From Terriglobia bacterium (GTDB lineage Bacteria; Acidobacteriota; Terriglobia; Acidiferrales; UBA7541), in the NCBI GenBank assembly GCA_963695545.1, contig OY968796.1, forward strand, positions 2,400,001 through 2,464,000: a stretch of 64,000 nucleotides of DNA. The letters are read 5' to 3'. The number at the start of each line of letters is the position of its first letter. Position 1 is the first letter of the stretch. A program made the translations under genes and the position numbers. Under the pieces are notes generated by a model. That model searched no databases. It saw only the letters and a list, made by a program, of their open reading frames with translations, and was not told the DNA's origin. Positions 1 to 64,000 of the stretch are shown piece after piece.

Positions 1-939
1 AATCCCGATCTTACGCTGATGATGAATCCCTGGAGCCCGCCGGCATGGATGAAATCGAGCGGCAGCCTGGTGGCGGGCGGCATCCTTCCCCAATTTTACG
101 CGCACCAGGTGAACTACTTCGTCAAAACCATTCAGGCCTACGAGGCCGAAGGCGTGCACATCGATTACGTGACGATGAACAACGAGCCGACCTGCTGCCT
201 GGACATCAATTATCCGTCTGTTCGAGTCATCACATCGGACGATATGATCGCGATGCTGAAGAATTATTGGTTCCCGGCATTCCAGGCGAACCATCTTACG
301 ACCAAGATTCTTCTGCTGGATTTCAACTGGGGCGATGCAGGCCTTCTCGAGCCTCTATTGCAGGACCCTGCGATTCGAAACTCGCCGTTCGTGGGCGGCG
401 TGGCCTGGCACGGCTATGGCGGCGATGTCTCCGTTCAATCCACATTTCACGACCGATACGGCCTGGACGCGTTTCTGACCGAACGCGCCGGAGGCGCAAA
501 TGGAAGCCGGCAGCAACAGCAGGACTTTCGACTCATGGTGAGCGTGATCCGCAATTGGGGCAAATCCGTGGTCTTTTGGCCGGTTGCTACGGACGAAAAT
601 TTCGGTCCTCACGTGGGCGGCTGCGATCGCTGCGCGGGCCTTGTGACGATTCATACGAACGACGCCTATGCCGGCCGTGTGGATTACGGAATTCAATATT
701 ACGCGATGGGCCATCTCACCAAATTTGTCCGTAAAGGCGCTTATCGAATTGATTCCACGGCGAGCGCGGATATCCTCAACGTCGCTTTCAAGAATCCCGA
801 CGGCTCGCTCGTTTTGATCGCATATAACGACACGGATAAACCCCAACCTTTTCGAGTGCGCTGGCGCTCGCAGTCGTTCGATTACACGCTGCCCGTCAAC
901 ACCAGCGCCACATTCCGCTGGCAGCCGCCTTCACAATAA
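1..939 (+). CDS. Glycoside hydrolase family 30, 5'-truncated by the window edge
   Basis: Frame is open from base 1 (NPDLTLMMNPWSPPAWMK). It has the NEP acid/base motif, AWHGY, LTE nucleophile, and a C-terminal beta-sandwich VAFKNPDGS. Confidence 0.9.
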   Translation, partial: NPDLTLMMNPWSPPAWMKSSGSLVAGGILPQFYAHQVNYFVKTIQAYEAEGVHIDYVTMNNEPTCCLDINYPSVRVITSDDMIAMLKNYWFPAFQANHLTTKILLLDFNWGDAGLLEPLLQDPAIRNSPFVGGVAWHGYGGDVSVQSTFHDRYGLDAFLTERAGGANGSRQQQQDFRLMVSVIRNWGKSVVFWPVATDENFGPHVGGCDRCAGLVTIHTNDAYAGRVDYGIQYYAMGHLTKFVRKGAYRIDSTASADILNVAFKNPDGSLVLIAYNDTDKPQPFRVRWRSQSFDYTLPVNTSATFRWQPPSQ

Positions 940-1098
940 ATAGTGCAAACTGTAGCGTGCGAATGAGGCGTTGGAGTGAATGAAGAGCCTCCGGAATACT
1001 CGCGAGCGGAACGCACCGCTTGCCTGGCTAAACCGCATCGCCGAAGAATTCACATCGCGCGCTTCGTGAGCGTCTTACGGAGGATTGTGCAATAGGAT

Positions 1099-2973
1099 CT
1101 AGGGCTGTTTGGGCAGCGGGGGGCGGATGCGATCGTGAGGCACTACCCCTTGGCCTTCCAGCACGGAATAGAAATGGTCCGCTGCCAGATTATCGAGCGA
1201 CTGTGTTTCGCCCGACGGCCAATGGATTTCCACGCGGTCGATGTGATCGTGGGCTCCGAGACCGAAGTGAAGGCGCAGGTCGTTTTGAGAGAGATAGCTT
1301 GAACCGCTGCGCACCTCGTCCGTTTGAACCAGACTTCCGGCAGTGACCTTGACTCTGGCGCCAATCGCGAGGCGGTTGCTTTTTGTCCCCGCGAGCTCGA
1401 AGGAAACCCAGTGGTTACTGGTGGCGCCAACATTGCGGAGAACCATAGGCGCACCATCGAGATTCTCAACAACGATGTCGATCCTTCCGTCGTTGAAGAG
1501 ATCGCCAAACGCAGCACCGCGGCTGACTTGCGGAATCTGAATGGCCGGGCCGGCAAGTTTGCTTATGTCCTTGAAAGTGCCATTGTGCTGATTCAAGAAT
1601 AGAAGCTTTGGCTCGCGGTATTTGGCTCCGGCCTCGGCGGTGTCTACTTGTGGGTAGACGTGGCCGTTCACTATGAGCACATCAGGCCAGCCGTCGTTAT
1701 CAAAGTCGAAGAACCCATCGCCCCAGCCAACATAAGGAGCCGTGCTGGGAGCGATTCCGGAAGGGTACGAAACATCCGTGAAATTCATTCCACCATCGTT
1801 CCGGAATAGCGTCGCGTACTCGTCGCTAAAATGAGTTATGAGCACGGAAAATCGTCCCGTGTGCATGTAGTCGCCAAGGGCAATGCCCATGTTGGCCTGT
1901 TCCGCTCCATCCTCGTTGACAGCCGTGCCCGCAGAATACGCAATATCGGTAAAGTGCCCGTTGCCGTCGTTTCTGTAGAGATAATTCGCTTCACCGTCGT
2001 TGGCCACAAAAAGCGCCGGATGCCCATCTTCGTCGAAGTCCGACCAAACGGCGGTCAATCCAAATGAATTTCGAGGGGCGCCGACTCCGGCGCTCTGCGA
2101 TACATCCGTGAATGTGCCGTCGCCATTGTTATGGTAGAGGATATCGGGAGAACGCTTGAGGCCTCGAGGACCACACTGGACATTAATTCCGCGATACTGG
2201 CATGTCTTGCCGGACCCGAAGGCCGGAAGATCGTCCAGATGGAAATCCACGTAGTGCGACACAAACAAGTCAAGCCGGCCATCGCCATCAATTTCGGCAA
2301 AGGTCGCGCCCGTGGCCCAACCTGAATCGTTGCTTAGGCCCGCTTGCTTCGTGACGTCCGTGAACGTTCCATCGCCGTTGTTGTGGTACAGCACGACGCC
2401 CCCGTAGCAGGTCACGAGCAAATCGGGCCAGCCATCGTTGTCGAAGTCCCCTACAACAGCACCCATCGCCCAGCAGGGATAACCGACCCCCGCCTTATCC
2501 GTGACGTCGGTGAAGGTTCCATCGTGATTATTGTGGTAAAGCGCGCTCCTAGCTTTCTTGCCCGCAAGCGCCATGTCCACGCTCTGCGCGTTGGTAAAGT
2601 AAATATCGGGCCATCCATCGCGGTCATAATCAATGAGAGCAACGCCTCCGCTCATTGACTCCACAATGTATTTCTGCTCAGGACTCGAAAGATGATTGAA
2701 TTCGATGCCTGTCGAATCGGTGATGTCCACCAACTGAGGTAACGCAGCGCCTTCCTGCGGTGCCGGTGGCTGTCCTCCGGAACGGTGCGCGGCGACAACC
2801 AGCAAACCCGGTTTGACGGCAGGTGAATCAGTATCGCGCTGCTGGCTCTGGGAGAGCACGGCGACAGGCAGAAGACAAAACAAGAGTGTCGACGAGGCCA
2901 GAATGACGATCGCGCTAGGGTGCGAGCGCCTGGATTTCAGAGGCTTTGGTATGTCAGAGGGCACTCGCTTCAC
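1099..2973 (-). CDS. CRTAC1-like FG-GAP repeat protein with C-terminal ASPIC/UnbV domain
   Basis: Repeated DYDRDGWPD/DFDNDGWPD and NNGDGTFTDV motifs; C-terminal AIGARV...SYLSQ...LHFGLG...IHWPSG; N-terminal hydrophobic segment. Confidence 0.9.
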   Translation of the reverse strand: MKRVPSDIPKPLKSRRSHPSAIVILASSTLLFCLLPVAVLSQSQQRDTDSPAVKPGLLVVAAHRSGGQPPAPQEGAALPQLVDITDSTGIEFNHLSSPEQKYIVESMSGGVALIDYDRDGWPDIYFTNAQSVDMALAGKKARSALYHNNHDGTFTDVTDKAGVGYPCWAMGAVVGDFDNDGWPDLLVTCYGGVVLYHNNGDGTFTDVTKQAGLSNDSGWATGATFAEIDGDGRLDLFVSHYVDFHLDDLPAFGSGKTCQYRGINVQCGPRGLKRSPDILYHNNGDGTFTDVSQSAGVGAPRNSFGLTAVWSDFDEDGHPALFVANDGEANYLYRNDGNGHFTDIAYSAGTAVNEDGAEQANMGIALGDYMHTGRFSVLITHFSDEYATLFRNDGGMNFTDVSYPSGIAPSTAPYVGWGDGFFDFDNDGWPDVLIVNGHVYPQVDTAEAGAKYREPKLLFLNQHNGTFKDISKLAGPAIQIPQVSRGAAFGDLFNDGRIDIVVENLDGAPMVLRNVGATSNHWVSFELAGTKSNRLAIGARVKVTAGSLVQTDEVRSGSSYLSQNDLRLHFGLGAHDHIDRVEIHWPSGETQSLDNLAADHFYSVLEGQGVVPHDRIRPPLPKQP

Positions 2974-3031
2974 TGTCCTTCTTAAACGCGCTACCAGGAT
3001 CGCGATTGGGTCGCTGTGGGCGACAGGCTTG

Positions 3032-4228
3032 TTATTGGCGCGGATCAGTATCGTCGTCTTCCCTGGCTGGCTGCAGGCGCATCTCTTGATAGAGGCTCCG
3101 AAGCTTTTCTTTCATTTCTTTATATTTTTGGTACTGTGCCAGTTCGTTCTCGGCGTCCGCTGTGCGTCCGTCCTGCCGGTATAGCGTACTCAGACGAAAG
3201 TGGGCCACCGCATTGGTGGGGTCCAGCTGGACGGCACGCTCCAGAAGCGGCTGGGCTTTTTGCGGCTGATTCATTGACATCAAGACCTTGGCCAGGCCGA
3301 GATTGGCTTCCGCGTCATCGGGCCGCAATTGCACGGCTCGCGTGTAACGTTCGTAAGCCTCATTTAGATCGTTTCTCCGGGCAGCGATATCGCCAAGCCT
3401 GGATTCCGCCTGCTCGTCGAGCGGATTGACCTCCAAGGCTGCCTTGTATTCGCTTTCGGCTTCTTCCTGCCCGTCTGGCACCGACGGACTGTTCAGCATT
3501 TCGGCAAGCTCAAAATGGAGTCCGGGAAGCTGAGGGTCAATCTTGAGAGCGGCTCGATAATTCGCGATCGCTTCAGCCGTATGCCCTTGCTTCGCCAGTT
3601 CGTGCGCCATCATTTGGTGCATTCGGGCGGAATTCGGAGCCACGATGGACAAGCTAAGCATGGCCTCGTCGGTGAGATCGGAATAGATTCGGTAAGCACT
3701 GTAGAGAATTGCTTCATCCGTTGGCTCCAGGCCACGGAGAACACTTATGGTGGCCGCGGCTTTGTCCAGGTCGCCCGTCGCGGAGTAGATTTCGATCAAC
3801 TCCATGCCGGTTTCGATGCGGACCTTCTCCTCCGGCACCTTTGGGAATGCCGTCTCCAAATCGGTGCGAGCCTTGTCGATGTCGCCCGTGCGCTTTTCGG
3901 CGATGCCCAGGAGAGCCTGAATCTTCCACAGGGTGGGCCGGAGTTTCAGGGCGGCGCGGAGCTGCGGAATCGCATCCGCATAAGCCCCCTGGAAAAACAG
4001 CAACGCGCCCAGGTTGCCGTGGGCGTCCACGTTATTGGGATCGAGGGCAAGGATGGCTCTGAATTCTGTGGCGGCCTGATCAGGCTTGTTCTCCTTCAGG
4101 TATTCCCCCGCCTGGCGGTTGTGCGATTCGATTTGCTGCTGACGGCCAGGAGCAGATTGGGAGAAACACGGAAGAGAGATGAGCAAGAGCGCGGCGCACA
4201 GCGAAACACCGACTTCCTTAGTTCTCAT
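3032..4228 (-). CDS. Secreted tetratricopeptide repeat protein
   Basis: Signal peptide followed by many TPR-type units (ALDPNNVDAHGNLG, AVQLDPTNAVAHFRLS). Confidence 0.88.
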   Translation of the reverse strand: MRTKEVGVSLCAALLLISLPCFSQSAPGRQQQIESHNRQAGEYLKENKPDQAATEFRAILALDPNNVDAHGNLGALLFFQGAYADAIPQLRAALKLRPTLWKIQALLGIAEKRTGDIDKARTDLETAFPKVPEEKVRIETGMELIEIYSATGDLDKAAATISVLRGLEPTDEAILYSAYRIYSDLTDEAMLSLSIVAPNSARMHQMMAHELAKQGHTAEAIANYRAALKIDPQLPGLHFELAEMLNSPSVPDGQEEAESEYKAALEVNPLDEQAESRLGDIAARRNDLNEAYERYTRAVQLRPDDAEANLGLAKVLMSMNQPQKAQPLLERAVQLDPTNAVAHFRLSTLYRQDGRTADAENELAQYQKYKEMKEKLRSLYQEMRLQPAREDDDTDPRQ

Positions 4229-4280
4229 GATGAAGACATTATACAGCGGCCCATCAGTGCTTCCGTATTTCGTTCGCCCG

Positions 4281-4326
4281 CGAAAAGAAAAGAAAGGACG
4301 GCGGCATGTCGCCGCCGTCCTTTCTT
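4281..4326 (-). terminator. Intrinsic terminator downstream of the TonB-dependent receptor
   Basis: Perfect 16-bp stem aagaaaggacggcggc (4290-4305) / gccgccgtcctttctt (4311-4326) with a 5-nt loop and a U-rich tail on the minus strand. Confidence 0.85.
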
Positions 4327-4346
4327 GCTAAGTGAGCCGAGCGTGC

Positions 4347-7300
4347 TTAGAAGGAAAAGCGGCCCGACAGTGCCATCGTACGAGATGCATTTGCGACGCT
4401 GGTGATGGTGCCGTCACCCGAACTGCCGACGTTGTTGTTCGGCAGTGAAAAGCTCGGATGGTTGAGAGCGTTGACAGCGTCCGCGCGAATTGCGAACGCA
4501 AATCGTTCCCCGAAATGGAAGGTCTTCGAGGCGGAAAGGTCCATATCAAACAGATGCGGCCCGAACAGCGTGTTCCTGCCGACCAGCCCGAAGGTTCCAT
4601 TACCCTGCTGGGTCGGAGTTTCAAAGGCCGCGGTGTTAAACCAGCAACTCAGCGTTCCCACGGCCTTGCCATTCGGGCAAGAACCGGAAGTAGGGGAGAC
4701 ACCTGCAACAGGGTTGGCAAACAAGTTGCCAGCCTGCGAATAATCGTTTTCACTGTTGTCCAACACCGTGAACGGGGTGCCGCTCTCTACGACAAATGTT
4801 CCCGCGATCTCCAATCCCCCGACGACGGCGTCCGCAGCGCGGTTATGGTTAAGATAGGCCTTCCCGGAGCCAAACGGCAATTGGTAACTCCAAGTCCCCT
4901 TGAACGCTTGCGGGATGTCGAAGTTGGAGTTGGCGTAGTTTGCCGCGGGGTTGTTCCCAATCTGCCAATCCTGTGCCCCGGCGGTGCTGCCCCATCCGGC
5001 CGAATCCTGGTCGTCCAGCATATGCGACCAGGCATAGTTCAGATTGAAGGTTAGCCCGTTGGAATAACGCTTCTCCACCACGACTTGCAGCGAATCGTAG
5101 TTTGCTATGCCGTTGAAGTTTGAGCCCCCAAGGCTTCCGAACGCCGGATACGGACGAGCGCAGGTGAGGGGGTTGGCAGTGATGGACGCGGGCGTTGCCC
5201 CATTGCAGGCCGACACATCGTTCGCGTTCAACAAGGCAGGGTTGGTGATTTGGTTGAGGTTGGTCAGGAATTGCAGATTCGAACTGTGGCTGCCGACATA
5301 AGAAATGGACACCGCCATATCCTTGGCGAACTGGTGCTGGACAGCGAGCGTCCATTGCATGATTCGCCCGGGCTGGGTGTTGTAATTTAAGTACGGCGGG
5401 CTTTTGACGGGATTAGAGACGTAAGTCGCAGGGTTCGTCGAGCCCACAACGTAGGGCTCACAATTGACCGCCGCCGCAGCACTCGAGCTTAAGAAGAGCG
5501 GAGTGGTGTTGCCAGGGCAGCCGCTAACCCAGCCGGTATCCCCAGCTGCGGCAGAAGGGTCGTTGTTGCTGCCCTGAAAGGTAGCGCCGTAGCCAAGTTG
5601 CCCGCCACCCTCGCCTCCGTACAGGTCCTGGCTGTAGTTATAAGCGAACATCCCAAACCCGCCACGGACGGTGGTATTGGCCCTAGGCTGCCAGGCAAAG
5701 CCGACACGTGGGAGGAAGATGTCCCAGATTGGCTTCATCAACGTGGTTCGGTCATCCTGACCGCCAAACCATACCGAGCCCGCGGTGCCCGCGAAGGGGC
5801 CGACGGTATTGATGAGTTCCTGGTCGAAATCGCCATAGCGATTATCTATCTCGCTCATGCCGGTGTTCCCAGTCCAGCGCAAGCCGAGGTTTATGGTGAA
5901 ATTGGGCTTGACCTTAAAGTCGTCCTGGACGAAGGCTTGCGGGCTCTTCATCCGCATGCCGTCTATGCCCTGATTCGACGCGGACCAGTTCTCGATATTG
6001 CCCAGCAGAAAATCCGCGAGGCCCGATCCAGAGGTTCCCGTATTCAGCGTTGTGCCGCTGAAGCCGGCGGTGTATTGCCCGGTGAAACCGTAGACGCCGG
6101 CTGAATTGGAACCCCAGGCTGTGGTATTGCCCTCGCTCATCAGCACCTCAACACCGAAATGGAGGATGTGCCTGCCCTTGATGAGCGTCACCACATCCGA
6201 GGGGTCGAAAGAGTTCTCGACGTATATGGCGTCCGTAGAAGGCGCCAGACCGTTCACGGCGTCCGGGCCGCCTATATTCAGGGTCGGAAACTGGTTGTAT
6301 AGGGTATTTTGCAGGCCAAATGTCGCCCCAGGGTTCGACCCGATGGTCGCGGACTGGAAAAAGTTGCCTTGCCGGGTATAACCCATTCGAAATTCGTTTA
6401 CCACCGTTGGGCTGATCGTCCACGTATCGGTGATCTGCGCGTTGACGCCGTTCACGTCGCCTGAGCCGCAATCCTCCGGGCAGGGGAGCAACCCATTATT
6501 CGTGGCGGGGTTGTTCTTATGGGTCATGGACGCCGAGATACGGTTCTTGCTGCTCATTTCGTAGTCCCCGCGCCCAAAATACCGGAGAACTGGCGAGGAA
6601 CCGGGCTGTGTGAGGAAGGCGTTGTTGGTACATTCGTTCTGATATGGCGCGGCCGCGCATTGCCCCACGCCTAGCGGCGCGGTGGGCCATCCATATTTAG
6701 AAGACAGGATTTTCGACGCCACCGAGTCAATCCGGTTCGTCGGGATCGCGTTATTCATGAACTGCGTCCGCGTCGTGCCGACCGTGGTGGTGGGGTCATA
6801 GATGGGGTACATGCCGGCAAAATTGCCGGCCAACTCGTTGGCAGTGGGGAGGGTAACGAAGCCACTGGCCGTGGAATTGTTCACGATGTTGTCGACGTCG
6901 AAAAAGAAAAAGAGCTTGTTCTTGATAACCGGCCCTCCGACCGAACCGCCAAACTGGTCGTATCGCACGCGCGATACCGCATGGCCTGGGTTTGCAATTT
7001 CCGGGCCGGTGGGGTTCAGGGGGTTGGTCTCTAACGGATTCTGCTGATTATTGAAGTAGCCAGCGGCGTTTAGAAAATTGTTCTCCCAGGTTTCATAAAG
7101 CGACCCATGGAAGGTGTTGGTGCCGCTCTTGGTAATCTGGTTGAATACGACCCCGCCCATGCCGTATTGCGCCGAGAACGAAGAAGTGTCGATCTTAACT
7201 TCCTGGATGGTTTCGAAAATCGCGTCGTCATTGTTGTAGCTCGCCGGCAATATGGTGCTGGCGCCGTCCTGGAGGAAGTTGTCGAAATTCGGCAAATTGC

Positions 7301-7877
7301 CGTTAATGGAAGCCGCGTCGGCGGCGTTCCATGCGCCATCCGTGGTGTTCCGCCCCTGGGTCGTGCCTCCGGCGCCAGGGAGGTAAATGTTGAAGCTAGC
7401 CCAGTCGGCGCCGGTGATTCCGGTGCCTACCTGGGGTAGGTTCGCGATTTCGCTGCCTACCATAACTTCACTCTGCTCACCGCTTTCCGTCTGAAGGAGA
7501 GGCGCGCCGGTAGCCGTGACGGTCACCGTTTCATTTGGGGTGCCAATTTCGAGGCGGCCATCTTCCGTTATCACGCCCACGTTCAGGGTGATGGGGCCGC
7601 GCACAAGTGTCTTGAAACCGGTCTTGGTGAAGGTAATGTTGTAATTTCCGGTTTGGGTCGCGACGGTATCGTAGATGCCGTCTCTATTGGTGGTGAAGTC
7701 CTCTTTCACACCCGTATCAATGTTCGTCACTTCCACGTTAGCGCCGGGGACAATGGCACCCGACGGATCCGTCACCGTACCGCGAATTTCACCGGTGTTT
7801 GTGTTTTGTGAAAATGCTGGCTTGGCCAGACACACGAAAACGCAAAATACAAGCGCCCAGCGGAACAGATTCCTCAT
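4347..7877 (-). CDS. TonB-dependent receptor, Oar-like, with carboxypeptidase-regulatory-like N-domain
   Basis: Signal peptide, GTVTDPSGAIVPGANV N-domain, FSAQYG and TKSGTNTFHG plug motifs, QDDFKVKPNFTINLGLRW, C-terminal Phe. Confidence 0.93.
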   Translation of the reverse strand: MRNLFRWALVFCVFVCLAKPAFSQNTNTGEIRGTVTDPSGAIVPGANVEVTNIDTGVKEDFTTNRDGIYDTVATQTGNYNITFTKTGFKTLVRGPITLNVGVITEDGRLEIGTPNETVTVTATGAPLLQTESGEQSEVMVGSEIANLPQVGTGITGADWASFNIYLPGAGGTTQGRNTTDGAWNAADAASINGNLPNFDNFLQDGASTILPASYNNDDAIFETIQEVKIDTSSFSAQYGMGGVVFNQITKSGTNTFHGSLYETWENNFLNAAGYFNNQQNPLETNPLNPTGPEIANPGHAVSRVRYDQFGGSVGGPVIKNKLFFFFDVDNIVNNSTASGFVTLPTANELAGNFAGMYPIYDPTTTVGTTRTQFMNNAIPTNRIDSVASKILSSKYGWPTAPLGVGQCAAAPYQNECTNNAFLTQPGSSPVLRYFGRGDYEMSSKNRISASMTHKNNPATNNGLLPCPEDCGSGDVNGVNAQITDTWTISPTVVNEFRMGYTRQGNFFQSATIGSNPGATFGLQNTLYNQFPTLNIGGPDAVNGLAPSTDAIYVENSFDPSDVVTLIKGRHILHFGVEVLMSEGNTTAWGSNSAGVYGFTGQYTAGFSGTTLNTGTSGSGLADFLLGNIENWSASNQGIDGMRMKSPQAFVQDDFKVKPNFTINLGLRWTGNTGMSEIDNRYGDFDQELINTVGPFAGTAGSVWFGGQDDRTTLMKPIWDIFLPRVGFAWQPRANTTVRGGFGMFAYNYSQDLYGGEGGGQLGYGATFQGSNNDPSAAAGDTGWVSGCPGNTTPLFLSSSAAAAVNCEPYVVGSTNPATYVSNPVKSPPYLNYNTQPGRIMQWTLAVQHQFAKDMAVSISYVGSHSSNLQFLTNLNQITNPALLNANDVSACNGATPASITANPLTCARPYPAFGSLGGSNFNGIANYDSLQVVVEKRYSNGLTFNLNYAWSHMLDDQDSAGWGSTAGAQDWQIGNNPAANYANSNFDIPQAFKGTWSYQLPFGSGKAYLNHNRAADAVVGGLEIAGTFVVESGTPFTVLDNSENDYSQAGNLFANPVAGVSPTSGSCPNGKAVGTLSCWFNTAAFETPTQQGNGTFGLVGRNTLFGPHLFDMDLSASKTFHFGERFAFAIRADAVNALNHPSFSLPNNNVGSSGDGTITSVANASRTMALSGRFSF

Positions 7878-8080
7878 TGAATCCCTCCACCCCAAGATTT
7901 GATTTCTTCACCGGCGACTGGGCCGGATCAAAAATGACCCCACCACCCCAAGAACGATTCGTCGACCTGAGTCCGTTGTCTTTGACCCTTGGTCCCTACG
8001 GCCACACAGGGTGCCGTTAGAAACCGACTTCTCCATTGGCTTTTCACCTAGTGTTTTTGTATTACCCCGGGCCGGGGCGC

Positions 8081-8109
8081 ATTACACTCCAGATTGTTTC
8101 TGGTGTCAA
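8081..8109 (-). promoter_or_regulatory. Sigma70-type promoter for the TonB/TPR/CRTAC1 genes
   Basis: Minus strand TTGACA (8109-8104), 17 nt, TGTAAT (8086-8081). Confidence 0.7.
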
Positions 8110-8174
8110 GAGGAAAATATCGATTTTTCTCTTGGATTTTCAACATCCGTGCCTATCAATATCGATTTTTCTCT
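8110..8174. promoter_or_regulatory. Two putative LacI-family operators
   Basis: Direct repeat aatatcgatttttctct at 8116-8132 and 8158-8174; each is a quasi-palindrome with a central CG. Confidence 0.65.
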
Positions 8175-8632
8175 ACACTCCATAATATTGGCATCTCTCG
8201 CGGTCGCGTGAATGATGCCACCTCAAGCCACGCGGCCGCTCGCATGAGCGAGAAAATGGGCTCGAAAATGAACTGGAAAGAGTTGCGGCGCTTGGATCAA
8301 CGCGGATAGGAAAATGCGCCGGTAACGGCTCGGGGGGCATCAAGCCTATCGCTGACGGCCGGGGCCGTCGTATCAAATTGTCCACCCTTTGTCCGCCGCG
8401 ACGGACAAAGTTGTGGCGCGGTTCCCTTTTTCAGATTAGGTTCTGCTGTGTCCCGCGGACAGCCGCACCTCGACGTACCGAAGACGAAACCGAGAAGCTC
8501 GGAGTGAAAATCGTCCTGCGCGAGACCTGCTCGCCAACGAACGGCAGAGCAGCGAGGGGCGTGCCTTGCGCGTGTCGATAGGGGTCGGATGGAAGCTCTG
8601 GACGCGCCGGACGCGGCCGTCCGGCGTTCTGA

Positions 8633-9724
8633 CTAATCGGCCGAAAGCGCGGACACTAAGACTTCGCGCGCCTGCGAGACGTCCGCGGGAACCCGCGCGG
8701 TTGATTGGCGAATCACAAATTCAGGTTCCGCGGTGATTTCGGGCAGAAACGCGCGGCGCTTCTCAATTCGTTCAAGCAGCGTGCGAGCAGCAAGCTCGCC
8801 CATTTTGTGCAGCGGCTGGCGCACCGTCGTCACGCTCGGATTGCCGTACGCCGCGCTCTCGATATCGTCGAAACCCACGACGGAAATATCCTCGGGCACG
8901 CGCAGGCCCGCCTCCTGGAACGCCCGAATCGCGCCAATCGCGGAGTTGTCGTTGTAAGCGAAGAGCGCGGTGAAACGTTTTCGCCGCGCGAGCAAACGCT
9001 TCGCGAAGGGATAGCCCGCGTGCGGCGTGCCCACTTCGCCCTTTAGGCGTACCGTGAGCTCCGGCCGGACGTCGATACTGAGTTTGCGGCTGACTTCCAC
9101 AATGGCCTGCCAGCGGTCTTCGGTGTCCGAGCTGGTCGTTGGCCCGTGCATGAACGCGATTTCCGTGTGCCCGAGTTCCTGCAAATGCTTCAGAGCCATC
9201 AGCGCCGCGGCGTGATGATCGAGTACGAGATTTGTGACGCCTTTGACTCGGCGGTGTCCGGCAACCGCGACGATGGGCAGCGGCAAAAACTGCTGGATCG
9301 AAGTGTCCACGGTGATGAGGCCCTCGACGCCGCGCTGCACGAGGAGATTTGCATACGTGTCGAGGAGCTTGGCATCGTGCCGGTGCGCCACGGTCAGGAA
9401 CAAATACCCGCGCTGCCCCAGATGCCGCTCGATTCCGCCGATGACCATGGCGCCATATGGATCGCCGATCTCCTCGGTGATCACGCCGATCGTGTAGGTG
9501 CGCTTCACGCGCAACGAACGCGCGACTAAATTGGGCAGATAGTTGAGTTTGCGTGCGGCGGCCAAAATCCGGCTTTGGGTCGATTGCGGGAAGGAGCGGC
9601 CTGCAGGGGTGTTATTGAGAACCGCAGAGATCGTGCCCGGCGTGAAGCCGACGTACTCGGCGACGGTTTTCAGAGTTACAGGGGAATGCCTGGCATTGTT
9701 CCTGTTTTTCGCCCGAGAGGCCAT
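8633..9724 (-). CDS. LacI-family transcriptional regulator
   Basis: HTH TLKTVAEYVGFTPGTISAVLN, hinge YLPNLVARSL, sugar-binding domain VPEDISVVGFDD. Confidence 0.95.
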   Translation of the reverse strand: MASRAKNRNNARHSPVTLKTVAEYVGFTPGTISAVLNNTPAGRSFPQSTQSRILAAARKLNYLPNLVARSLRVKRTYTIGVITEEIGDPYGAMVIGGIERHLGQRGYLFLTVAHRHDAKLLDTYANLLVQRGVEGLITVDTSIQQFLPLPIVAVAGHRRVKGVTNLVLDHHAAALMALKHLQELGHTEIAFMHGPTTSSDTEDRWQAIVEVSRKLSIDVRPELTVRLKGEVGTPHAGYPFAKRLLARRKRFTALFAYNDNSAIGAIRAFQEAGLRVPEDISVVGFDDIESAAYGNPSVTTVRQPLHKMGELAARTLLERIEKRRAFLPEITAEPEFVIRQSTARVPADVSQAREVLVSALSAD

Positions 9725-9960
9725 TCAGGTTATTCCTTATTCTGCCGGCAACAACGGGAGTCAAAAGTGCGTCCTCTGCCGAGTGACGGAAGAGCCGGAT
9801 CGCACCTCAAGCGAAATCCCGTTTAGTCTATCGTAGCCGCGTCCCGAACGCACGGATTGCGTGCGATCGTCACTTTCGTCTGAGACGATGTTATCTTTCA
9901 CTTGACAAACCCTGCTCTTTTGGTCTTATTAGGTGTCGCCACTCACGCGGAGGTGTAGTG

Positions 9961-9975
9961 AAGAATCGATATTTT
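9961..9975. promoter_or_regulatory. Putative LacI operator between lacI and the GH1 gene
   Basis: AAGAATCGATATTTT; its reverse complement differs at one position from the 8114-8128 site; TTGACA lies at 9902-9907. Confidence 0.55.
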
Positions 9976-10278
9976 AGGCGCTTTCCGAAGATCGTGGCTC
10001 CAACCTGGAAATTCCAAAACCGGCAGCACCTTCGGCCAAATCGCAGGCGTCAACGCGCCGCGACGGAAACAGTTTGGGCTGAAATTCACTTTCTGAGTTT
10101 GCGGCACCCCGCCCGCGGGCCATACGCGGGAGCGTACCCGACGCGCGCCGCCCGCAGAAGGCTTGGGAATGCCGCGAGAATCACCTTCAGGGCAGCGCCG
10201 TTCCTCCTAGAGGCGCTGCGTTTCCCCGGAACCTTTTCCGGTTCCGTGCGTAATGAAACGCAGAGGCAATACTCGTAA

Positions 10279-11805
<1,527 letters not shown>

Positions 11806-12067
11806 TAATTTTGCATGCAGCGCGAGAACCTGCTGGCGGGGCAGAGAGGATTGAACCATGTCTCGCCAAAGTTTCGTGCCAGACGGATTTTGGCGAACCA
11901 CAGGTCTGATCTGCTCGTCGTAGTCTTCGGCGGCGGCACTCTCGCCGCGCTGTCTCTCTAGCGGCGGAATTTGTGGTGCGAGGTCGTCGCGCACGCGGTC
12001 CCTTGACAAGCGCTGGTTTACCCTGTTCTTATGATCGGCGGCCCCGGCCCATCCGTCTAATATCTAT

Positions 12068-12085
12068 AGAAAAATCGTTTTTTCT
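12068..12085. promoter_or_regulatory. Putative LacI operator upstream of the GH30 gene
   Basis: agaaaaatcgttttttct, a near-perfect palindrome around CG; TTGACA at 12003-12008. Confidence 0.55.
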
Positions 12086-12157
12086 TACCAAAAACGCCGC
12101 AACGCCGGTAGAATACACGCCGGACGGCGATCCGGGCGCTAACCAGAGGAGATCTCC

Positions 12158-13564
12158 ATGAGTCATAGACTCGCCTTTTTTTTGTTGTGTGCACTCCTGA
12201 TATTCCCTGCCATCTCATCGAAGGCCCAGGAGCCGCGAGACGCTCGGCTGTGGTTGACGACTGCGGATCGATCCTCGTTGTTCGCTCTGCAAACGCCGCC
12301 CCTGCAGTTCTCTGAATCAAGCGACGCGCTTCCCGTCGTCGACGTGAACGACATGGCGCAGTATCAGACCATCGACGGTTTCGGTCTTGCTCTGACAGGT
12401 GGGAGCGCGCAGCTTCTTATGCGTATGGATCCCGCTCAGAGGACCTCTCTGCTAAAAGAACTCTTCGGGACCCAAGAGGGAGACATTGGCGTCAGCTATC
12501 TAAGGGTGACGATCGGCTCCTCTGATATGAATGACCATGTGTTTTCCTACGACGATTTGGCGGACGGAGAAACCGATGTGGATCTGGCCAAATTCAGTCT
12601 GGCCCCTGACCTTGCCGATGTGATCCCCGTACTGAAAGAAATTCTGGCGATCAATCCCGGAATCAAAATACTTGCCTCTCCGTGGTCAGCTCCAGCCTGG
12701 ATGAAAACGAATGACAACTCGAAAGGAGGGAATCTGAAGCCCGAGTATTACGGCGCGTATGCGACGTATTTGGTGAAGTATATCGAAGGCATGAAAGCCG
12801 AAGGCATCACGATCGACACCATCACCATAGAGAATGAGCCCTTGAATCCGAAGAACACGCCGAGCATGGTGATGTTCGCGCCGGAGGAGGACGCATTCAT
12901 CGCAAAGAATCTCGGACCCGCGTTTCAGAAGGCCGAAATCCACACGAAGATACTCTTGTACGATCACAATCCCGACGTTCCATCGTATCCTCTGTCGATT
13001 CTGGCGGACGCCGATGCCAGCAAGTATGTCGATGGCACCGCCTTTCACCTATATGGCGGGGAAGCCTCCACGTTGACGGACGTGCATGATGAATATCCGA
13101 ACAAAAATTTGTACATGACCGAGCAGTCGATAACCGGAGGCCGGCGGGGCCCGCTCGATATCGCTGCGTCCGTTGGCCGGGTGCTGATCGGCGCGACCCG
13201 GAACTGGAGCCGCAACGTACTCCTGTGGAACCTTGCCGCCGACCCGAATTACGGGCCGCACACCAATAACGGCGGATGCACAGGGTGCCAGGGCGCGATC
13301 ACTCTCGACGGCAATACGGCAACTCGAAACTTGGCTTACTACGCGCTTGCGCACTTTTCGACATTTGTGCCGCCCGGTTCTGTGCGGGTTGGGTCAAGTG
13401 AAATGGAGCAACTATCAACCGTAGCTTTTCTTACGCCTGACGGGAAGATGGTGCTGGTCGTATCAAATACCGGGAACTTCTCAAAAACGTTCGACGTGAG
13501 GTACCACGGCAAATCATTCACGACGACGCTGCCTGAAGAATCCGTGGGAACCTATGTCTGGTGA
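12158..13564 (+). CDS. Secreted glycoside hydrolase family 30 (beta-1,6-glucanase/glucosylceramidase-like)
   Basis: QTIDGFG, ASPWSAPAWMK, ENEP, AFHLY and MTE motifs; signal peptide. Confidence 0.93.
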   Translation: MSHRLAFFLLCALLIFPAISSKAQEPRDARLWLTTADRSSLFALQTPPLQFSESSDALPVVDVNDMAQYQTIDGFGLALTGGSAQLLMRMDPAQRTSLLKELFGTQEGDIGVSYLRVTIGSSDMNDHVFSYDDLADGETDVDLAKFSLAPDLADVIPVLKEILAINPGIKILASPWSAPAWMKTNDNSKGGNLKPEYYGAYATYLVKYIEGMKAEGITIDTITIENEPLNPKNTPSMVMFAPEEDAFIAKNLGPAFQKAEIHTKILLYDHNPDVPSYPLSILADADASKYVDGTAFHLYGGEASTLTDVHDEYPNKNLYMTEQSITGGRRGPLDIAASVGRVLIGATRNWSRNVLLWNLAADPNYGPHTNNGGCTGCQGAITLDGNTATRNLAYYALAHFSTFVPPGSVRVGSSEMEQLSTVAFLTPDGKMVLVVSNTGNFSKTFDVRYHGKSFTTTLPEESVGTYVW

Positions 13565-13829
13565 ACGCGAAGCGGAGCAGGGGAGAAGCGCTACGCCGAC
13601 GAGTTGATCTTTGGTTTCGCAGCGGTTCGATACTTGCGACTGTCGGATGTCCCGCAGAACGTGCGTGCTTCATCGCATGTTGGCCGGGTAAGCTGTCGCA
13701 ACATCCGATGTGCCCGCACTCTGCACATCGGCGCAGATGGAGCCACCATCCGCCCGAAGCGAGGCACTCCTTGCAACCGTTCCCGCTTGGTTTTGCAGCA
13801 GGATTGATTCCGGGCTGGTGAGATTCCAC
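13518..13829 (-). pseudogene. UBP-type zinc finger protein, C-terminally truncated
   Basis: GCKECL..WWLHLRRCAECGHIGCCDS..HA..H...GHP...SIEP, followed by an unrelated tail that runs into the convergent GH30 gene. Confidence 0.65.
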
Positions 13830-13919
13830 GTTTTCGCCCGCTCGGAACCAGTCCCTGATCGCTTGTCAGAGGTTTTGGCCGGCACCACTTCGCAAACTTA
13901 CCTTATTGCCCCGAGAAGT

Positions 13920-13948
13920 CTTGACGTCAAGGATGCGAGAATTACAAT
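13920..13948 (+). promoter_or_regulatory. Sigma70-like promoter with a palindrome over the -35 box
   Basis: TTGACG-16 nt-TACAAT; CTTGACGTCAAG (13920-13931) is a perfect palindrome. Confidence 0.45.
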
Positions 13949-14052
13949 ACGCACCGGGCCTGTCCATCGGGCCGAAGGCCAAGGTCACTCTCTACGTCTG
14001 TAATGTTTGAGGTTACGGGCCGGCTTTCGACGGGGAACACCACGAGGCCATT

Positions 14053-14982
14053 ATGGGATACGACCTGCACAACTGGCCCGCGCTTGACTGGCCCCAATGG
14101 AAAGACACTGCCGACACCTTGCATATGTACATGCAAATTGTCGGCAAAACGCGACTCGAGCTCACGCCTCTTCAGAATCATTGGTGGAACGTTACTCTCT
14201 ATCTGAGCGCACGCGGCCTCTGGACCTCGCCGATGCCCTTCGCCGAAGGGCATTCACTCGATATAGAGTTCGATTTTGTTGGCCATGAGCTGGTCTTCCG
14301 AACAAGCAGAGGCGAGATTCGTAGGAACCGGCTGGAGGCAAAACCCGTAAAGGATTTCTACGCCGAATTTCTCCGCACACTCTCCGATCTTGGGGTGGAA
14401 GTGCACATCGATCCCAAACCAGTGGAACTGGCGAATCCAATCCGTTTCGATCAAGATGACGTCCACAAAAGCTACGATCCGGACGCGGTTTCGCGATTTT
14501 GGAATGCCCTGCGGCTGGCGGATATTCTGTTCAAGAAATTTTCTACTTATTTCTACGGCAAGATCAGCCCGGTCCACTTTTTCTGGGGCTCAATGGATTT
14601 GGCGGTCACCCGCTTCAACGGCAAAAGGGCTCCCGCGCGCCCGGGCGCTGACGCCATCCAGGCCGAAGCGTACTCGCATGAAGTGATCAGTGCCGGATTC
14701 TGGCCCGGAAATGGCGGATACGGCCAGGCCGCGTTTTATTCGTATGCCGCCCCGGTCCCGGAGGGACTCGGCGAAGAGAAGATTCTCGGTCCGGGAGCAT
14801 TTAACCGCGGCATGGGAGAATTCCTGTTGAACTACTCGGATGTGCTCCGTTCCTCGGATCCCCAGACGACCGTCATGGATTTCTTACAAAACACATATGC
14901 GGCGGCCGCCGACGCCGCCGGATGGGACCGCGCAAATCTGGACCGTCAAGATGATTTCATTCCGCGCTCGCGAAACAAATAG
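14053..14982 (+). CDS. DUF5996-family protein
   Basis: LHMYMQIVGKTRL, NHWW, SPVHFFWGSMDLAVTRF and EAYSHEVISAGFWPG motifs. Confidence 0.85.
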   Translation: MGYDLHNWPALDWPQWKDTADTLHMYMQIVGKTRLELTPLQNHWWNVTLYLSARGLWTSPMPFAEGHSLDIEFDFVGHELVFRTSRGEIRRNRLEAKPVKDFYAEFLRTLSDLGVEVHIDPKPVELANPIRFDQDDVHKSYDPDAVSRFWNALRLADILFKKFSTYFYGKISPVHFFWGSMDLAVTRFNGKRAPARPGADAIQAEAYSHEVISAGFWPGNGGYGQAAFYSYAAPVPEGLGEEKILGPGAFNRGMGEFLLNYSDVLRSSDPQTTVMDFLQNTYAAAADAAGWDRANLDRQDDFIPRSRNK

Positions 14983-15124
14983 TCCGCCGCGCACGATCTC
15001 CGGCGCGTAACTTCTTCTCTAAAGCGCGGTGTTCAGCATTCAATGCCCGTTCCCGGTTTTGTGGGAAGAAGCTTGGGCGAATCCCCTTCGCCGAGCGATT
15101 ATTTTGAAGGCCCTTCCATCTGTT

Positions 15125-16033
15125 TCAGGGGAGCAGCAAGACTTTGCCTGCTGCGCGTTTCTCAACTGCGATGTGTCCTTCGCGTGCCTCTCGTAGAGGC
15201 AATTTTAGGGCGATAGGAATCTTCAGTTTTCCATCGCGCACAGCTCTCGCCATATACAGCAGCACCTCGGGATCCTGCTTTGACACGAACGCAACTGTGC
15301 GCACGGAAGGCCGGTTTTTGGCGCTCGCCGGCACTCCGGTTACAGAGGCGAACGTACCGCCGTCCTTCACCTTACCAAGCAACTGCTCGGCCGTTGCTCC
15401 GCGAACGGTGTTCGCGACGACGTCGACCTGGGCGAGAGCGTTAAACGCGGCCTGATCGTCGAGCGCGATCACTTGATCCGCGCCCACGCTTTTAGCATCG
15501 TCTAATTGTCTCTTTAGGACGCCGGCGATCACTACCGCTCCCTTATCCTTCGCCGTGCACACGGCTGCGCGGGCAACGCTGCCGACAGCGCCGGAAACCA
15601 AAACCGTCTGGCCCGCCTTAACGCCGCTCGCGATGGAAATCAGTTCGCTCCCTGTCATCGTGACGACCGGAAGGGCGGCCGCGTCGACGGTGTCCATGCC
15701 ATCGGGGATTTTCGCCAGAACACTGGCGTGAACGGTACATAACTCCGCGTAAGTGTGATAGGTCCACGCAAAAACTCGATCGCCAATAGAAAATCCCGTC
15801 GCTTCCGGACCAAGACCCGCGACAGTTCCGGAAACATCCCGACCGATGATCCCTGGGAACTCGACGGGGTCATACGCCTTTATTGCGCCGGCCCGCAGCA
15901 GCAGATCGACCGGATTTATGCCCGCCGCCGCAACTCGAATTAGGACCTCGCCTTTGCCCGGCACGGGATCGGGAAAGTCTTCGTACTTTAAGACGTCCGC
16001 CCCGCCGTACTCGTGCATCACCACCGCTTTCAT
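15125..16033 (-). CDS. NADP-dependent MDR oxidoreductase (quinone reductase-like)
   Basis: MKAVVMHEYGG start, AAGINPVD, GRDVSG, GAVGSVA, terminal GKVLL; ATG 16033 has a GGAGG RBS. Confidence 0.9.
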   Translation of the reverse strand: MKAVVMHEYGGADVLKYEDFPDPVPGKGEVLIRVAAAGINPVDLLLRAGAIKAYDPVEFPGIIGRDVSGTVAGLGPEATGFSIGDRVFAWTYHTYAELCTVHASVLAKIPDGMDTVDAAALPVVTMTGSELISIASGVKAGQTVLVSGAVGSVARAAVCTAKDKGAVVIAGVLKRQLDDAKSVGADQVIALDDQAAFNALAQVDVVANTVRGATAEQLLGKVKDGGTFASVTGVPASAKNRPSVRTVAFVSKQDPEVLLYMARAVRDGKLKIPIALKLPLREAREGHIAVEKRAAGKVLLLP

Positions 16034-16190
16034 CGGCGCCCTCCTTTGATTAGCCACTGCCAGAACATTTGGCGTCAAGCTATCATATTACGTGCGTCGT
16101 TTCGGGAGCGAAGTCGCTCGCCGTCTGAACACTCGGATTGAATGGCGGTTCGCGTCGCACAAGCTTTCCATTCAAGGAGGCCTTACGATC

Positions 16191-16592
16191 ATGACCCCAA
16201 GTGAGAAGGCGGTCGCTGAAGTGCTGGCTGCGTACAACGCTGCGCTCAATTCCGCCGATACTAATGCCGTGATGCCACTCTATACGAAAGACGGCGTGTT
16301 CATGCCTCCGTACAGCGCGTCGGCCGTCGGATCCGTTGAGATCCGCAAAGCCTATGATGCGGTTTTCAAGGCCATCAAACTCACCGTGAAGTTCTACGTC
16401 GTCGAGATTGTGGAAATGAGCCCCGAATGGGTGTTCGCGCGCACAAACTCCGCCGGTACGACTCTGAATCACGCCACCGGCGCCACGAGCGCCGAGGGGA
16501 ATCAAGAGCTTTTCATTTTCCGCAAAGATCGGGATGGTAAGTTCAAGATTGCCCGTTACAGTTTCTCGACGACGAATCCGCAGAGCAAATGA
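16191..16592 (+). CDS. NTF2/SnoaL-like (SgcJ/EcaC-type) protein
   Basis: YNAALN..D...LYTKDGVFMPP, NQELFIFRK..GKFKIARY; AAGGAGG RBS. Confidence 0.8.
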   Translation: MTPSEKAVAEVLAAYNAALNSADTNAVMPLYTKDGVFMPPYSASAVGSVEIRKAYDAVFKAIKLTVKFYVVEIVEMSPEWVFARTNSAGTTLNHATGATSAEGNQELFIFRKDRDGKFKIARYSFSTTNPQSK

Positions 16593-16634
16593 CGGTCGAT
16601 TACTGCGAAAGAGATGATTGAATTCTCTGGATAA

Positions 16635-17609
16635 TCACATTACAACGACAATCCGCCCGAGCCGCACCGGCCGTTCCACAAGCTCGTGCGCGCGAGCGAT
16701 ATCCGCCAGCGGAACTCGTTCGCCAATCTCGAAGCCTGCCCACCCCGTCTCAAGCGCAGCACTTAAATCCCGCGCCGCTTGCAATTTCGCTTCCTTTGGG
16801 AAATCGTCGCTCCCCAGAAAAAACACACGAATGTTCTTAAACACCATTTGCCAGAAGGGAATCTTCGGAGCGGCGTTGTCCGTGGCGTAGCTCGCGACCG
16901 AACCGCCCTGATTCAGGAGTTCGACGTCCACTTCGATGTTGGCTCCAAACGCCACTTCGACGATGTGGTCGATGCCGTCAGGAGCCACGGCTCTCACGCG
17001 CGAAGTCAGTTCCTTGTCGCTGACGAGCACCTCGTGGGCGCCGGCGTTCTTTGCCGCGGATTCGTCTGACGGCGACCTCACAATTCCGATCACTCGCGCG
17101 CCGGCGCGACGCGCGAGCTGAACGGCGCAAAAACCCACGGAACCTGCCGCTCCTTGCACCAACACGGTGCGTCCATTCACAGAACCCGCGACAGAAACGG
17201 CTCGGTGCGCAGTGATGCCGGGTATTCCGAGACAAGCGCCCTGCTCCATCGGCACGCTTTCCGGCAGGCGAGCAATCTGATCTAAGGGAACAACCGTGAA
17301 TTCCGCGGCCGTACCAAACGGACGATACGACTGTGCTCCGTAGCACCACACCGAGCGCCCCATCCACTCGGAGGGAACCCCGGCGCCGAGCTGATCCACG
17401 CGGCCAGCGCCATCACTATGCGGAATCACACGAGGATATGGCATGCCTACACCAAAGGCGTCCTGGCGCTTCTTGACGTCGCCCGGGTTGATGCCGGAGG
17501 CAGCCGTGCGAATGCGAACTTCGCCGCCCGCTGGAGTCGGATCCGGCATCTCGCCGACCATGAGCACTTCGCGAGCCGGCCCCTGCTTCTCGTACCATGC
17601 TGCCTTCAT
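16635..17609 (-). CDS. NADPH:quinone reductase (zeta-crystallin-like)
   Basis: SGINPGDVKKR, PHSDGAG, GTAAEF and GAAGSVG motifs. Confidence 0.92.
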   Translation of the reverse strand: MKAAWYEKQGPAREVLMVGEMPDPTPAGGEVRIRTAASGINPGDVKKRQDAFGVGMPYPRVIPHSDGAGRVDQLGAGVPSEWMGRSVWCYGAQSYRPFGTAAEFTVVPLDQIARLPESVPMEQGACLGIPGITAHRAVSVAGSVNGRTVLVQGAAGSVGFCAVQLARRAGARVIGIVRSPSDESAAKNAGAHEVLVSDKELTSRVRAVAPDGIDHIVEVAFGANIEVDVELLNQGGSVASYATDNAAPKIPFWQMVFKNIRVFFLGSDDFPKEAKLQAARDLSAALETGWAGFEIGERVPLADIARAHELVERPVRLGRIVVVM

Positions 17610-17627
17610 TTACCTTCCTTAGATTTT

Positions 17628-18068
17628 CTATGCGTACAAGTCCAGCGGACCCGCGGTCATGGTCGTTTGTCCGACTTCAATGAGGTACCCGTCCGGGTCG
17701 CGCATGTAGCATCGCAATTCCGTTGCGTGGACTTTGGGCTCGGTGATGAATTTCGCGCCCCGCGAAGACCAAAGTTCGTAGTAGCGCGCGATGTCCGTTA
17801 CGCGAAGGTTCAGAAAGATGCTGAGAACGTTTGGATCGCGCGGCGGCGAAGCGACGACGTCGGGCTTGTCGTCGGTCGGGCCGCCACCGCCGTTGATCGT
17901 GAGCCAAATATTGCCGAGCCTCAAAAACGTCGGCTGCCCCTCGCGGAGCACCGTCGCGCCGAGGACGTCGCGATAGAACGCCACTGAGCGCTGAATGTCC
18001 CTAACGATGAGGGTATTCGTCGCCACAAACTTGAGTTCATTCGGCTGATCCGATTGGGGCATCGACAT
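17628..18068 (-). CDS. VOC/glyoxalase-family protein
   Basis: VRDIQRSVAFYRDVLG and YMRDPDGYLIEV motifs. Confidence 0.9.
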   Translation of the reverse strand: MSMPQSDQPNELKFVATNTLIVRDIQRSVAFYRDVLGATVLREGQPTFLRLGNIWLTINGGGGPTDDKPDVVASPPRDPNVLSIFLNLRVTDIARYYELWSSRGAKFITEPKVHATELRCYMRDPDGYLIEVGQTTMTAGPLDLYA

Positions 18069-18155
18069 GCCACCTCCCTTTGTGAGTCACTTTCCAAGGT
18101 TCGCTCCAGAGCGTAACTTCGAGCCCTCGAGCAGGGTTAGGCGCCGCGATGCCGT

Positions 18156-18407
18156 TTAAGGCAGGTACCCGTCCGCCATCCATTTAGCGAATAGCTCAAT
18201 GCGAGATTGAGGCCAAGGACCTTCTCCTCTTGGTGGCGGGGGCGGCATTACGGAGCCCCCGATTGCCCGAATGCGGTCGTAAATCGCGGCTGCGTGGGCC
18301 TTCACGTCGTCATAACTCGCCAGGTTAAACGCCTTGCTCATGCCCTGAATGTCCCGGTCCGTAAAAAGCGGGCGAATGTCTGCTTGAAAACTCGTTGGTT
18401 TGGTCAT
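18156..18407 (-). CDS. Small hypothetical protein (83 aa)
   Basis: GAGGGG RBS; protein-like pattern SF..DIRPLF...MPP...W...I.LF..W...G. Confidence 0.75.
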   Translation of the reverse strand: MTKPTSFQADIRPLFTDRDIQGMSKAFNLASYDDVKAHAAAIYDRIRAIGGSVMPPPPPRGEGPWPQSRIELFAKWMADGYLP

Positions 18408-18689
18408 TGCCCCCTCACAAGCTTTGGATTATAAACACGTCTCGCTCACACCTCGTGAATCGAAATCGTCCTGTCTCTTGATGTCAAAACATAGGATATT
18501 TCTTTTCCGGCCAAAGTTGTACGTCCGCGGTGCAACATACTTAACACGCATCACGCTTTGCATGAAAGCGTTTGGCCGGAGCGGGGCCGATGTTCGGCAA
18601 TCGAACCCCCGATATCGATGCGGCCGGTGGACCGGCGCCGATCTCGATCTGCGCAACGCCGTACTTAGTCGTGATTGAGCACAACCGGA

Positions 18690-18765
18690 CGGATCGATTC
18701 TCTCGGGGGGAGGTGTTGCCGAATCAACTGATTAGATGGAGTTGCGTCGACCGGTTGACCTCGCA
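18690..18765 (-). mobile_element. Isolated IS30-family end remnant
   Basis: 18722-18782 aligns without gaps to 50506-50566 (50/61 identical). The inner boundary is approximate. Confidence 0.65.
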
Positions 18766-18826
18766 CGACTTATCAGTAGTTGGGCCGGTAGGCCGCCGGT
18801 CTTGGATTTCGCCAACGCGCAGCAGG

Positions 18827-19543
18827 TTAGATTCGCGCCGCGACTTCCGTGCCAGCCGCTGCGAAAACCGAATTCACTTCCGACTCCGCAATCTCCACCA
18901 GGCAACGAACGACGTCGGGGTCAAACTGCGTTCCGCTCGACGCGAGCAGCCTGCGGATTCCTTCCTCAAAGGGAAGGCCTTGCCGGTAGGGCCGTGAGGA
19001 GACCATGGCGTCAAACGCGTCGATCACCGAGACGATGCGCGAGCCGATCGGTATCTCGCTCTTGGCCAGGCCCGCGGGGTAACCCGTTCCGTCAAAATTT
19101 TCGTGGTGATGCAACGTGAACAGGCTGGCCGTCTCGAATCCGGGAAGCATCCGCAGAATCGCCCAACTATATTCTGGATGTTTCTTGACGATCGCGTATT
19201 CTTCCTCGGTCAACCGCGACGGCTTGTTCAGAATCGCGTCGGGCACGCCGACCTTACCGACGTCGTGAAGCAGCGCGGCCACTTCCATGTCCGGCAGATC
19301 CTTTTGGTCGAAGCCCATGTCCTGAGCGACGCGCATGGCCCATTCCGCCAAGCGGGTGCTGTGCACTCCGGTGTTCAGATCCTTCAGATCAAGCAGCTGA
19401 TTGAAGGCGCACACAACCGAAGACCGCAGTTCGGAGACTTGATCTTCCAATCTCTTGATCCGCAACGTCCCCGGCGCCCACGATGGGACGATCGCGGGCG
19501 CGGGAGCCGGGGCGAAATCACGGGATAAGGCCATGGGGCTCAT
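18827..19543 (-). CDS. Stand-alone HD-GYP domain phosphodiesterase
   Basis: HSTRLA, LLHDVGK, HHHENFDGTGYP and DAFDAMVSSRPYR motifs; ATGA overlap with the S8 gene. Confidence 0.92.
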   Translation of the reverse strand: MSPMALSRDFAPAPAPAIVPSWAPGTLRIKRLEDQVSELRSSVVCAFNQLLDLKDLNTGVHSTRLAEWAMRVAQDMGFDQKDLPDMEVAALLHDVGKVGVPDAILNKPSRLTEEEYAIVKKHPEYSWAILRMLPGFETASLFTLHHHENFDGTGYPAGLAKSEIPIGSRIVSVIDAFDAMVSSRPYRQGLPFEEGIRRLLASSGTQFDPDVVRCLVEIAESEVNSVFAAAGTEVAARI

Positions 19544-20877
19544 CTGCCTTCTGAGGCCTCAAGCCACGCTTGTATGGCGGTGAAAATGTCCAAGCGTCCA
19601 TTGTTCAGGTTTGGCGTCAGCCGCACGCCGTGGGAAATAGCGGATGCCGCCTGTGATTGATTTACGGGAGCGCGCGCGTCGATCAGAAGCGCCGCCGAGC
19701 CGGTCACGAGCGGGCAGCTAAACGACGTACCGGACCCGCTGGCATACGTGCCGCCGGGATACGTGCTGACGATGTTTTCTCCCGGTGCGCCGATCCAGAC
19801 GTCGGGCGTGCCGTAGTTCGAGAAAGTTGAGATCGTGTCGGAGTCAGAGGTCGATGCGATGCCCATCACGGAATTCGTAAGCGCCGCCGGGTAGGCTGCG
19901 GCGTTTGTGGTGCTATTGCCGGCCGCGGCCACCAGCACGACGCCCGATTGCGTGGCATAGGAGACTGCCGAAGACAGCGCTTGAGAAGGAGTCGTGAAGT
20001 CGAAGCTCATGTTCACGGCGTTGGCGTTGTTCTGCACCGCGTAGTACAGCGCCGCGACGATGTTGGAAAGGTAGCCTTCGCCGTTCGCCGAGAACGCCTT
20101 GAGCGGCAGAATCTTGGCCGTTGGCGCGACCAGGTGAATCAATCCGGCTGTCATGGTGCCGTGGCCGAAATCAGAGTAGGGGCCTCCGTCGAGTACGGCG
20201 ACGGTCCGCTGATCCAGCACGGCGACGGTTCGCTGTTGCACAACGGCGGGCTGCTCCTGCTGTGAGCCGCTATCGCTGCTGGTGTCTTGCAGCGCAGGAA
20301 CATCGAGCCATTCGGATGCGCCGGGTTGGTTTCGCGTGAAATCGTATCCGGGCAGCAGCACGCGGTAAAGCGCCGGATGGTATGGATCGACGCCGGTGTC
20401 AATGTCCGCGACAATTACGCCGGTCCCGGAGACGTTGAATGCTTGTTGCGAATTCTGCAGCTGAATGATTTCCGTCGCGGGCTGATCCACGTAGCCTTCG
20501 GTAACCGTGCTTCCATAATAGTTGACCGGAACCGAATCGTAGAGACCCGAGGTATTGGTCGGCACCGGACCGACCGGCAATGGCAAGAGCTGATCAACCT
20601 CGACGCTCGTGATTCCCAGTAGGCGTTCCAACAGATTGAGCACGCCGCCGACGAGGTTGGCCAATAGATTTTTATTCGAGGTCACCAGAAATGTTTTGCC
20701 GATCGCGCCGTCGAGCGAACCCTGCACCTGACACCCGGCGGAAAGACAGAGGTTTAGGACTGAATCAAGGCCCTTCGTCGTCTGCACGATATACCGCTGT
20801 TGGGCCGACGCCGGTATTGCTCCGAGCAAAGAAAAAAAGACGACCAATATGATTAAGCGGCGCTTCAGTGTGGACAT
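19540..20877 (-). CDS. Secreted S8 (subtilisin-like) serine peptidase
   Basis: Signal peptide (KRRLIILVVFF...ASA); catalytic triad DIDTG / HGT / GTSFSCP; oxyanion AAAGN. Confidence 0.93.
   Translation of the reverse strand: MSTLKRRLIILVVFFSLLGAIPASAQQRYIVQTTKGLDSVLNLCLSAGCQVQGSLDGAIGKTFLVTSNKNLLANLVGGVLNLLERLLGITSVEVDQLLPLPVGPVPTNTSGLYDSVPVNYYGSTVTEGYVDQPATEIIQLQNSQQAFNVSGTGVIVADIDTGVDPYHPALYRVLLPGYDFTRNQPGASEWLDVPALQDTSSDSGSQQEQPAVVQQRTVAVLDQRTVAVLDGGPYSDFGHGTMTAGLIHLVAPTAKILPLKAFSANGEGYLSNIVAALYYAVQNNANAVNMSFDFTTPSQALSSAVSYATQSGVVLVAAAGNSTTNAAAYPAALTNSVMGIASTSDSDTISTFSNYGTPDVWIGAPGENIVSTYPGGTYASGSGTSFSCPLVTGSAALLIDARAPVNQSQAASAISHGVRLTPNLNNGRLDIFTAIQAWLEASEGR
20188..20235 (-). repeat. 24-bp tandem duplication encoding QRTVAVLD twice
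   Basis: cag cga acc gtc gcc gtg ctg gat / cag cgg acc gtc gcc gta ctc gac. Confidence 0.95.
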
Positions 20878-21024
20878 CACCGTTTCTCTTTTCTCCCTCA
20901 GTGGCCGACTGCCGGTCTCTTGCCGAGAGCCACCGAGCGAAGTGACAGTTTCGCGTACCCTCGCTCGGGCCAACAATGGTACAAGGCTCCCATCTGCGGA
21001 TGTTGCGGTTCTAGTACCTTTTTC

Positions 21025-21663
21025 CTACCGTTTCGTTGTTGCTCCATCCAGTGGCACCAGTATCCTGGTGTCCTCACCCACGTGGACGGAGAGGAGTATT
21101 CCTGCCTTAAATTCAAGTTCTAGCTGGAATTCGCCGAATCCGTTGGTCTCCACCTCGTGTCTCGACTCGTGTTGATCCTTGTCGTGTCCGGAAACTACAA
21201 ATACGCGGGCGCCTGCTACCGCCTTGGCGTGCTTGGATGAATCGAGCACCTGGCCGGCCACCCAGACGCGGCTCGAGCCCGGTATCGCCTCGATTCTGAA
21301 ATCAACAAATATCCGCCCCGAACGATAAAGGATCACTCGCGGCGAGTGGCTCGCTGAACGGAAGCCCATCGCGGTGGACCCGGCGAAACTGTCTAGAACG
21401 AGCTCCGCCATCACGGTGAGCGGCGAGCGAATCGTCGGCAATCCGCCGAGCGCGCCGACTCCTTTCACCGTACGCACTAGATCCTCCGGAGCCTGATGCT
21501 CCGCGGCTTGCGACGCCGTACGTGCCGTGCGAGTCCAGAAATCCAGTGTGACCCTGCATTCCTTACAACCTGACGCGAGGTGTCGTTCCGCAGCTTCCCG
21601 CTCTTCCTGACTGCTGCTTCCGCGCACATAGTCGATCCATTGCTCAGCCGCAAAATGCTTCAC
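21025..21663 (-). CDS. Soluble zinc-binding anti-sigma-like protein with C-terminal beta-sandwich
   Basis: H...W.DY...ERHLASGCKEC (zf-HC2-like); no transmembrane segment; C-domain GQVLD...VAGARV...TNGFGEF; GGAGG RBS. Confidence 0.7.
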   Translation of the reverse strand: MKHFAAEQWIDYVRGSSSQEEREAAERHLASGCKECRVTLDFWTRTARTASQAAEHQAPEDLVRTVKGVGALGGLPTIRSPLTVMAELVLDSFAGSTAMGFRSASHSPRVILYRSGRIFVDFRIEAIPGSSRVWVAGQVLDSSKHAKAVAGARVFVVSGHDKDQHESRHEVETNGFGEFQLELEFKAGILLSVHVGEDTRILVPLDGATTKR

Positions 21664-21784
21664 AGTTCTCGTCCTCCGCCCGGGGGGCCTAAATGAAGTG
21701 GGGCTGACGCTGCTGCCCCTACGCTAATAAGGGCGAGCAAGCGCCCGAAAAATATAGGCCGCTCAGAAATAGTAAGGCTTTTGT

Positions 21785-24649
21785 TTACAGTATCTTACCG
21801 ACAAGAATAAACGGGGCCCAAAAGCACGGGTGGGGATGATGCTCGCGAAGCTCGATCATGGCGTACTGTAAGGCCACGGGCTTGCTCTCGCCCGCGCGCA
21901 AACGTCCGTAGAAACTTTTCATGAAATCGGCCGCAGTTTGATCGTGAATATCCCACAGTGTCAGAAGCAGGGTCTGCGCGCCTGCGCAGAGCAGCCCGCG
22001 AACAAGGCCGAGCAATTCATCACCGGCGGCAACAGCGTTCAATCCCGTCGCGCAGCCACTGAGTGCCACGAGTTCCGCAGGAAGATGCAGTTGATAAAGG
22101 TCGTAGAGATTCAGTCGCGAGTCGCCTAGGCGAATCCCGGAAAACAGCGGACTGTCGTGGCGAAATTCGCCGTGTGTGGCGATGTGAATGTAGCGGCTGG
22201 AAAGTCCGCGCTCCTTCAGCACGGCCAGCGTCGCGGCCTGGCCGACAAAACATTCGACCGAAGGGAGCACGCCTGAAACTGCGCGGACTTCGTCGAGAAT
22301 CGCCGGGGCATTTTCATCGGGAACGCCGAGAACCAGGGATTTTGTCGCTGCGCATTGCGGCTTTCGTTGAGAGAGCGCAAATAAGCTCGCGCTCGGTGCG
22401 TACGATAACGTGAACGAATCCATCAGGTACGCTGTTCCGTCGTGCAGAGCGTGAAATGGAATGTAATGTAGCGGCCCGTGAGGAACGATGATCACGTGAG
22501 AGCCCTGTAGCTTGTCGCGGATCGGCGCGATCAGTTCGTCATGAAGCCGCCGCAGGTGCGAAAGCGTCGCTTCAAGAAGCGAACTCTCAAAACGATCGGC
22601 ATATTCCTTGCCCAACCGGAATTTTGAGATCTGAAACTGCAACATGCGCAGCAAGTGCACCACTCGCGCGCCGAGGGAGACGCCGACGATCTCGATCGCA
22701 TCTCCGTGCAGCATGCACGCGACGATTTGGTCGCCGATCATGAAGTATTCGAGCAGCGTAGCGTCCGGCGGCAAGGAAGCTCGAATTGTTTCCAACGTGA
22801 CGCCCTCGCCTGATTCGAGCGTGTTCTCCTCGCTGGCCTGCATCTCGCGAATCGCCGATAGAAATTCCTCTTCGCGCGATTTCGATTGTTCTTGAAGCTT
22901 CGCAATTCGATCCGGTGAGCTTTCTTCCGGACGCAGCTGCTCGATATCGATCCGGTGGTAATACCAATTCAATTCTTCGCGAAGTTCGCGAATTCTGCGC
23001 ACCAGATCGCTTTGCCCCGTGTTATTCCCGGCCAGAATCGGTCCGCGCTGCAGCATAAGATCGGTGAGGCTGCGCGACTTTGCCTCTTCGATGCAGGCGA
23101 AGGCTTCCTCGAATCGCAGAGGGTCGGAAGAACGTTCGAGGCAGATTTCCACCAGACCTTCGTACACTCCGAGTTTGTTCTTGAGAAAAGCGATCTTTAC
23201 TTCTTCTCCTCGCAGACCGCTGCGAAGCTTTTCGAGTGCGGCGCGCGCGTGCTGAAACGATTCGTAGGCCGCCTCGTTGTTTCCACCCGCGCGATGGATT
23301 TCTCCCATCAGCGACCAGGCCTGGAACGCAAGTGGCGCGGCATCGAGCGGCTGCAGCCGTTCGAGCGCGGATCGGCACTCGCCACCCGCGGCGCGCCAAT
23401 CTCCGCTCCGGAGCGAAATCCGGGCCAGTAGCAGATCACAAAGCACGGCCTTGCCGATCAAAGCCGATGTCGAGAAAAATGAAAGAGCCTTTTGGCAGAG
23501 CCGGCGCGCTTCAAATAACCGCCCTTGTTCGCAGAGCAGCAGAGCCTGGTACAAGTCGAGCAGCCAGGGCCATACTAGATTTTTCTCGGCCACAAACTCC
23601 TTTCGCGCCGCGGTGAACAGCTCGATCGCTCGAAAGGCCTGTCCTTGCTGCCCCAGCGCGATGGCTTCGTTCGCGAGGCATTTGGCCGCCTCGTAGCCGG
23701 TGCCAACCTCCAGAAATAGCCGATGCGCGTCGTGCGCCGTCTCGACGGCCTCGCTGCTGAGGTTCAATTCCAAGTAAATTTCCGATAGATCCATGTGGCA
23801 GAGCGCAAGCTGATAGGTGTCGCCGTTCTTGCGGCACGCTTCCCGCGCAAACAGCAGACCCTGGATCGCCCGGCTGTATTCGCCGCGCAGGTAATAGAGA
23901 TAGGCGATGTTGTAATCGGCCATAGCCGTGAGCAGCGGCATGCCGCGCTTTTCGCAGAATTCACGCGCGTTTTGATATGTTTCGAGCGCGCGCGGAAAAT
24001 CATTCAGCGCAATCAGGCAAACCGCCAGATTGCTCAACACCGCAGCGATGGCTTCGTGATCGTCCCCGTTGCGCAGAAATTCGTAGGCGCGTTCGTAGCA
24101 CGCCAGGCCTTCTTCTAGACGATCCTGGCGGTGAAAAATGTTCCCGACGTTTATTTCGAGGCGCGCAATGCGCCGCGCATCGCCCAGTGCCGTAAAAATA
24201 GATCGCGCGCGATCCGCTGCGGCCAAGGCTCGTTCGTATTCTCCGAGCAAAATCATCGGTTGCAGGGAGCCGCTCAGACTGATTCCGATCTCGCGTTGGT
24301 TTCCCGCCTTTTCGTAGCTTTGCAGCGCCTGCTCGTGCAGTTCGATGGCCTCGTGATTTTTCCCAAGCGTGAACACGGCGTTGGCCTTCGCGCGCAGGCT
24401 TCGTCCGAGTGATTCCGGATTGTCAAGTTCGCGGGCGATCATCACGGCCGCATCGGCCAGCACCAGCGCAAGGTCCGCATCGATGCGCACCTGCGCGTGC
24501 ACGGCTTCCGCGAGTTGCTCGACGACCTCCGCATTTAGCAACTGTTGATGGCTCGCGAGGAATTGTTTGCGCGCCGCCTCGCTCGGAAGCTCGCTTAATT
24601 CCCGCAGGAAAGTTTGGAGAGGAGCCGAAATGTCGTTGATCGCGATCAC
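21785..24649 (-). CDS. TPR-CHAT (caspase-like) protease
   Basis: Long TPR array, then a CHAT domain with IVPHGPLHYIPF, HIATHG (His), LSGCATG (Cys), TLWDI and WAPF. Confidence 0.93.
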   Translation of the reverse strand: MIAINDISAPLQTFLRELSELPSEAARKQFLASHQQLLNAEVVEQLAEAVHAQVRIDADLALVLADAAVMIARELDNPESLGRSLRAKANAVFTLGKNHEAIELHEQALQSYEKAGNQREIGISLSGSLQPMILLGEYERALAAADRARSIFTALGDARRIARLEINVGNIFHRQDRLEEGLACYERAYEFLRNGDDHEAIAAVLSNLAVCLIALNDFPRALETYQNAREFCEKRGMPLLTAMADYNIAYLYYLRGEYSRAIQGLLFAREACRKNGDTYQLALCHMDLSEIYLELNLSSEAVETAHDAHRLFLEVGTGYEAAKCLANEAIALGQQGQAFRAIELFTAARKEFVAEKNLVWPWLLDLYQALLLCEQGRLFEARRLCQKALSFFSTSALIGKAVLCDLLLARISLRSGDWRAAGGECRSALERLQPLDAAPLAFQAWSLMGEIHRAGGNNEAAYESFQHARAALEKLRSGLRGEEVKIAFLKNKLGVYEGLVEICLERSSDPLRFEEAFACIEEAKSRSLTDLMLQRGPILAGNNTGQSDLVRRIRELREELNWYYHRIDIEQLRPEESSPDRIAKLQEQSKSREEEFLSAIREMQASEENTLESGEGVTLETIRASLPPDATLLEYFMIGDQIVACMLHGDAIEIVGVSLGARVVHLLRMLQFQISKFRLGKEYADRFESSLLEATLSHLRRLHDELIAPIRDKLQGSHVIIVPHGPLHYIPFHALHDGTAYLMDSFTLSYAPSASLFALSQRKPQCAATKSLVLGVPDENAPAILDEVRAVSGVLPSVECFVGQAATLAVLKERGLSSRYIHIATHGEFRHDSPLFSGIRLGDSRLNLYDLYQLHLPAELVALSGCATGLNAVAAGDELLGLVRGLLCAGAQTLLLTLWDIHDQTAADFMKSFYGRLRAGESKPVALQYAMIELREHHPHPCFWAPFILVGKIL

Positions 24650-25242
24650 GCGTGTCCCTGTGATTCAAGTTCCTTTCGCAACCGCTTCAGGCAGCGCCCG
24701 CGTATGAATCCGATCGATCCAGTGGCAATTCCCAGGCGCGCCGCGACTTCCGCGTACGGAAGGGCCGGCTCGTGAAAGAAAAGCATCTCCACCAGGCGCG
24801 CGCACCGAGGAGGCAGACCGGCCACGGCGTCGCGAAGAATTTGTTCCTGCTCTGCTTCCCGCAGAATCTGTTCGGAATCAAGCGCCGGGTTTCCGCGCGC
24901 CGGCGGCTCTTCGCCCTCCACTAGGTGAATTGAGCGCGATTCCAGGCGCTTCCATTGAATGCATTTGTGCGCGGACACCTGCATCAGCCACTTGGGAAGA
25001 GCTTTTGGCTCGCGGAGCGACCCGAGTTCTGAAAGTAGTTCCACGCAAACCGATTGGAAAATATCCGCCGCCGCATCCGGCCCCAATTGAAATTTGATCG
25101 GGATGGAATAGATCAAATTCTTATACTTGTCGACGAGGGCTTCCCAGGCTTCCTGGTTTCCATCGAGACATTCTCGCACCAGCCGTGTATCCGTCCATGG
25201 CGCGGTGGAGGGCAGTGCAACGTCGGTGAGAGGTGCGGTCAT
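24646..25242 (-). CDS. ECF RNA polymerase sigma factor
   Basis: DTRLVRECLDGNQEAWEALVDKY (region 2), LPPRC...YAEVAARLGIATGSIGFIRGRCL (region 4); ATG 25242 overlaps the SBP stop. Confidence 0.92.
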   Translation of the reverse strand: MTAPLTDVALPSTAPWTDTRLVRECLDGNQEAWEALVDKYKNLIYSIPIKFQLGPDAAADIFQSVCVELLSELGSLREPKALPKWLMQVSAHKCIQWKRLESRSIHLVEGEEPPARGNPALDSEQILREAEQEQILRDAVAGLPPRCARLVEMLFFHEPALPYAEVAARLGIATGSIGFIRGRCLKRLRKELESQGHA

Positions 25243-27047
25243 CGTGCCCCGCCGGCGGTGTCCTTGCGAACGAACAATTCTTCCGCGTTCCAATCCGCAT
25301 AAGGCGCAAGAATCGCGGGCTCGAAATTCCCAACGCTGTTTTTCGCCGCCAGCAATATGTTCGGACTCACCAGGAAGACAACGGGGACGTTTTGAGCGAC
25401 CAACTCCTGCACCTGATCGTAAATCTTCTTGCGCTCCGCGTACTGCGGCGAAACTTCCTGCTTGCGCATCAGTTCGTCCACTTCTGCTTCCCACGGCGTG
25501 GCCGGTTTGGTCTCCCCGAGATGCCACACGTGCGTACTGCCGTCCGACGTCCACACGTTCATTTCCGCGGTCGGGTCCGTGTCGCCGGTTCCGAGCGAGA
25601 GCAGGCACGCCTCGTAATTGAAAGTATTGAACACGCGATCCACCATGGACCGAAACTCCATCGAAACGACGTCGACATGCATCCCGAGCTGCGAAAGATC
25701 GTGCTGAATCATCGTGGCCATCTGCAGCCGTTGTGCGTTCGAGGAACTGGTGAGGATCGAGAATTCCACGGGCTGGCCGGTGCCGTCCTGAAGCGTTCCA
25801 TCGCTCTTCCAGGAAAATCCCGCTGCGGCCAGAAGTTGCCGCGCCTGTTCGAGGGATCGCGCAGGACGCGGCAGGTTTTGATCCATCCATCTCTTGTTTC
25901 CCGGCGTCACGTTGCCCCAGATCGGCGTGGCGCGCCTCTCGAAAACAAGCCGCACCATTGCGTCGCGGTCCACCGCGAGGGAAACGGCCTGCCGGAAGCG
26001 CACATCGCTGAACCAAATTTTCTTCCGAGCGATATCCGCAGGCTGATCGGAGGAAGGATCGTTCAAATTGAAAAATAGAAAGTTGTATTCGAGGCCGGGC
26101 CCAAGATCGTAAATCCTGTATCCGCCCGCATCCTTTTTTCCGTCCAGCAGACCGTAATTTTGCGCGCTGAATCGACTGAGCACATCGGTTTCGCCCGATT
26201 GGAATCGCAATACCTCCGCGTCCTCGCTGGCCACAAACAGATATGCGATCTCGTCGAGATACGGCAGGCGCTTGCCCTGGCCGTCTGTCTTCCAGTAGTA
26301 GGGATTGCGTTCCAACACAACACGTTGCCCCGGCACGTACTCCTTCAGTCGAAATGGGCCGAGCCCTGCAATTTGATTCGGAGCCACTGTCGTGCCCCAC
26401 GCGTCGCCCAACTTCCCCGCCAGGTACGCGCTCTCCAGCAGATGTTTCGGCAGGATCGCCACGCTATCGAACAGCCGTTCGGCCGCCGCATACGGCTCCG
26501 CCATCGAAAACTCCACTTGATCTTCCGCGAGCTTTCGCACCGCGATCGGTTTGTCGCCAACGATCAGCAGATCGCGCTGCGGAGAATCCACCTTCTCATC
26601 CAGATACACTTGAAAACTGAACACCACGTCATCCGCGGTAAATGGATATCCGTCGGAGAATTTCACGCCATGACGAAGTTGCAGCACGTATCGCCGGCCG
26701 TCCGGCGATACCTTCCACGATGTCGCCAGCGCAGGTTCTGTGCCTTGGGATAACCGGTTGATGTGGATCAGGTCCGCCATCATCAATCCCAGGATTTCTT
26801 TCGAAGACCCATCCACCGCGAGAACCGGATTGAATGTTTTCGGCTCGGACCGCAACGCAAAAACCAAGCGCCCTCCGAACGTGCCTTCCGGAGCCGTTGA
26901 GCGAACCAATTCTTCGGACGTTGCGGAGTCCTGCGGGGTCGGTGACGCGGCGCGCACACCCGCCAGTGCCAGCGCAGCTGCCACCAACAGGAACAGAGAT
27001 GTTCTCTTCCGGGTGGAAATGTTCTCCCTGCGCGGCGATTTATTCAC
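25239..27047 (-). CDS. Peptide/nickel ABC transporter substrate-binding protein (family 5)
   Basis: EPKTFNP, PALATSW, VKFSDGYPFTADDVVFS, GLGPFRL and RNPYYW motifs; GTG 27047 overlaps the permease stop. Confidence 0.93.
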   Translation of the reverse strand: MNKSPRRENISTRKRTSLFLLVAAALALAGVRAASPTPQDSATSEELVRSTAPEGTFGGRLVFALRSEPKTFNPVLAVDGSSKEILGLMMADLIHINRLSQGTEPALATSWKVSPDGRRYVLQLRHGVKFSDGYPFTADDVVFSFQVYLDEKVDSPQRDLLIVGDKPIAVRKLAEDQVEFSMAEPYAAAERLFDSVAILPKHLLESAYLAGKLGDAWGTTVAPNQIAGLGPFRLKEYVPGQRVVLERNPYYWKTDGQGKRLPYLDEIAYLFVASEDAEVLRFQSGETDVLSRFSAQNYGLLDGKKDAGGYRIYDLGPGLEYNFLFFNLNDPSSDQPADIARKKIWFSDVRFRQAVSLAVDRDAMVRLVFERRATPIWGNVTPGNKRWMDQNLPRPARSLEQARQLLAAAGFSWKSDGTLQDGTGQPVEFSILTSSSNAQRLQMATMIQHDLSQLGMHVDVVSMEFRSMVDRVFNTFNYEACLLSLGTGDTDPTAEMNVWTSDGSTHVWHLGETKPATPWEAEVDELMRKQEVSPQYAERKKIYDQVQELVAQNVPVVFLVSPNILLAAKNSVGNFEPAILAPYADWNAEELFVRKDTAGGAR

Positions 27048-28075
27048 GACACAACTCCACCGGCACGAGCCGCCAACACGCTCGACACGCTGTTGTATGC
27101 GAGAAATACCGGCACCAGCACGAGAGCCGGCAAATACATCCACCATTCCGTCTGCAGCACGCGCACCTGCTGCAGGCTTGCCAGCAGATTGCCCAAACTC
27201 GGAGCGGGCTCGCCCACGCCCAGCCCGAGGAACGAGAGAAACAGTTCGGCAAGAATGAACTGAGGAACCAACAACGCTGCTTGCGTCCAGATCACCGGCA
27301 TGGCTTGCGGCAAAACGTGTCGCCGGAGCAGATATGCGTCCGACGCTCCGAATCCGCGCGCCGCGCTCACAAAGTCGCGTTCCTTCGCCGCCAGCGTGAT
27401 TCCGCGCACCAGTCGCGCCGGCCGCGCCCATCCCACAATTCCGATAACCGTGATGATCAACAGGAAAGCCTGCGCCGGACTCACGTGCAGCGGCAGCGTC
27501 GCGCGTACGGCAAACAGCAAAAATAGCCACGGCACGGCCATAAATAATTCTGTCCAGCGCATGAGCAAGGAATCCACCAATCCGCCCGCGTAGCCTGCGA
27601 GTCCGCCGATCACTAAGCCGAGCAAGAGTGAAACCCCCGCAGCCAGTAGTCCTGCATATAGCGAGAGCTGCGCTCCGAACACCATCCGCGAGAAAAGATC
27701 TCTTCCGAACTCGTCTGTGCCGGCAAGGAAAATGTGCGCGGGCGCGCTCGCCCCGAACAAATGGCGATCCGCGGAAAATATTCCCAACACACGATACTCA
27801 GGTCCGCGTACAAACAATCGGATCGGATAGGTGGCGGTTTTCACTTCCTCATATTCGTCCGGATTCGTCGGCGATTCTTCGGCGGCGTAAACGAATGGCC
27901 ACGCATGCAGCTTGCCGCGCCCATCGACCAGATGAATCCGCGTCGGCGCGCTGGCGGCGAAATCACGGTCTTGCTCGGCCGGATCGTACGGCGCAAAAAA
28001 TCCGGGCACGAGCAACGCGGCATGAACTGCCGCGAGAAAGATTAGAGATGCCACGAAGATACGATTGCTCCGCAC
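27044..28075 (-). CDS. Peptide ABC transporter permease, DppC/OppC-like
   Basis: GTDEFGRDLFSR, EAA-loop FVSAARGFGAS, LSFLGLG. Confidence 0.93.
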   Translation of the reverse strand: MRSNRIFVASLIFLAAVHAALLVPGFFAPYDPAEQDRDFAASAPTRIHLVDGRGKLHAWPFVYAAEESPTNPDEYEEVKTATYPIRLFVRGPEYRVLGIFSADRHLFGASAPAHIFLAGTDEFGRDLFSRMVFGAQLSLYAGLLAAGVSLLLGLVIGGLAGYAGGLVDSLLMRWTELFMAVPWLFLLFAVRATLPLHVSPAQAFLLIITVIGIVGWARPARLVRGITLAAKERDFVSAARGFGASDAYLLRRHVLPQAMPVIWTQAALLVPQFILAELFLSFLGLGVGEPAPSLGNLLASLQQVRVLQTEWWMYLPALVLVPVFLAYNSVSSVLAARAGGVVS

Positions 28076-28076
28076 G

Positions 28077-29039
28077 CTACTCCGTCCGAATCCGCGGATC
28101 GCTCCAGCAAAGAAGCGCATCCGCAACGAGGTTTCCGGCCACGAGCAGCACCGACGAAAACATGATTCCGCCGACCACGACGTTGAGGTCCCGCGAAAAC
28201 GCCGCTTCAAGCAAGAGCGGCCCCAGACCCGGCCAGCTCAGAATCACTTCCACCAGCATGGAGGCGCTCAGCAGTGACGCCAGCGAAAATCCGAACAGCG
28301 TCAGCAACGGGTTCGCAGCCGCCGGCAATGCGTGGCGGAACAACAGCCGCCGGCGCGAAATCCCATGAGCCTTTGCGGCGCGGAAGTACGGCGCGTGGAG
28401 CACTTCGACGATCGCCGCGCGAACGTGGCGGAACAGCACGGGCAACATGATGATCACCAGCGCGATCGTTGGAATGAGCAGGTGCACCGCGAGGTCCTGA
28501 AACTTTTTAATGGGACTTAGATCCGCAAAGTCGAGAGAAACCATTCCCCCGGTCGGCAACAAGCCTGTTCGCGCGGCAAATAAAAGCAGCGCCAGTGCCA
28601 GCAAAATATCCGGCACAACGAGCATTCCCGAGGAACACAAGCTGAGCAAATGGTCTGTCCACTTTCCTTCATGTGTCGCGGCCCAGATTCCCAACGCCAA
28701 TGCCAAAAACCAACTGACCAGCGTGGCCGTTACCGTGAGCAACAAAGTGTTTCGCACTCGCACCAGCAACAGCGGCGCGACGGGTGCGTTGTATGCGAAC
28801 GATTTCCCCATATCGCCATGCGCCACGCCCGCCAGCCACTCCGCGTACCGCGCAGGCAACGATCGATTCAATCCGTATTGCGACCGCAGCGCGGCCACGG
28901 TCTCCGCGCGAACCTCGGGCTGCAGTTGCATTTCGGAAAAGAAATCCCCGGGCGCGAGCTGCATCAATGCGAAGGAGATGAACGACACACCGAGCAGCAG
29001 AAAAACGCCGTGAAGGAGGCGCCGAGTGAGATATCGCAT
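28077..29039 (-). CDS. Peptide ABC transporter permease, DppB/OppB-like
   Basis: YLTRRLL, LAPGD, RHALP, VEVILSWPGLG and DPRIR motifs. Confidence 0.93.
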   Translation of the reverse strand: MRYLTRRLLHGVFLLLGVSFISFALMQLAPGDFFSEMQLQPEVRAETVAALRSQYGLNRSLPARYAEWLAGVAHGDMGKSFAYNAPVAPLLLVRVRNTLLLTVTATLVSWFLALALGIWAATHEGKWTDHLLSLCSSGMLVVPDILLALALLLFAARTGLLPTGGMVSLDFADLSPIKKFQDLAVHLLIPTIALVIIMLPVLFRHVRAAIVEVLHAPYFRAAKAHGISRRRLLFRHALPAAANPLLTLFGFSLASLLSASMLVEVILSWPGLGPLLLEAAFSRDLNVVVGGIMFSSVLLVAGNLVADALLCWSDPRIRTE

Positions 29040-30809
29040 CTACTCGACCTCCTTCGCGGTCAGCGCGCCGGTCAAGTTCGCTTGCGCTTCATCCTCGTGC
29101 TCGCCGACTTCCGCAAAGTTCCTGTCGAGGAGTGAATCGCCGCGGCTGGATCTCGCCACAATTTGACCGTCGCGCAGTACGGCGATTTCGTCTGCGACTC
29201 GCGCCGCCAGTTCAAGATCGTGTGTGATGAATAGATATGTAAGGCCACGGTTAGCCCGCAATTCGCGGAGCAGGTCGCTCAGCTGCGCCTGCAAGAGCCG
29301 ATCAAGGCCGGAAAATGCTTCATCGAAGATCATGAACTCCGGCTCGAGGATGAGCGCACGTGCGATCGCCAGCCGCTGTCGCTGCCCGCCGCTAAATTCC
29401 GCGGGCAGGCGATCTCCTTGCGAGCGACTCAGTCCAACTTGCTCCATCATCGCGAGCGCCCGCTCCCGCCGCTCCTCTTGCGTGCCGGCACTTTCGATCG
29501 TCAGTGGTTCGGAAACGGCTTGCCACGCGCGCATCCCCGGATTTATCGAGGAGACGGGATCTTGAAAAATCAGCTGGATGCGCCGACGGTGCCGACGAAG
29601 CGCAGCGTTTGGCATGCGAGTGAGATTTTCCCCAGCGAGCCATATCTCGCCGGCGTCGGGCCTGGTCAGCATCGCCAAGCAGCGGGCCAGAGTTGACTTC
29701 CCGGATCCCGATGGGCCCACGAGCCCCACAGCGCCGCCGCGCGCGACGCGTAGACTTAAATCGCGCAGCGCCGGCACGACCACGCGCTTTCGCGAAAACA
29801 GCTGACGCCGCGAATATAGCTTGTGAACGTTGCGCGCTTCGATCAAGGATTGCTCATCGATCGAACCGGCCGCGGAAAAACTTCCTGGCGCAAGATCCAC
29901 GCTGCGAGTGGAGCGGAAGTTGGAAAGCACACCACTTGCCGGATCGTCTCCGCGCCACAATCCCGACGCGAGCAATTCGCGCGTGTATGCGTGCATCGCC
30001 CACTTCGGAAGCTGTTGCCATTCGCCCTCTTCGACGATTCGCCCGTCGTGCATGACCAGAACTCTGCTCGCCAATCGCGCCAGGACTCGCGGATCATGGC
30101 TGATCAAGAGCAGCGCCATGCGAAAGCGATCTCGCAGTTGTGCAAGCAAATCGAGAATCTCCGCCTGCACGGCCCAATCGAGCGACGCTGTCGGTTCGTC
30201 CGCGACGACGATCGCGGGCTGGCATGCGAGAGCCTGCGCGATCAACACGCGTTGTCTTTGTCCTCCGCTCAATTGATGCGGATAGGCGTCAAAAAATCGC
30301 TCGTTTCCCGAAAGGCGCACCGCTTCCAATAACGATTGCGCCTGCTCGACGCATTTCTTTCCGCTCCATGATCGCTTGTGCGCACGGATCACTTCCGCCA
30401 CCTGTGTGCCAATACGCATCACGGGGTTGAGCGCCAGGTTCGGTTCCTGGAAGATCATCGAGATCTCGGCGCCGCGAATCTCGTCCATCTCTCGCTCGCT
30501 TAAGCCGATGAGTTCGCGATCTCGAATGCGAATGGATCCGCTCACGCGGCTCTTAACGGGAAGCACTTGGAGCAGGGCTAAAGCGATGGTCGTTTTCCCG
30601 CATCCCGACGCGCCCATCAGGCCGAGGCATTCCCCAGAGTTCACTTCGAAATTGATCTGGTCTATCGCGGTGTGGGGTGTGGCGCCTGCTGGCGAATAGG
30701 AGACGCTCAAATCACGAACGCGCAGCAGCGATCCCGCTGCGTGCGAGGCATCGGTCACGGCGACACGGTTGTGGCTTCCCAAGCCCATTTGCACAAGCCG
30801 GCGTTGCAC
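29040..30809 (-). CDS. Fused double-domain peptide ABC ATPase (start uncertain; GTG 30758 is an alternative)
   Basis: Two Walker A motifs (GASGCGKT, GPSGSGKS), two signature motifs (LSGGQRQR, FSGGQRQR), DEPT/DEAF, SHD/THD. Confidence 0.93.
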   Translation of the reverse strand: MQRRLVQMGLGSHNRVAVTDASHAAGSLLRVRDLSVSYSPAGATPHTAIDQINFEVNSGECLGLMGASGCGKTTIALALLQVLPVKSRVSGSIRIRDRELIGLSEREMDEIRGAEISMIFQEPNLALNPVMRIGTQVAEVIRAHKRSWSGKKCVEQAQSLLEAVRLSGNERFFDAYPHQLSGGQRQRVLIAQALACQPAIVVADEPTASLDWAVQAEILDLLAQLRDRFRMALLLISHDPRVLARLASRVLVMHDGRIVEEGEWQQLPKWAMHAYTRELLASGLWRGDDPASGVLSNFRSTRSVDLAPGSFSAAGSIDEQSLIEARNVHKLYSRRQLFSRKRVVVPALRDLSLRVARGGAVGLVGPSGSGKSTLARCLAMLTRPDAGEIWLAGENLTRMPNAALRRHRRRIQLIFQDPVSSINPGMRAWQAVSEPLTIESAGTQEERRERALAMMEQVGLSRSQGDRLPAEFSGGQRQRLAIARALILEPEFMIFDEAFSGLDRLLQAQLSDLLRELRANRGLTYLFITHDLELAARVADEIAVLRDGQIVARSSRGDSLLDRNFAEVGEHEDEAQANLTGALTAKEVE

Positions 30810-31004
30810 GAACGCAAATGCCGCGCCTAGTCATTGTTAAGGCTAAAAATTCCCTCCTTCCAAGTCCATAGAACGACTGTCTGAGTGCTAATGTCTTAAC
30901 TTTATACATAACCTTATTATTAGCACCATGGTGCATAGAGCCCTCTCGCGTGCGTCGCGGTCCGGCCGCGCTTGATCTGCATCGCAGAGAAGGCAAAGGA
31001 AGTT

Positions 31005-31718
31005 CTAGTTAGGGCCGTGACGCTGTGGGGATGCCACCGTTGCCTTTAACCCCTCCCGAGCGGCAGGCCGCGGGCCATCGGGAATTCGCCAAGCGGTGAC
31101 CACATAGCGACGCGGGGCGGAGCCGATGAAGTGAAATGGATAGCACGTGACGAGCGTGAGCGACTGCCGGCCTTGCGGGCGCAGGACCTCGATGTCGGTC
31201 GGGTCGACGATGGCGGTGGTCGCTACGCGATAGTGATATGTACCCCTCGGCGTTTCCACGCCGATTTCATCGCCCGGTCGCAGCGCTCCGAGGTTGCGAA
31301 AAAAAGTGTCGCGATGCCCGGCGAGCCCCATCGCGCCGGAGCCGTCCGGGAAGGAAGTTCCAGGAATGTGGCCGACGGCGCGACGCAACGTTGTTTCGTC
31401 ATCGCCTTCCAGAACTATTGCAGAGAGGCCGATCTCGGGGATCGTCAACTTGCCGAGTAACTCGTCCGGTTGCACCGCTTGCACCGCCGCGGCTCCGCGG
31501 CGTAACGCAGCGAGGCGACGCGCTTGCACGGCCTGAAAAATTAGCCTGTCTGCCGAGACGAAAAGGAACCAGCCGAGCCCCGCCACCGCGGCGACCCAGC
31601 ATAAATACTCGAGCCAGCGCAAAAAGTTATCCTGCCAGACGGAGGCATGCATCGGCGGAGCCGCGGCGATATCGCGGTCGGCCGATGCAAGCACGTGCAT
31701 GGAATCTCGCGTGGCCAT
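31005..31718 (-). CDS. Class D-like sortase
   Basis: N-terminal TM, VGHIPGT, AGHRDTFF (His), TLVTCYPF (Cys), PRRYVV (Arg); start uncertain. Confidence 0.92.
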   Translation of the reverse strand: MATRDSMHVLASADRDIAAAPPMHASVWQDNFLRWLEYLCWVAAVAGLGWFLFVSADRLIFQAVQARRLAALRRGAAAVQAVQPDELLGKLTIPEIGLSAIVLEGDDETTLRRAVGHIPGTSFPDGSGAMGLAGHRDTFFRNLGALRPGDEIGVETPRGTYHYRVATTAIVDPTDIEVLRPQGRQSLTLVTCYPFHFIGSAPRRYVVTAWRIPDGPRPAAREGLKATVASPQRHGPN

Positions 31719-31781
31719 GGCTTGAAGAGTGTCGCCGGGCGCCCCCAACAGCGCCGCCCGGCGACTCTCGGCGCGTCGTAC

Positions 31782-32513
31782 TTAAGCGCGCGCTCTGCGC
31801 CGAAGCACGAGTCCGACTGCCACGCACAGCAGTCCCGACAACCCAATTAACGGGAGCGAGCTGGCTGTTTGAGGCAATTGCGCCGAATTCGTGGTGGAGG
31901 TTGTAGGGTTGTCCGCAGGCGCCGGCGTTGCGGTGCTGTTGGCGTTGGTTTGCCCTGCGGATGTGTCTGGCGTCGTAGCGGGAGTCGAGCCAGTTTGAGG
32001 AGCCGTGGTCTGCGGCGCTGTGGTTTGAGGCGTCACCGCTGGCGTTGACTGACTCTGTGACGCAGGCTGATCAGATTGCGCTGCGGGCATCTCGCTCGCG
32101 TTGACTTGCGCCATTTGCGCAGGTTGCGAATTCGGATAGATAAATTCCTGTCCGAAATTGTCGCCCGGGTAGAACCACTCGGCGATGGCCGGTGGCTGGT
32201 CCGCCGGGCGTTCCGCAAACCGGATCACTGAGCCGTCGTTCGCGTCGAGCCGGAAATCGGGAACCGCGAGAATGGTCGTGATCAGGCCACTTTGGTCATG
32301 GTTAAAAATCTGCACGATATCTCGGTTGGATGGGCCGTCGGCAAGTTTGAAAACGTAGGTGCCGGGCCCGAGAACCGCTCCGGGAACCTGCACGGAATTT
32401 GGAAAAGTCAAAACCGTCAACTTATCCCATTCGCCGGCGCGAGCTGTCTGATTCAGCGCGCAAAAAACCATGGCCACCGAAAACAGAAGCGCCAGCGTTC
32501 GAATTGCCTTCAT
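31782..32513 (-). CDS. Secreted sortase substrate with LPQTA sorting signal
   Basis: Signal peptide, globular domain, P/T/S/Q-rich linker, then LPQTA, a hydrophobic helix and RRRARA. Confidence 0.88.
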   Translation of the reverse strand: MKAIRTLALLFSVAMVFCALNQTARAGEWDKLTVLTFPNSVQVPGAVLGPGTYVFKLADGPSNRDIVQIFNHDQSGLITTILAVPDFRLDANDGSVIRFAERPADQPPAIAEWFYPGDNFGQEFIYPNSQPAQMAQVNASEMPAAQSDQPASQSQSTPAVTPQTTAPQTTAPQTGSTPATTPDTSAGQTNANSTATPAPADNPTTSTTNSAQLPQTASSLPLIGLSGLLCVAVGLVLRRRARA

Positions 32514-32646
32514 TGAAGTTTCCTCCGTATGAAAGTTTTAGCTGCGCGCAAGTCCGCGGGCCGGGGCGAGCCTTGCAGCGGTCGCCGGGGCGGGAAGAAC
32601 AATCTCGGCGGCCGGTTCGGTAAAATGCGCCGAACGCTGTGCTAGC

Positions 32647-32662
32647 TGCAATGCAGGTTCCA
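32647..32662 (-). promoter_or_regulatory. Putative sigma54 (-24/-12) promoter
   Basis: TGGAACCTGCATTGCA (GG-N10-GC), about 130 bp upstream of the LPQTA gene, with an AT-rich tract just upstream. Confidence 0.55.
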
Positions 32663-32915
32663 CACGGGATGCTTATTTAACCAGTTTAGAATGAGCGACA
32701 TCCGGCCTGAGTGTCAGTGAAACCCCGTATCCCCGAGCGTCTGTAATTCTTACGGACCTGAGGCGATTCCTGCCACTCTTCGCATTCTCCAACTGGAGTC
32801 TGAATGTTGGCGGCAGGATGGTGCTATCGTACGCGAGCTGGATTTTGATCGTCTGAAGGCCAAGGCGACATTACTGGATCGCCGCCGGACGCCGCGCCAC
32901 CGGAAAGGAACGTCA

Positions 32916-33875
32916 ATGCGCCTTGGAATTTTCACCGCCGTATTTGGCTCGCTCACACTCGACCAGGTGATCGCGCAGCTTCAAAAACTCGGAATCTCGA
33001 CCGTCGAGTTGGGCACGGGAGGATATCCCGGCGATTCGCATTGCAAACTCGAGATGTTGGAGAACGCGGCGGCGCGCGGCGAATTCCAAAAGAAGCTTGG
33101 CGATCACGGGATTTCGATCAGCGCGCTGAGTTGCCATGGGAATCCGCTGCATCCCGTCCCCGACGTGCGCGAGAAATTCGTGAACACTTCGCGGCGGACG
33201 ATCTTGCTCGCGGAAAAACTGGGCGTGAAAACGGTGATCGATTTCTCGGGGTGTCCCGGCGATTCCGACGCGGCAAAATTCCCGAATTGGGTGACGTGCC
33301 CCTGGCCGCCCGATTACACCGCGTTGCTGAAATGGCAGTGGGAAGAAAAGGCTCTCCCGTTCTGGATCGACCACGCGAAATTCGCCCGCGATCATGGCGT
33401 GCGCATTGCCATCGAGATGCATCCGGGATTTCTTGTGTATTCGCCGGAGAACATGCTTCGTCTGCGCGAAGCCGCTGGCGAGGCGGTGGGATGCAATTTC
33501 GATCCGAGCCATTTGTTCTGGCAGGGAATCGACCCGCTCGCGGCCGTTCGCCAGTTGGGCGACGCGATTTTTCACGTACACGCGAAGGACACCATGCTGT
33601 GGCAAGGCAACATCAATAAATCGGGCGTGCTTGACACCAAGCCGTACACCGACGAAATAAATCGCGCCTGGATTTTCCGCACCGTGGGCTACGGCCACGG
33701 CGAGGAATGGTGGAATACGTTCGTGAGCACGCTTCGGTTGGTCGGCTATGATGACGTGCTCTCGATCGAGCACGAGGACAGCCTGATGTCCATCGACGAG
33801 GGCATGGCGAAGGCTGCCGCGTTCTTGCACGGCGTGCTGCTGAAAGAGAAAGCCGCGAAGCCCTGGTGGGCGTGA
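32916..33875 (+). CDS. Sugar phosphate isomerase/epimerase (xylose-isomerase-like TIM barrel)
   Basis: IEMHPG, NFDPSH, HVHAKD and SIEHED metal motifs. Confidence 0.9.
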
Positions 33876-33901
33876 GTTCGGCGGACGAGGCGGCGAACAA
33901 A

Positions 33902-35074
33902 ATGGCGGAAATCAAAAAGCCGGAGATCGGTGTTGCACTGATCGGCACGAAATTCATGGGCCGCGCTCATAGCCACGCGTATTCCACGGTGGCGAATATT
34001 TTTCCGGATTGCCCGCGGCCGCGCATGCGCGTGATTTGCGGGCGCGACCGCGCCGTGGCCGAATCCATGGCCGCGCGCTTCGGGTGGGAGTCGGTGGAAA
34101 CAAGTTGGGAGCGCGTGCTCGAGCGCAAAGACGTGGACGTCGTGGATATTTCAACGCCGGGATATCTGCACAAGAGCATCGCGGTGGCCGCGGCGCAGGC
34201 CGGCAAGCACGTGCTTTGCGAAAAGCCGCTCGGCAACTCGGGCGCCGAAGCGCGCGAAATGCTCGATGCCGTCACGCGCGCGAAGGTCGTCAATGGAATC
34301 GTATTCAATTACCGGCGCGTGCCCGCGATCATGCTCGCAAAGCAATTGATCGAGAGCGGCCGATTGGGCCGCATCTTTCATTTTCGCGCGCGCTATCTGC
34401 AGGATTGGCTGGTGGACCCGCAATCGCCGCGCGGCTGGCGCCTCGACAAATCGCAAGCCGGCTCGGGCGCGCTCGGCGACCTGGGTGCGCACAGCGTCGA
34501 CCTTTGCCGCTACTTGGTCGGCGAGATAAGCGAAGTCACCGCGATGCTGCAGACCTTCATCAAGGAACGCCCGCTTCCCGCCGCGGACGCCGGCAGCGCG
34601 TGGGGCAGCGTCTCTGGAGCCGAACTCGCTCCCGTGACTGTCGATGACGCGGCGCTTTTCCTGGGCAAGGTCGAAGGCGGAGTGGCAGCGTCGTTCGAGG
34701 TCACGCGCTTCGCCGCCGGACGCCGCAATTCCAACACGTTTGAAGTCAACGGCAGCAAAGGTTCCGTGGCATTCAATCTCGAACGAATGAACGAGCTCGA
34801 ATATTACAATCGCGAAGATCCGCCGGAAGTCCGCGGTTTCCGCACCATCCTCGCGACCGAACCCGGCCATCACGCCTACATTTCAAATTGGTGGCCGCCG
34901 GGCCACATCATCGGTTACGAACACACTTTCACGCACACGATCTACGAATTCCTGAAGGGCGTCGAGCGAGGCGAGTCGCCTCAGCCCAACTTTTTCGATG
35001 GCTGGCGGAATAATATGATTCTCGATGCGGTGGAGCGCTCGGCGTCGTCGGGAAAATGGGAGTCGACGAGTTAG
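33902..35074 (+). CDS. Gfo/Idh/MocA-family oxidoreductase
   Basis: [17 protein letters not shown] and [12 protein letters not shown] motifs; start could be GTG 33872. Confidence 0.93.
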
Positions 35075-35143
35075 CGCGCGGCGAGCTTCTCATCGCCCCA
35101 TTTCATTTCGTAAAAATCGGCTAGCATGCGCGCCTGGGCGCGC

Positions 35144-37630
35144 TCAATCCGCATGCACGGAGTAGCTGCCCGGCCCCGTCAAGTCGACTTCGCGCCGTCC
35201 CTCGCCTTCAACCCAACGACTCGTCGGCGTTTTTCCGTCAACCGTGATTTCCGCCGTGGAGCTGGAGACTGGCAACGAGACCGTCGCCGTGGTTCCGGCA
35301 GGCAGTTCAATTTTGCCGTCGATTCCTTTTGCCGCGTGAAATTCCACGCGAATCTCGCCATTCGGAGTCGGCTGCGCGCCTTTCGCGTAGTCGAGTCCCA
35401 GCAGATTCGGCGCGATCATCACGGTGCGATAGCCGGGAGAAGTGACCTCAATTCCCAGAACATGTTCCGTCAGCCACGAAGTCGGTCCCGACGACCATCC
35501 GTGCGCCAGACTCACTTGATAGCCCATGCCGTTGTCCGCGTGTAGAAAATTGTGGAAGTCGATTTTCTGCCAGCGCGGATCGTAGCCTTCCCAGAAGCTC
35601 GTCGCGCCTTCTTCGATCATCCCGCCCCACCACATGCGCAGAAAATTCATGGCGCCAGATAAGTCTCCGGCCTGGGCCATGGCTTCCAGAATGTAGTCGC
35701 CGTAGTATGGAGACACGTCGTAGTCGGGAAGTTTGCCCGCATCGATGTCGGTGAAAATTCGCTTCCGAATCGCCGCGGTTTCCGCGGGACTCGCGAGGCC
35801 GGAGTAAATGGCCATGGCGTTGGTTTGCCAGCGATCGCCGAACGTCCCGGTGCTCATGTCGAGCAGATTGAGTTCGGCGGCGCTGCGCAGAGCCATCGCG
35901 CGCTTTTCTGCGTCGTCGGCGCCCGCCGCGTCTCCCGTTTCGCGCAGCAGAAACGCGGCGTCGTGGAACGCGCGGTAATACTCGAACTGCGTGGCGCGGC
36001 GCGATTCCGGCGTGTCGCCGAACAGGCCGGACGACCAATCGACGAACGGCCACGCTCGGTGCTGGTTCGCAAACACATTGTTCGGATCGAGGTCCCCCGC
36101 CATGAAATTCAGCAGCTCGCGCAAATTCGGCAGCATCGCTTGCACGAATTCGAGCTTGCCCGTTTGACGATAATAATCCGCCAGTCCCATGATCCAGAAC
36201 GCGGAGTAGCCGGGAATTCCATTTACTTCCGCGCCCGCGTCGGTCACCGGATTTAGGCGCCGGATCGTGTCTTCCATCAGGAATTGATCGGCGAATGCCG
36301 TTTCGATCGTGCGCCCGCTCACGTCAAGATCGCCCATCCAGCGGCCCCGATCGCGCTTCGGCGCGTCCCAGATGTCGTCCTGCATGCACAGGTGCGCGGT
36401 GTACGCTCCGACTTGCCAGATGCGATTGAGCTGCGGGTCCGACGATTCAAACGAGCCGCGGTATTCCACGGGATAATAAATTCCATCCACCCGAATCTTG
36501 ACGAAGCGCAGTAGCGGTCCATCGCCAAAAAATTGCAGCTTCGCAAAACGAAACGAAGATTTTGGTCCGTGCACCGTAGCGTGCGGGGGAATCATAAGCG
36601 AGGCCACCCCGAGATACGGTTTCTTCACCGCTTCCTCATAAGATTCGCCGTAGCGCACGGTCATCCGAATCGGTTGATCGGAGGCGGAAATCACTTCGAT
36701 GCGCCCCGTGGTCTCCTGACCGAAATCGAGCACCAGGCTCGGCGCTTCTAACTCATCGAGAGTTCCCGGCGAACCGCCCGCGCCGGCGGGCAGCTCCACA
36801 CTGAAGATAATTTGCTTGTTCGCGAGCGAGCCGGTCAGCGCGCCGAGGTTGTGGAAATGGCCAATGCCCTCGAATGGATCGCGGACGGTTTTCGCCTCCA
36901 CCGGCACGTGCCCGAGAAACGCCGATATCCCGTCGTAACCCGGCCAGCGGTAAAGGCCGGTGTCGACGTTCCATTGAAACAGGTCGATGTTGCTCTCGGC
37001 TGAGCCGTAGCTCACCGCGGGTTCCCAATCGCCGTCCGCGAAGCTCGGCTTCTCCCAGCCATCCTTCGCGTTCACGGCGACCTTCCACGATGGCCCGCTA
37101 ATCAACAGCGCCGGGCGATCCAGTTGTGGCCCCGCCGGCACAAGTTTCGCGAGCAGGAGCACGCCTTGTCCGAGCGATTTCGGGAAGCGTCGATTCACCT
37201 GCGCGACGGCCTGAATCGCGAACACATTTTCCCCGGCGCGTAGGAAGCGCGTCGCGTCAAGTTCAAACACTTTCGGGCGCAACGTCGCGTCCTGCGGCAC
37301 CGCGAAATCCGCCGCGCGCGCGCCGTTGATGAAGATCGTAGCCCGCGCCGGACCCGTGACGTAGAACGTTGCGCGCCGCGGCACAGTTTTCAGCATCACG
37401 CGCGCGCGGAAAAAGTGCGGCGCGATAACTTCGTCCGCCGTGTCTGCGCGCCAGATGAATTCTTCGGGAAGCGGATGGTGAATTTTCGTTTCGAGCGTGA
37501 GGTCTTTGGCGTTTGCCGCCGGATCGAGGGACGCCGGTGGCGGCACGTCCTGCGATCGCGCCGTCGCCGCGGCGGCGATAACTCCCGCGAGCAGAAGCAT
37601 CACACTCAAATCTTTCCGAATCATTGACAT
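35144..37630 (-). CDS. Secreted GH78 alpha-L-rhamnosidase-like protein
   Basis: LDFGQE, DAPKRDRGRWMGD, GATSFWE, SLAHGWSSGP and PTPNGEI motifs. Confidence 0.88.
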   Translation of the reverse strand: MSMIRKDLSVMLLLAGVIAAAATARSQDVPPPASLDPAANAKDLTLETKIHHPLPEEFIWRADTADEVIAPHFFRARVMLKTVPRRATFYVTGPARATIFINGARAADFAVPQDATLRPKVFELDATRFLRAGENVFAIQAVAQVNRRFPKSLGQGVLLLAKLVPAGPQLDRPALLISGPSWKVAVNAKDGWEKPSFADGDWEPAVSYGSAESNIDLFQWNVDTGLYRWPGYDGISAFLGHVPVEAKTVRDPFEGIGHFHNLGALTGSLANKQIIFSVELPAGAGGSPGTLDELEAPSLVLDFGQETTGRIEVISASDQPIRMTVRYGESYEEAVKKPYLGVASLMIPPHATVHGPKSSFRFAKLQFFGDGPLLRFVKIRVDGIYYPVEYRGSFESSDPQLNRIWQVGAYTAHLCMQDDIWDAPKRDRGRWMGDLDVSGRTIETAFADQFLMEDTIRRLNPVTDAGAEVNGIPGYSAFWIMGLADYYRQTGKLEFVQAMLPNLRELLNFMAGDLDPNNVFANQHRAWPFVDWSSGLFGDTPESRRATQFEYYRAFHDAAFLLRETGDAAGADDAEKRAMALRSAAELNLLDMSTGTFGDRWQTNAMAIYSGLASPAETAAIRKRIFTDIDAGKLPDYDVSPYYGDYILEAMAQAGDLSGAMNFLRMWWGGMIEEGATSFWEGYDPRWQKIDFHNFLHADNGMGYQVSLAHGWSSGPTSWLTEHVLGIEVTSPGYRTVMIAPNLLGLDYAKGAQPTPNGEIRVEFHAAKGIDGKIELPAGTTATVSLPVSSSTAEITVDGKTPTSRWVEGEGRREVDLTGPGSYSVHAD

Positions 37631-37986
37631 ACCTCACCTCCGCACGCCGCTGCTCGCTCACGGCCAGATCCCGGCCAAAATGCCGGTATGCCCACGCCGA
37701 TTGCCAGTCGGTCCCTACGCCGCGGGATTCTATCGCGGAACGCCCGCCGCTGCGAACACTCCGCACCAGGGACGGCCGGGTTAAGAAGTCATAAAGATTC
37801 GCAAATTCGTGGCTTCAATTTTCGAATCGAGCCGAACCAAACAATCCATCGCCTGGCCTCTTGGAAGAATCGGCATTCGCGTCGACAATGGACCGCGCAA
37901 CGAACCAATTCAAATCTCACTCTTGTCCGGCGCCCGCGGTCGCTCCGCCTTTGACATGAGAATGGCTTGAAAAGCTGGTCAGGACT

Positions 37987-39345
37987 ATGCCCTCTATGCA
38001 CAACACGCCAGAGACTGAATTTCATTCCGATGAAGCGAAACCTGAAGCGACTCACGATGCGTTTACGGCCGCCTTGCCGGAAAAACCTCCGGGGAATTCC
38101 GAGACTTTGGACGGCACACCTCGAAAGCCAGAAGAGGGAAAAATGACAGCGCAAGCGAACGCTGAGAAGAAGAATCTGAAACACAAACTGAACGGCAAGA
38201 AAGACCCCGCCAAAGTACTGGGCGGAATTTTCACTGTGGTCGGACTGACTGACGAACCCGCGCGAGCAGCCATTCCCGAAAAACCGGTTGCCGTGAAAGA
38301 AGCAGCCCGAAAACAGCAAATGAAGCAATTGAAAGCCCAGCAGAAAGCGGAGAAGAAGAAACTAAAGAAGAAACTGAAGAAGAAGAAAAGCTCCACCAAA
38401 GTGCTGGCGGGATCCTTCCCCATGATCGAGCTGATTGACGAACAGGTGCGAACAGGCATTCCCGAAGAATTGGTTGCCAAGGTCAAGGATGCCAAGAGCA
38501 AAAAGCACATCATCAGCTCCACTTATCCCTATCCGAAACAGATGAAGAACGCGGATTATTTGGAGGAAATGGAACTTCTGCAAATTGAATTGGTGAAAAT
38601 GCAGACTTGGGTTCAGAAAGTTGGCGAGCGCATCGTGTTGCTCTTTGAAGGGCGCGATGCCGCGGGCAAGGGAGGCACGATCCAGCGCTTCACCGAAAAC
38701 CTAAATCCTCGCGGAGCCAAGGTCGTGGCCCTCGCCAAACCCTCGGACACCGAGCGTGGCCAGTGGTATTTCCAGCGCTACATCGAAAAGCTTCCCACCA
38801 AAGGCGAGATCGTCTTCTTCGATCGTTCCTGGTACAACCGCGGCGGCGTCGAACACGTGATGGGATTCTGCACGCCGCACGAATATCTGGAATTCATGCG
38901 CCAGACGCCCGAATTTGAACGCATGATGGTCCGCAGCGGGATTCGGCTTTACAAATTCTGGTTCTCTGTCAGCCGGGAGGAACAGCTACGCCGTTTTCTG
39001 GGCCGCGCGAAAGATCCCCTCAAGCAATGGAAGCTCAGCCCGATGGATGTGGAATCCCTCGGCAGGTGGGACTCCTATACGAAGGCCAAGGAAGCGATGC
39101 TCTTTTACACCGACACCGCGGACGCACCGTGGACCATCGTGCGCTCCGACGACAAGAAGCGCGCGCGTCTCAACGCGATCAAGTATATCCTTCACAGCAT
39201 TCCTTACGAGGGCAAGGACACCGACGTCGTCACGGCCCCCGATCCGCATATCGTCGGGTCGGCCAAAGCCATTTACGAGCACGGGGAACATCCCCAAGCG
39301 CACGCTCCCGCCGAGCACGCAAGAGCCGCCGCGGCTCACGCGTAA
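37987..39345 (+). CDS. ppk2: Polyphosphate kinase 2 with long Lys-rich N-terminal extension
   Basis: FEGRDAAGKGG, FDRSWYNR, WKLSPMD and SDDKKRAR motifs. Confidence 0.93.
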   Translation: MPSMHNTPETEFHSDEAKPEATHDAFTAALPEKPPGNSETLDGTPRKPEEGKMTAQANAEKKNLKHKLNGKKDPAKVLGGIFTVVGLTDEPARAAIPEKPVAVKEAARKQQMKQLKAQQKAEKKKLKKKLKKKKSSTKVLAGSFPMIELIDEQVRTGIPEELVAKVKDAKSKKHIISSTYPYPKQMKNADYLEEMELLQIELVKMQTWVQKVGERIVLLFEGRDAAGKGGTIQRFTENLNPRGAKVVALAKPSDTERGQWYFQRYIEKLPTKGEIVFFDRSWYNRGGVEHVMGFCTPHEYLEFMRQTPEFERMMVRSGIRLYKFWFSVSREEQLRRFLGRAKDPLKQWKLSPMDVESLGRWDSYTKAKEAMLFYTDTADAPWTIVRSDDKKRARLNAIKYILHSIPYEGKDTDVVTAPDPHIVGSAKAIYEHGEHPQAHAPAEHARAAAAHA

Positions 39346-39552
39346 CTTTGAATCGCGCTTTGTCGCCGACGCATCCAGACGGCGCGCAACGCACAACTCA
39401 GTTTTTTTCGATGAGCTTCTTCCGGTGAGTGAGTGTCGCGCCCGTCGAGTTCATGGGCGCGGCTTTATGCTTTAGCTTCGCGCGCGTTCTCTAATCTCTT
39501 CGCAGTTGCCCACGCACGCTCACGCCCGCGCGAACTCATCCCTCAGCTTGCC

Positions 39553-39589
39553 CGCTCGTCCTAAGGCCTGTTTTGGCCCAGGACGAGCG
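39553..39589. terminator. Hairpin between convergent ppk2 and glutamine synthetase genes
   Basis: cgctcgtcct...aggacgagcg 10-bp stem plus an inner ggcc/ggcc stem; no strong U tract. Confidence 0.4.
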
Positions 39590-39604
39590 AACAATGAGGT
39601 TGAA

Positions 39605-40639
39605 TCAATCAGCCGCCTGGGCGGTGGCCTTCGGGACGCCATTGATCGTCTTCAGAATGCGCGAGACGATCTGGTAGGGATCGGCTTCCGAATTCGGACG
39701 TCGATCTTCCAGGTAGCCCTTGTAACCGTTCTTGATGAAGTTAACAGGCAGCCGGACCGAAGCTCCGCGGTCCGAAAGACCGTAGCTGAACTTGTCGATG
39801 GCCTGCGTTTCGTGCAGACCCGTCAAGCGCAGATGGTTGTCCGGGCCATACGCCGCGATGTGCTCGGCCACGTTATCGGCGAACGATTTCATCAGCGCTT
39901 CCAAATAATCCTTGCCGCCGATTTCGCGGATGTATTTCGTGGAGAAGTTGCAGTGCATCCCCGATCCATTCCAGTCGCCCTTGATCGGTTTGCAATACAA
40001 CTCCACATCCACTTCATACTTTTCGCACAACCGCATCATCAGGTAGCGGGCAGTCCAGGTGTCGTCAGCCGCTTTGGTTGAGCCTTTGGCGAAGATCTGG
40101 AATTCCCACTGGCCTTTGGCGACTTCAGAGTTGATGCCTTCGTGATTGATGCCGGCCGTAAGACACAAATTCAAATGTTCATCGACGATTTGCCGGGCCG
40201 CATCGCCCATGTATTTGTAGCCCACGCCGCAGTAATACGGCCCTTGCGGAGTACTCGGCGTGCCGCCCTTCGGAAAGCCCAGCGGGCGCCCTTCTTTGTA
40301 CAGGAAATATTCCTGCTCAAAACCAACCCAGAAGTCGGGATCGTTCTCGATCGTAGCGCGCATGTTCGTCGAATGCGGCGTCAGATCGGCGTGCAGCACT
40401 TCGCTCAGAACGATGTAGCCGTCCTGGCGGCTTCCATCGGGGTACAGCGCCACGGGCTTTAGCACGCAGTCGGAACTCTTGCCCTCGGCCTGCATCGTAG
40501 AGCTTCCGTCAAAGCCCCAATTGGGCAGATCGCCAAGCGCGGGCGCCTTGTCAAACGACTTGATCAGAGTTTTGCCGCGCAGTTCGGGAACGGGCTTCTT
40601 ACCGTCAAGCCATATATATTCAAGTTTATATTTTGTCAT
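39605..40639 (-). CDS. glnII: Glutamine synthetase, type II-like
   Basis: 344 aa; EYIWLDG, WGFDGSST, GQWEFQI, WNGSGMH, RLTGLHET and YLEDRRP motifs. Confidence 0.9.
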   Translation of the reverse strand: MTKYKLEYIWLDGKKPVPELRGKTLIKSFDKAPALGDLPNWGFDGSSTMQAEGKSSDCVLKPVALYPDGSRQDGYIVLSEVLHADLTPHSTNMRATIENDPDFWVGFEQEYFLYKEGRPLGFPKGGTPSTPQGPYYCGVGYKYMGDAARQIVDEHLNLCLTAGINHEGINSEVAKGQWEFQIFAKGSTKAADDTWTARYLMMRLCEKYEVDVELYCKPIKGDWNGSGMHCNFSTKYIREIGGKDYLEALMKSFADNVAEHIAAYGPDNHLRLTGLHETQAIDKFSYGLSDRGASVRLPVNFIKNGYKGYLEDRRPNSEADPYQIVSRILKTINGVPKATAQAAD

Positions 40640-40912
40640 GAGGTGATTCGGGTCCTTTCAGATGCCCGAGTTGCGCACTATATGACGCCGGAGTCGGACG
40701 TGTACAAGTCTTTAAGTCGATTTTGCCAATCTGTTTTTCTTCTGGAACTAGGCCGCCACCGAGCCCCGGCCACGACGCCCGGCGTGGATTTCGGCGTGTC
40801 GTCCGGTAGAATGGCGTGCAGGCGCGTTGCCGCATCTCCGTTCTGCGGCGGAGCCCACCTTCGGCCACGCGTCCGGGTAAATAGATCGGTTTCGCGATCG
40901 GGAGTTCACATC

Positions 40913-41728
40913 ATGATTCGTTTTGCCGCATGCTTAGCCGCGCTTGGGGCGCTGTTTGCTCTCGTCGCCGCGCGCCCTGCCGCGCCCACCTGCCCGACGT
41001 ACGAGAACCTCAACGCCACGCTGTGGATGCAAACCGCCGTCGAGTACAAGGCCAGCACCCTGGAAACCTATCACGTGGCCGAGGCCGCGCTCGTGCGCGG
41101 CCTCGCCGATCGTCACTCGACGGCGGCGCTCGAGCAGACCGGAAATTTCGAGAATCTTCCGCCAGCCGTGGTTCTGGATCTCGACGAAACCGTCCTGGAT
41201 AATTCTCCCTTTGAAGCGCGCCTGGTCGCGTCCGGGTCGCCATGGTCCAGAGACGCCTGGCTCGCGTGGGTCAAAGAAGAAAACGCGACCCTGATTCCCG
41301 GCGCCATCGACTTCCTCGACTTCGCCCGCGATAAGCACGTCGCGCCCATCTACATCACCAATCGCGCCTGCGATCCCACAAATGACGACGATCCCACCGT
41401 GCAGCAATTGCGCAAACTCAAATTGCCCCTCGCCACCGGCGCCGATTGGCTGCTGTGCGAGCAGCCCGGCGCGGGCCCCGATAAGACCTCGCGCCGCGCC
41501 GAAGTCGCTCTCCACTATCGCATCCTGCTCATGTTTGGCGATCAGCTCGGAGATTTTCTCGGCATCCCCAAAGCCTCCGCGAGTCTCGCCGGCCGCGAAA
41601 AACTTTTTGAGGATCACCAGGCCATGTGGGGCGACCGTTGGTTTCAATTGCCGAATCCGACGTACGGTTCCTGGGAAGCCGCGATGGGCTACACGGTAGC
41701 GGAAAAATTGCCGTACCTCCGGCAATAG
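40913..41728 (+). CDS. Class C acid phosphatase / 5'-nucleotidase (HAD, e(P4)-like)
   Basis: DLDETVLDNS, YITNR, GDQLGDF and LPNPTYGSW motifs; signal peptide. Confidence 0.9.
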   Translation: MIRFAACLAALGALFALVAARPAAPTCPTYENLNATLWMQTAVEYKASTLETYHVAEAALVRGLADRHSTAALEQTGNFENLPPAVVLDLDETVLDNSPFEARLVASGSPWSRDAWLAWVKEENATLIPGAIDFLDFARDKHVAPIYITNRACDPTNDDDPTVQQLRKLKLPLATGADWLLCEQPGAGPDKTSRRAEVALHYRILLMFGDQLGDFLGIPKASASLAGREKLFEDHQAMWGDRWFQLPNPTYGSWEAAMGYTVAEKLPYLRQ

Positions 41729-41905
41729 CCCGCCAAAATCCCGATCCGCGCCGCTCTCGCGCGAGGATTTTCCTAATCGCCACGCGCCGCGCTTTCACCT
41801 CGCCCGCGCGCCACGAATTCTTTCATTTCCCCCGCGATTGCGCGTATGCTCCTGCCGTCGCCGAGAGCAATCGAACCGTCACCCGGCGAAAGGAGCGCCG
41901 CGCTC

Positions 41906-42889
41906 ATGTTTGTCCCGCACACTTTCGCGCTTGCGCTCTTTATGACCGTGCTCAGCACCACCTGCTGGGGATCGTTCGCCAACACCTACAAGCTCACCAA
42001 GAATTACCGCTTCGAACTTTATTATTGGGATTACGCCTTCGGAATTTTTCTGATCTCCGTGATTCTCGCCTTCACGCTGGGATCGATCTACGGCGGCGCA
42101 TCGAGCTTCCTCCCGAATCTCCACTCCGCCGCGCCCATCAATCTGTTCTACGCAATGGTGGCTGGCTTTCTCTTCAACATCGCGAATTTCCTGCTGATTG
42201 CTGGCATCGAAATGGTGGGCCTGGCCATCGCGTTTCCCACTTCCATCGGCATCGCGCTTGTCGAAGGCGTCGTCCTCAGCTACGCGATCCAGCCAAAAGG
42301 TAACACCAGCCTGCTCGCCCTCGGCGTCGCCTCCGCCGTCCTCGCCGTGATCCTGATCGGCAAAGCGTACGGCGCGCGCGCCGGTGCCAATCGCGCGACG
42401 TCCTCGCGCAAAGGAGTCGTGGTCTGCATCGTCTCCGGCTTGCTGATGGGCACGTTCGCGCCCTTCGTCACGCGCGCCATGACGGCCGCCCAGCCGCTCA
42501 CGCCCTACACCGTAGCCGTTTTTTTCACACTCGGCTCGCTCGTGTGCTGTTTCCCGTTCAATATGATCTTGATGAAGTGGCCGCTCGTCGGCCAACCCAT
42601 CGGTCTCGGCGAATATTTTCGCGCCTCCGCGTATTATCATTTTCTCGGTTTGCTCGGCGGAGCGATCTGGGGCCTCGGCACGGTTTCCAATTTCGTCGCC
42701 GCAGGATTCGTCGGCGTCGCGATTTCCTACGCCATCGGCCAAGCCTCTCCCATGGTCGCCACGCTTTGGGGTGTCCTCGTCTGGCACGAGTTTCGCAACG
42801 CCGGTGGTCGCTCCAAGGGCTACCTTGCCGGCATGGTTTTCTTCTACCTTCTAGCGCTGGTGTTGATCGCCATGGCCATCAAGTCGTAA
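41906..42889 (+). CDS. DMT-superfamily (GRP/ureide-permease-like) transporter
   Basis: About 10 TM helices; CWGSFAN, RFELYYWDY, AISYAIGQ and LWGVLVWHEF motifs. Confidence 0.82.
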   Translation: MFVPHTFALALFMTVLSTTCWGSFANTYKLTKNYRFELYYWDYAFGIFLISVILAFTLGSIYGGASSFLPNLHSAAPINLFYAMVAGFLFNIANFLLIAGIEMVGLAIAFPTSIGIALVEGVVLSYAIQPKGNTSLLALGVASAVLAVILIGKAYGARAGANRATSSRKGVVVCIVSGLLMGTFAPFVTRAMTAAQPLTPYTVAVFFTLGSLVCCFPFNMILMKWPLVGQPIGLGEYFRASAYYHFLGLLGGAIWGLGTVSNFVAAGFVGVAISYAIGQASPMVATLWGVLVWHEFRNAGGRSKGYLAGMVFFYLLALVLIAMAIKS

Positions 42890-42901
42890 GCCGGGGACTC
42901 C

Positions 42902-43846
42902 ATGCCAAATCCATCCGCATCTCGACACATCACCATCATGGGCAGCTTCGTCGCCGACCTCGCCTTTCGCACTCCGCGCATTCCCGCCTGGGGAGAAACG
43001 ATTCTCGGCGCCTCTTTCGTTCTCGGCCCCGGCGGCAAAGGATCGAATCAAGCCGTAGCCGCCGCGCGCGCCGGCGGCAGCGTCACTTTCCTCTGCAAAC
43101 TCGGCCGCGACACTTTCGGCGATCTCGCCCGCCGCACGTACACAGAAGAAGGCATCGACACCAAATTTGTTTTTGATTCGGCCGAGCAGGGAACCGGCGC
43201 CGCAGCCATCATCATCGACGAGAAGCGCGGAGAAAACGCCATCATCGTCGTTCCCGGCTCCGGCTATCACTTGACCATCGCCGAAGTCGACCAAGCCCGC
43301 GCGCGCATCGCCGAGTCCGCGATCTTCATGACCCAGCTCGAAGTCCCCGTCGCCGTCGCCGAACACGGCCTGAAACTCGCGCGCTCGCTCGGCGTCACCA
43401 CCATCCTCAATCCTGCGCCCGCCGTCCCGCTCCCCGAGCGCATTTATTCTCTCTGTGACTATCTCACTCCGAATGAAACCGAAGCCGCCGCGCTCTCGGG
43501 GCTGCCCGTCGGCAATCTCGCCGAAGCCGAGCGCGCCGCCGATGCCTTGCTCGCCCGCGGCGCTGGCAGCGTGGTCATCACGCTCGGCGCGCAAGGCGCC
43601 TTCGTGAAAAATTCCCAACTCGCGCGCCACGTCCCCGCCGTCGAATTCGGCCCGGTCGTTGAAACCACCGGCGCCGGCGACGCCTTCAGCGGCGGTTTCG
43701 CCGTAGCGCTCTCCGAAGGCGCCGACATCGCAGCCGCCGCTCGCTTCGGCTGCGCCGTCGCCGGCATTTCCGTCACGCGCCGCGGCACCGCCCCCTCCAT
43801 GCCCACCCGCGCCGAAGTCGACGCCCTCCTGAAAAAACCCAAATAG
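42902..43846 (+). CDS. rbsK: Ribokinase
   Basis: PGGKGSNQAVAAAR, LNPAP, PNETE and TTGAGDAF motifs. Confidence 0.9.
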   Translation: MPNPSASRHITIMGSFVADLAFRTPRIPAWGETILGASFVLGPGGKGSNQAVAAARAGGSVTFLCKLGRDTFGDLARRTYTEEGIDTKFVFDSAEQGTGAAAIIIDEKRGENAIIVVPGSGYHLTIAEVDQARARIAESAIFMTQLEVPVAVAEHGLKLARSLGVTTILNPAPAVPLPERIYSLCDYLTPNETEAAALSGLPVGNLAEAERAADALLARGAGSVVITLGAQGAFVKNSQLARHVPAVEFGPVVETTGAGDAFSGGFAVALSEGADIAAAARFGCAVAGISVTRRGTAPSMPTRAEVDALLKKPK

Positions 43847-43950
43847 CGCCCGCCTCTCGCCGTGGCTTTATTTCGCGCCAGGCGGCATCCAACGGCTCGT
43901 TTCACATTGACGTGTTACGATGGCCGCCGTTGCGCGCGCACGGAGGCTCA

Positions 43951-44040
43951 ATGTCCAATTGGGGTTGGGTCTTACTAATATCGATGGTTTTCGGCGGCTG
44001 TCTATGGTTAATCGGGCTAATCAAGAAAAATAGCGGATAG
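43951..44040 (+). CDS. Putative 29-aa single-TM peptide (not in the ORF track)
   Basis: MSNWGWVLLISMVFGGCLWLIGLIKKNSG*, with GGAGG at 43942-43946. Confidence 0.45.
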   Translation: MSNWGWVLLISMVFGGCLWLIGLIKKNSG

Positions 44041-44132
44041 CGTCATATCCAAAGAAAACTCTGGCGCCCCAAACTATCGAGGCCAGCAGCTGACGGCCGC
44101 AGCTCACACTTTCTTGCCATCACAGCCGCCTA

Positions 44133-44204
44133 TGTTGCGATAAACGTGCAAACCACGGATTTGGATACCTTGCCAGATGTCCGGTAGACTGCGTTAGCCG
44201 GGAC
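44133..44204. repeat. Back-to-back pair of degenerate dif-like sites
   Basis: TGTTGCGATAA-ACGTGC-AAACCACGGAT and ATGTCCGGTAG-ACTGCG-TTAGCCGGGAC; same arrangement as 47413-47479. Confidence 0.5.
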
Positions 44205-44287
44205 TCCGATCCTACGTTTTGGCCTTCCAAAAATGCTTTTCTGACTGTCCGTCGCCGAAAGCTCAAGTGAATCGCAGCGCGCGGAAG

Positions 44288-44734
44288 CTAGTTCGATTTG
44301 ATGGTGCTCTCCACAGGTTTGACCATAGTGGCCGCCACTTCGCACTGACCATCGACCGACTTCCACACACGCAGATAGCCGGTCTGGAATGAGACGTGTT
44401 TGCCCGTTTTTTGTTCGTCGTAACTCACCTCACCCCCTCCGTATTCGTAGGCCATATCGCCGGACTGCGAAACATCAACTCGCTGTGGATGATCCGCATC
44501 AACTTCATTCTTTCTCGGTTCTTCGGCTTCCGCCTTCGCCTTAGCTTCCTCCCGCGCAGCCGCTCCGATGATCGGTTGGTCATACGCACCGGACCAAAAG
44601 AAGTTGTCGTCGGTATATTTGATCGTCTTGTTTTGAACCGCGTCGCGGATCGTCTGCTCTGAGCAAGCCGGCCCTTGGGCCATGGCCGCGATCGGAGCCG
44701 CAAGTAAGAAAACCAAGGCACAAATCGTCTTCAT
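44288..44734 (-). CDS. Secreted NTF2-like (DUF4440-like) protein
   Basis: Signal peptide; VSQSGDMAYEYG and YLRVWK..DGQ motifs. Confidence 0.8.
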   Translation of the reverse strand: MKTICALVFLLAAPIAAMAQGPACSEQTIRDAVQNKTIKYTDDNFFWSGAYDQPIIGAAAREEAKAKAEAEEPRKNEVDADHPQRVDVSQSGDMAYEYGGGEVSYDEQKTGKHVSFQTGYLRVWKSVDGQCEVAATMVKPVESTIKSN

Positions 44735-45014
44735 GCGCGTTCACCTCGCTGAGTTGGGAATAGGAAGGCCCTCTTAGATTGCAGGCTACATTACGATAGC
44801 GGCTTTTCTGCCGTCAACAGCGGCCGCGTTATGCGCGCGCCCCACGCTTGCCCGCCACGGCGGACAAAGACGGGGCCGCCGATTTCTTCTTCGCAATAAG
44901 CGCAGCGCAGCCCAACTCACCGCGCTCACTCGGCATGGCAAACCCAGTCGGGGAACAAGCCATGAAGAATGAAGCGAAGAGGCGCCGCTGCGCATCCCAT
45001 TAGCAGGCGGTTGC

Positions 45015-46382
45015 GTGCATTTCAGTCGCACCGCTGCAATCGCAACCTTGGAGACTGGCGTGGGCGCGTCTGCACCCCGCGTGGTGATCGTGGGCGGAGG
45101 TTTCGGCGGCCTGTTCGCCGCGCGCGGCCTCGCCCGCGCACCGGTCAGCGTCACGCTGATCGACAAACGAAACTATCACCTGTTTCGTCCCATGCTCTAC
45201 CAGGTTGCCACCGGCCTGCTCTCCGCTGATCAGATCTCTGGGCCGTTACGCTCGATCCTCCGCAAGCAGCGCAACGTAGAAGTGCTGCAGGATGAAGTGT
45301 CCGGAGTCGACGCGCAAAAGCGCCTGGTTCACCTGCGCGAACACGAAATTCCCTACGATTACCTTATTCTTGCCACCGGCATTCAATACAACTATTTCGG
45401 ACACAATGAATGGCAGCACGTGGCGCCCGGCCTCGAGTCGCTCGACGACGCCGACCTGATTCGCGGCAAGGTGCTCACCGCCTTCGAGCGCGCCGAGGAG
45501 ACCGCCGCGCTCGATCACACCGATACCGCGGCGATTCAGCAACTGCTCACTTTCGTGTTGGTCGGCGGCGGCACCGTGGGCGTCGAAATGGCTAGCACGC
45601 TGGCGGAAATGTCGCGCATGGCCTTGGCCCACGATTTTCGGCACATCGATCCGCGCTCCGCGCAAATTCTATTGTACGAAGCGGCGCCGCGTATCCTGCC
45701 CGCGTTTCCCGAAGTTCTTTCCGCCAAGGCGCAACGCCATCTCGAAAGCCTGGGCGTGAAGGTGTTCACGAACTCGCCGGTCACCACCGTGGATGCGGAT
45801 GGCATCGTCGCCGGCGGAAAAAGAGTCGCCGCCGGAACCGTGCTGTGGGGAGCGGGCGTCTTGGCGTCGCCGGCTGCACGCTGGTTGGGCGCCGCGATGG
45901 ACAAGTCCGGCAAAGCCATCGTCAACGCGGACATGTCCGTGCCCGGGCATCCGGAAATTTTCACTATTGGCGACACCGCCCATGTGGTTGCGCCGGCGCG
46001 CAATCTGCTGGGCTTCAAATCGAACGACGCCATGGTTATGCCCGGCGTCGCGCAGCCCGCGATTCAAGAGGGAAAATACGTGGCGCAGTTGATCCGCCGG
46101 CGCGTCGAAGGAAAGCCGGCCCCGCCGCCCTTCTGGTATTGGGATAAGGGCGACCTCGCAATTGTGGGCCGCACGTACGCGCTGGCCGATCTTCGCTTTG
46201 TGCGCTTCGCGGGATTTTCCGCGTGGATCGTCTGGGCCGTGGTACACGTCTATTTTCTGATCGGCTTCGCGAATCGTTTCTTCGTCATCTTGCAATGGGG
46301 CATTGCGTTTTTGACCAAGCGCCGCCAGGTCCGCGTCTTCACCGGCCAGGATACAGCGGCAAGAACGGCAAAATCGCCGTAG
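45015..46382 (+). CDS. ndh: Type II NADH dehydrogenase-like FAD oxidoreductase
   Basis: VVIVGGGFGG, HLFRPMLYQVATG, VGGGTVGVE, IGD and AQPAIQEG motifs; start uncertain. Confidence 0.88.
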   Translation: MHFSRTAAIATLETGVGASAPRVVIVGGGFGGLFAARGLARAPVSVTLIDKRNYHLFRPMLYQVATGLLSADQISGPLRSILRKQRNVEVLQDEVSGVDAQKRLVHLREHEIPYDYLILATGIQYNYFGHNEWQHVAPGLESLDDADLIRGKVLTAFERAEETAALDHTDTAAIQQLLTFVLVGGGTVGVEMASTLAEMSRMALAHDFRHIDPRSAQILLYEAAPRILPAFPEVLSAKAQRHLESLGVKVFTNSPVTTVDADGIVAGGKRVAAGTVLWGAGVLASPAARWLGAAMDKSGKAIVNADMSVPGHPEIFTIGDTAHVVAPARNLLGFKSNDAMVMPGVAQPAIQEGKYVAQLIRRRVEGKPAPPPFWYWDKGDLAIVGRTYALADLRFVRFAGFSAWIVWAVVHVYFLIGFANRFFVILQWGIAFLTKRRQVRVFTGQDTAARTAKSP

Positions 46383-46526
46383 CGCGAATAGAGACCAATA
46401 CCGTCTCCGCGTAGCACGGCTAATCCTGGCGGCGCGCCTTCGCCCTTTATCCCTTCCGCCCCAGCTCTCAAAACTCGCCCCGTGCACCGCCAAGAACGCC
46501 GTGCACCACCAGCTAACTCAGCGGGG

Positions 46527-46559
46527 CACTTGCCCGGAAATCCGGCTAATCAGGAGTTG
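46527..46559 (+). repeat. dif-like site A
   Basis: TTGCCCGGAAA-TCCGGC-TAATCAGGAGT; 28/33 identical to 47449-47481. Confidence 0.7.
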
Positions 46560-46565
46560 CAGGAC

Positions 46566-47246
46566 TTAGTGTGGAATCGACTTCCGGAGTTTGTCAGCTT
46601 GTTGTTTGAAAGACTGCAACAAGAATTGCATGGTATGGGTGAATTCCTGGGGCGTTTGACCGGTTTGCTGGGTCGCAGTCAGCGCAGTGCGAACGATATA
46701 GACCGGGCCAGAGTCAGGCTCGCCACTGAACGCCTGCTGATACTGGTTGCGGTTCCAATTCTGGTCCAGTCCCCGCTGTAATATCGCGGCAGCATCTTCA
46801 TTCTGGGAGGCGATCAGAGCGCGGTTGTTGAAGATATTGCTTGCCCATTTGGGTGGGCCAAAAGATTCGCCGTCAGCCCAGACACCTGCAACTACTTCCA
46901 CTTTGTCAGGTAGAGCGTTTCCCATCATTGGACTGAGAGGACGTAAGACCGTCTGTCCCGGTTCGATGGGAGTGTTATTGGGAGTGTTACCTTGCATCAG
47001 CGCATCCCACACTGTCGTTGTTTTCCTTGCGGCTTGCGACGCATAGGATTGTTCGAAGACGCAGGCGGTTACCGTCTTGCCAGTAAGATTCGTGACCGCG
47101 AAACTTGGTCCTTGTCCTTTTTCACCGGTGGCACGAATCTCGATTTTGAATTTAGGTCGTTCTGGTGTGGGCGATGTTCCCTGAGCTGCTGCTGAGAAAA
47201 GCATTCCCCCGCAGAGGACGCAAAAGGCCGCCGCAAACATCTTCAT
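46566..47246 (-). CDS. Secreted hypothetical protein
   Basis: GGAG RBS, signal peptide MKMFAAAFCVLCGGMLFSAAA; visibly more AT-rich than its neighbours. Confidence 0.8.
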   Translation of the reverse strand: MKMFAAAFCVLCGGMLFSAAAQGTSPTPERPKFKIEIRATGEKGQGPSFAVTNLTGKTVTACVFEQSYASQAARKTTTVWDALMQGNTPNNTPIEPGQTVLRPLSPMMGNALPDKVEVVAGVWADGESFGPPKWASNIFNNRALIASQNEDAAAILQRGLDQNWNRNQYQQAFSGEPDSGPVYIVRTALTATQQTGQTPQEFTHTMQFLLQSFKQQADKLRKSIPH

Positions 47247-47412
47247 TGAAATCTCCAATAGTCAGCCAATGTGTGCATCGTTCCAGAGTTATTTCTAACA
47301 TCAACCCACCGCCCTGTAAGAGTCAGCGCCACAACGAGTGTTCCAAGCAATACCTTCCTCATGTCATTAGCGCACAACAACTCTAAAGCCGGTCGCCGCA
47401 CACGGAGCGCTA

Positions 47413-47481
47413 CGTCCTGATAAACGCGGAAACCGCGCATATGGAACCCACTTCTCCGGTAATCCGACTTATCAGGAGTTG
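47413..47481. repeat. Back-to-back dif-like sites C (minus) and B (plus)
   Basis: CGTCCTGATAA-ACGCGG-AAACCGCGCAT (47413-47440) and TTCTCCGGTAA-TCCGAC-TTATCAGGAGT (47452-47479). Confidence 0.7.
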
Positions 47482-47634
47482 GCCGGACTCGGTGGGCGGG
47501 TGAGTGCGGCGGGAATCATCGGAGAAAAAACGGTCCTCCGTCAATACTGCTGTGCGCGGGCCCTCGTTAGATGGACGAATTCGAGGTGCGCCGCAACTCA
47601 TGAATGATCGCGAGGGACGTGGGGAGATGCGCTG

Positions 47635-50070
47635 TTACTCGTAGCGCAGCGCCACCATCGGATCGACGCGCGTCGCTCGCCGCGCCGGAAAATAGCACGC
47701 CGCGCATCCCACCACGATCAGCACGCCCGCCACCGCCGCCAGCGTCACCGGATCGCGCGGCGACGCGCCCGAAAGCTGACTCGCGATCACGCGGCTCAGC
47801 GCCACGCTCAGCAGCAGCCCCACGCCGACGCCTAGCGTCACCAACTGCAGCCCCATCCACATCACCATCCTTAACACGTCCGCGCGCCCCGCTCCCAGCG
47901 CCATGCGAATCCCAATCTCATGCGTCTGGCGCGAAACCGTGTACGCCGTGACGCTGTAAACTCCTAGCGACACCAGCACCAGCCCCAGCCCCGCGAAAAT
48001 TCCCATCAACACAAGTGCGAATTTCGGCCCCGCATACGCGTATTGTTCCAGAAATCCCTCAAGGCTCCCGGTGTCCGCAGTCGTCGCATTGCGATCCACC
48101 GCCCAGATCGCATCCCGCACCGGATTCACCAGAAGATTCGGATCTCTCACGGTCTTCGCCATCACCGCGCGATAAAAAGTGCCCGTGATCGTCGCCGGGA
48201 CTAGCACCTCCGCCTCGGTCGGCTCGGTCAGCGAGTCGTTTCTCACATCGCTCACCACCCCTACGATCTCGAAATTCGCATTCGGCACCGGATCCACGGG
48301 AAGCGTCTGGAGATCGTCAAGCGTAACGTCCTGGCCGATCGGGTTTTCATTTCCGAAATATTTCGTCACCAGGGTCTGATTCACCACGGCCACTTTCTGC
48401 GCGTCGTTCACTTCCTGCTCCGTCAGCAGTCGTCCGCGCAACAGCCGCATTCCCAACGTCGGGAAATAATTGGCGGTACATAGTGTAACGACGCTTCTCC
48501 AATCGTCCGAATGCACCTTGCCAGGAATATCCAGCTTGGACCCCACGCCGCCAAATGGCGGTATCGAAGTGGTTTCCGCCGTTGCCACTACGCCCGGCAG
48601 CACGTCCATCCGCGCCAGCAGCTTTGTGAAGAACAGCTGCTTCTCCGCCGCCGTCGTGTACTGCCCGCGCGGAAATGCTACGCGCGTGAACAAGATGTGA
48701 TTCGGGTCAAACCCCAAATCGACATCAACCATTTTCACAAACGCATGCATCAGTACTCCCGCGCCCGCCAGCAGCACCAGTGACAGCGCCACTTCAACAA
48801 CCACCAGCACGCTCCGAAATTTTCCGCGCCGGAATCCACCGCTCACGCCGCGTCCCGAATCTTTGAGCGGCTCAACAAAATCGCGTTTGGCCACCTGCAG
48901 CGCCGGCACCAGTCCGAACAAAACAGCGGTGAGAATCGCGGCGACCAGCGCGAACGCCAGCGCCGCCGCGTTCATTCGGATAATCGTTTCCCCCGGAATC
49001 GTGTCCACGGGCATTGCCGCCACGATCTCCGTAATTCCGCCGTATGCAAATACGCACCCCAGCGCCGCCCCACCCAGCGCCAGCAGAAAACTCTCGATCA
49101 ACAATTGCCGAATAATTCTCCATCTCCCCGCGCCCATCGCGGAGCGAATCGCCATCTCTTTTTCGCGCGCCGTCGCTTGCGCCAGCAGCATGTTCGCCAC
49201 GTTGCTGCACGCGATCAGCATCAGCAAGCCCACCGCCGCGGCCAACACGTACAGCGTCGCGCGAAAATCCCCGATGACGTTGTCGACCATCGACACCACC
49301 TGTACCCTGAAATGTTTGGGATAGCTATTCGGATATACCTGTGCTTCGTGCACGGCGATTCCATTCAATTCCGCCGCGGCTTGCTCCTTAGTGATTCCGG
49401 GCTTCAAGTGCGCTTGCAACGTAAAGCCGCGTTTCGCAAAATCCGGATCGCCGCGATTCGCATTCACCGGAATCCACAAATCCGCTCCCAGCTTCGTGAT
49501 GTGCGGCGGCATAATCCCTACCAATATCGTTGGCACGTCGTTCAACACGAAGCTTTTCCCGACGATCGATGGATCCCGTCCAAACGATTTCACCCACGTC
49601 AGGTAGCTCAACACGAATACGGGAGGCGCACCCGGCTTGACGTCGTCCGGCGTGGAGGTGCGGCCCAGCATCGCCGGAACGCCCAGAAAATCGAATGTGT
49701 TTGCGGTTACGTAGCCTCCGTCGAACTGCTCGGTTCCTTCCTTTGTCGTGTATAGGACATCGTCGTTGCCGCCTCCGATCACATCCTCGAACGAGTGGCT
49801 CTGCTCCGCGTAATCCAGAAACTCCGGACCCAGCATCCGCCGGCGCCCGCCCGTGCCCACGTCGCTCGTGTTGTGAATCTGCACCGCTACAATTCTGTCG
49901 GAGTTCTTGTAAGGAAGTGGATTGATCAGAACGTTGTCGATCACGCTGAACATCGCCGTCGAAGCGCCAATGCCCAGCGCCAGCGTCAGCACGGCAATCG
50001 CCGTGAACCGCGGCTTCTTCAGCAACATTCGTGTGGAGTAGCGGAAATCCCGCGCGAGCCCGTCGAGCAT
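47635..50070 (-). CDS. Duplicated MacB/FtsX-type ABC permease (ADOP-like)
   Basis: [50 protein letters not shown] and DPMVALRYE motifs. Confidence 0.93.
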
Positions 50071-50344
50071 AGGCCCTCCGTGCAACTCCCAGGAGATGCA
50101 GCGCAGCGTGTAACGTTTGCCTAAGACGTGGATGGCCGCGCGTCGCGAATCATTCCCTGCCCTGATCTCAACAACCGCGGAAACTGCGCGCAGATAATAT
50201 CAGTTCCCACCAAGCCAGTCGCGTTCTTACAATATTCGAAGGATCCGTCACTTCCCCGCACCACACCTTCCTCCTTGTTCCGCTCGATCTCTTCGCAATC
50301 GCCGGAAAAAGTGAGGTACTAGGGCCCAGATGTCCGGTAATCCG

Positions 50345-50549
50345 GGTGGTCTCAATGGGTCGACGTAACACCAGCTCGAAGTCCGCTTGCGGGAGCCCAA
50401 AACGCCAAAGTCATTCGCGAGCGTTGAGTCAAACAAAAGCACTACCCTGTGTAGGTCTAATGAACACAAAGCCGCCAGAACAGTTCTCTTTCAGGAAGCC
50501 TTTCCAATCAATTGATTGGAGGGCGTTGCGTCGACCCGTTGAGCTGGCG
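50345..50549 (-). mobile_element. Internally deleted IS30-family element (about 205 bp, MITE-like) inserted in a dif-like site
   Basis: Inverted ends GTGGTCTCAATGGGTCGACGTAACAC / rc GCCAGCTCAACGGGTCGACGCAACGC; frameshifted transposase C-terminus ...DLHRVVLL..QRSRMTLAFWAPASGLRAGVTSTH*; 2-bp CG duplication. Confidence 0.75.
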
Positions 50550-50688
50550 CGGCTTATCGGGAGTTGTGGACGTGTTCGAGTTGGCCATCCACGCGAGCCC
50601 ACCGATCGCCGATCCCCAACGCGAGCTTCGAAATCGCGATTGGTTCAATTTTATTGCGGCGTGTTCAGATCGCGGGACAGCATCAATT

Positions 50689-53262
50689 TCAGCGCACTTC
50701 GATGAAGAAGCCGTCTACTCGGCGCCCGAATCCGGCGAAGTCGCCATAACTCGGGGACGTGACGTTATTGAACACGTCGTGCGGATTCTGATGATTCGTC
50801 ACGTCGACGGAAAGCACCCCGACATGCAGGATGCGGTTGTCCGGACGGCCGTGAAGCGTGAATCTACTGAGCGAGAAATCCCGATACACCTGAAAATCGA
50901 GCGAGAAGTAGTACGGGAAGCGCAGGGAGTTGGGCGTTCCCACATAATTTTGAAGAGCGTCGACCGAGGAATACGGCAACCCCGTGTGCACGTCCAGTAC
51001 CGGACAGATGGTCATCTTGAACGGCAACGCAAACGATCCAGTCGCCACCAGGCGATTGGGAACGTCCGATGGCGAAATGCCATAGGAGTTGGGGCGGATA
51101 ACCGGCTGCTCGAATGGCACGAAGATGTTCGAGAGCAGATTCAAATCACTCAGGGCGCTGCTGTGGATATAGGAAATGTCCAATTCGTCGCGCTCGGTCG
51201 GTTGGAAACGCAGCGCGGCTTCGAAGGCGTGATATCGGGCGCTCCCGGAGTACGCTAAACCCAGAAGTGACGGTCCACCGGAAGAGCCGGTGACGTCAGG
51301 CATCGGACTGACGATCGGGAGATCAGCGGTCGCACTCTGGAGATAGTTGACGCGAATTTGCAGGTTGCGCCGCAGCTCGTGGTCAAGTTCAACATTCCAG
51401 GTAACGTTGCGTGAGGCCGCGTCGAGGTCGTCGGTGGCGACGGCAAATCCACCGCCGGAGGTTTTTCGCAGATTGACGTTCTCGAAGCTGATCGGAGTGC
51501 CCGTCAATTCACCGTTCGCATCGTAGTAGCTGATCACCCTGGTGAGGTTATCGGTGAAATCCGTGGCCAGCATCGGAACGCGATCGAAGAAGACGCCGGC
51601 CCCGGCATGAATCACGGTTTTCTGTCTCTTATCGGGAGAGAAGGACAGCCCGAGGCGCGGTGCGAACGCCGCGCCTCGGCCCGCGACCTGGCTATCCAGC
51701 CGCGCGCCGAGGTCGGCTGTCACGCGGCCGCCGATCCCCCAACGATCCTCGATAAATTCGGCGACTTCGGTATCCGTGCCGCGCGTCAGCCCGGAGCCCT
51801 GGAAATTGATTTCCTCCGCGAGCGACCCATCCTCTCGAAGCATCTGAACAGGGTGGGAATGCGTAGTGCCGTCATACGCTCGACGCGATATCGCAACGCC
51901 CTGCGTAAACTCGTGATGACCGTGCCAGTTTTTCAAGGGAATCCGCAACGATGGCAACACCTGAAGCTGGTCCGTATTTCGGACCCAGGAGTTGAAATAA
52001 TTCCCGCTCCATCCCTCCGGCGTGATGAGCATGTCCGCGAGGCCCTGGCCGGCGGCGTTGGTGTTGAGGCGCGTGTATTGAATGACGGTGCGCGCCAACA
52101 TCCCAGAGGCGAACTGGTAGCTGTCTGATACGCCCGCAGAGAACCCATGCTGGCCATCGTTCGACGACGCCGTTTGGGGCACGAGCGCACCGATGCCGGC
52201 AAACTGCACGTGCTGGGAGAAGAGGTTCAAATTCAAATTCATGACGTGCCGCGAAGACAAAATTGCCTCAATGCTGGTTCTGGCGCCGGCGCCCTGTGTG
52301 ACCGTTTCGTTGTAGGGCCACGGAAGTCCGCGGACGGGCGGCCTCGTGAATGTGTAAGTGATCGCCTCCGAAAAATGAAGTTTCCCCTTCCAAAGCGGAC
52401 CGGTCAGGTAAAGCCGCGGCTCCTCGTCCTGAACACCGACGACGTGGTCGTTCTTTCCGCGGAAACCGGGAAGAAAGTTATTCAGGCCGAACTGCCAATG
52501 ATCTGCCGGCGCTTTCGTTTGGATCTCGGTCAATCCTCCGGAGAACCCGCCGAACTGGGAATCATAGGGAGCCTCCAGCACGGATAGCGTCTGGATGGCG
52601 TCGACGGAAATCGGAATGGAAAAATTTCCGGTCACCGGCTCGACATTCTCGGCGGAGTCGACCAACAACATTCCCTCGCTTTCGGGTGTCCCCTTTATGT
52701 TGAGCGTGCCATTCTGCGTTCGGACAACGCTGGGAACCAGGGGAAGGGCCGAGGTAACGCTCGGTTGTGGGAGGGGCAGGTTCACGATTTGTTGGCTGGT
52801 GACCGTGGTGGCAGTGCTCGCGTTCTCTGTGGCGATCGAGCTTGCCGTTTCTCGGACGACTGCCGTTTGAGACGTAGCGGCGAGACGCAGGCTGACATCG
52901 CGCGTCAGAATCGCGCCCTGCGTCAGGTCCACTGTCACGGTAAGAGTTTGAAAACCGGCCAGGCTTACTTCCAGCGTGTAGGTGTCACTGGGCAACCCGG
53001 CAAATCGATAGGCGCCGTCTTCGTCCGTGATCGTGGACCATCCGGGAACTCCCGCGTTCGCGGAGCTTAACCGTACCGTGGCGCCTGATAGCGGTGAAGA
53101 CTTCCCGGGATTCTCCTGGAGCGATACGCTGCCTTGGATAGAGCCGGCGTTGGATGGAGCCGCACCGCGCGCGCTTTGCGCCACGGCGCCGACGGGCGCG
53201 AGAACAATCAAAGCCGGAAGGATCAGACCGAGAGCGTCGCGTGTGTGTCCGCGAAGATTCAT
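50689..53262 (-). CDS. TonB-dependent receptor-like outer membrane protein
   Basis: Signal peptide, carboxypeptidase-like N-domain (TDEDGAYRF), YDSQFGGFSGG plug, EDRW..DLGARLD and APRLG motifs. Confidence 0.88.
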   Translation of the reverse strand: MNLRGHTRDALGLILPALIVLAPVGAVAQSARGAAPSNAGSIQGSVSLQENPGKSSPLSGATVRLSSANAGVPGWSTITDEDGAYRFAGLPSDTYTLEVSLAGFQTLTVTVDLTQGAILTRDVSLRLAATSQTAVVRETASSIATENASTATTVTSQQIVNLPLPQPSVTSALPLVPSVVRTQNGTLNIKGTPESEGMLLVDSAENVEPVTGNFSIPISVDAIQTLSVLEAPYDSQFGGFSGGLTEIQTKAPADHWQFGLNNFLPGFRGKNDHVVGVQDEEPRLYLTGPLWKGKLHFSEAITYTFTRPPVRGLPWPYNETVTQGAGARTSIEAILSSRHVMNLNLNLFSQHVQFAGIGALVPQTASSNDGQHGFSAGVSDSYQFASGMLARTVIQYTRLNTNAAGQGLADMLITPEGWSGNYFNSWVRNTDQLQVLPSLRIPLKNWHGHHEFTQGVAISRRAYDGTTHSHPVQMLREDGSLAEEINFQGSGLTRGTDTEVAEFIEDRWGIGGRVTADLGARLDSQVAGRGAAFAPRLGLSFSPDKRQKTVIHAGAGVFFDRVPMLATDFTDNLTRVISYYDANGELTGTPISFENVNLRKTSGGGFAVATDDLDAASRNVTWNVELDHELRRNLQIRVNYLQSATADLPIVSPMPDVTGSSGGPSLLGLAYSGSARYHAFEAALRFQPTERDELDISYIHSSALSDLNLLSNIFVPFEQPVIRPNSYGISPSDVPNRLVATGSFALPFKMTICPVLDVHTGLPYSSVDALQNYVGTPNSLRFPYYFSLDFQVYRDFSLSRFTLHGRPDNRILHVGVLSVDVTNHQNPHDVFNNVTSPSYGDFAGFGRRVDGFFIEVR

Positions 53263-53312
53263 AGGAAGGTGCAGTGTATCCGGAACGAAACCAGGATCGT
53301 ATAGATAAGAGG

Positions 53313-53615
53313 TTATCTCAGCGGCTCAATGCCCTCGCATATTTCTTCCGGCATGTTCCATCTCGAGAGGGCGACGACCTGGACGGTCCGGGAGTTCGGG
53401 CTTCCGCCGGGCGCCAGGGTCATTTCTGCTTCCACCAGGTCAGTTCGACGCAGATGGGAACGTCGTTCTTCACAGCCCTGGCCAGGAGTTCCGGCGGATC
53501 GATCTTGAAATCGGCGTGCGTTGCGAGCCGTGTCCGCCTGATACTCGGCTTCCGATGTCGCCCGCTCCAGGAAACCTTGGCTTGCTAGGTCATCTTCGAC
53601 TATTCGTAACCGCAT
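53313..53615 (-). pseudogene. Possible decayed response-regulator receiver fragment
   Basis: MRLRIVEDDLASQGFLERATSEAEYQADTA resembles a receiver N-terminus and has a GGAGG RBS; the rest does not resemble a receiver domain. Confidence 0.4.
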
Positions 53616-53695
53616 GAGCCTCCCCCTCGCAGGGACTCTACACCCGAACCTGGAATCTTTGTAACCGCTCAAGCGTTGGAATAACAGCGACGCAG

Positions 53696-53729
53696 CCAAC
53701 TACTGATTAGCGCGCTATTCGCACTTGCC
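53696..53729 (-). repeat. Degenerate dif-like site
   Basis: Reverse complement ggcaagtgcgaata-gcgcgc-taatcagtagttgg; the right arm matches 18770-18783 at 13/14. Confidence 0.55.
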
Positions 53730-54030
53730 TAGCGCCGCGGCGCAGCCCGCTTCCTCTCTGATTCTTAAGTTCGCACGAGCTCACTCCCGGTCCTCCAACC
53801 GCCGAGTAACACCGAGCGCACCTCAGTTTGGGCATGCGCGGCCCCCGGCGACGAGTTTTCGAACAGTATACCCACAAAATAATATTGACATCCGCCAACA
53901 GTTATGCTAAAAGGTGGTGTGAAGACCGAACATCTTTTCGAATTGCCCCGTCCCCCTCCCGGATGCCGCTCCGGGGAGGTACCCAGCGCCTACTCCCGTC
54001 CCATCCCGCCGTCCCAGTCACGCAAATCTT

Positions 54031-54204
54031 CGCACTCATTTGCACCAAACCCACCCTCCAACCCCTTCATTTCCAGCACCTTGCAAAAGAGTGCGCAACT
54101 CATTGAAACCACTCAACATTAAGTCACTCTGTTTTCACACTCATCCGCACTCTTCTCCTGCAAGTCCTTTGTTTCCAGCTATTTCGCAAAACATACCGGG
54201 GGTG
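54031..54204. repeat. Degenerate intergenic repeat tract
   Basis: Three related units at 54059, 54120 and 54161 plus the inverted pair aagagtgcg/cgcactctt. Confidence 0.5.
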
Positions 54205-54237
54205 TATATACGCAAGAGCTATAATATCGACCGGGCC

Positions 54238-56016
54238 ATGCTCCGAGCGCTTGAAATCGTAACCCAAGAAATCACCGTGCGCGGCGGCTGCGGGATATCC
54301 CTTTCAGTCGAAGTCCGGGCTGCGCGCCGCTTCGCAATTGCCTCGGGCGCCGCGATGGCTTGTGCGCTACTCGTCTCGTGCAGCGGCGGTGGCGGAACGT
54401 ACTCCGCTCCGCCCGCGCCACCTCCCCCCGCATCGATCATTCAGAGTTTCAGCGCCTCTCCAGCGACCATCACCGCTGGCCAAAGCTCCACGCTCTCCTG
54501 GACTCTCAGCGGCGCAACGTCATTCAGCCTCTCCGGCGTCACCGCCACGCCCGCAAATTCCATCACCGTCACGCCCGCCGCCACCACAACCTATACGCTC
54601 ACCGCAATCGGCCCGAGCGGCACTTTCATGCAGCCCGTCACCGTCGAAGTCACATCGGCAACCCCAATCGGTTCCGCGCAAGTTTCCACGCTCCAGCCCG
54701 GCACGGCCATCTCGCCCACTTTCCTCGGTTTTTCCCACGAATGGACCGGCGCTCCGACCCTGATGGGCTCGCCCGCCACCGGCACGAACCCCATTTATCG
54801 CCAGCTTGTAAAAAATCTATTGGCCTACGGCGGCGGACCGCTGATCGTGCGCATCGGCGGCAACAGCACGGACGAAACCGGCGCACCCGTCGCCGGCGTC
54901 GTCGCGCCCGAAGCGCAGCTTGCCACCGACATCGGCGCTAAATTCACGCTCGGCGTGAATCTAGGCTCCGACAACGTGCAACTCGCCACCAATCAAGCCG
55001 CAGCCTACATCCCCGCGATGCCTTCCGGCTCGCTGCTCGCCATCGAAATCGGAAACGAGCCGGATCTCTACGCCGGCAATGGCGATCGCGCCGCCACATA
55101 CACCGTCGCCAATTATTTCCAGGATTTCGCCACCTGGCGCGCCGCGATCGAACCGCTGCTGCCTGCGGGTGCGGGCCTCATGGGCCCGTCCTGGGCGTCC
55201 ACCAGCACGCTCACGAATTTGTCCACGTTTCTTTCGCAGGAATCGCAATACCTCGCGATCGTCAGCCAGCACTATTACGCCGGCACTTCCTGCAGCGGCA
55301 AAACCAATCCTCCGGATTTTCTCCTCGGCGCGTCGGAATCAACCTCCGGCCCCAAAGACGTCGCCTCCTACGTGCCTCTCGCGCACGCTGACAATCTTCC
55401 GTTTCGCATGGGCGAAATGAATTCCATTTCCTGCGGCGGCGAAACCGGCGTCAGCGACACCTTCGCCTCCGCGCTCTGGTCTGCCGACATCATGTTCGGC
55501 TTCGCGAGCGTCGGCGTCGACGGCGTGAATTTTCACAACGGCAACGGCGGCGCCTACGCCCTGTTTCAATTCAATATCAATACGGCCACCACGCCGTACA
55601 CCTACTCGATCGAATCCATTCGCCCCGAATATTACGGCCTGCTTTTCTTCCAGCAAGCCACGGCCCACGGCTCAAAGCTTCTTCCCGGCACGCTCACCAC
55701 TGCAGCAAACCTGAAAGTCTGGGCCACGCTGGACGACACCGGAAACGTTCGCGTCGCGCTCATCAACAAAGACGAAACCGCCACCGGCGTTGTGACCATC
55801 ACGCTCAGCGGCTACGGAAACGCCACGGTCACGCGTCTTCTCGCGCCGACCTATCAATCAACTTCCGGCATCACTCTCGGCGGCCAGACCTTCGACGGCA
55901 GCACCGACGGCACAGCGCAGGGCACCGCCTACGGTGAAATCGTCGCCCCGCAAAACGGAATTTACACCGTAGCCATCGGCCCGACGAGCGCCGCTCTCGT
56001 CACCGTGAGTCCGTAG
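54238..56016 (+). CDS. GH79-like (beta-glucuronidase/heparanase-like) lipoprotein with Ig-like N-domain
   Basis: Lipobox-like LLVSC, Pro-rich linker, FLGFSHE, RIGGNSTD, EIGNEPD, GEMNS and GVSDTFASALW motifs; start uncertain. Confidence 0.85.
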   Translation: MLRALEIVTQEITVRGGCGISLSVEVRAARRFAIASGAAMACALLVSCSGGGGTYSAPPAPPPPASIIQSFSASPATITAGQSSTLSWTLSGATSFSLSGVTATPANSITVTPAATTTYTLTAIGPSGTFMQPVTVEVTSATPIGSAQVSTLQPGTAISPTFLGFSHEWTGAPTLMGSPATGTNPIYRQLVKNLLAYGGGPLIVRIGGNSTDETGAPVAGVVAPEAQLATDIGAKFTLGVNLGSDNVQLATNQAAAYIPAMPSGSLLAIEIGNEPDLYAGNGDRAATYTVANYFQDFATWRAAIEPLLPAGAGLMGPSWASTSTLTNLSTFLSQESQYLAIVSQHYYAGTSCSGKTNPPDFLLGASESTSGPKDVASYVPLAHADNLPFRMGEMNSISCGGETGVSDTFASALWSADIMFGFASVGVDGVNFHNGNGGAYALFQFNINTATTPYTYSIESIRPEYYGLLFFQQATAHGSKLLPGTLTTAANLKVWATLDDTGNVRVALINKDETATGVVTITLSGYGNATVTRLLAPTYQSTSGITLGGQTFDGSTDGTAQGTAYGEIVAPQNGIYTVAIGPTSAALVTVSP

Positions 56017-56067
56017 CCGTTGTCGCAAAGAAGGGTAGAAGAGGAAAGAACGATGCAGTCGCCAAGC

Positions 56068-57204
56068 TTATTGCCGCGCGAACAGATAGTGCGACACTCC
56101 CCATTCCTCGCCGCCCGCGTAGCCCCACAATTCTTCGCAGGCGAAAAAGAAAATTCTCCAACGCTCAAGCCATCGCCGAGCCTCGCGCTGCCGCGCAGCG
56201 CCCGCAAGTCCGCGTCCGTACGTTTCCGCGAACACGTCCAGCACTTCGTCGCGATGCGCGTCCAGATTCCGCCGCCAGATGTCGGCGGTTTTTTCGTAGT
56301 GCTTGCCGCTAACGCGCCATTGCCGCAGCAATTGCACGTCGCGCTGAAAATAAAGCAGGAGATCTTCGCTCGGCATCATCCCGCCGGTGAAAAAATGCTC
56401 GGACATCCAGTCCGAAGAATCCCGCGCCTCGAACAGATACGCAAACCGCCGGTGCGTGAACACGTGCACGAACAATCGCGCGTCGTCCGCCATCCACGCC
56501 GCCACGCGCTGCAACAGCAGCTCCAGATTTCTCGTGTGCTCGAACATCTCCACCGACACCACGCGGTCAAACTTTCCGTTGGCGGCAATTTCCGCCAGCG
56601 GCTCGAAGCGATTGATGTCTTCCGTCACGATCCGCACGTTGCTCAATCCTTGCTGCCTCGCGCGCGCCTCAATGAACTCTCTCTGCGAACGCGAATTCGA
56701 GACGCCCAGAATTTCGCAGCGCGGAAACTGCCGCGCGAGATACAGCGAAAGCGATCCCCATCCGCAGCCCAACTCCAGGATCCGTTGACCCTCCGCGATC
56801 TCCGCGCGCCGCGCCGTTTCCGCAAGCATGTTTTCTTCCGCGTCGTCGAGCGAGCGCGTCCCGCGCTCCCACAGCGCGCAGCTGTATTTCATCTGCCGCC
56901 CCAACACCAGCTCGAAAAATCGCGCCGGCACTTCGTAATGCTGCGCGTTGGCCGAGGCCGTTTCGACCGCGATCGGACTGCGTCTCAATCGTTCGACGAG
57001 CGCGAGCTTTCGCTCCAGATTGCGCTCGCCGTCGCCCGCATCTTCCTGCACGAGGCGCGCAGCCAGCAGCCTGCGAATCCCGATGCGCAGCAGCGCGTCC
57101 GGCACCAAGCCGCTCTCCGCCACGCGAGAAAGCCTCGAGCGCGGCGCAGCAGTCGCGCTTACGTGCGCTGCGGCGGCGATTGGATCGGAGCTCGCGGTGT
57201 TCAC
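56068..57204 (-). CDS. CFA-synthase-family SAM methyltransferase (coclaurine-NMT-like)
   Basis: [22 protein letters not shown] and VSVEMFEH motifs; GTG 57204 overlaps the upstream stop. Confidence 0.9.
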
Positions 57205-58031
57205 AGCGGATCTCTTTGGAGTTCCTCTTGCGACTTCTTGTGAAACCACGGCACGAAGGCGCTGGTGGTCTCCTGATACTGGCGGTACGCTTCGCCGCGG
57301 CTGCGAAGCGCCTGCTCCTCCGTGGCCGGTATGCCCGTCACGCGAAACAAGAAATAGAACATCAGCACCGGACCAATCAGTCCCACGTAACCTCCCGGCG
57401 ACGGCAACGCGAACAGCGCCCACGCCACCCACACCAGCCACTCAAAGAAATAATTGGGATGCCGCGAATAATTCCACAGCCCCACTTGGCACACTTTGCC
57501 TTTGTTCGCCGCTATGCGTTTGAACCGCGCCAGTTGCACGTCCGCCACGGTTTCACCGAACACCCCGCAAAACCAGATCGCGACCGCCACATAGCACAGC
57601 GGCGAAACGCGCGGCGAAGGATCGAGCGCCACCGCGAAGAATCCCAGCGACAACACCACGTCGAGCAGCGCCTGCAACTCGAAGAACGCCAAAAATTTCA
57701 AGGGGATCAGCGTCTTCCACTCGCGCCGCATCTGCGCGTAGCGCGGATCCTCCGGTCCTGCCTCCATGCGAATCAGAATATGCAGCCCCAGGCGCACTCC
57801 CCAGAGCGTCACCATGCAAACCAATCCCCACGTGTGAATTCCCGCGGCGGTGATCGGCGAGTGCACCACAGCCAAGCCCGTCAGCAGGATCAGCCCCAGC
57901 GTCCAGCCCACGTCCACAATTCCGGCGTTGCGCGTAACCAGAGAGAGAAGCCACAGCAGGAACATCAGCGCCGCGACCAGCCCCGTGCCGATCACAATCA
58001 GATGAATCGCCAAAGCCAGCGTCGGCGTCAT
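57201..58031 (-). CDS. DUF1295 membrane protein (steroid-reductase-like)
   Basis: [19 protein letters not shown] and [15 protein letters not shown] motifs. Confidence 0.9.
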
Positions 58032-58585
58032 GGTTTTCCCGTTCCGTCAAGCGAGGATGCAATCGCCGACGTCGTTTCCGCGGGCGCGCTCGCGCCGTGC
58101 GCATCGCGGGAACGCTTGAGCGCGCCCAATCCGCTTCCCAGCCGCCGCACCGCCGGACGCAAAACCGCGTTGAGCAATAAGATCATCGGCACCGCCACAA
58201 TCAGCCACGCGACGATAGCATGCAGCGTCGCAATCCACAGCACGCGAATCGCGCCCCACGCGCTCACGCGGATCATCGCGAAAATGTCCGCGAGCTTGAA
58301 TGGCAGCGGCGGCTCACGAAATAAAATTCGCCCGGCGCGCAACAGCGGCACCAGCAGCGCCAACTGCAATGGATATACGAAGTAGTTCACGATTTGGATC
58401 GCGGGGAAATTCAGGCCGAACAAAAACGCCGCCAGCGTGCACAAAATCGTCGTCGAGCCGAGCACCGGAAACGTTCCGAGAACCATGCCGAACGCCAGGC
58501 TCAACGCGATCTTCTCCGGCGTAATCCCCATGCGCAGAAGTTGCACAAGCGGTTGCACCAACCGGCGCTGGAAAAATCCGCGCAT
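58028..58585 (-). CDS. DUF2062-like membrane protein
   Basis: GITPEKIALS..G...G.FPVLGSTT and LN.PAIQIVN motifs. Confidence 0.8.
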   Translation of the reverse strand: MRGFFQRRLVQPLVQLLRMGITPEKIALSLAFGMVLGTFPVLGSTTILCTLAAFLFGLNFPAIQIVNYFVYPLQLALLVPLLRAGRILFREPPLPFKLADIFAMIRVSAWGAIRVLWIATLHAIVAWLIVAVPMILLLNAVLRPAVRRLGSGLGALKRSRDAHGASAPAETTSAIASSLDGTGKP

Positions 58586-58627
58586 AATTATTTGTCACGC
58601 ATTCTGCTCGCGCCCTCGCCACTGTAG

Positions 58628-58655
58628 ATACGGAATCGAGCGCATCATCGGATTC
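58628..58655 (-). promoter_or_regulatory. Putative ECF promoter (leftward)
   Basis: GAATCC-N17-CGTAT on the minus strand. Confidence 0.45.
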
Positions 58656-58867
58656 GCGGAATTCGCGATCGTGCAGCTTCGCATCTTCATCTTTGCGGCA
58701 TCCTATGTTTCGCTCCCTTCCATGGCAAGTAATTATCCGTCGCGCCCGCGCGGTATCGGCGTTCGCGCCGATCGTTTGCGTCCGAGAGCCCGAGCGGCTC
58801 TCGTCGGCGAGCGGTTCGCGTTGCCCATAACCGCAACTCCGACTAAGATGGCTGCCGTACTAACCCG

Positions 58868-58895
58868 CAATCCAAATTGCTCGAAATGTCGTAAT
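58868..58895 (+). promoter_or_regulatory. Putative ECF promoter (rightward)
   Basis: CAATCC-N16-CGTAAT, 17 bp before the desaturase start. Confidence 0.5.
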
Positions 58896-58912
58896 CCCAT
58901 CTAGGGGGCACT

Positions 58913-59782
58913 GTGGAAACTGCTTTGTCAAAGCCCACGTTCGGCACGGCTCCATCCGGAGGCTTCTGGAAGCGCTATCGCTATGTGAAAGCGGTGCCGT
59001 TCTTCCTGATTCACGCAAGCTGCCTGGCCGTTTTTTTCGTCACCTTTCGCTGGAAATGGGTTGCGCTGATGGCTGTGCTCTATGCCGTGCGCATGTTCGC
59101 GGTCACCGCCGGCTACCATCGCTATTTCAGCCATCGCTCGTACAAGTTGAATCGCGTCTGGCAATTCCTGTTGGCGCTCGCGGCGGAGACTTCCTGCCAG
59201 AAAGGCGTCCTGTGGTGGGCGGCGAATCATCGGCATCACCATCGCTACGCCGATCAGGAAGAGGATATTCATTCGCCCGGCCTGCACGGCATCTGGTGGT
59301 CGCACGTCGGCTGGATTCTTTCAGACGAATATGATCGCTACGACGCGCGCATGATCAAGGATTTCGGCAAATATCCCGAATTGCGCTGGCTCGACCGCTT
59401 CCACTGGGTTCCGCCCCTCGCGCTTGCGGGAATTTTGCTCGCACTCGGAGGGTGGCCGGCATTCGTGTGGGGCTTCCTGGTTTCGACCGTGCTGCTTTTT
59501 CACGGCACGTTCTGCATCAATTCGCTCTCGCATCTCTGGGGCACGCGCCGCTTCAACACACCCGATCACAGCCGCAATAATTTCACGTTGGCGGTCATCA
59601 CGCTCGGCGAAGGCTGGCACAACAATCATCACCGTCACATGTACGCCTGCCGCCAAGGCATGCGCTGGTGGGAAATTGACGTTACCTACTATGCGCTCTG
59701 GTGCCTCGGCCGGATCGGCGTCGTCCGCGAGCTGCGCGGATTCCGCCTGCCGTCCGATGCCACGCCGGAAGAGGTTGGATGA
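58913..59782 (+). CDS. Delta-9-type acyl-CoA/acyl-lipid desaturase
   Basis: His boxes HRYFSH, HRHHH and HNNHH. Confidence 0.93.
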   Translation: METALSKPTFGTAPSGGFWKRYRYVKAVPFFLIHASCLAVFFVTFRWKWVALMAVLYAVRMFAVTAGYHRYFSHRSYKLNRVWQFLLALAAETSCQKGVLWWAANHRHHHRYADQEEDIHSPGLHGIWWSHVGWILSDEYDRYDARMIKDFGKYPELRWLDRFHWVPPLALAGILLALGGWPAFVWGFLVSTVLLFHGTFCINSLSHLWGTRRFNTPDHSRNNFTLAVITLGEGWHNNHHRHMYACRQGMRWWEIDVTYYALWCLGRIGVVRELRGFRLPSDATPEEVG

Positions 59783-61140
59783 GCCGAGTCGCCGTACTGG
59801 GATCAGGCATTTCCGGTATGGCGACGGCTTATTTCCTCAGCCGGCGGCACGAAGTCGTTCTATTTGAGAAAGACGATCGTCTCGGCGGCCACACACACAC
59901 GCACGAAATCGAGACTCCCGCAGGCCCGCTGCAAATCGACACTGGATTTTTGGTTCACAACGATCGCACCTATCCGAATTTCGTCCGGCTGCTGGCCGAA
60001 CTGGGCGTGCAGCGGCAATTAAGCGACATGTCGTTCGGCGTCTCGCATCCCGAGGCCGGCTTCGAGTACAGCAGCCGCGATTTGCGCGGCTTCTTCGCTC
60101 AGCGCCGCAACATTTTCGCTCTGCGGCACTATCATTTCTTCCTAGAAATTTTGAGATTCAATCGCCAGGCCCGCGCGCTGCTCGCCGATCCCGATGGCGC
60201 CGAGTATTCGCTCGCCGAATATCTCGATCGCAATCGTTTCAGCCGCGATTTCACGCGCTATTACCTCTATCCGATGGCGTCGGCTGTGTGGTCCACGTCG
60301 CTCGAACAAATCGCCGATTTTCCCGCGCTCACGCTGATTCGTTTCTTCGACAATCATGATTTCCTGCGCATCACCACGCAATTCCCGTGGTACACGATCT
60401 CGGGCGGTAGCAGCAGTTATATCGCGCCGCTGACGGCGTCCTATCGAGATCGCGTTCGCCTCGGAGTGACGATCACGGGCGTCGCGCGCACTTCGCGCGG
60501 CGTTCGCATCTACGCTGCGGGCTGCGAACCCGAACACTTCGATGAAGTCGTTTTCGCTTGCCACGCCCCGCAGGCGCTGGGCCTGCTGCGCGATGCGTCG
60601 GGAGCCGAGCGCGAAATCCTCTCGAAATTCAAAACCAATCGCAACACCGCCGTGCTGCACACCGATTCCAATCTATTGCCGCGCAATCCCGATGCGCGCG
60701 CTTCCTGGAATTATCATCTCGGCCAGGATCCCGCCGCCGTCACGCTGACCTATCACCTGAATCGCCTGCAGAAATTGCGCTCCACGGAAGATTATTGCGT
60801 CACGCTCAATCGCACCGAAGCGGTTCGCCCCGAAAAAATCCTGCGCCATTTAATTTACGATCACCCGCTTTTCACACAGGATGCCATTCGCGCGCAATCT
60901 CGCTGGTCGGAAATCAGTGGCCGGTATCACACGCATTTTTGCGGCGCGTACTGGTTTTGCGGCTTTCATGAAGATGGCTTAAACTCCGCGCTGCGCGTGG
61001 CCCGAAGCCTCGAAGCGCGCGCGGGCGAAAGGGAACGAGATGCATTCCTCGATCTACGTGGGAACGTTGCGCCACCGCCGCTTTACGCCGGCGCGCCACG
61101 ATTTCACGTACCCGCTCTTCATGGTGTTCCTGGAGATTGA
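59779..61140 (+). CDS. FAD-dependent oxidoreductase (UfaD-like amine oxidase family)
   Basis: GSGISG, RLGGHT, DTGFLVHN..TYPN, RASWNY and GFHEDG motifs; ATGA overlap with the desaturase. Confidence 0.9.
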   Translation: MSRVAVLGSGISGMATAYFLSRRHEVVLFEKDDRLGGHTHTHEIETPAGPLQIDTGFLVHNDRTYPNFVRLLAELGVQRQLSDMSFGVSHPEAGFEYSSRDLRGFFAQRRNIFALRHYHFFLEILRFNRQARALLADPDGAEYSLAEYLDRNRFSRDFTRYYLYPMASAVWSTSLEQIADFPALTLIRFFDNHDFLRITTQFPWYTISGGSSSYIAPLTASYRDRVRLGVTITGVARTSRGVRIYAAGCEPEHFDEVVFACHAPQALGLLRDASGAEREILSKFKTNRNTAVLHTDSNLLPRNPDARASWNYHLGQDPAAVTLTYHLNRLQKLRSTEDYCVTLNRTEAVRPEKILRHLIYDHPLFTQDAIRAQSRWSEISGRYHTHFCGAYWFCGFHEDGLNSALRVARSLEARAGERERDAFLDLRGNVAPPPLYAGAPRFHVPALHGVPGD

Positions 61141-61930
61141 CCGGCTGCAGGAACTGATGCGGATTTCGCCGCTCGCATCCTACAACCGGTGCAATCTAGT
61201 TTCTTTCGACGAGCGCGAGCATTTCGGCGACCCGCGGCAATCGCTGCGCTCGCGCCTGGCCGCTGACGCAGAAAGCAACGGCGTGACGCTGGCTCCCGGG
61301 CCGATTTATCTGCTCACGCATTTGCGCTTCTTCAATTACAGTTTTAATCCCGTCTCATTCTTCTACGTTTCAGACGGCGCAGGCGGAATGCGCCAGATTC
61401 TCGCCGAAGTGAACAACACCTTCGGCGAAACGCACAATTATTGGCTGGGCCCCGAGCAAGAGCGTCCGGAGCGCGGCGATCATTCGGCAAGCGCGAACAA
61501 GCACTACACATTCGAGAAGCGCTTTCACGTTTCCCCGTTCCTCGGCATGAGCCAGGAATACGCCTGGACCTTCACGCCGCCCGAAGATCGCCTGCAAATT
61601 CATTGCATCAATTATCAGGAGGGCCGCGAAGTTTTCGACGCCACACTCACACTCGATCGCCGCGAATGGAATCGCCGCGAATTGCATCGCGCGCTTCGCC
61701 AATTTCCCTGGATGACGGCGAAAGTTGTGGCCGCGATTCACTGGCAAGCCATGAAATTGAAATTCAAGGGCGTGCCCGTGGTGCCGCATCCGGGCGCAGG
61801 TGATTTTCGTCCGCGGCACACGCGTCACTGGGGAGTTTCCTGGAAGCCGGAAGCGCACGCGCCGAATCCCGCCGATTCCGCCGCGTTGAATTCGGTGCCG
61901 CTTGAATCGACGCCGGGTAGAACAAAATGA
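61040..61930 (+). CDS. DUF1365 protein (UfaO-like)
   Basis: HRRF.P..H.F.Y, FNPVSF, AEVNNT, KRFHVSPF and IHWQA motifs. Confidence 0.92.
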   Translation: MHSSIYVGTLRHRRFTPARHDFTYPLFMVFLEIDRLQELMRISPLASYNRCNLVSFDEREHFGDPRQSLRSRLAADAESNGVTLAPGPIYLLTHLRFFNYSFNPVSFFYVSDGAGGMRQILAEVNNTFGETHNYWLGPEQERPERGDHSASANKHYTFEKRFHVSPFLGMSQEYAWTFTPPEDRLQIHCINYQEGREVFDATLTLDRREWNRRELHRALRQFPWMTAKVVAAIHWQAMKLKFKGVPVVPHPGAGDFRPRHTRHWGVSWKPEAHAPNPADSAALNSVPLESTPGRTK

Positions 61931-63201
61931 GCGGCGGCATTTCCAAAGCGCTCGTGCTGCGCGGCCTGAAGCAATGCCGCGAAGGCTCGCTCGATATCGC
62001 GTGCGGCGGCGAACACTTTCGCTTCGGGCGGCAATCCGGCGACGTGCAAGCCACGCTCGCCGTGCATGACGATCGTTTTTTTCGCCGCGTGCTTTGGGGC
62101 GGCGACGTCGGCCTGGGCGATTCCTACGTCGACGGCGAATGGTCTTCGCCCGATCTTGTCAATGTCGTGCGCTTCGCCGTGCGCAACGTCGATCGCATGA
62201 ATCGCGACGGAGGCATGGTCCCCGCGCTCGCCGCGCTGCGCAATCGATTTCGGCATCCGCGCCGCACGAATCATCCGAACGACAGCCGCGAGAACATCGC
62301 ATTTCATTACGATCTGGGGAACGATTTCTATCGCCTTTTTCTCGATCCCGCGCTGATCTATTCGTGCGCCATTTTCGACACGCCGGATGAATCGCTCGAA
62401 TCGGCGCAGCGGCGAAAACTCGCGCGCATCGCGCAGTCGCTCGATTTGCGGCCGCGCGACCACCTTCTTGAAATCGGCACAGGCTGGGGCGGCTTCGCTC
62501 TTTACGCCGCGCAAAATTACGGCTGTCACGTCACCACCACCACGATCAGCCGACGCCAACATGAGTACGCCAAAGAAATGCTGGATCGCGCGGGAGAAGC
62601 CGGTTCGCGCGTGCGCCTGTTGTTCGAGGATTATCGCGATCTGCGCGGTTCCTACGACAAGATTGTAAGTATCGAAATGTTCGAGGCCGTGGGCATCGAG
62701 CACTACGACGATTTCTTTGGCTCCTGCGATCGCGTCCTCGCTCCCGGCGGCGCGATGTTTCTGCAAACCATCACCATGAACGAGCGGCGATTTGCCGCTC
62801 ACGTGCGCCAGCACGATTGGATCGAACGCCGGATTTTTCCCGGCGCTCAATTGGCCTCCATCGCCGCGATCCTTGAATGCCTCTCGCGCGGCACGCGAAT
62901 GCGCGTGCACCAGCTGCATGAAATCGGTCTGCACTATGCGACCACGCTGCGCCATTGGCGCGAACGTTTTCTCGATCGCCTCGACGACGTTCGCGGCATG
63001 GGCTTCGACGACCGATTTATTCGCACCTGGGAATACTATCTTGCGAGTTGCGAAGGCGCATTCGCCGAGGAATACATCGGCGACGCCCAAATCTTGATGC
63101 GAAAAATGGCGTCTTCATCACCGGCGTCGCGCTTGTCTACTTTGGACGGGGCCGAGACGCTCACGGATGCGCTGAAAGCGTCCGAGCGCAATCGCCGATG
63201 A
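61927..63201 (+). CDS. cfa: Cyclopropane-fatty-acyl-phospholipid synthase family methyltransferase
   Basis: NIAFHYDLGNDFY, YSCA, LEIGTGWG, SIEMFEAVG and WEYYLASCE motifs. Confidence 0.92.
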   Translation: MSGGISKALVLRGLKQCREGSLDIACGGEHFRFGRQSGDVQATLAVHDDRFFRRVLWGGDVGLGDSYVDGEWSSPDLVNVVRFAVRNVDRMNRDGGMVPALAALRNRFRHPRRTNHPNDSRENIAFHYDLGNDFYRLFLDPALIYSCAIFDTPDESLESAQRRKLARIAQSLDLRPRDHLLEIGTGWGGFALYAAQNYGCHVTTTTISRRQHEYAKEMLDRAGEAGSRVRLLFEDYRDLRGSYDKIVSIEMFEAVGIEHYDDFFGSCDRVLAPGGAMFLQTITMNERRFAAHVRQHDWIERRIFPGAQLASIAAILECLSRGTRMRVHQLHEIGLHYATTLRHWRERFLDRLDDVRGMGFDDRFIRTWEYYLASCEGAFAEEYIGDAQILMRKMASSSPASRLSTLDGAETLTDALKASERNRR

Positions 63202-63326
63202 TCGTTCTGCGCATCCCACTTTGGTTGGATTCGCGCGGTCTCTTGCCGGAAACGCCGCTTTCGTTTTTTGCGCTTGTATCCGTACGTTGCTCAGGATAAA
63301 ACTCCTTGGGTTACGGAGCCCACCTA

Positions 63327-64000
63327 ATGATCCCTGTCGATCACATCACGCCGTTGCCGTACCTCGCTGCCCAAATGGCGCCCACTACCCAACTAGTCCA
63401 CTTGACGCCGGTGGACGCCATCATTGTCGTTTTTTATTTCGCTTTGGTTTTGGGCATAGGCTTCTATCTGAAGCGATGGGCCAACACCAGCGAGGACTAT
63501 TTCATGGCCGGGCGCGAAATGACCGCCTGGATCGCCGGCCTGAGTTTTCTCTCCGCGAATCTCGGCGCGCTTGAACTGATGGGCTGGGCCGGGGCTGCCT
63601 ATCAATACGGGATCATGGCCATTCACTGGTATTGGATCGGCGCCATTCCCGCCATGATTTTCCTCGGCCTGGTGATGATGCCGTTCTATTACATCTCGAA
63701 GACGCACTCCGTGCCGGGCTACTTGAAACTGCGATTCGGCGAGCCCACGCGAGCGCTCTCCGCCGTTACCTTCGCGGTGATGACCGTGCTGATGAGCGGC
63801 ATCAATATGTTCGCCATGGCGCTGGTAATGAAAGTGGTGCTCGGCTGGAACCTGAACTTCAGCATCTGGGTCTCGGCGATCACTGTGGCGATTTACGTTG
63901 GGCTTGGCGGTCTGCGCTCGGCCATCTTCAACGAAGTGCTGCAATTCATGTTGATTTGGGCCGGCGCGCTGCTGATTCCTATCATGGGCCTGGTCGAAGC
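63327..64000 (+). CDS. Sodium:solute symporter, 3'-truncated by the window edge (not in the ORF track)
   Basis: Manual translation gives YFALVLGIGFYL...EDYFMAGR...LSFLSANLGALE...SVPGYLKLRF; the frame stays open to the end of the window. Confidence 0.9.
   Translation, partial: MIPVDHITPLPYLAAQMAPTTQLVHLTPVDAIIVVFYFALVLGIGFYLKRWANTSEDYFMAGREMTAWIAGLSFLSANLGALELMGWAGAAYQYGIMAIHWYWIGAIPAMIFLGLVMMPFYYISKTHSVPGYLKLRFGEPTRALSAVTFAVMTVLMSGINMFAMALVMKVVLGWNLNFSIWVSAITVAIYVGLGGLRSAIFNEVLQFMLIWAGALLIPIMGLVE

Follow-up and report, generated by a model that had tools for sequence, protein, structure and literature searches.

A candidate proteolytic switch under peptide control, acting on an ECF sigma factor, in a conserved nine-gene unit of Terriglobia

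A nine-gene unit found in the window, a 64,000-nucleotide stretch of a Terriglobia genome, is conserved in Terriglobia, soil acidobacteria, and probably encodes a switch in which a peptide controls proteolysis and thereby an ECF sigma factor. An existing catalogue entry, ECF54, covers the core gene context and gives no mechanism, and the peptide-reading protease/sigma unit appears to represent a kind of peptide signalling not described before. It is a more tentative proposal, put at somewhat short of even, that the system constitutes a bacterial peptide-signalling class of its own, divided into dozens of specificity groups, in which repeats inside the catalytic domain of the processing protease are re-imported and read by a TPR-caspase whose cleavage releases a sigma factor. 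The original prediction of a circuit, in which an exported peptide is re-imported by the ABC system and switches a caspase-like protease that cuts the anti-sigma factor, is supported in part, namely by the importer as a partner, a candidate peptide, co-variation of the TPR region, and joint loss of the catalytic dyad, ECF and anti-sigma; its release, transport, binding and cleavage steps are predicted.

All nine ORFs lie on the minus strand between positions 18827 and 30809, each reading through to one stop codon at its end, and are thus co-oriented as first noted. The unit begins with a fused double ABC ATPase of the OppD/F type (29040..30809; two ABC_tran stretches), whose true start may lie a few codons further downstream. 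It is followed by permease B (28077..29039) and permease C (27044..28075), recognised by BPD_transp_1 (two matches), a family 5 solute-binding protein (SBP) of a dedicated subfamily (25239..27047; SBP_bac_5, 283 bits), an ECF sigma factor (24646..25242; sigma70 r2 and r4), and a cytoplasmic TPR-CHAT caspase-like protease (21785..24649). The close packing described previously was also found: 0 bp between ATPase and permease B, 1 bp between permeases B and C, and 4-bp overlaps at the permease C-SBP, SBP-ECF and ECF-TPR-CHAT junctions. Gaps of 121 and 147 bp separate the gene for a soluble zinc anti-sigma-like protein (21025..21663) from those for the TPR-CHAT and a secreted subtilase (S8; 19540..20877; Peptidase_S8, 118 bits), respectively. 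The S8 gene overlaps by 4 bp that of a stand-alone HD-GYP protein (18827..19543; HD_5, 138 bits, and linkage) with a conserved C-terminal tail, which is a probable c-di-GMP phosphodiesterase and the likely output of the circuit. The catalytic residues are intact, as had been claimed, with H826 (22172-22174) and C866 (22052-22054) in the CHAT domain and D160, H239, N321 and S385 in S8, the triad being D160/H239/S385. Assignment of the protease to the CHAT family follows from PF12770 (TPR + CHAT, 203 bits) and the His-Cys dyad. The genome has one copy each of the TPR-CHAT, S8 and anti-sigma genes.

Comparison of neighbourhoods revealed the predicted linkage of the ABC importer to CHAT/ECF/S8 loci. 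Among 64 informative loci, 62 have a linked SBP and 62 have linked permeases and ATPase, while ECF accompanies TPR-CHAT in 64/64, anti-sigma and S8 in 64/65 each, and HD-GYP in 63/65. Importer parts remain linked in four other gene orders (L038, L041, L042 and L185). Close orthologues of the SBP occur in 15 of 61 genomes, all 15 of which carry TPR-CHAT and S8; linkage and this co-occurrence bear out the importer as a conserved partner of the circuit. Exceptions are locus L070 with no importer within ~10 kb upstream, L085, L193 and L210 lacking the SBP, L111 without permeases and ATPase, and genome G055, which has TPR-CHATs and S8 and no close SBP orthologue. Two TPR-CHATs with intact dyads (L231 and L046) have ECF/anti-sigma absent nearby. 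The distribution is patchy and the system was not found in most genomes searched: S8 was found in 3/301 genomes across the phylum and TPR-CHAT in 0/5 genomes of the same genus. Plasmid searches returned distant TPR-CHATs and subtilases only, and of four ECF matches followed up, two lacked such a context and one had merely a short S8 adjoining. An upstream sortase and its substrate were rejected as circuit parts because 0/80 loci held them. A scan for sigma-70 promoters and terminators gave chance-level results.

The closest solved relative of the SBP is the oligopeptide-binding protein AppA. Its family matches (Opp4A, 143 bits; NikA, 122 bits; AppA) are all below the family cut-offs, with sugar binders close behind and nickel and sugar binders among the family, and its ligand class cannot be fixed from sequence.

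Like its homologues, S8 has a hydrophobic, signal-peptide-like N-terminus, and it includes a prodomain. An insert of ~45 residues between the catalytic Asp and His holds two tandem copies of QRTVAVLD, copy 1 at 20212..20235 and copy 2 at 20188..20211 (minus strand), which differ in four codons, all synonymously. The original prediction had named no exported peptide; this tandem repeat (20188-20235), seen beyond the first reading, provides a candidate. No separate propeptide ORF was identifiable in the junctions around the receptor, the repeated peptide being located within S8. The structure model of S8 from an aligned run is good (mean pLDDT 88; a single-sequence fold reached 35 only), and the insert is its least confident part (pLDDT 41–64). 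CATASP, which was considered as a peptide system for comparison, proved to be an unrelated small protein associated with CATRA.

Two to five repeat copies are present in 86 of 89 S8 proteins; one S8 carries ten, and the overall range is 1–10. Adjacent copies are identical in 79/86 pairs, and codon differences between copies comprise 380 synonymous versus 7 non-synonymous in 688. Copies of the repeat match within a protein and across the paralogues of a genome and differ between lineages, with 44 heptamer types among 81 distant representatives; QSSAAILD and QHTAAMLD are two of the non-cognate types. Paralogous S8 proteins only 59–61% identical yet carry the peptide of their host. Nine accessory S8 proteins form a separate clade (support 97/95, tree support being the whole basis of the paralogue claim), and the host's main peptide was found in 9/9, of which only two are informative because their peptide is derived. 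Genome G026 combines two TPR-CHATs and two peptide types with a single SBP, and G033 has three TPR-CHATs and three peptide types. The core is followed by D, E, N, G, S or H, whereas the position two before that residue is L, V or I in 230/234 copies; hence, an Asp-specific cut after each unit was set aside, the following residue being variable and the hydrophobic position near-constant. Cutting of the loop would nick the S8 catalytic domain, which was counted against the model. A conserved motif, GTAC[CT]AT (20974..20982, minus strand), lies upstream of S8 in 78/84 regions and is possibly a second promoter or a regulator site.

The predicted tie between the TPR region and a peptide gained support from co-variation across 85 loci. 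TPR residues 131–300 (23750..24259, minus strand), one of eight regions fixed beforehand, accumulated 31.9% of their changes on the 19 branches that carry a peptide change, as compared with 17.8% overall, the analysis being based on ~19–22 peptide changes among related genomes. On the same branches the values were 17.9% for the SBP, 18.0% for ECF, 15.4% for anti-sigma and 15.9% for CHAT, and the TPR signal was reached by 0/5000 matched branch sets, also when the TPR region was left out of the tree building. Thus, the peptide co-varies specifically with this segment. The top co-varying columns (163, 166, 200, 203, 206 and 242) flank three invariant or almost invariant residues, N167, N207 and N247, of a conserved Asn ladder (N167/N207/N247/D287). 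Columns of the "groove face" gave 58–61% versus 29–36%, a descriptive comparison only, since the set was picked after the top columns had been seen. Residues 131–300 are accordingly read here as a putative peptide-binding groove. Prediction of a complex between TPR-CHAT and the repeat-bearing S8 segment gave a score of 0.01 and was weighed neither for nor against binding.

The anti-sigma-like protein has no Pfam match and a weak NCBIfam "antisigma" match (E 6e-4). The ZAS zinc motif is His-x(~24)-His-x3-Cys-x2-Cys. H3, H28, C33 and C36 are invariant in 86/86 homologues, with an H28–C33 spacing of x4, and zf-HC2 occurs in 27% of the members of a look-alike cluster. No segment of transmembrane strength is present, in agreement with the predicted solubility, and a linker motif, DS-x7-G-x-R-S, is invariant. 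The protein is a candidate CHAT substrate. Of 92 complete homologues, 89 have an intact CHAT dyad H826/C866, and all three broken-dyad CHATs lack ECF and anti-sigma neighbours, while 104 proteins combine an intact dyad, ECF and linked anti-sigma. Loss of the dyad is thus accompanied by loss of both genes in 3/3 cases, which ties the protease to ECF and anti-sigma as had been proposed.

A conserved promoter-like bipartite motif, CCTATATTT-N16-CCCTTAT (21727..21758, minus strand), which was likewise not part of the first reading, is located 63 bp before the anti-sigma start. It is present in 71/92 regions, is unique in this genome, and is a candidate target promoter of the ECF. In relatives, it also occurs upstream of an unlinked peptide-bearing S8 and of an anti-sigma paralogue. 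Nineteen related loci have a second copy on the upstream side of the ABC genes, ahead of a gene encoding a 144-aa secreted protein; no copy precedes the ABC operon in this genome. A search of this genome gave no wider regulon, matches below the one 37.3-bit site being no commoner than in the reversed control.

In the preferred model, the subtilase, given its signal-peptide-like N-terminus, would be exported and would cut its own loop, probably after the hydrophobic residues flanking each unit, to release a free peptide of 7–8 residues with the core QRTVAVL. The dedicated importer, as its linkage suggests, would carry the peptide into the cytoplasm, where binding to the concave face of TPR residues ~120–300 would set CHAT activity, as suggested by co-variation. 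CHAT would then cut the zinc anti-sigma, probably in the linker at ~89–103, and free the ECF, a step to which the three cases of co-loss point. ECF acting at CCTATATTT-N16-CCCTTAT would drive anti-sigma, subtilase and HD-GYP, with negative feedback, more signal and lower c-di-GMP as the predicted effects. Activation of the protease by the peptide is modestly favoured over inhibition, since a positive loop would then be completed through the promoter.

The co-variation does not distinguish between a bound free peptide and a docked intact loop. The TPR groove may instead read the repeat within an intact or unexported subtilase and report stalled export or a mislocalised precursor, the importer being a co-regulated target that recovers protease-made peptides. 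Such a monitor accounts equally for the way in which the TPR segment tracks the peptide and for the agreement of paralogues across a genome. The lack of co-variation between SBP and peptide favours the monitor and also fits a loose carrier, yielding no link to the peptide, and the second promoter copy upstream of the ABC genes in the 19 related loci means that the importer may be a target. However, S8 N-termini are hydrophobic while the receptor is cytoplasmic, arrays of up to ten copies with cleavage-like flanks resemble a precursor, and the dedicated SBP subfamily is found alongside the system in 15/15 genomes; this reading is considered unlikely. Alternatively, the same parts and peptide may serve not quorum sensing but measurement of the cell's own periplasm or outer membrane state, or of kin lysis, and the peptide may keep the protease inactive, its loss being the trigger. 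The host group has two membranes, and hence a peptide released in the periplasm would encounter the SBP immediately. The many lineage-specific peptides and several peptide-receptor pairs per genome are rather what selection for cell-to-cell specificity predicts, and a private sensor has no need for peptide diversity, which leaves this reading quite improbable.

Two further explanations concern the repeat and the substrate. The repeat may be a cis element of the subtilase, i.e. an auto-inhibitory bait or a folding or metal-binding loop, with TPR-CHAT/ECF answering another signal and the importer being nutritional. The loop adjoins the catalytic His, its sequence is well conserved, and hydrophobic residues at the core end suit a subtilisin site. 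A cis element is nevertheless very unlikely given a copy number of 1–10, host peptides in paralogues of 59–61% identity, the tracking of the peptide by a TPR segment of another protein, and linkage of the importer through rearrangements. Finally, the peptide-TPR step may hold while CHAT acts on ECF, HD-GYP or itself, or by binding alone. Dead CHAT copies keep the peptide-bearing S8, and 2/3 keep HD-GYP; therefore, a non-proteolytic output exists, and the conserved C-terminal tail of HD-GYP is in line with another target. The loss of dyad together with ECF and anti-sigma in 3/3 cases, versus 104 intact-dyad proteins with both, and the invariant linker motif of anti-sigma make a different main target a marginal prospect.

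The peptide-controlled switch would have several implications. TPR-CHAT proteases are widespread and, in the part of the literature drawn on here, little known outside CRISPR systems (PMC11506125); under the model they would gain a defined small ligand there. Acidobacteria, abundant and barely studied in soil, would own a diversified peptide signalling that feeds into c-di-GMP, and two-membrane soil bacteria would gain an Opp-type quorum language. Orthogonal peptide-protease pairs from a family of peptide-switched proteases could be used as inducible proteases. The locus points to a candidate ligand (a synthetic 7–8-mer), a putative binding segment (TPR 131–300), a candidate substrate and a candidate promoter, and each step is therefore testable in vitro or in a laboratory host.

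The proposed circuit resembles the RRNPPA systems of Bacillota (Rap-Phr, NprR, PlcR, AimR), for which the relevant sections of the sources describe an exported precursor that extracellular proteases process and an oligopeptide permease takes back up, a TPR receptor in the cytoplasm whose Asn is conserved, and pheromones duplicated in tandem (PMC3601992, PMC11343458). Here, TPRs and a conserved Asn ladder are present, and adjoining columns co-vary with the peptide that would bind there. In contrast, the candidate precursor is a loop within a subtilase catalytic domain rather than the product of a small propeptide gene, a C-terminal CHAT takes the place of an N-terminal HTH or Rap-type output domain, the importer is dedicated and in the operon, and the host is an acidobacterium. 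No RRNPPA receptor was among the 18 solved relatives or the NCBIfam matches.

In type III-E systems, the sections cited describe a TPR-CHAT protease (Csx29), a sigma-binding partner (Csx30) and an ECF-like sigma factor (CASP-sigma) with target motifs in its own locus (PMC10028731). A TPR-CHAT protease, a candidate sigma partner and an ECF-like sigma factor with a motif in its own locus are also present here. Unlike type III-E, the locus lacks Cas7-11 (none among the ORFs of 12000–38000) and a CRISPR array (none in the genome by a crude scan), its trigger is predicted to be a peptide, and the anti-sigma is a zinc protein of 212 aa. The Csx29 model NF041237 scored 41 bits on this TPR-CHAT against a cut-off of 300, which places it outside the Csx29 family.

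The ECF54 context, as given in supplement part 14 of PMC7826278 and in PMC8999054, comprises ECF, a carboxypeptidase-regulatory-like neighbour, subtilase and TPR-CHAT, is 100% actinobacterial, has no anti-sigma factor, and has the promoter GTATCAG/CTCC; these portions of the sources describe no importer, peptide or HD-GYP and no test of the mechanism. Here too, a carboxypeptidase-regulatory-like protein, a subtilase and TPR-CHAT stand beside ECF, the neighbour having in addition an N-terminal zinc motif, whereas the host belongs to Terriglobia, the anti-sigma-like gene encodes a zinc protein, and the motif is CCTATATTT/CCCTTAT. The ECF is 35% identical to one Nonomuraea ECF in an ECF54-type context. 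The Nonomuraea +1 protein weakly matches the C-terminal part of anti-sigma by profile only, and pairwise BLASTP of the two gave no match.

In DdvS/DdvA of Myxococcus xanthus, according to the relevant part of the source, control of an ECF lies with a zinc anti-sigma domain together with a TPR-CHAT module that bears a His-Cys dyad (PMC11506125). DdvA is there a single membrane protein with a periplasmic TPR-CHAT, whereas in the present system TPR-CHAT and anti-sigma are separate and soluble, and the membrane is bridged by a peptide importer.

All nine co-oriented genes of the original prediction were found on the minus strand (window 18827–30809), encoding in order the ATPase, permeases B and C, a family 5 solute-binding protein (SBP), ECF, TPR-CHAT, a zinc anti-sigma-like protein, a secreted subtilase (S8) and HD-GYP, with junctions of 0, 1, −4, −4, −4, 121, 147 and −4 bp. 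These assignments are backed by Pfam and NCBIfam profile matches. As predicted, CHAT's His-Cys catalytic dyad (H826/C866) and the subtilase catalytic residues (D160/H239/N321/S385) are present, and the anti-sigma-like protein, expected to be soluble, has no segment of transmembrane strength. The latter has no match in Pfam, and four of its residues, the likely ligands of zinc, show no variation in 86/86 homologues. The whole genome includes one CHAT domain. The C-terminal tail of HD-GYP (VFAAAGT-like; window 18827–18900, minus strand) is conserved and may serve for docking or cleavage. Downstream of the cluster lies an 83-aa ORF (window 18156–18407, minus strand) with no Pfam or NCBIfam match. 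At window 31005–32513 (minus strand), this two-membrane bacterium has genes for a sortase that is class D-like (Pfam Sortase, 105 bits) and for a secreted protein that terminates with an LPQTA motif, a hydrophobic helix and a basic tail; this pair was found beside the cluster in none of the 80 kept homologous loci.

These 80 loci were kept from 243 related stretches, and the closest are mostly from Acidiferrales or Terriglobia. Conservation of the ABC gene neighbourhood, proposed as a check of the prediction, was borne out. In the 64 loci with at least 6.5 kb upstream, ECF is linked in 64 and SBP, permease B, permease C and ATPase in 62 each; in the 65 loci with enough downstream sequence, anti-sigma and S8 are each linked in 64 and HD-GYP in 63. 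The counted loci are kin and non-independent. More distant genomes, in which importer parts are still linked although the genes are arranged in four other ways (L038, L041, L042 and L185), are more telling than these counts. Among 27 S8-anchored metagenome loci with at least 7 kb upstream, TPR-CHAT is present in 23, permease C in 22 and SBP in 20, the remainder including accessory S8 copies. The distribution of the system is patchy: of 61 sampled relatives, 17 have TPR-CHAT (in one of them the match is weak, at 26%) and 16 have S8, and each of the 15 with a close orthologue of SBP has both TPR-CHAT and S8. TPR-CHAT was found in 0/5 genomes of the same genus, and a phylum-wide search revealed S8 in 3 of 301 genomes.

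The S8 insert between the catalytic Asp and His ends in a tandem repeat, which in the window is QRTVAVLD ×2 (20188–20235, minus strand). Two to five copies are present in 86 of 89 parsed S8 sequences, and the last two are identical in 79 of the 86. Between these last two copies, 380 synonymous and 7 non-synonymous codon differences were counted in 688 places. Because the differences are overwhelmingly synonymous, repeat identity is kept by selection and not by recent slippage. The mean unit difference is 2.1 residues between proteins versus 0.08 within a protein. In the wider S8 family, 134 of 150 representatives were parsable and 109 have an exact repeat of at least 5 residues; 44 heptamer types were obtained from 81 representatives. 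In 230 of 234 copies the residue that precedes the core by two places is L, V or I, whereas the one following the core is variable, which suggests cutting after hydrophobic residues to give a putative product of 7–8 residues. The AlphaFold model of S8 (mean pLDDT 88, pTM 0.90) has a pro-subtilisin fold, and its confidence is lowest in the insert (pLDDT 41–64). The subtilase of locus L164 (G053:C9) has ten QSTV[SA]LLN units, nine in tandem, in a polyprotein-like array.

Three lines of evidence point to a partner in trans for the peptide. Accessory S8 paralogues, 59–61% identical to the main S8 and forming their own clade (support 97/95), carry the peptide of their host in 9/9 cases; seven share the commonest type and give little information, the informative cases being G010 (QQSAAVLD) and G031 (QSSAAILD). 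Two TPR-CHATs and two peptide types occur together with a single SBP in genome G026, three TPR-CHATs occur with three peptide types in G033, and type QSTAAILE adjoins a divergent TPR-CHAT clade in both G006 and G026. Changes were mapped by parsimony on a tree of 85 loci having TPR-CHAT, SBP, ECF, anti-sigma and peptide. The 19 branches on which the peptide changes hold 17.8% of all changes, yet 31.9% of those in TPR segment 131–300, as compared with 15.4 to 19.9% for seven other regions (SBP, 17.9%). This excess was reached by 0/5000 matched random branch sets, and the co-variation also holds on a tree made without TPR 131–300 (22 peptide-change branches). The strongest co-varying columns (166, 242, 206, 203, 200, 126 and 163) adjoin N167, N207, N247 and D287, conserved in 85, 84, 85 and 85 of the 85 loci, respectively. 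Such Asn residues anchor the peptide in Rap and related receptors, according to PMC3601992 and PMC11343458.

Of 92 complete TPR-CHATs, 89 have an intact dyad. It is broken in L034, in L040 and in the second G026 cassette, all three of which have no ECF or anti-sigma neighbours and still have a peptide-bearing S8; because two of the three belong to one clade, the broken cases represent about two events. In a wider count, with 15 proteins set aside by a flank and completeness filter, 102 proteins have the dyad, ECF and an adjacent anti-sigma, and 2 an anti-sigma further off; neither gene accompanies 2 with a broken and 2 with an intact dyad. Pseudo-protease TPR-CHATs with R/W or E/C at the dyad (L034:10409–13279, L040:10082–13009 and L036:3941–6784), which retain a peptide-bearing S8 and in two cases HD-GYP and have lost ECF and anti-sigma, are possibly peptide sensors working through binding alone. 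The linker motif of the anti-sigma is invariant (D91, G100 and R102 in 86/86 homologues) and, by analogy with Csx30 as described in PMC10028731, is a candidate site of cutting or docking.

The stop codon of TPR-CHAT is followed in 71 of 92 regions by a bipartite motif, CCTATATTT-N16-CCCTTAT, whose spacer has 16 bases in 64. The genome under study has a single site (37.3 bits; next best 16.8). An exact-pattern search gave 18 matches in 8 of the 17 TPR-CHAT genomes and 2 in the other 44, and a reversed-pattern control gave 6 across all 61. Among these 18 matches, seven correspond to the anti-sigma sites that yielded the pattern; the other 11 include sites before an unlinked peptide-bearing S8 (1), an anti-sigma paralogue (1) and secreted proteins (2), and at least one is intragenic and likely due to chance. 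We infer that ECF reads this motif. A further copy of the motif, absent from the genome under study, lies upstream of the ABC genes in 19 related loci, where it precedes a 144-aa secreted protein. This protein behind a candidate ECF promoter (L052:~2980–3450 and 18 similar loci) is conserved and has no Pfam family; its homologue in the genome under study (54%) is located elsewhere (C1:145960–146358) without the motif. In G033, three anti-sigma paralogues, one of them behind the motif, are clustered with an S8 at L191:3044–9771, without ECF or TPR-CHAT.

Related circuits were seen in other loci. A sister SBP clade, ~40% identical (L180, L186, L187, L188 and L189), is accompanied by permeases in most loci, by an HD-GAF-GGDEF protein in all except L187 and by a different, longer subtilase in L186, L187 and L188; a second protease-importer-c-di-GMP circuit without TPR-CHAT is possible. 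L181:5531–11534 encodes TPR-CHAT, a small partner, a degenerate-repeat S8, a histidine kinase and a LuxR-type response regulator, and a two-component output appears to replace ECF there.

On balance, it is probable that a peptide freed by S8 is imported and sets CHAT via the TPR segment, that CHAT cuts the anti-sigma and that ECF induces its targets. Exported subtilase would release the peptide, the dedicated importer would take it up, and binding in the TPR groove would set CHAT activity; cleavage of the anti-sigma by CHAT would then allow ECF to induce anti-sigma, subtilase and HD-GYP. The analysis revealed the anatomy, linkage, repeat selection, TPR-specific co-variation, dyad co-loss and motif; all of these biochemical steps and their direction we infer. 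Counted against this reading are five loci missing some importer part, G055 without an SBP orthologue, and the ligand question, the SBP being a putative peptide binder.

The TPR co-variation would fit a free peptide and a loop on the intact protein alike, and docking of the loop as part of an intact or unexported protease has a small chance. A circuit that senses the cell's own envelope, or a peptide that inhibits, is a little less probable; either would involve these parts and this peptide. Selection on the repeat might also reflect action in cis, which is improbable given the evidence for a trans partner. That CHAT has another target is very improbable: the co-loss of dyad, ECF and anti-sigma speaks for the anti-sigma as the target.

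The claim that CHAT-ECF-S8 neighbourhoods occur elsewhere agrees with PMC7826278 and PMC8999054, in which such a context of ECF, subtilase and TPR-CHAT is already catalogued as ECF54. An ECF54-type locus of Nonomuraea has a related ECF and, at +1, a protein with a weak match to the anti-sigma profile (12.9 bits, against at most 3.0 in 500 shuffles); no importer match was found there within 7 kb. In a full-text literature search, with most subscription journals outside its scope, no publication was found that deals with a repeated peptide within a subtilase, with TPR-CHAT under the control of a peptide or with the nine-gene operon. Other caspase-linked systems are described in PMC8195603 and two preprints, and DdvA of Myxococcus xanthus, as presented in PMC11506125, is a membrane-bound counterpart. 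The system is real, conserved and coherent, with a named candidate ligand and a candidate binding site. Its input side resembles that of RRNPPA, the peptide quorum sensors of Bacillota, and its output side that of the type III-E protease-sigma module, yet by the membership tests for each it belongs to neither, and it is possibly a peptide-import signalling system in a class of its own.

Follow-up and report, generated by a model that had tools for sequence, protein, structure and literature searches.

A tandem octapeptide in a secreted subtilase as the candidate ligand of a linked TPR-CHAT protease in Acidobacteriota

Introduction

Members of the RRNPPA family of Bacillota (Rap/Phr, NprR, PlcR, PrgX, Rgg and AimR) signal, as far as the cited text describes them, through a Sec-exported propeptide of 50-120 aa with 1-4 copies of a 5-10-residue peptide, duplicated pheromones being found in Phr propeptides. 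The peptide is re-imported by Opp and bound by a cytoplasmic TPR receptor with a backbone-anchoring Asn, peptides and receptors forming matched pairs, and the effector part is an N-terminal HTH or three-helix bundle (PMC11343458). TPR domains joined to a CHAT protease occur in other settings. In the ECF54 neighbourhood, an ECF sigma factor lies beside a subtilase, a TPR-CHAT protein and a small partner, and proteolytic control was proposed; the group is given as 100% Actinobacteria and without an anti-sigma factor, and the sections cited mention no peptide, importer or ligand (PMC7826278, PMC8999054). In the Craspase system (Csx29/Csx30/CASP-sigma), an allosterically gated TPR-CHAT protease, triggered by target RNA via Cas7-11, cleaves a sigma-factor inhibitor in the account cited (PMC10028731). 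DdvA/DdvS of Myxococcus xanthus also couples a TPR-CHAT to an ECF sigma and anti-sigma factor; DdvA is a single transmembrane protein for which the cited portion names no activating signal (PMC11506125). Finally, GmSubPep, a 12-residue defence signal of soybean, is a bioactive peptide embedded in the S8 region of a secreted subtilase, described in the cited portion as one cryptic plant sequence in the PA domain with no receptor known (PMC6770897).

Here, a stretch of 64,000 nucleotides (the window) from the 4.16-Mb genome of a Terriglobia bacterium is analysed, in which a subtilase with a tandemly repeated peptide lies next to a TPR-CHAT protease gene. Coordinates are positions within the window, and residue numbers refer to the 445-aa S8 subtilase unless another protein is named. 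The locus is predicted to share with RRNPPA systems the exported precursor, the short peptide, its re-import, the groove Asn residues and the repeated copies, and its cytoplasmic TPR domain appears matched to the cognate peptide by co-variation. Yet a 445-aa protease whose triad is intact takes the part of precursor, in place of a dedicated propeptide gene, and the unit occurs in the genome only inside this S8. A precursor can hold 10 copies or more, a C-terminal caspase-like CHAT domain without any HTH family match serves as effector, and the phylum is Acidobacteriota. In its mode of action the system resembles RRNPPA signalling, though it stands outside that family.

The neighbourhood of subtilase and TPR-CHAT genes resembles that of ECF54, while the homologs are mostly acidobacterial, a zinc-finger anti-sigma motif is conserved, and an Opp-type importer and an HD-GYP gene are present. 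Like Craspase, the locus is predicted to encode a gated TPR-CHAT that cuts a sigma-factor inhibitor, here of the anti-sigma zinc-finger type, but the TPR-CHAT protein falls outside type III-E (its Csx29 match scores 41 bits, where the cut-off is 300), the cassettes showed no Cas genes, and none of the five core proteins matched Cas7-11 or Csx30. Compared with DdvA, the TPR-CHAT and anti-sigma proteins are separate and soluble, and a candidate ligand exists; compared with GmSubPep, the peptide is present in several homogenised copies alongside a linked candidate receptor. Membership of the cyanobactin PatA/PatG protease family is not indicated (67 bits against a cut-off of 421), and PatG, which may still hold a similar insertion, is absent among the 50 fold matches listed for the S8 model. 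In the literature searched, of which subscription journals and supplements were mostly beyond reach, no description was found of this peptide, this circuit or a peptide-activated TPR-CHAT. Within that literature, the locus is a new, undescribed variant of TPR-peptide signalling.

Organisation and conservation of the cassette

The genes of the cassette all lie on the reverse strand. They encode a two-domain ABC ATPase (29040-30809), two ABC permeases (28077-29039 and 27044-28210), a family-5 (Opp/Dpp-type) substrate-binding protein (SBP) with a signal peptide (25239-27026, start approximate; PF00496), an ECF sigma factor of 198 aa (24646-25242) whose stop overlaps the start of the TPR-CHAT gene, the cytoplasmic TPR-CHAT protease of 954 aa proposed as receptor (21785-24649), a soluble anti-sigma-like protein of 212 aa (21025-21663), the secreted S8 subtilase (19540-20877, ATG at 20877) and a stand-alone HD-GYP-type phosphodiesterase of 238 aa (18827-19543; PF13487 and NCBIfam), whose start overlaps the S8 stop and which is a candidate second output of the circuit. 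The S8, TPR-CHAT and anti-sigma genes are each single-copy in the genome. A homolog search confirmed 416 stretches, and in the best 80 loci, with record titles mostly from Acidobacteriota, the arrangement is well kept: among loci with enough flanking sequence, TPR-CHAT is present in 77/77, the anti-sigma-like gene in 74/77, the ECF gene in 61/65 and the SBP gene in 62/64, while HD-GYP is found in 80/80. An upstream sortase and an LPQTA protein were considered as further members and rejected (present in 0/16 extended loci), as was a defence-system identity, for which PADLOC gave generic sub-domain matches only. A scan for sigma-70 promoters and terminators returned hits at chance level.

The TPR-CHAT protein matches PF12770 (203 bits) and TPR_12 in Pfam. 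Its presumed catalytic dyad consists of C866, which is invariant, and H826, kept in at least 90% of 92 homologs; by its TPR array and this His-Cys dyad the protein is assigned as a TPR-CHAT protease. No signal sequence was found in a hydropathy scan. Its profile matches the structures of RapF and RapJ (E about 7e-8), and the TPRs of LGN/GPSM2 score far higher. The anti-sigma-like protein carries a His-x4-Cys-x2-Cys zinc motif (H28, C33, C36) kept in 99-100% of 112 homologs, followed by a linker with the invariant G100-x-R102 (both residues in 100%) and a conserved C-terminal domain. ECF54 genes have a carboxypeptidase-regulatory-like domain in their neighbourhood, and the C-terminal domain here gave no Pfam match of any kind. 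The protein has a weak NCBIfam anti-sigma match and falls in an Atlas cluster of which 27% of the proteins carry zf-HC2. G100-x-R102 is a candidate cut site of the CHAT domain.

The subtilase and its active-site insert

The S8 protein scores 118 bits against PF00082 (cut-off 21.8) and comprises an N-terminal hydrophobic signal seen in a hydropathy scan (residues 1-25), a propeptide domain of the pro-subtilisin fold (residues about 26-101) and the catalytic domain, with the triad placed by alignment of relatives at D160 (20398-20400), H239 (20161-20163) and S385 (19723-19725) and the oxyanion Asn at N321. These residues are kept in 103-104 of 104 aligned relatives. An early structure model built from a 24-row alignment had a pLDDT of 42.5 and was replaced by a later one, which adopts the pro-subtilisin fold (Z 44, rmsd 2.0 across 337 residues to pro-Tk-subtilisin). 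By triad, oxyanion Asn and the modelled fold with its propeptide, the protein belongs to the S8 subtilase family, and protease activity is predicted. At the Gly166-equivalent position, 74 of the 104 relatives carry Val, which, judging from subtilisin mutagenesis, would presumably narrow the S1 pocket towards small residues.

Homolog alignment places an insert of 56 residues (181-236; 20170-20337) between the catalytic Asp and His segments, ending three residues ahead of His239. It consists of a conserved start, a variable S/Q/D-rich spacer and two copies of the peptide QRTVAVLD, and the loop holding the copies is an insertion relative to solved subtilisins. Copy 1 (residues 215-222; 20212-20235) is modelled as a strand over residues 217-221, and copy 2 (residues 223-230; 20188-20211) as a helix ahead of the catalytic His helix. 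An earlier note on this DNA had described an exact 8-aa duplication before the catalytic His, after a flexible S/Q-rich stretch. This holds: the S/Q/D-rich stretch is the part of lowest model confidence (pLDDT 67 for residues 201-210), while the blocks from 211 to 240 reach 81-93. As the note had said, the two DNA copies, of 24 bases each, differ at four positions, every one of them synonymous; each is also a third codon position. A scan of stop-free stretches of at least 150 aa for units with at least five residue types showed no further exact 8-residue tandem in the genome of 4.16 Mb, and QRTVAVLD is absent from the rest of it. The tandem is beyond chance.

Selection on the peptide unit

All 120 closest S8 homologs, the window counted, carry the unit, in seven variants, and the copies within a protein are mutually identical in 117. 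Across the 80 loci and the window, 86 of 87 S8 genes encode identical peptide copies whose DNA differs at 2-10 bases. In all 46 genes with Ser3, copy 1 uses an AGY codon and copy 2 a TCN codon; since both copies hold the same residue through different codon families, gene conversion is excluded in those genes. Gene conversion or recent duplication as the general source of copy identity was likewise rejected: in three of the four unit types, the copies within a gene diverge from each other at least as much as a given copy does between genes. Judged from these codons, the unit is shown to be under selection as a peptide and not as DNA, in line with what had first been proposed from the window's own two copies.

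Repeat copy number in homologous subtilases, a check that the earlier note had suggested, was followed in 202 sequences comprising distant representatives and class-wide loci. The core copy number is 1-10 in 174 of the 175 inserts that could be parsed (a few of them mis-parsed or duplicated), and the multi-copy inserts hold 69 distinct 7-mer variants. Within-protein identity by unit position is 0.49 at position 0, 0.97 at 1, 1.00 at 2, 0.85 at 8 and 0.41 at 9, positions 3-7 being 1.0 by construction. These values favour the register Q1 to D8 and disfavour one shifted by a residue, with a cut after Leu only, which may still apply to the clade f101. Position 8 is Asp in most units (256 of the copies tallied) and is often Asn, Glu, Trp or Gly. 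In most copies a hydrophobic residue followed by Asp or Asn stands at both unit ends, which suggests a single cutting rule. Clade f101 has spacers of about 10 residues between copies, as well as 7-residue tandem units ending in Phe, and because of the latter the mature peptide is taken to be 7 or 8 residues long. In four loci (L102, L140, L166, L179), the last unit has decayed to another sequence of similar length, so that this position probably has a structural role as well and excision there would nick the enzyme. No stand-alone small precursor gene was found in the 4.16-Mb genome, and none that convinces at 12 sister loci from other classes.

A second site for the unit in the propeptide linker

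In some relatives, the unit also occurs between the propeptide and the mature enzyme, at a site corresponding to residues 107-114 of the window S8 (20536-20559). Among the 96 relatives scored (out of 104, 8 being unparsed), 20 carry a perfect 7/7 match in this linker and none a 5/7 or 6/7 match, and one (L102) holds up to 15 copies. The window S8 has no unit copy in its linker, which would hold at most a decayed one. The linker is structurally unrelated to the active-site loop, and the same unit is found at both. In the S8 of the 12 sister loci, the insert repeat is absent. A TPR-CHAT gene adjoins S8 in nine of the 12, and a further locus has a partial TPR-CHAT in the opposite orientation. In several of these sister S8s, the linker carries a similar unit once or twice, with doubling in L378 and L385, and from this pattern we infer that the linker is the ancestral unit site. 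The sister cassettes suggest that the signal may have begun as a piece cut beside the propeptide during subtilisin maturation and was later copied into the active-site loop.

Co-variation between the peptide and the TPR groove

The earlier note had suggested looking for co-variation of the repeat with the cognate SBP and TPR. Of 140 TPR-CHAT/S8 pairs, those in which CHAT was covered almost in full and the unit could be parsed were kept (125) and, with the window, gave 126 cassettes (three labels hand-corrected). On a tree built from S8 without its insert and the CHAT catalytic half, the branches counted were those on which a change at a peptide position coincides with one in a protein column. 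Out of 5256 TPR-CHAT tests, only two pairs reach the Bonferroni level, namely residue 280 with position 2 (8/9 changes, p 4.8e-9) and residue 166 with position 6 (11/15 changes, p 4.2e-8); position 4 comes next, below that level, with residues 199 (5e-5) and 203 (2.5e-4). In a pooled set of 161 cassettes, on a tree from residues above 400, the figures become 18/20 changes (p 8e-15) for position 6 with residue 166 and 10/12 (p 3e-9) for position 2 with residue 280, and both hold under the other parsimony resolution. A simple parsimony model underlies the p-values, which are to be judged against pseudo-peptide controls, of which 0/80 columns reach 1e-5 in the 161 cassettes.

No co-change with the peptide at the Bonferroni level was detected in the SBP (98 cassettes), the anti-sigma-like protein (112), the ECF factor (107), HD-GYP (98), the two permeases (94 and 90) or the S8 body, nor in the CHAT catalytic half. 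The expectation of co-variation was thus borne out for the TPR and not for the SBP, and because the SBP does not co-vary in 98 cassettes, specificity is assigned, on alignment evidence, to the TPR rather than the importer. The suggestion that the unit mimics a substrate of TPR-CHAT finds no echo in the catalytic half, while that of a TPR-CHAT ligand is supported by the groove co-variation and by the genome-matched extra subtilases described below.

The pairings make sense chemically. Size complementarity shows in Phe6, paired with Gly166 in 7/7 cassettes from three separate clades, in Val4, which goes with Ala, Gly or Met at 203 in 28/28, and in Ala4, which goes with Val or Ile in 83/84. Val6 is paired with Ile, Val or Leu at 166 in 59/59, and Arg2 with Gln280 in 7/7, from two clades, one of them the window, that both trees keep apart. 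As a held-out test, 40 new loci were fetched, of which 36 had both parts and one duplicate was dropped. All 35 follow the pairing at position 2 (Ser2 with His280 in 13/13, His2 with Val, Ile, Met or Leu280 in 22/22), and among them are Ser2 cassettes for which the closest CHAT of the earlier set belongs to the His2 type. L332 and L335 depart from the pairings at positions 4 and 6. In deeper sister cassettes, Arg2 is found with Leu, Gly or Gln280, Ser2 with Tyr280 (L389, L392) and Phe6 with Met, Val, Thr or Asn166. The rules hold in part there and fade with depth.

In the window protein, the specificity residues are I166 (24152-24154), A203 (24041-24043) and Q280 (23810-23812). By alignment, residues 166, 203 and 210 are TPR positions 5, 2 and 9, which are among the concave ligand-specificity positions in the cited account (PMC1261162), and residue 280 lies just ahead of the first helix of a repeat, roughly at TPR position 33. 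The groove further holds the conserved residues R86, N167, N207, N247 and D287. The three Asn are TPR consensus positions as well, so their invariance alone is weak evidence. Across the cassettes, Arg86 is kept in 126/126, Arg123 in 122/126, Asp287 in 126/126 and Glu320 in 123/126; the window protein has Ile at 123. Modelling of TPR residues 1-490, from a 92-row alignment, in complex with residues 200-229 of S8 gave a score of 0.02, which neither supports nor opposes binding.

Distribution and genome-matched paralogs

At a threshold of E 1e-60 or better, S8 matches occur in 90 of 401 sampled class genomes, all 90 of which also have TPR-CHAT, while 11 further genomes have TPR-CHAT without an S8 match; these tallies take in the unpublished genomes G414 and G470, and the repeat was confirmed in fetched loci only. 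In three genomes of the same genus no match was found, again with unpublished genomes in the tally. The system is patchy.

Where a locus holds a second S8, it shares the unit of the first (six loci). Beyond this, 13 extra S8 copies were compared in 11 genomes, with 23 of 25 sequences extracted and the partners in G551 and G518 taken regardless of cassette status. The extra copies are only 45-83% identical to the other S8 of their genome, over the 12 pairs measured. The nearest foreign S8 always has a different unit, yet 12 of the 13 match the unit of the other or cassette S8 of their own genome; the second S8 of G518 matches its own genome in one copy only. The earlier note had held that a repeat equally common in unlinked subtilases would speak against the idea. 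Unlinked paralogs do carry the unit, but they do not refute it, since the unit is the genome-matched one. Tandem cassettes (L241, L242, L279, L271, L273) have one unit each, the same holds for a pair of cassettes (L001, L019) from a single named assembly, and G958 has three S8s with differing units and two TPR-CHAT matches listed.

The family f101 has TPR-CHAT and a repeat-rich S8 without an adjacent importer, and no SBP orthologue was found in 5/5 genomes tested (best 30% identity). In most of its cassettes a cognate ECF gene is missing alongside, the partner protein has no zinc finger, and a kinase-like gene and a response regulator adjoin.

Proposed mechanism and alternative explanations

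The preferred reading, to which we give a probability of about 55%, is that the unit is a pheromone-like ligand, carried in a secreted subtilase and re-imported, which activates TPR-CHAT and leads to cleavage of the anti-sigma-like protein. The S8 protein would be exported by Sec, its signal being seen. Self-processing or turnover would then cut after the hydrophobic-Asp/Asn/Gln motifs flanking each copy to give Q1 to D8, or perhaps a trimmed 7-mer, and the linked Opp-type ABC system would carry the peptide to the cytoplasm. There it could lie extended in the concave TPR groove, with position 6 near residue 166, position 4 near 203/199, position 3 near 210/241 and position 2 near 280, its backbone held by the invariant Asn residues. 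The order 6-4-2 against 166-203-280 would make the peptide antiparallel to the repeats. Arg86 and Arg123 would sit near the peptide's C-terminal end and Asp287 and Glu320 near its N-terminal end, where they could hold the termini, a charge pattern that fits free ends. By analogy with Csx29/Csx30, CHAT would cut the zinc-finger anti-sigma factor and free the ECF sigma factor. Copy number may set the dose per enzyme molecule and sequence the pherotype. The parts of this reading differ in strength. That the unit is the ligand of TPR-CHAT is highly probable, and that it works as a free, imported peptide is probable. It is fairly likely that binding activates CHAT and that the anti-sigma factor is cut, by analogy most likely at the invariant Gly100-x-Arg102, and release of the unit by S8 itself is only somewhat favoured. 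Several observations run against the reading: copy 2 is packed, in the high-confidence model, as a helix that adjoins the catalytic His, the last unit has decayed in some homologs, f101 has neither an adjacent importer nor an SBP orthologue, the pairing rules fade with depth and have held-out exceptions, the TPR of the window has Ile123, and the subtilases of G518 and G958 depart from full genome matching.

Another possibility, which we regard as unlikely, is that the peptide serves as an alarm and not as a quorum signal, the S8 being a periplasmic bait or reservoir from which other proteases or envelope damage free the units, with no need for the peptide to leave the cell. Acidobacteria are diderm, and both S8 and SBP would thus be periplasmic. 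Moreover, no outer-membrane transporter was found among the 30 most recurrent neighbour clusters listed, release of the packed copy 2 may need unfolding, and no S8 residue co-varies with the peptide. Yet dozens of lineage-specific variants with matched receptors suit kin-specific signalling between cells better, and the conservation of the S8 triad in nearly all relatives also counts against a mere reservoir.

It could also be speculated that the peptide is the cognate ligand but turns TPR-CHAT off, as Phr does with Rap, so that sigma would be active at low peptide. Co-variation has no sign and cannot separate activation from inhibition, and the cited text reports Rap and AimR as inhibited by their own peptides, but it describes most RRNPPA receptors as peptide-activated (PMC11343458). 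Csx29 is described as resting until it meets target RNA (PMC10028731) and DdvA, with a misaligned dyad, as resting until activated (PMC11506125), in the portions cited, and we consider an off-switch rather doubtful.

A reading without any free peptide is improbable. Here, the TPR would bind the motif in intact or un-exported S8 as a monitor of secretion or folding, or the motif would be a substrate or decoy of CHAT cut after Asp. The predominance of Asp at position 8 and the f101 clade without a dedicated importer would fit. The frequent Asn, Glu, Trp or Gly at that position, the peptide importer linked in nearly all close loci, the confinement of Bonferroni-level co-change to the TPR and the signal sequence on S8, with none on the CHAT protein, argue against it.

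Finally, a purely structural or autoinhibitory role in the subtilase (lid helix, pseudo-substrate) or a neutral duplication would agree with the confident helix of copy 2 beside the active site and with the loop being an insertion relative to solved subtilisins, but is very improbable, as it cannot account for the same units at two unrelated sites, the parallel Ser codons, the genome-matched paralogs or the co-change with the groove of another protein and not with S8.

Implications

The preferred reading points to a peptide signal, undescribed in the literature searched, whose readout would be protein cutting in place of a DNA-binding receptor. In our estimate, the chances are even that the locus represents a class of caspase-like signalling that is gated by peptides and widespread in a diderm phylum, with a subtilase as precursor and perhaps maturase, dose set by copy number, dialect by sequence, and TPR-CHAT leading to proteolysis of a sigma inhibitor. 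No peptide quorum-sensing system in Acidobacteria, a phylum abundant in soil, was found in the literature searched. Nor does that literature, in the portions cited, name a peptide trigger for any TPR-CHAT, with RNA given for Csx29, no signal for DdvA and no ligand for ECF54. With a candidate ligand, candidate receptor residues and a candidate substrate site, the trigger of non-CRISPR TPR-CHAT proteases becomes testable. If the reading is true, the same linker may conceal the ligands of ECF54-type cassettes in other phyla, and the code 2/280, 4/203 and 6/166 would let matched peptide-protease switches be predicted. A family of matched peptide-activated proteases would be a useful toolkit.

Upstream region and neighbouring genes

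In the homologous loci L001-L080 and L105-L183, the interval between the genes encoding the zinc-finger anti-sigma protein and the secreted subtilase (S8) carries a conserved GTAC-N4-GTAC palindrome upstream of S8, followed downstream, still ahead of the S8 gene, by a CGTACYATT motif. The palindrome takes the form TTAC-N4-GTAA in the clade of L141 and L164, and in the corresponding interval of the window (20878-21024) GTAC words are kept and the spaced palindrome is absent. The region containing the palindrome and CGTACYATT may be a site bound by a regulator or an ECF promoter site. In several genomes (L046, L051, L054, L102, and L241) the cassette is broken by gaps of 1-5 kb between the TPR-CHAT and anti-sigma genes.

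Upstream of the operon, the window encodes a class D sortase and a secreted protein with an LPQTA tail (31005-32513, reverse strand). A family search with the LPQTA-tailed protein returned no match, and the pair is not conserved with the operon. A short ORF at 13518-13829 (reverse strand) starts with a Cys/His-rich, zinc-finger-like stretch that passes into unrelated-looking sequence; it may be frameshifted or truncated.

Variants of the subtilase and TPR-CHAT

Position 123 of the TPR-CHAT, the proposed peptide receptor, is Ile in the window (24281-24283, reverse strand) and Arg in 122 of 126 homologs, and this substitution may alter the hold on the peptide C-terminus. In the sister cassettes L375, L381, and L384, Arg86, Arg123, and Asn247 are all lost together from the TPR, and the S8s have a linker lacking an Asp-ending unit and bear C-terminal extensions. 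Another sister cassette is adjoined by an 83-aa ORF (L385:6946, forward strand); its beginning looks like a short leader, it contains repeats rich in G, S, and K, and we take it to resemble a RiPP-type precursor.

The f101 variant (L265-L273, L278, and L386-L388) has a partner protein without a zinc finger, and a kinase-like gene and a NarL-type regulator adjoin the cassette in place of an adjacent importer. Its S8s contain up to 10 spaced copies of the unit, and where cassettes occur in tandem, the units differ between them. Finally, P0150, P0172, P0177, and other long representatives are repeat-bearing S8s of 800-1800 aa with long C-terminal extensions, an architecture that suggests surface-displayed forms.

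What the first reader, a model, noticed from the sequence alone, without database searches (positions are those of the whole stretch)
44133..53729. Array of dif-like 11-6-11 sites partitioning accessory genes into modules
Seen: related sites at 44133(-), 44177(+), 46530(+), 47413(-), 47452(+), 50330/50554(+, IS-split) and 53696(-), plus a weak one at 50164(-). The best copies read (A/T)T(G/C)TCCGGTAA-TCCG(G/A)C-TTATC(A/G)GGAGT. Orientation largely alternates, so minus-strand envelope genes (secreted protein, permease, TonB receptor) sit between inverted sites. Known: Xer sites are 11-6-11 with inner TAA/TTA, and pdif modules are bounded by inverted sites. Inference: a chromosomal tyrosine-recombinase cassette system with the recombinase acting in trans; none is encoded in this window.
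Basis: partly seen in the sequence, partly recalled or inferred. Interest (0 to 1): 0.8.

Follow-up and report, generated by a model that had tools for sequence, protein, structure and literature searches.

The report
Two-site gene-module shuffling system, soil Acidobacteria
The short repeats are real cut-and-join sites, in two non-matching types, that frame single swappable genes across one family of soil Acidobacteria, and the enzyme that most likely shuffles them is a Xer-like recombinase that this genome does not carry.

Summary
The sites are real, though decayed here. They belong to a family-wide 11-6-11 motif with two fixed spacers, A (TCCGAC) and B (SCGCGT). It was found in 86 of 151 family genomes and 2 of 401 across the phylum. 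One arm type faces mostly single genes; the other faces a linker of about 18 nt. Two of the window's modules recur in other genera with boundaries at the same sites and different neighbours; one homology edge falls on the spacer/arm border. IS30 elements insert mid-spacer, so the sites are their targets, not scars.

These are not attC sites, and only half of each site is dif-like: one arm matches acidobacterial XerC arms, the other fails the XerD matrix. A 316-aa Xer-like recombinase clade sits beside such sites (13 of 19 close relatives, 0 of 89 other recombinase loci). It is missing from this genome and has no intact copy in the five site-richest genomes tested. Best reading: dif-module-like cassette exchange by a dedicated, transiently present recombinase; host XerC is the main rival. 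This scan noted the same recombinase-linked system earlier on other DNA (e1-6400047). No recombination was shown.

The parts
44133..44160 (-). Decayed site, left member of a back-to-back pair
   Evidence: 2.4-3.7 bits; aligns with an intact A site in the G076 homologue
44161..44176 (.). 16-nt linker between the two decayed sites
   Evidence: resembles the G076 linker; family mode is 18 nt
44177..44205 (+). Decayed B site with one extra spacer base
   Evidence: 16 bits when one spacer base is dropped in silico; homology to G076 starts at 44178, on an intact B site
44288..44734 (-). Cargo gene, DUF4440 protein; its far A site is lost here
   Evidence: Pfam; 82% homologue in G076 lies between B and A sites
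45015..46382 (+). Type II NADH dehydrogenase-like gene; inside the array but not shown to be a module
   Evidence: Pfam; homologue loci carry no site at the gene ends
46530..46557 (+). A site (spacer TCCGGC)
   Evidence: 36.6 bits; homology with G070 ends at 46546, the last spacer base
46566..47246 (-). Cargo gene, 226-aa protein of no Pfam family, signal-peptide-like start by eye; the best-supported module
   Evidence: homologues in 8 of 150 other family genomes; 86% and 90% copies carry site remnants at both ends
47413..47440 (-). B site (spacer CCGCGT)
   Evidence: 19.9 and 30 bits
47441..47451 (.). 11-nt linker of the intact A/B junction
47452..47479 (+). A site, near consensus (spacer TCCGAC)
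   Evidence: 51.5 and 55.7 bits, the best in the genome
47635..50085 (-). MacB/FtsX-type permease between two direct A sites; module status not shown
   Evidence: Pfam; 72% homologues in G003 and G004 lack sites
50330..50344 (+). Left part of an A site split by an insertion
   Evidence: 38-42 bits once the insertion is removed in silico
50345..50551 (.). IS30-family miniature element (205 bp plus a 2-bp CG duplication) in the middle of the spacer
   Evidence: same ends as full elements that encode HTH_38/rve transposases; 29 of 37 such ends follow an arm plus four spacer bases
50552..50564 (+). Right part of the split A site
50689..53262 (-). TonB-dependent receptor-like gene between the split A site and the last B site; module status not shown
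   Evidence: Pfam; homologues in G003 and G005 have no site at the gene ends
53699..53726 (-). Weak B site closing the array (reader gave 53696)
   Evidence: 19.3 bits, 8.6 bits

Best explanation
The sites are crossover sites of a two-class module-exchange system. Shown: each site has two related 11-bp arms (L and R) around spacer A or spacer B. Cargo modules have R arms facing in and one A plus one B end; linkers have L arms facing in; homologous modules change neighbours at the sites. Inferred: A recombines only with A and B only with B, because the spacers share one of six bases. A module can therefore be swapped by two crossovers, or added and lost together with a linker, but not flipped or cut out alone. 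Inferred: the enzyme is a single Xer-like tyrosine recombinase of about 316 aa whose gene itself sits in the linker position between L arms, so the 18-nt linkers are its empty, non-autonomous form. It passes through genomes and decays. The window is an orphan, eroding array in a genome without the gene. About 0.9 that these are recombination sites bounding modules, about 0.65 that this clade is the enzyme.
For: Two spacer classes and alternation: 322 of 399 adjacent site pairs are inverted A/B. Breakpoints: 9 of 69 usable alignment ends lie within 10 bp of a site in both partners and 14 of 69 in at least one (random mean 2.8, max 10 in 300 draws). A 95% identical cargo module has different linkers at both ends, and another shared stretch starts at the first base of an A spacer. 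The window's own modules recur bounded by sites. The locus is empty in same-genus G003. Recombinase link: sites of at least 12 bits within 1.5 kb in 13 of 19 loci at 73% identity or more (seed locus left out), 1 of 22 more distant loci and 0 of 89 other recombinase loci. Flanking sites face L-arm-in (6 upstream, 8 downstream of 41 loci; wrong strand 0). The catalytic R-K-H-R-H-Y pattern is present. Fragments remain in 2 of 5 site-rich genomes, one inside an array region. A plasmid relative has its own diverged NNCGAC sites.
Against: No recombination or binding was tested. 55 of 69 alignment ends are not near a site. The recombinase is absent from G000, and there is no intact copy in the five site-richest genomes searched. 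XerC and XerD are the only recombinases seen in all site-rich genomes examined. A gene that travels as cargo would also be found beside sites. 6 of the 19 close loci have no site. Sites next to the recombinase are mostly A/A pairs with NNCGAC spacers, not A/B. The L arm is nearly identical to published acidobacterial XerC arms. Four runs of one study showed no joint at any site, on contigs only. The metagenome loci were picked with a junction pattern, which inflates the A/B count.
Confidence: 0.6

Rival explanations
1. The same module system is run by host XerC, alone or with XerD on a degenerate arm, as at the TLC and GGI sites. The Xer-like gene is a passenger or helper.
For: The L arm matches published dif XerC arms at up to 10 of 11 bases and scores like a true XerC arm in the discriminating columns (4.9 and 4.6 vs 4.0). 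XerC and XerD are in every site-rich genome examined. Divergent XerD arms are known at TLC attP and difGGI (PMC5357621, PMC4246890; passages). One G000 cluster lies 4-8 kb from the candidate dif.
Against: R arms score -12 on the XerD matrix, below background (-6.9). Array arms keep CCG in a genus whose dif XerC arms mostly read CCT or CCC. G000's own dif arm matches the L consensus at only 7 of 11. Sites lie all round the chromosome. The motif is limited to one family while XerCD is general. My XerC matrix is biased by the search pattern used.
Confidence: 0.25
2. The back-to-back A/B junction works as a folded single-strand hairpin, like attC or CTX attP(+), and is recombined on one strand.
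For: The junction is an inverted repeat with a mismatched centre. Linker length is narrow (144 of 167 are 17-22 nt). Loop ends are weakly self-complementary (p=0.03 within loci).
Against: No covariation of L arms across the junction (p=0.78); R-arm covariation is as weak across junctions (0.048) as across modules (0.035). Breaks occur at both A and B. Cargo orientation is free. AAC and GTT are both present in 28 of 183 junctions. The window's intact junction folds at z=-1.45 only. 69 of 399 neighbours are same-class direct pairs.
Confidence: 0.08
3. The repeats are not recombinase sites but REP-like or protein-binding repeats, or products of IS30 and IS110 targeting.
For: Several IS families crowd the sites. 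Many alignment ends are away from sites.
Against: Intact sites without any IS are the majority. The IS30 duplication is 2 bp inside a pre-existing spacer. A fixed spacer class on each side, arm exchange at spacer edges and a recombinase clade between the sites are not expected of such repeats. No Rfam match.
Confidence: 0.07

Closest known systems
dif modules bounded by pdif sites in Acinetobacter Rep_3/OrfX plasmids, and their chromosomal copies (PMC13141974, PMC12907356, PMC11705084)
   Same: 11-6-11 sites, inverted around one or a few genes; two alternating module types; spacer classes that limit which sites recombine; site-seeking IS.
   Different: The gene-facing arm is not XerD-like; there are two fixed spacers across genera; one module type shrinks to an 18-nt linker; arrays lie at many chromosomal places; a dedicated recombinase clade is linked; the host is Acidobacteriota, whereas PMC13141974 calls dif modules unique to Acinetobacter.
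Integron cassette arrays and attC clusters without integrase (Acidobacteria attC model in PMC8352920)
   Same: Arrays of single accessory genes, mostly unrelated to each other (175 singletons among 207 ORFs); stop codons often inside the site (16 of 112); arrays persist without the enzyme.
   Different: No IntI found; consensus unlike the published model; no fixed gene orientation; room for a promoter upstream; breaks at two site classes.
IMEX sites: TLC attP, difGGI, CTX attP (PMC5357621, PMC4246890)
   Same: XerC-like arm with a divergent second arm; CTX also has two inverted dif-like sites side by side.
   Different: IMEXs integrate at dif; these spacers match none of 26 dif sites; no phage carries the motif in the collections searched.
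Single-recombinase systems (XerA, XerH) and engineered cassette exchange with heterospecific lox sites (the latter recalled, not read)
   Same: One enzyme on near-symmetric arms; direction and partner choice set by the spacer. The nearest solved structures of the candidate enzyme include XerA, XerD and XerH.
   Different: Those resolve chromosome dimers or are laboratory tools; here the layout occurs naturally as gene arrays.

Membership tests
Acinetobacter-type dif modules (pdif) | 28-bp 11-6-11 site with inner TAA/TTA | tested here: met
   consensus from 101 A and 68 B sites; the inner triplets vary between TAA and TTA
Acinetobacter-type dif modules (pdif) | One arm is a XerC site | tested here: met
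   by sequence only: 10 of 11 to a published dif arm; matrix scores
Acinetobacter-type dif modules (pdif) | The other arm is a XerD site | tested here: not met
   R arms -11.9 and -12.0 in columns 4-7 against 6.0 for true XerD arms and -6.9 background
Acinetobacter-type dif modules (pdif) | Inverted sites give two alternating module types | tested here: met
   322 of 399 adjacent pairs, with selection bias in the metagenome loci
Acinetobacter-type dif modules (pdif) | Carried on Rep_3/OrfX plasmids | tested here: not met
   chromosomal; no match of a consensus-like junction among 72,556 plasmids
Acinetobacter-type dif modules (pdif) | Bound and recombined by host XerC/XerD | not testable with these tools
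   needs binding and recombination assays
Integron (attC/IntI) | Integron integrase | tested here: inconclusive
   0 of 151 genomes of the order at E<=1e-60, but the control did not ring; none among G000's recombinases; the candidate enzyme scores 38 bits against a cut-off of 265
Integron (attC/IntI) | Invariant AAC and GTT cores (motif recalled; AAC seen in the published model) | tested here: not met
   AAC 100, GTT 48, both 28 of 183 junctions
Integron (attC/IntI) | Likeness to the Acidobacteria attC model | tested here: not met
   consensus letters read by eye from supplement file 4, parts 24-25, model positions 1-83; six text searches found no junction word; the model itself was not run
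Integron (attC/IntI) | Co-oriented cassettes | tested here: not met
   63 B-to-A vs 79 A-to-B by a codon model
IMEX | Integration at dif with spacer homology to dif | tested here: not met
   the A and B spacers are GC-rich and equal none of 26 dif spacers
Tyrosine recombinase, Xer-like (candidate enzyme) | Core-binding plus catalytic domain with R-K-H-R-H-Y | tested here: met
   PF00589 80 bits, weak SAM-like domain; motifs placed by pattern; separate from XerC and XerD in a quick tree with a long-branch warning

The most novel reading that the evidence does not exclude
A natural cassette-exchange system distinct from integrons and from XerCD dif modules. A single mobile Xer-like recombinase, carried between its own sites, uses two incompatible spacers to capture and swap single genes. 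It leaves 18-nt empty linkers and builds integron-like arrays (up to 45-60 A sites per genome) across a soil family in which no integron integrase was found. IS30 and IS110 elements have specialised on its sites.
Probability: 0.45. Interest if true: 0.88.

Novelty: new variant of a known kind. Interest (0 to 1): 0.7.

Why it matters
It would be a third route, beside integrons and Acinetobacter dif modules, by which bacteria keep arrays of swappable single genes. It sits in a soil and peat family where IntegronFinder-type tools would not see it. How dif modules move is still argued (PMC11705084 found cointegration, not excision); two fixed spacers and a candidate single enzyme make the exchange model directly testable. 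A natural recombinase with two non-crossing spacers could also serve as a cassette-exchange tool.

Tried and rejected
attC reading: rejected. Hairpin covariation: weak or none. First test of the recombinase link: I scored 0 of 17 relatives as site-free at 10 bits and dismissed it. Reading the flanks and fetching closer relatives reversed that. The loose motif test (9 of 15 distant loci downstream vs 0.8 expected; 12 of 19 upstream vs 4.4) used patterns written after I had seen the flanks, so it is a hint only. Small FimB-like recombinases: present in several site-rich genomes, none in G000, sites beside only one. A first dif pattern matched only 2 of 61 genomes; a looser one found 35 of 81; two dif loci were read backwards and corrected. 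No motif in viral contigs, plasmids or phages; no recombinase relative in viral contigs. No Rfam match. Contigs from four runs of one study, possibly the source sample, gave no joint at a site; contigs drop rare variants. Empty-site comparisons in same-genus genomes (77-85% identity) show cassettes missing but are too diverged to place the first insertion. One planned check, site counts in five recombinase-bearing genomes, could not be run. Ten literature searches listed no description of this motif or system. The library lacks most subscription papers, and bioRxiv supplements were closed.

Full report
CONTEXT. The window lies at 2.40-2.46 Mb of a 4.16-Mb single-contig genome. Records sharing the motif are titled almost all Acidobacteriota, many Acidiferrales; the taxon is inferred from that. 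The array sits between a PfkB kinase gene and a GH79 gene. In same-genus G003 the kinase gene lies 64 bp from the methyltransferase gene beyond GH79, so about 12 kb are absent there.

OBSERVATION. A matrix trained on 20 sites outside the window scores 46530, 47452, 47413, 53699 and the rejoined 50330 site at 36.6, 51.5, 19.9, 19.3 and 38.3 bits. 44133, 44177 and 50164 fall at or below background. With a matrix from other genomes, G000 holds 24 sites of at least 18 bits at about ten places, against none in two shuffles. 44133 and 44177 are rescued by homology: the DUF4440 module of G076 (82%) has an intact A/B pair at the same place and an A site at its far end. 50164 has no support.

ANATOMY. 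There are two classes: A, TTGTCCGGTAA TCCGAC TAATCAGGAGT (101 sites) and B, TTGTCCGGTTA GCGCGT TAATCAGGACT (68 sites). Of 399 adjacent pairs, 169 are A/B with L arms facing (150 under 130 bp apart), 153 are A/B with R arms facing (median 975 bp), 69 are same-class direct pairs and 8 are other. The 55 metagenome loci were chosen with a junction pattern and some loci overlap, so these counts lean towards A/B. Linkers peak at 18 nt (68 of 167). Of 192 IS-free R-facing segments, 112 hold one called gene, 30 hold two to four and 50 none; orientation is 63 against 79. Of 137 cargo proteins, 71 hit a Pfam family (kinases, hydrolases, TPR, TonB, permeases, three transposases) and 66 none.

DISTRIBUTION. 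An A pattern with up to two mismatches occurs in 86 of 151 family genomes, with up to 45 copies, and the reversed control in none (three of the positives are unpublished genomes G013, G037, G082). It occurs in 2 of 401 genomes across the phylum and in none of the viral, phage or plasmid collections.

BREAKPOINTS. After masking IS and dropping ends at contig edges or IS, 9 of 69 alignment ends lie within 10 bp of a site in both partners and 14 in at least one; random placement gives 2.8. The other 55 do not. L059 and L199 share a 95% module with different linkers on both sides. L168 and L169 share DNA from the first base of an A spacer. A 650-bp L-facing module and a 1.95-kb R-facing module recur with new neighbours. 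For the window's 226-aa gene, the G070 copy (86%) stops matching at 46546, the last spacer base, and keeps an R arm with another spacer. Both it and the G142 copy (90%) end at an IS-interrupted B site on the far side; the 72% copy in G036 has no site. Homologues of the permease and TonB genes in G003, G004 and G005, and the NDH-2 homologue loci (two from unpublished G632 and G082), have no site at the gene ends. Those three genes are not shown to be modules.

IS. The 50345 insertion has the ends of IS30-family elements and duplicates two central spacer bases. 29 of 37 such ends follow an arm plus four spacer bases; two of the other eight are the same ends counted twice, and most of the rest look like worn sites. 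These loci were chosen for having sites, but the only such left end found in all of G000 is this one. The sites are targets, not scars.

RELATION TO dif. Published acidobacterial dif sites have XerC arms ATGTCCGATAA and ACTTCCGATAA (PMC3025954, two supplement rows), nearly the L arm. On matrices from 26 dif sites of the order (one from unpublished G025; found with a pattern that favours CCG), L arms score 4.9 and 4.6 in the discriminating columns of the XerC matrix (true arms 4.0). R arms score 0.7 and 0.3 there and about -12 on the XerD matrix (true arms 6.0, background -6.9). The R arm keeps only the inner TTAT and outer A[GC]T of a XerD arm. No dif spacer equals A or B.

THE ENZYME. G000 encodes XerC, XerD, two phage-type integrases and two remnants. 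A Xer-like gene between two perfect sites in L087 first seemed incidental (0 of 17 relatives). Earlier scan notes, and a sequence look-up that later returned e1-6400047, made me look again. The family is in 67 of 401 genomes (only six candidates scored per genome). Sites of at least 12 bits lie within 1.5 kb of 13 of 19 loci at 73% identity or more (seed locus left out), 1 of 22 more distant loci and 0 of 89 loci of other recombinases, most from site-rich genomes. Flanking sites stand about 60-110 bp upstream and 10-120 bp downstream, L arm towards the gene, never on the wrong strand (41 loci scored). They are A-type, with identical spacers on both sides in L375, L376 and L378. The intact protein has 316 aa with R162, K190, H260, R263, H286 and Y295 (placed by pattern) and is about 26-31% identical to XerC and XerD. 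Against this: the five site-richest genomes searched have no intact copy, though two keep fragments, and a passenger gene would also sit beside sites.

MECHANISM. Shown: site classes, layout, arm exchange at spacer edges, and the recombinase's position. From general knowledge of tyrosine recombinases: strand exchange needs spacer homology, so A x B should be blocked. Inferred: modules move by paired A x A and B x B crossovers, either through a cointegrate or as a cargo-plus-linker circle. In Acinetobacter only the first was seen (PMC11705084, passages). How DNA enters the cell and how a first site is placed are unknown.

COMPARISON. It works like the dif-module system (PMC13141974, abstract and introduction; PMC12907356 and PMC10132070, abstracts; bioRxiv 2022.12.17.520857, passages) but fails the XerD-arm and plasmid tests, so I do not file it there. 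It fails the attC tests (PMC8352920, passages and supplement parts). IMEX parallels come from passages of PMC5357621 and PMC4246890. Passages of PMC8138268 and PMC13323075 did not mention such a system. Ten searches found no description (listed under Tried and rejected). The scan's own notes describe this recombinase-linked system and similar ones in other lineages; they are unchecked and not independent support.

VERDICT. Real and family-wide, with a decayed example in this window. New variant of the dif-module kind, possibly a separate class. Interest 0.7.

Noticed in passing
G000:C1:3374100-3374127 (-): Candidate chromosomal dif, about 70 kb from the point opposite dnaA and near the GC-skew maximum; a module cluster lies 4-8 kb from it.
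   Followed up: partly
L067:8020-9440, L070, L082, L310, L318, L319, L321-L324: At least three IS110-type elements insert at or in the L arm or linker of these sites, a parallel to IS that seek attC and pdif (two confirmed by Pfam).
   Followed up: partly
18-nt linkers in loci L057-L329: Linkers occur in both orientations (GTAC at position 11 in 34, at position 5 in 20, absent in 14 of 68). Lengths cluster at 9-11, 17-22 and 30 nt, roughly helical steps. Unexplained.
   Followed up: partly
window 18722-18780: An IS30-type right end followed by the right half of an A site, with no matching left half seen.
   Followed up: no
window 53860-54212: A dispersed repeat with many copies in G003 and G004 and at least two elsewhere in G000, just right of the array.
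   Followed up: no
G000:C1 137026, 1962575, 2393793, 3686278, 3844113 and others: A second repeat family with a TAA-N6-TTA core (AAAGGACTTAA...TTAGAAT), unrelated to the module sites.
   Followed up: no
G000:C1 2591123, 2604269, 2887981, 1751157: Lone modules between core genes have a different L-arm flank (TCA or CCA, then G[TC]TTCC) from array linkers. G003 keeps part of one such arm beside an inverted A spacer. This may show how arrays are seeded.
   Followed up: partly
L400 (NC_015060.1) 2805, 3494, 4143, 9663, 11669: More symmetric 11-6-11 sites with CGAC- or CGT-type spacers around a 59% relative of the recombinase on a Granulicella plasmid.
   Followed up: partly
L113:96 and 144: A site pair with the same arms but other spacers, 48 bp apart, near a distant recombinase relative: further spacer classes may exist.
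   Followed up: no
L061, L088: The motif also turned up in contigs binned as Binataceae and Verrucomicrobiae: transfer or misbinning.
   Followed up: no
loci L057-L329: Ser/Thr kinase-like genes are the commonest recurring family in or near arrays (19 loci).
   Followed up: no
G000:C1:3505-4170 and 17939-18334: Two broken integrase remnants, the first beside tRNA-Pro.
   Followed up: partly
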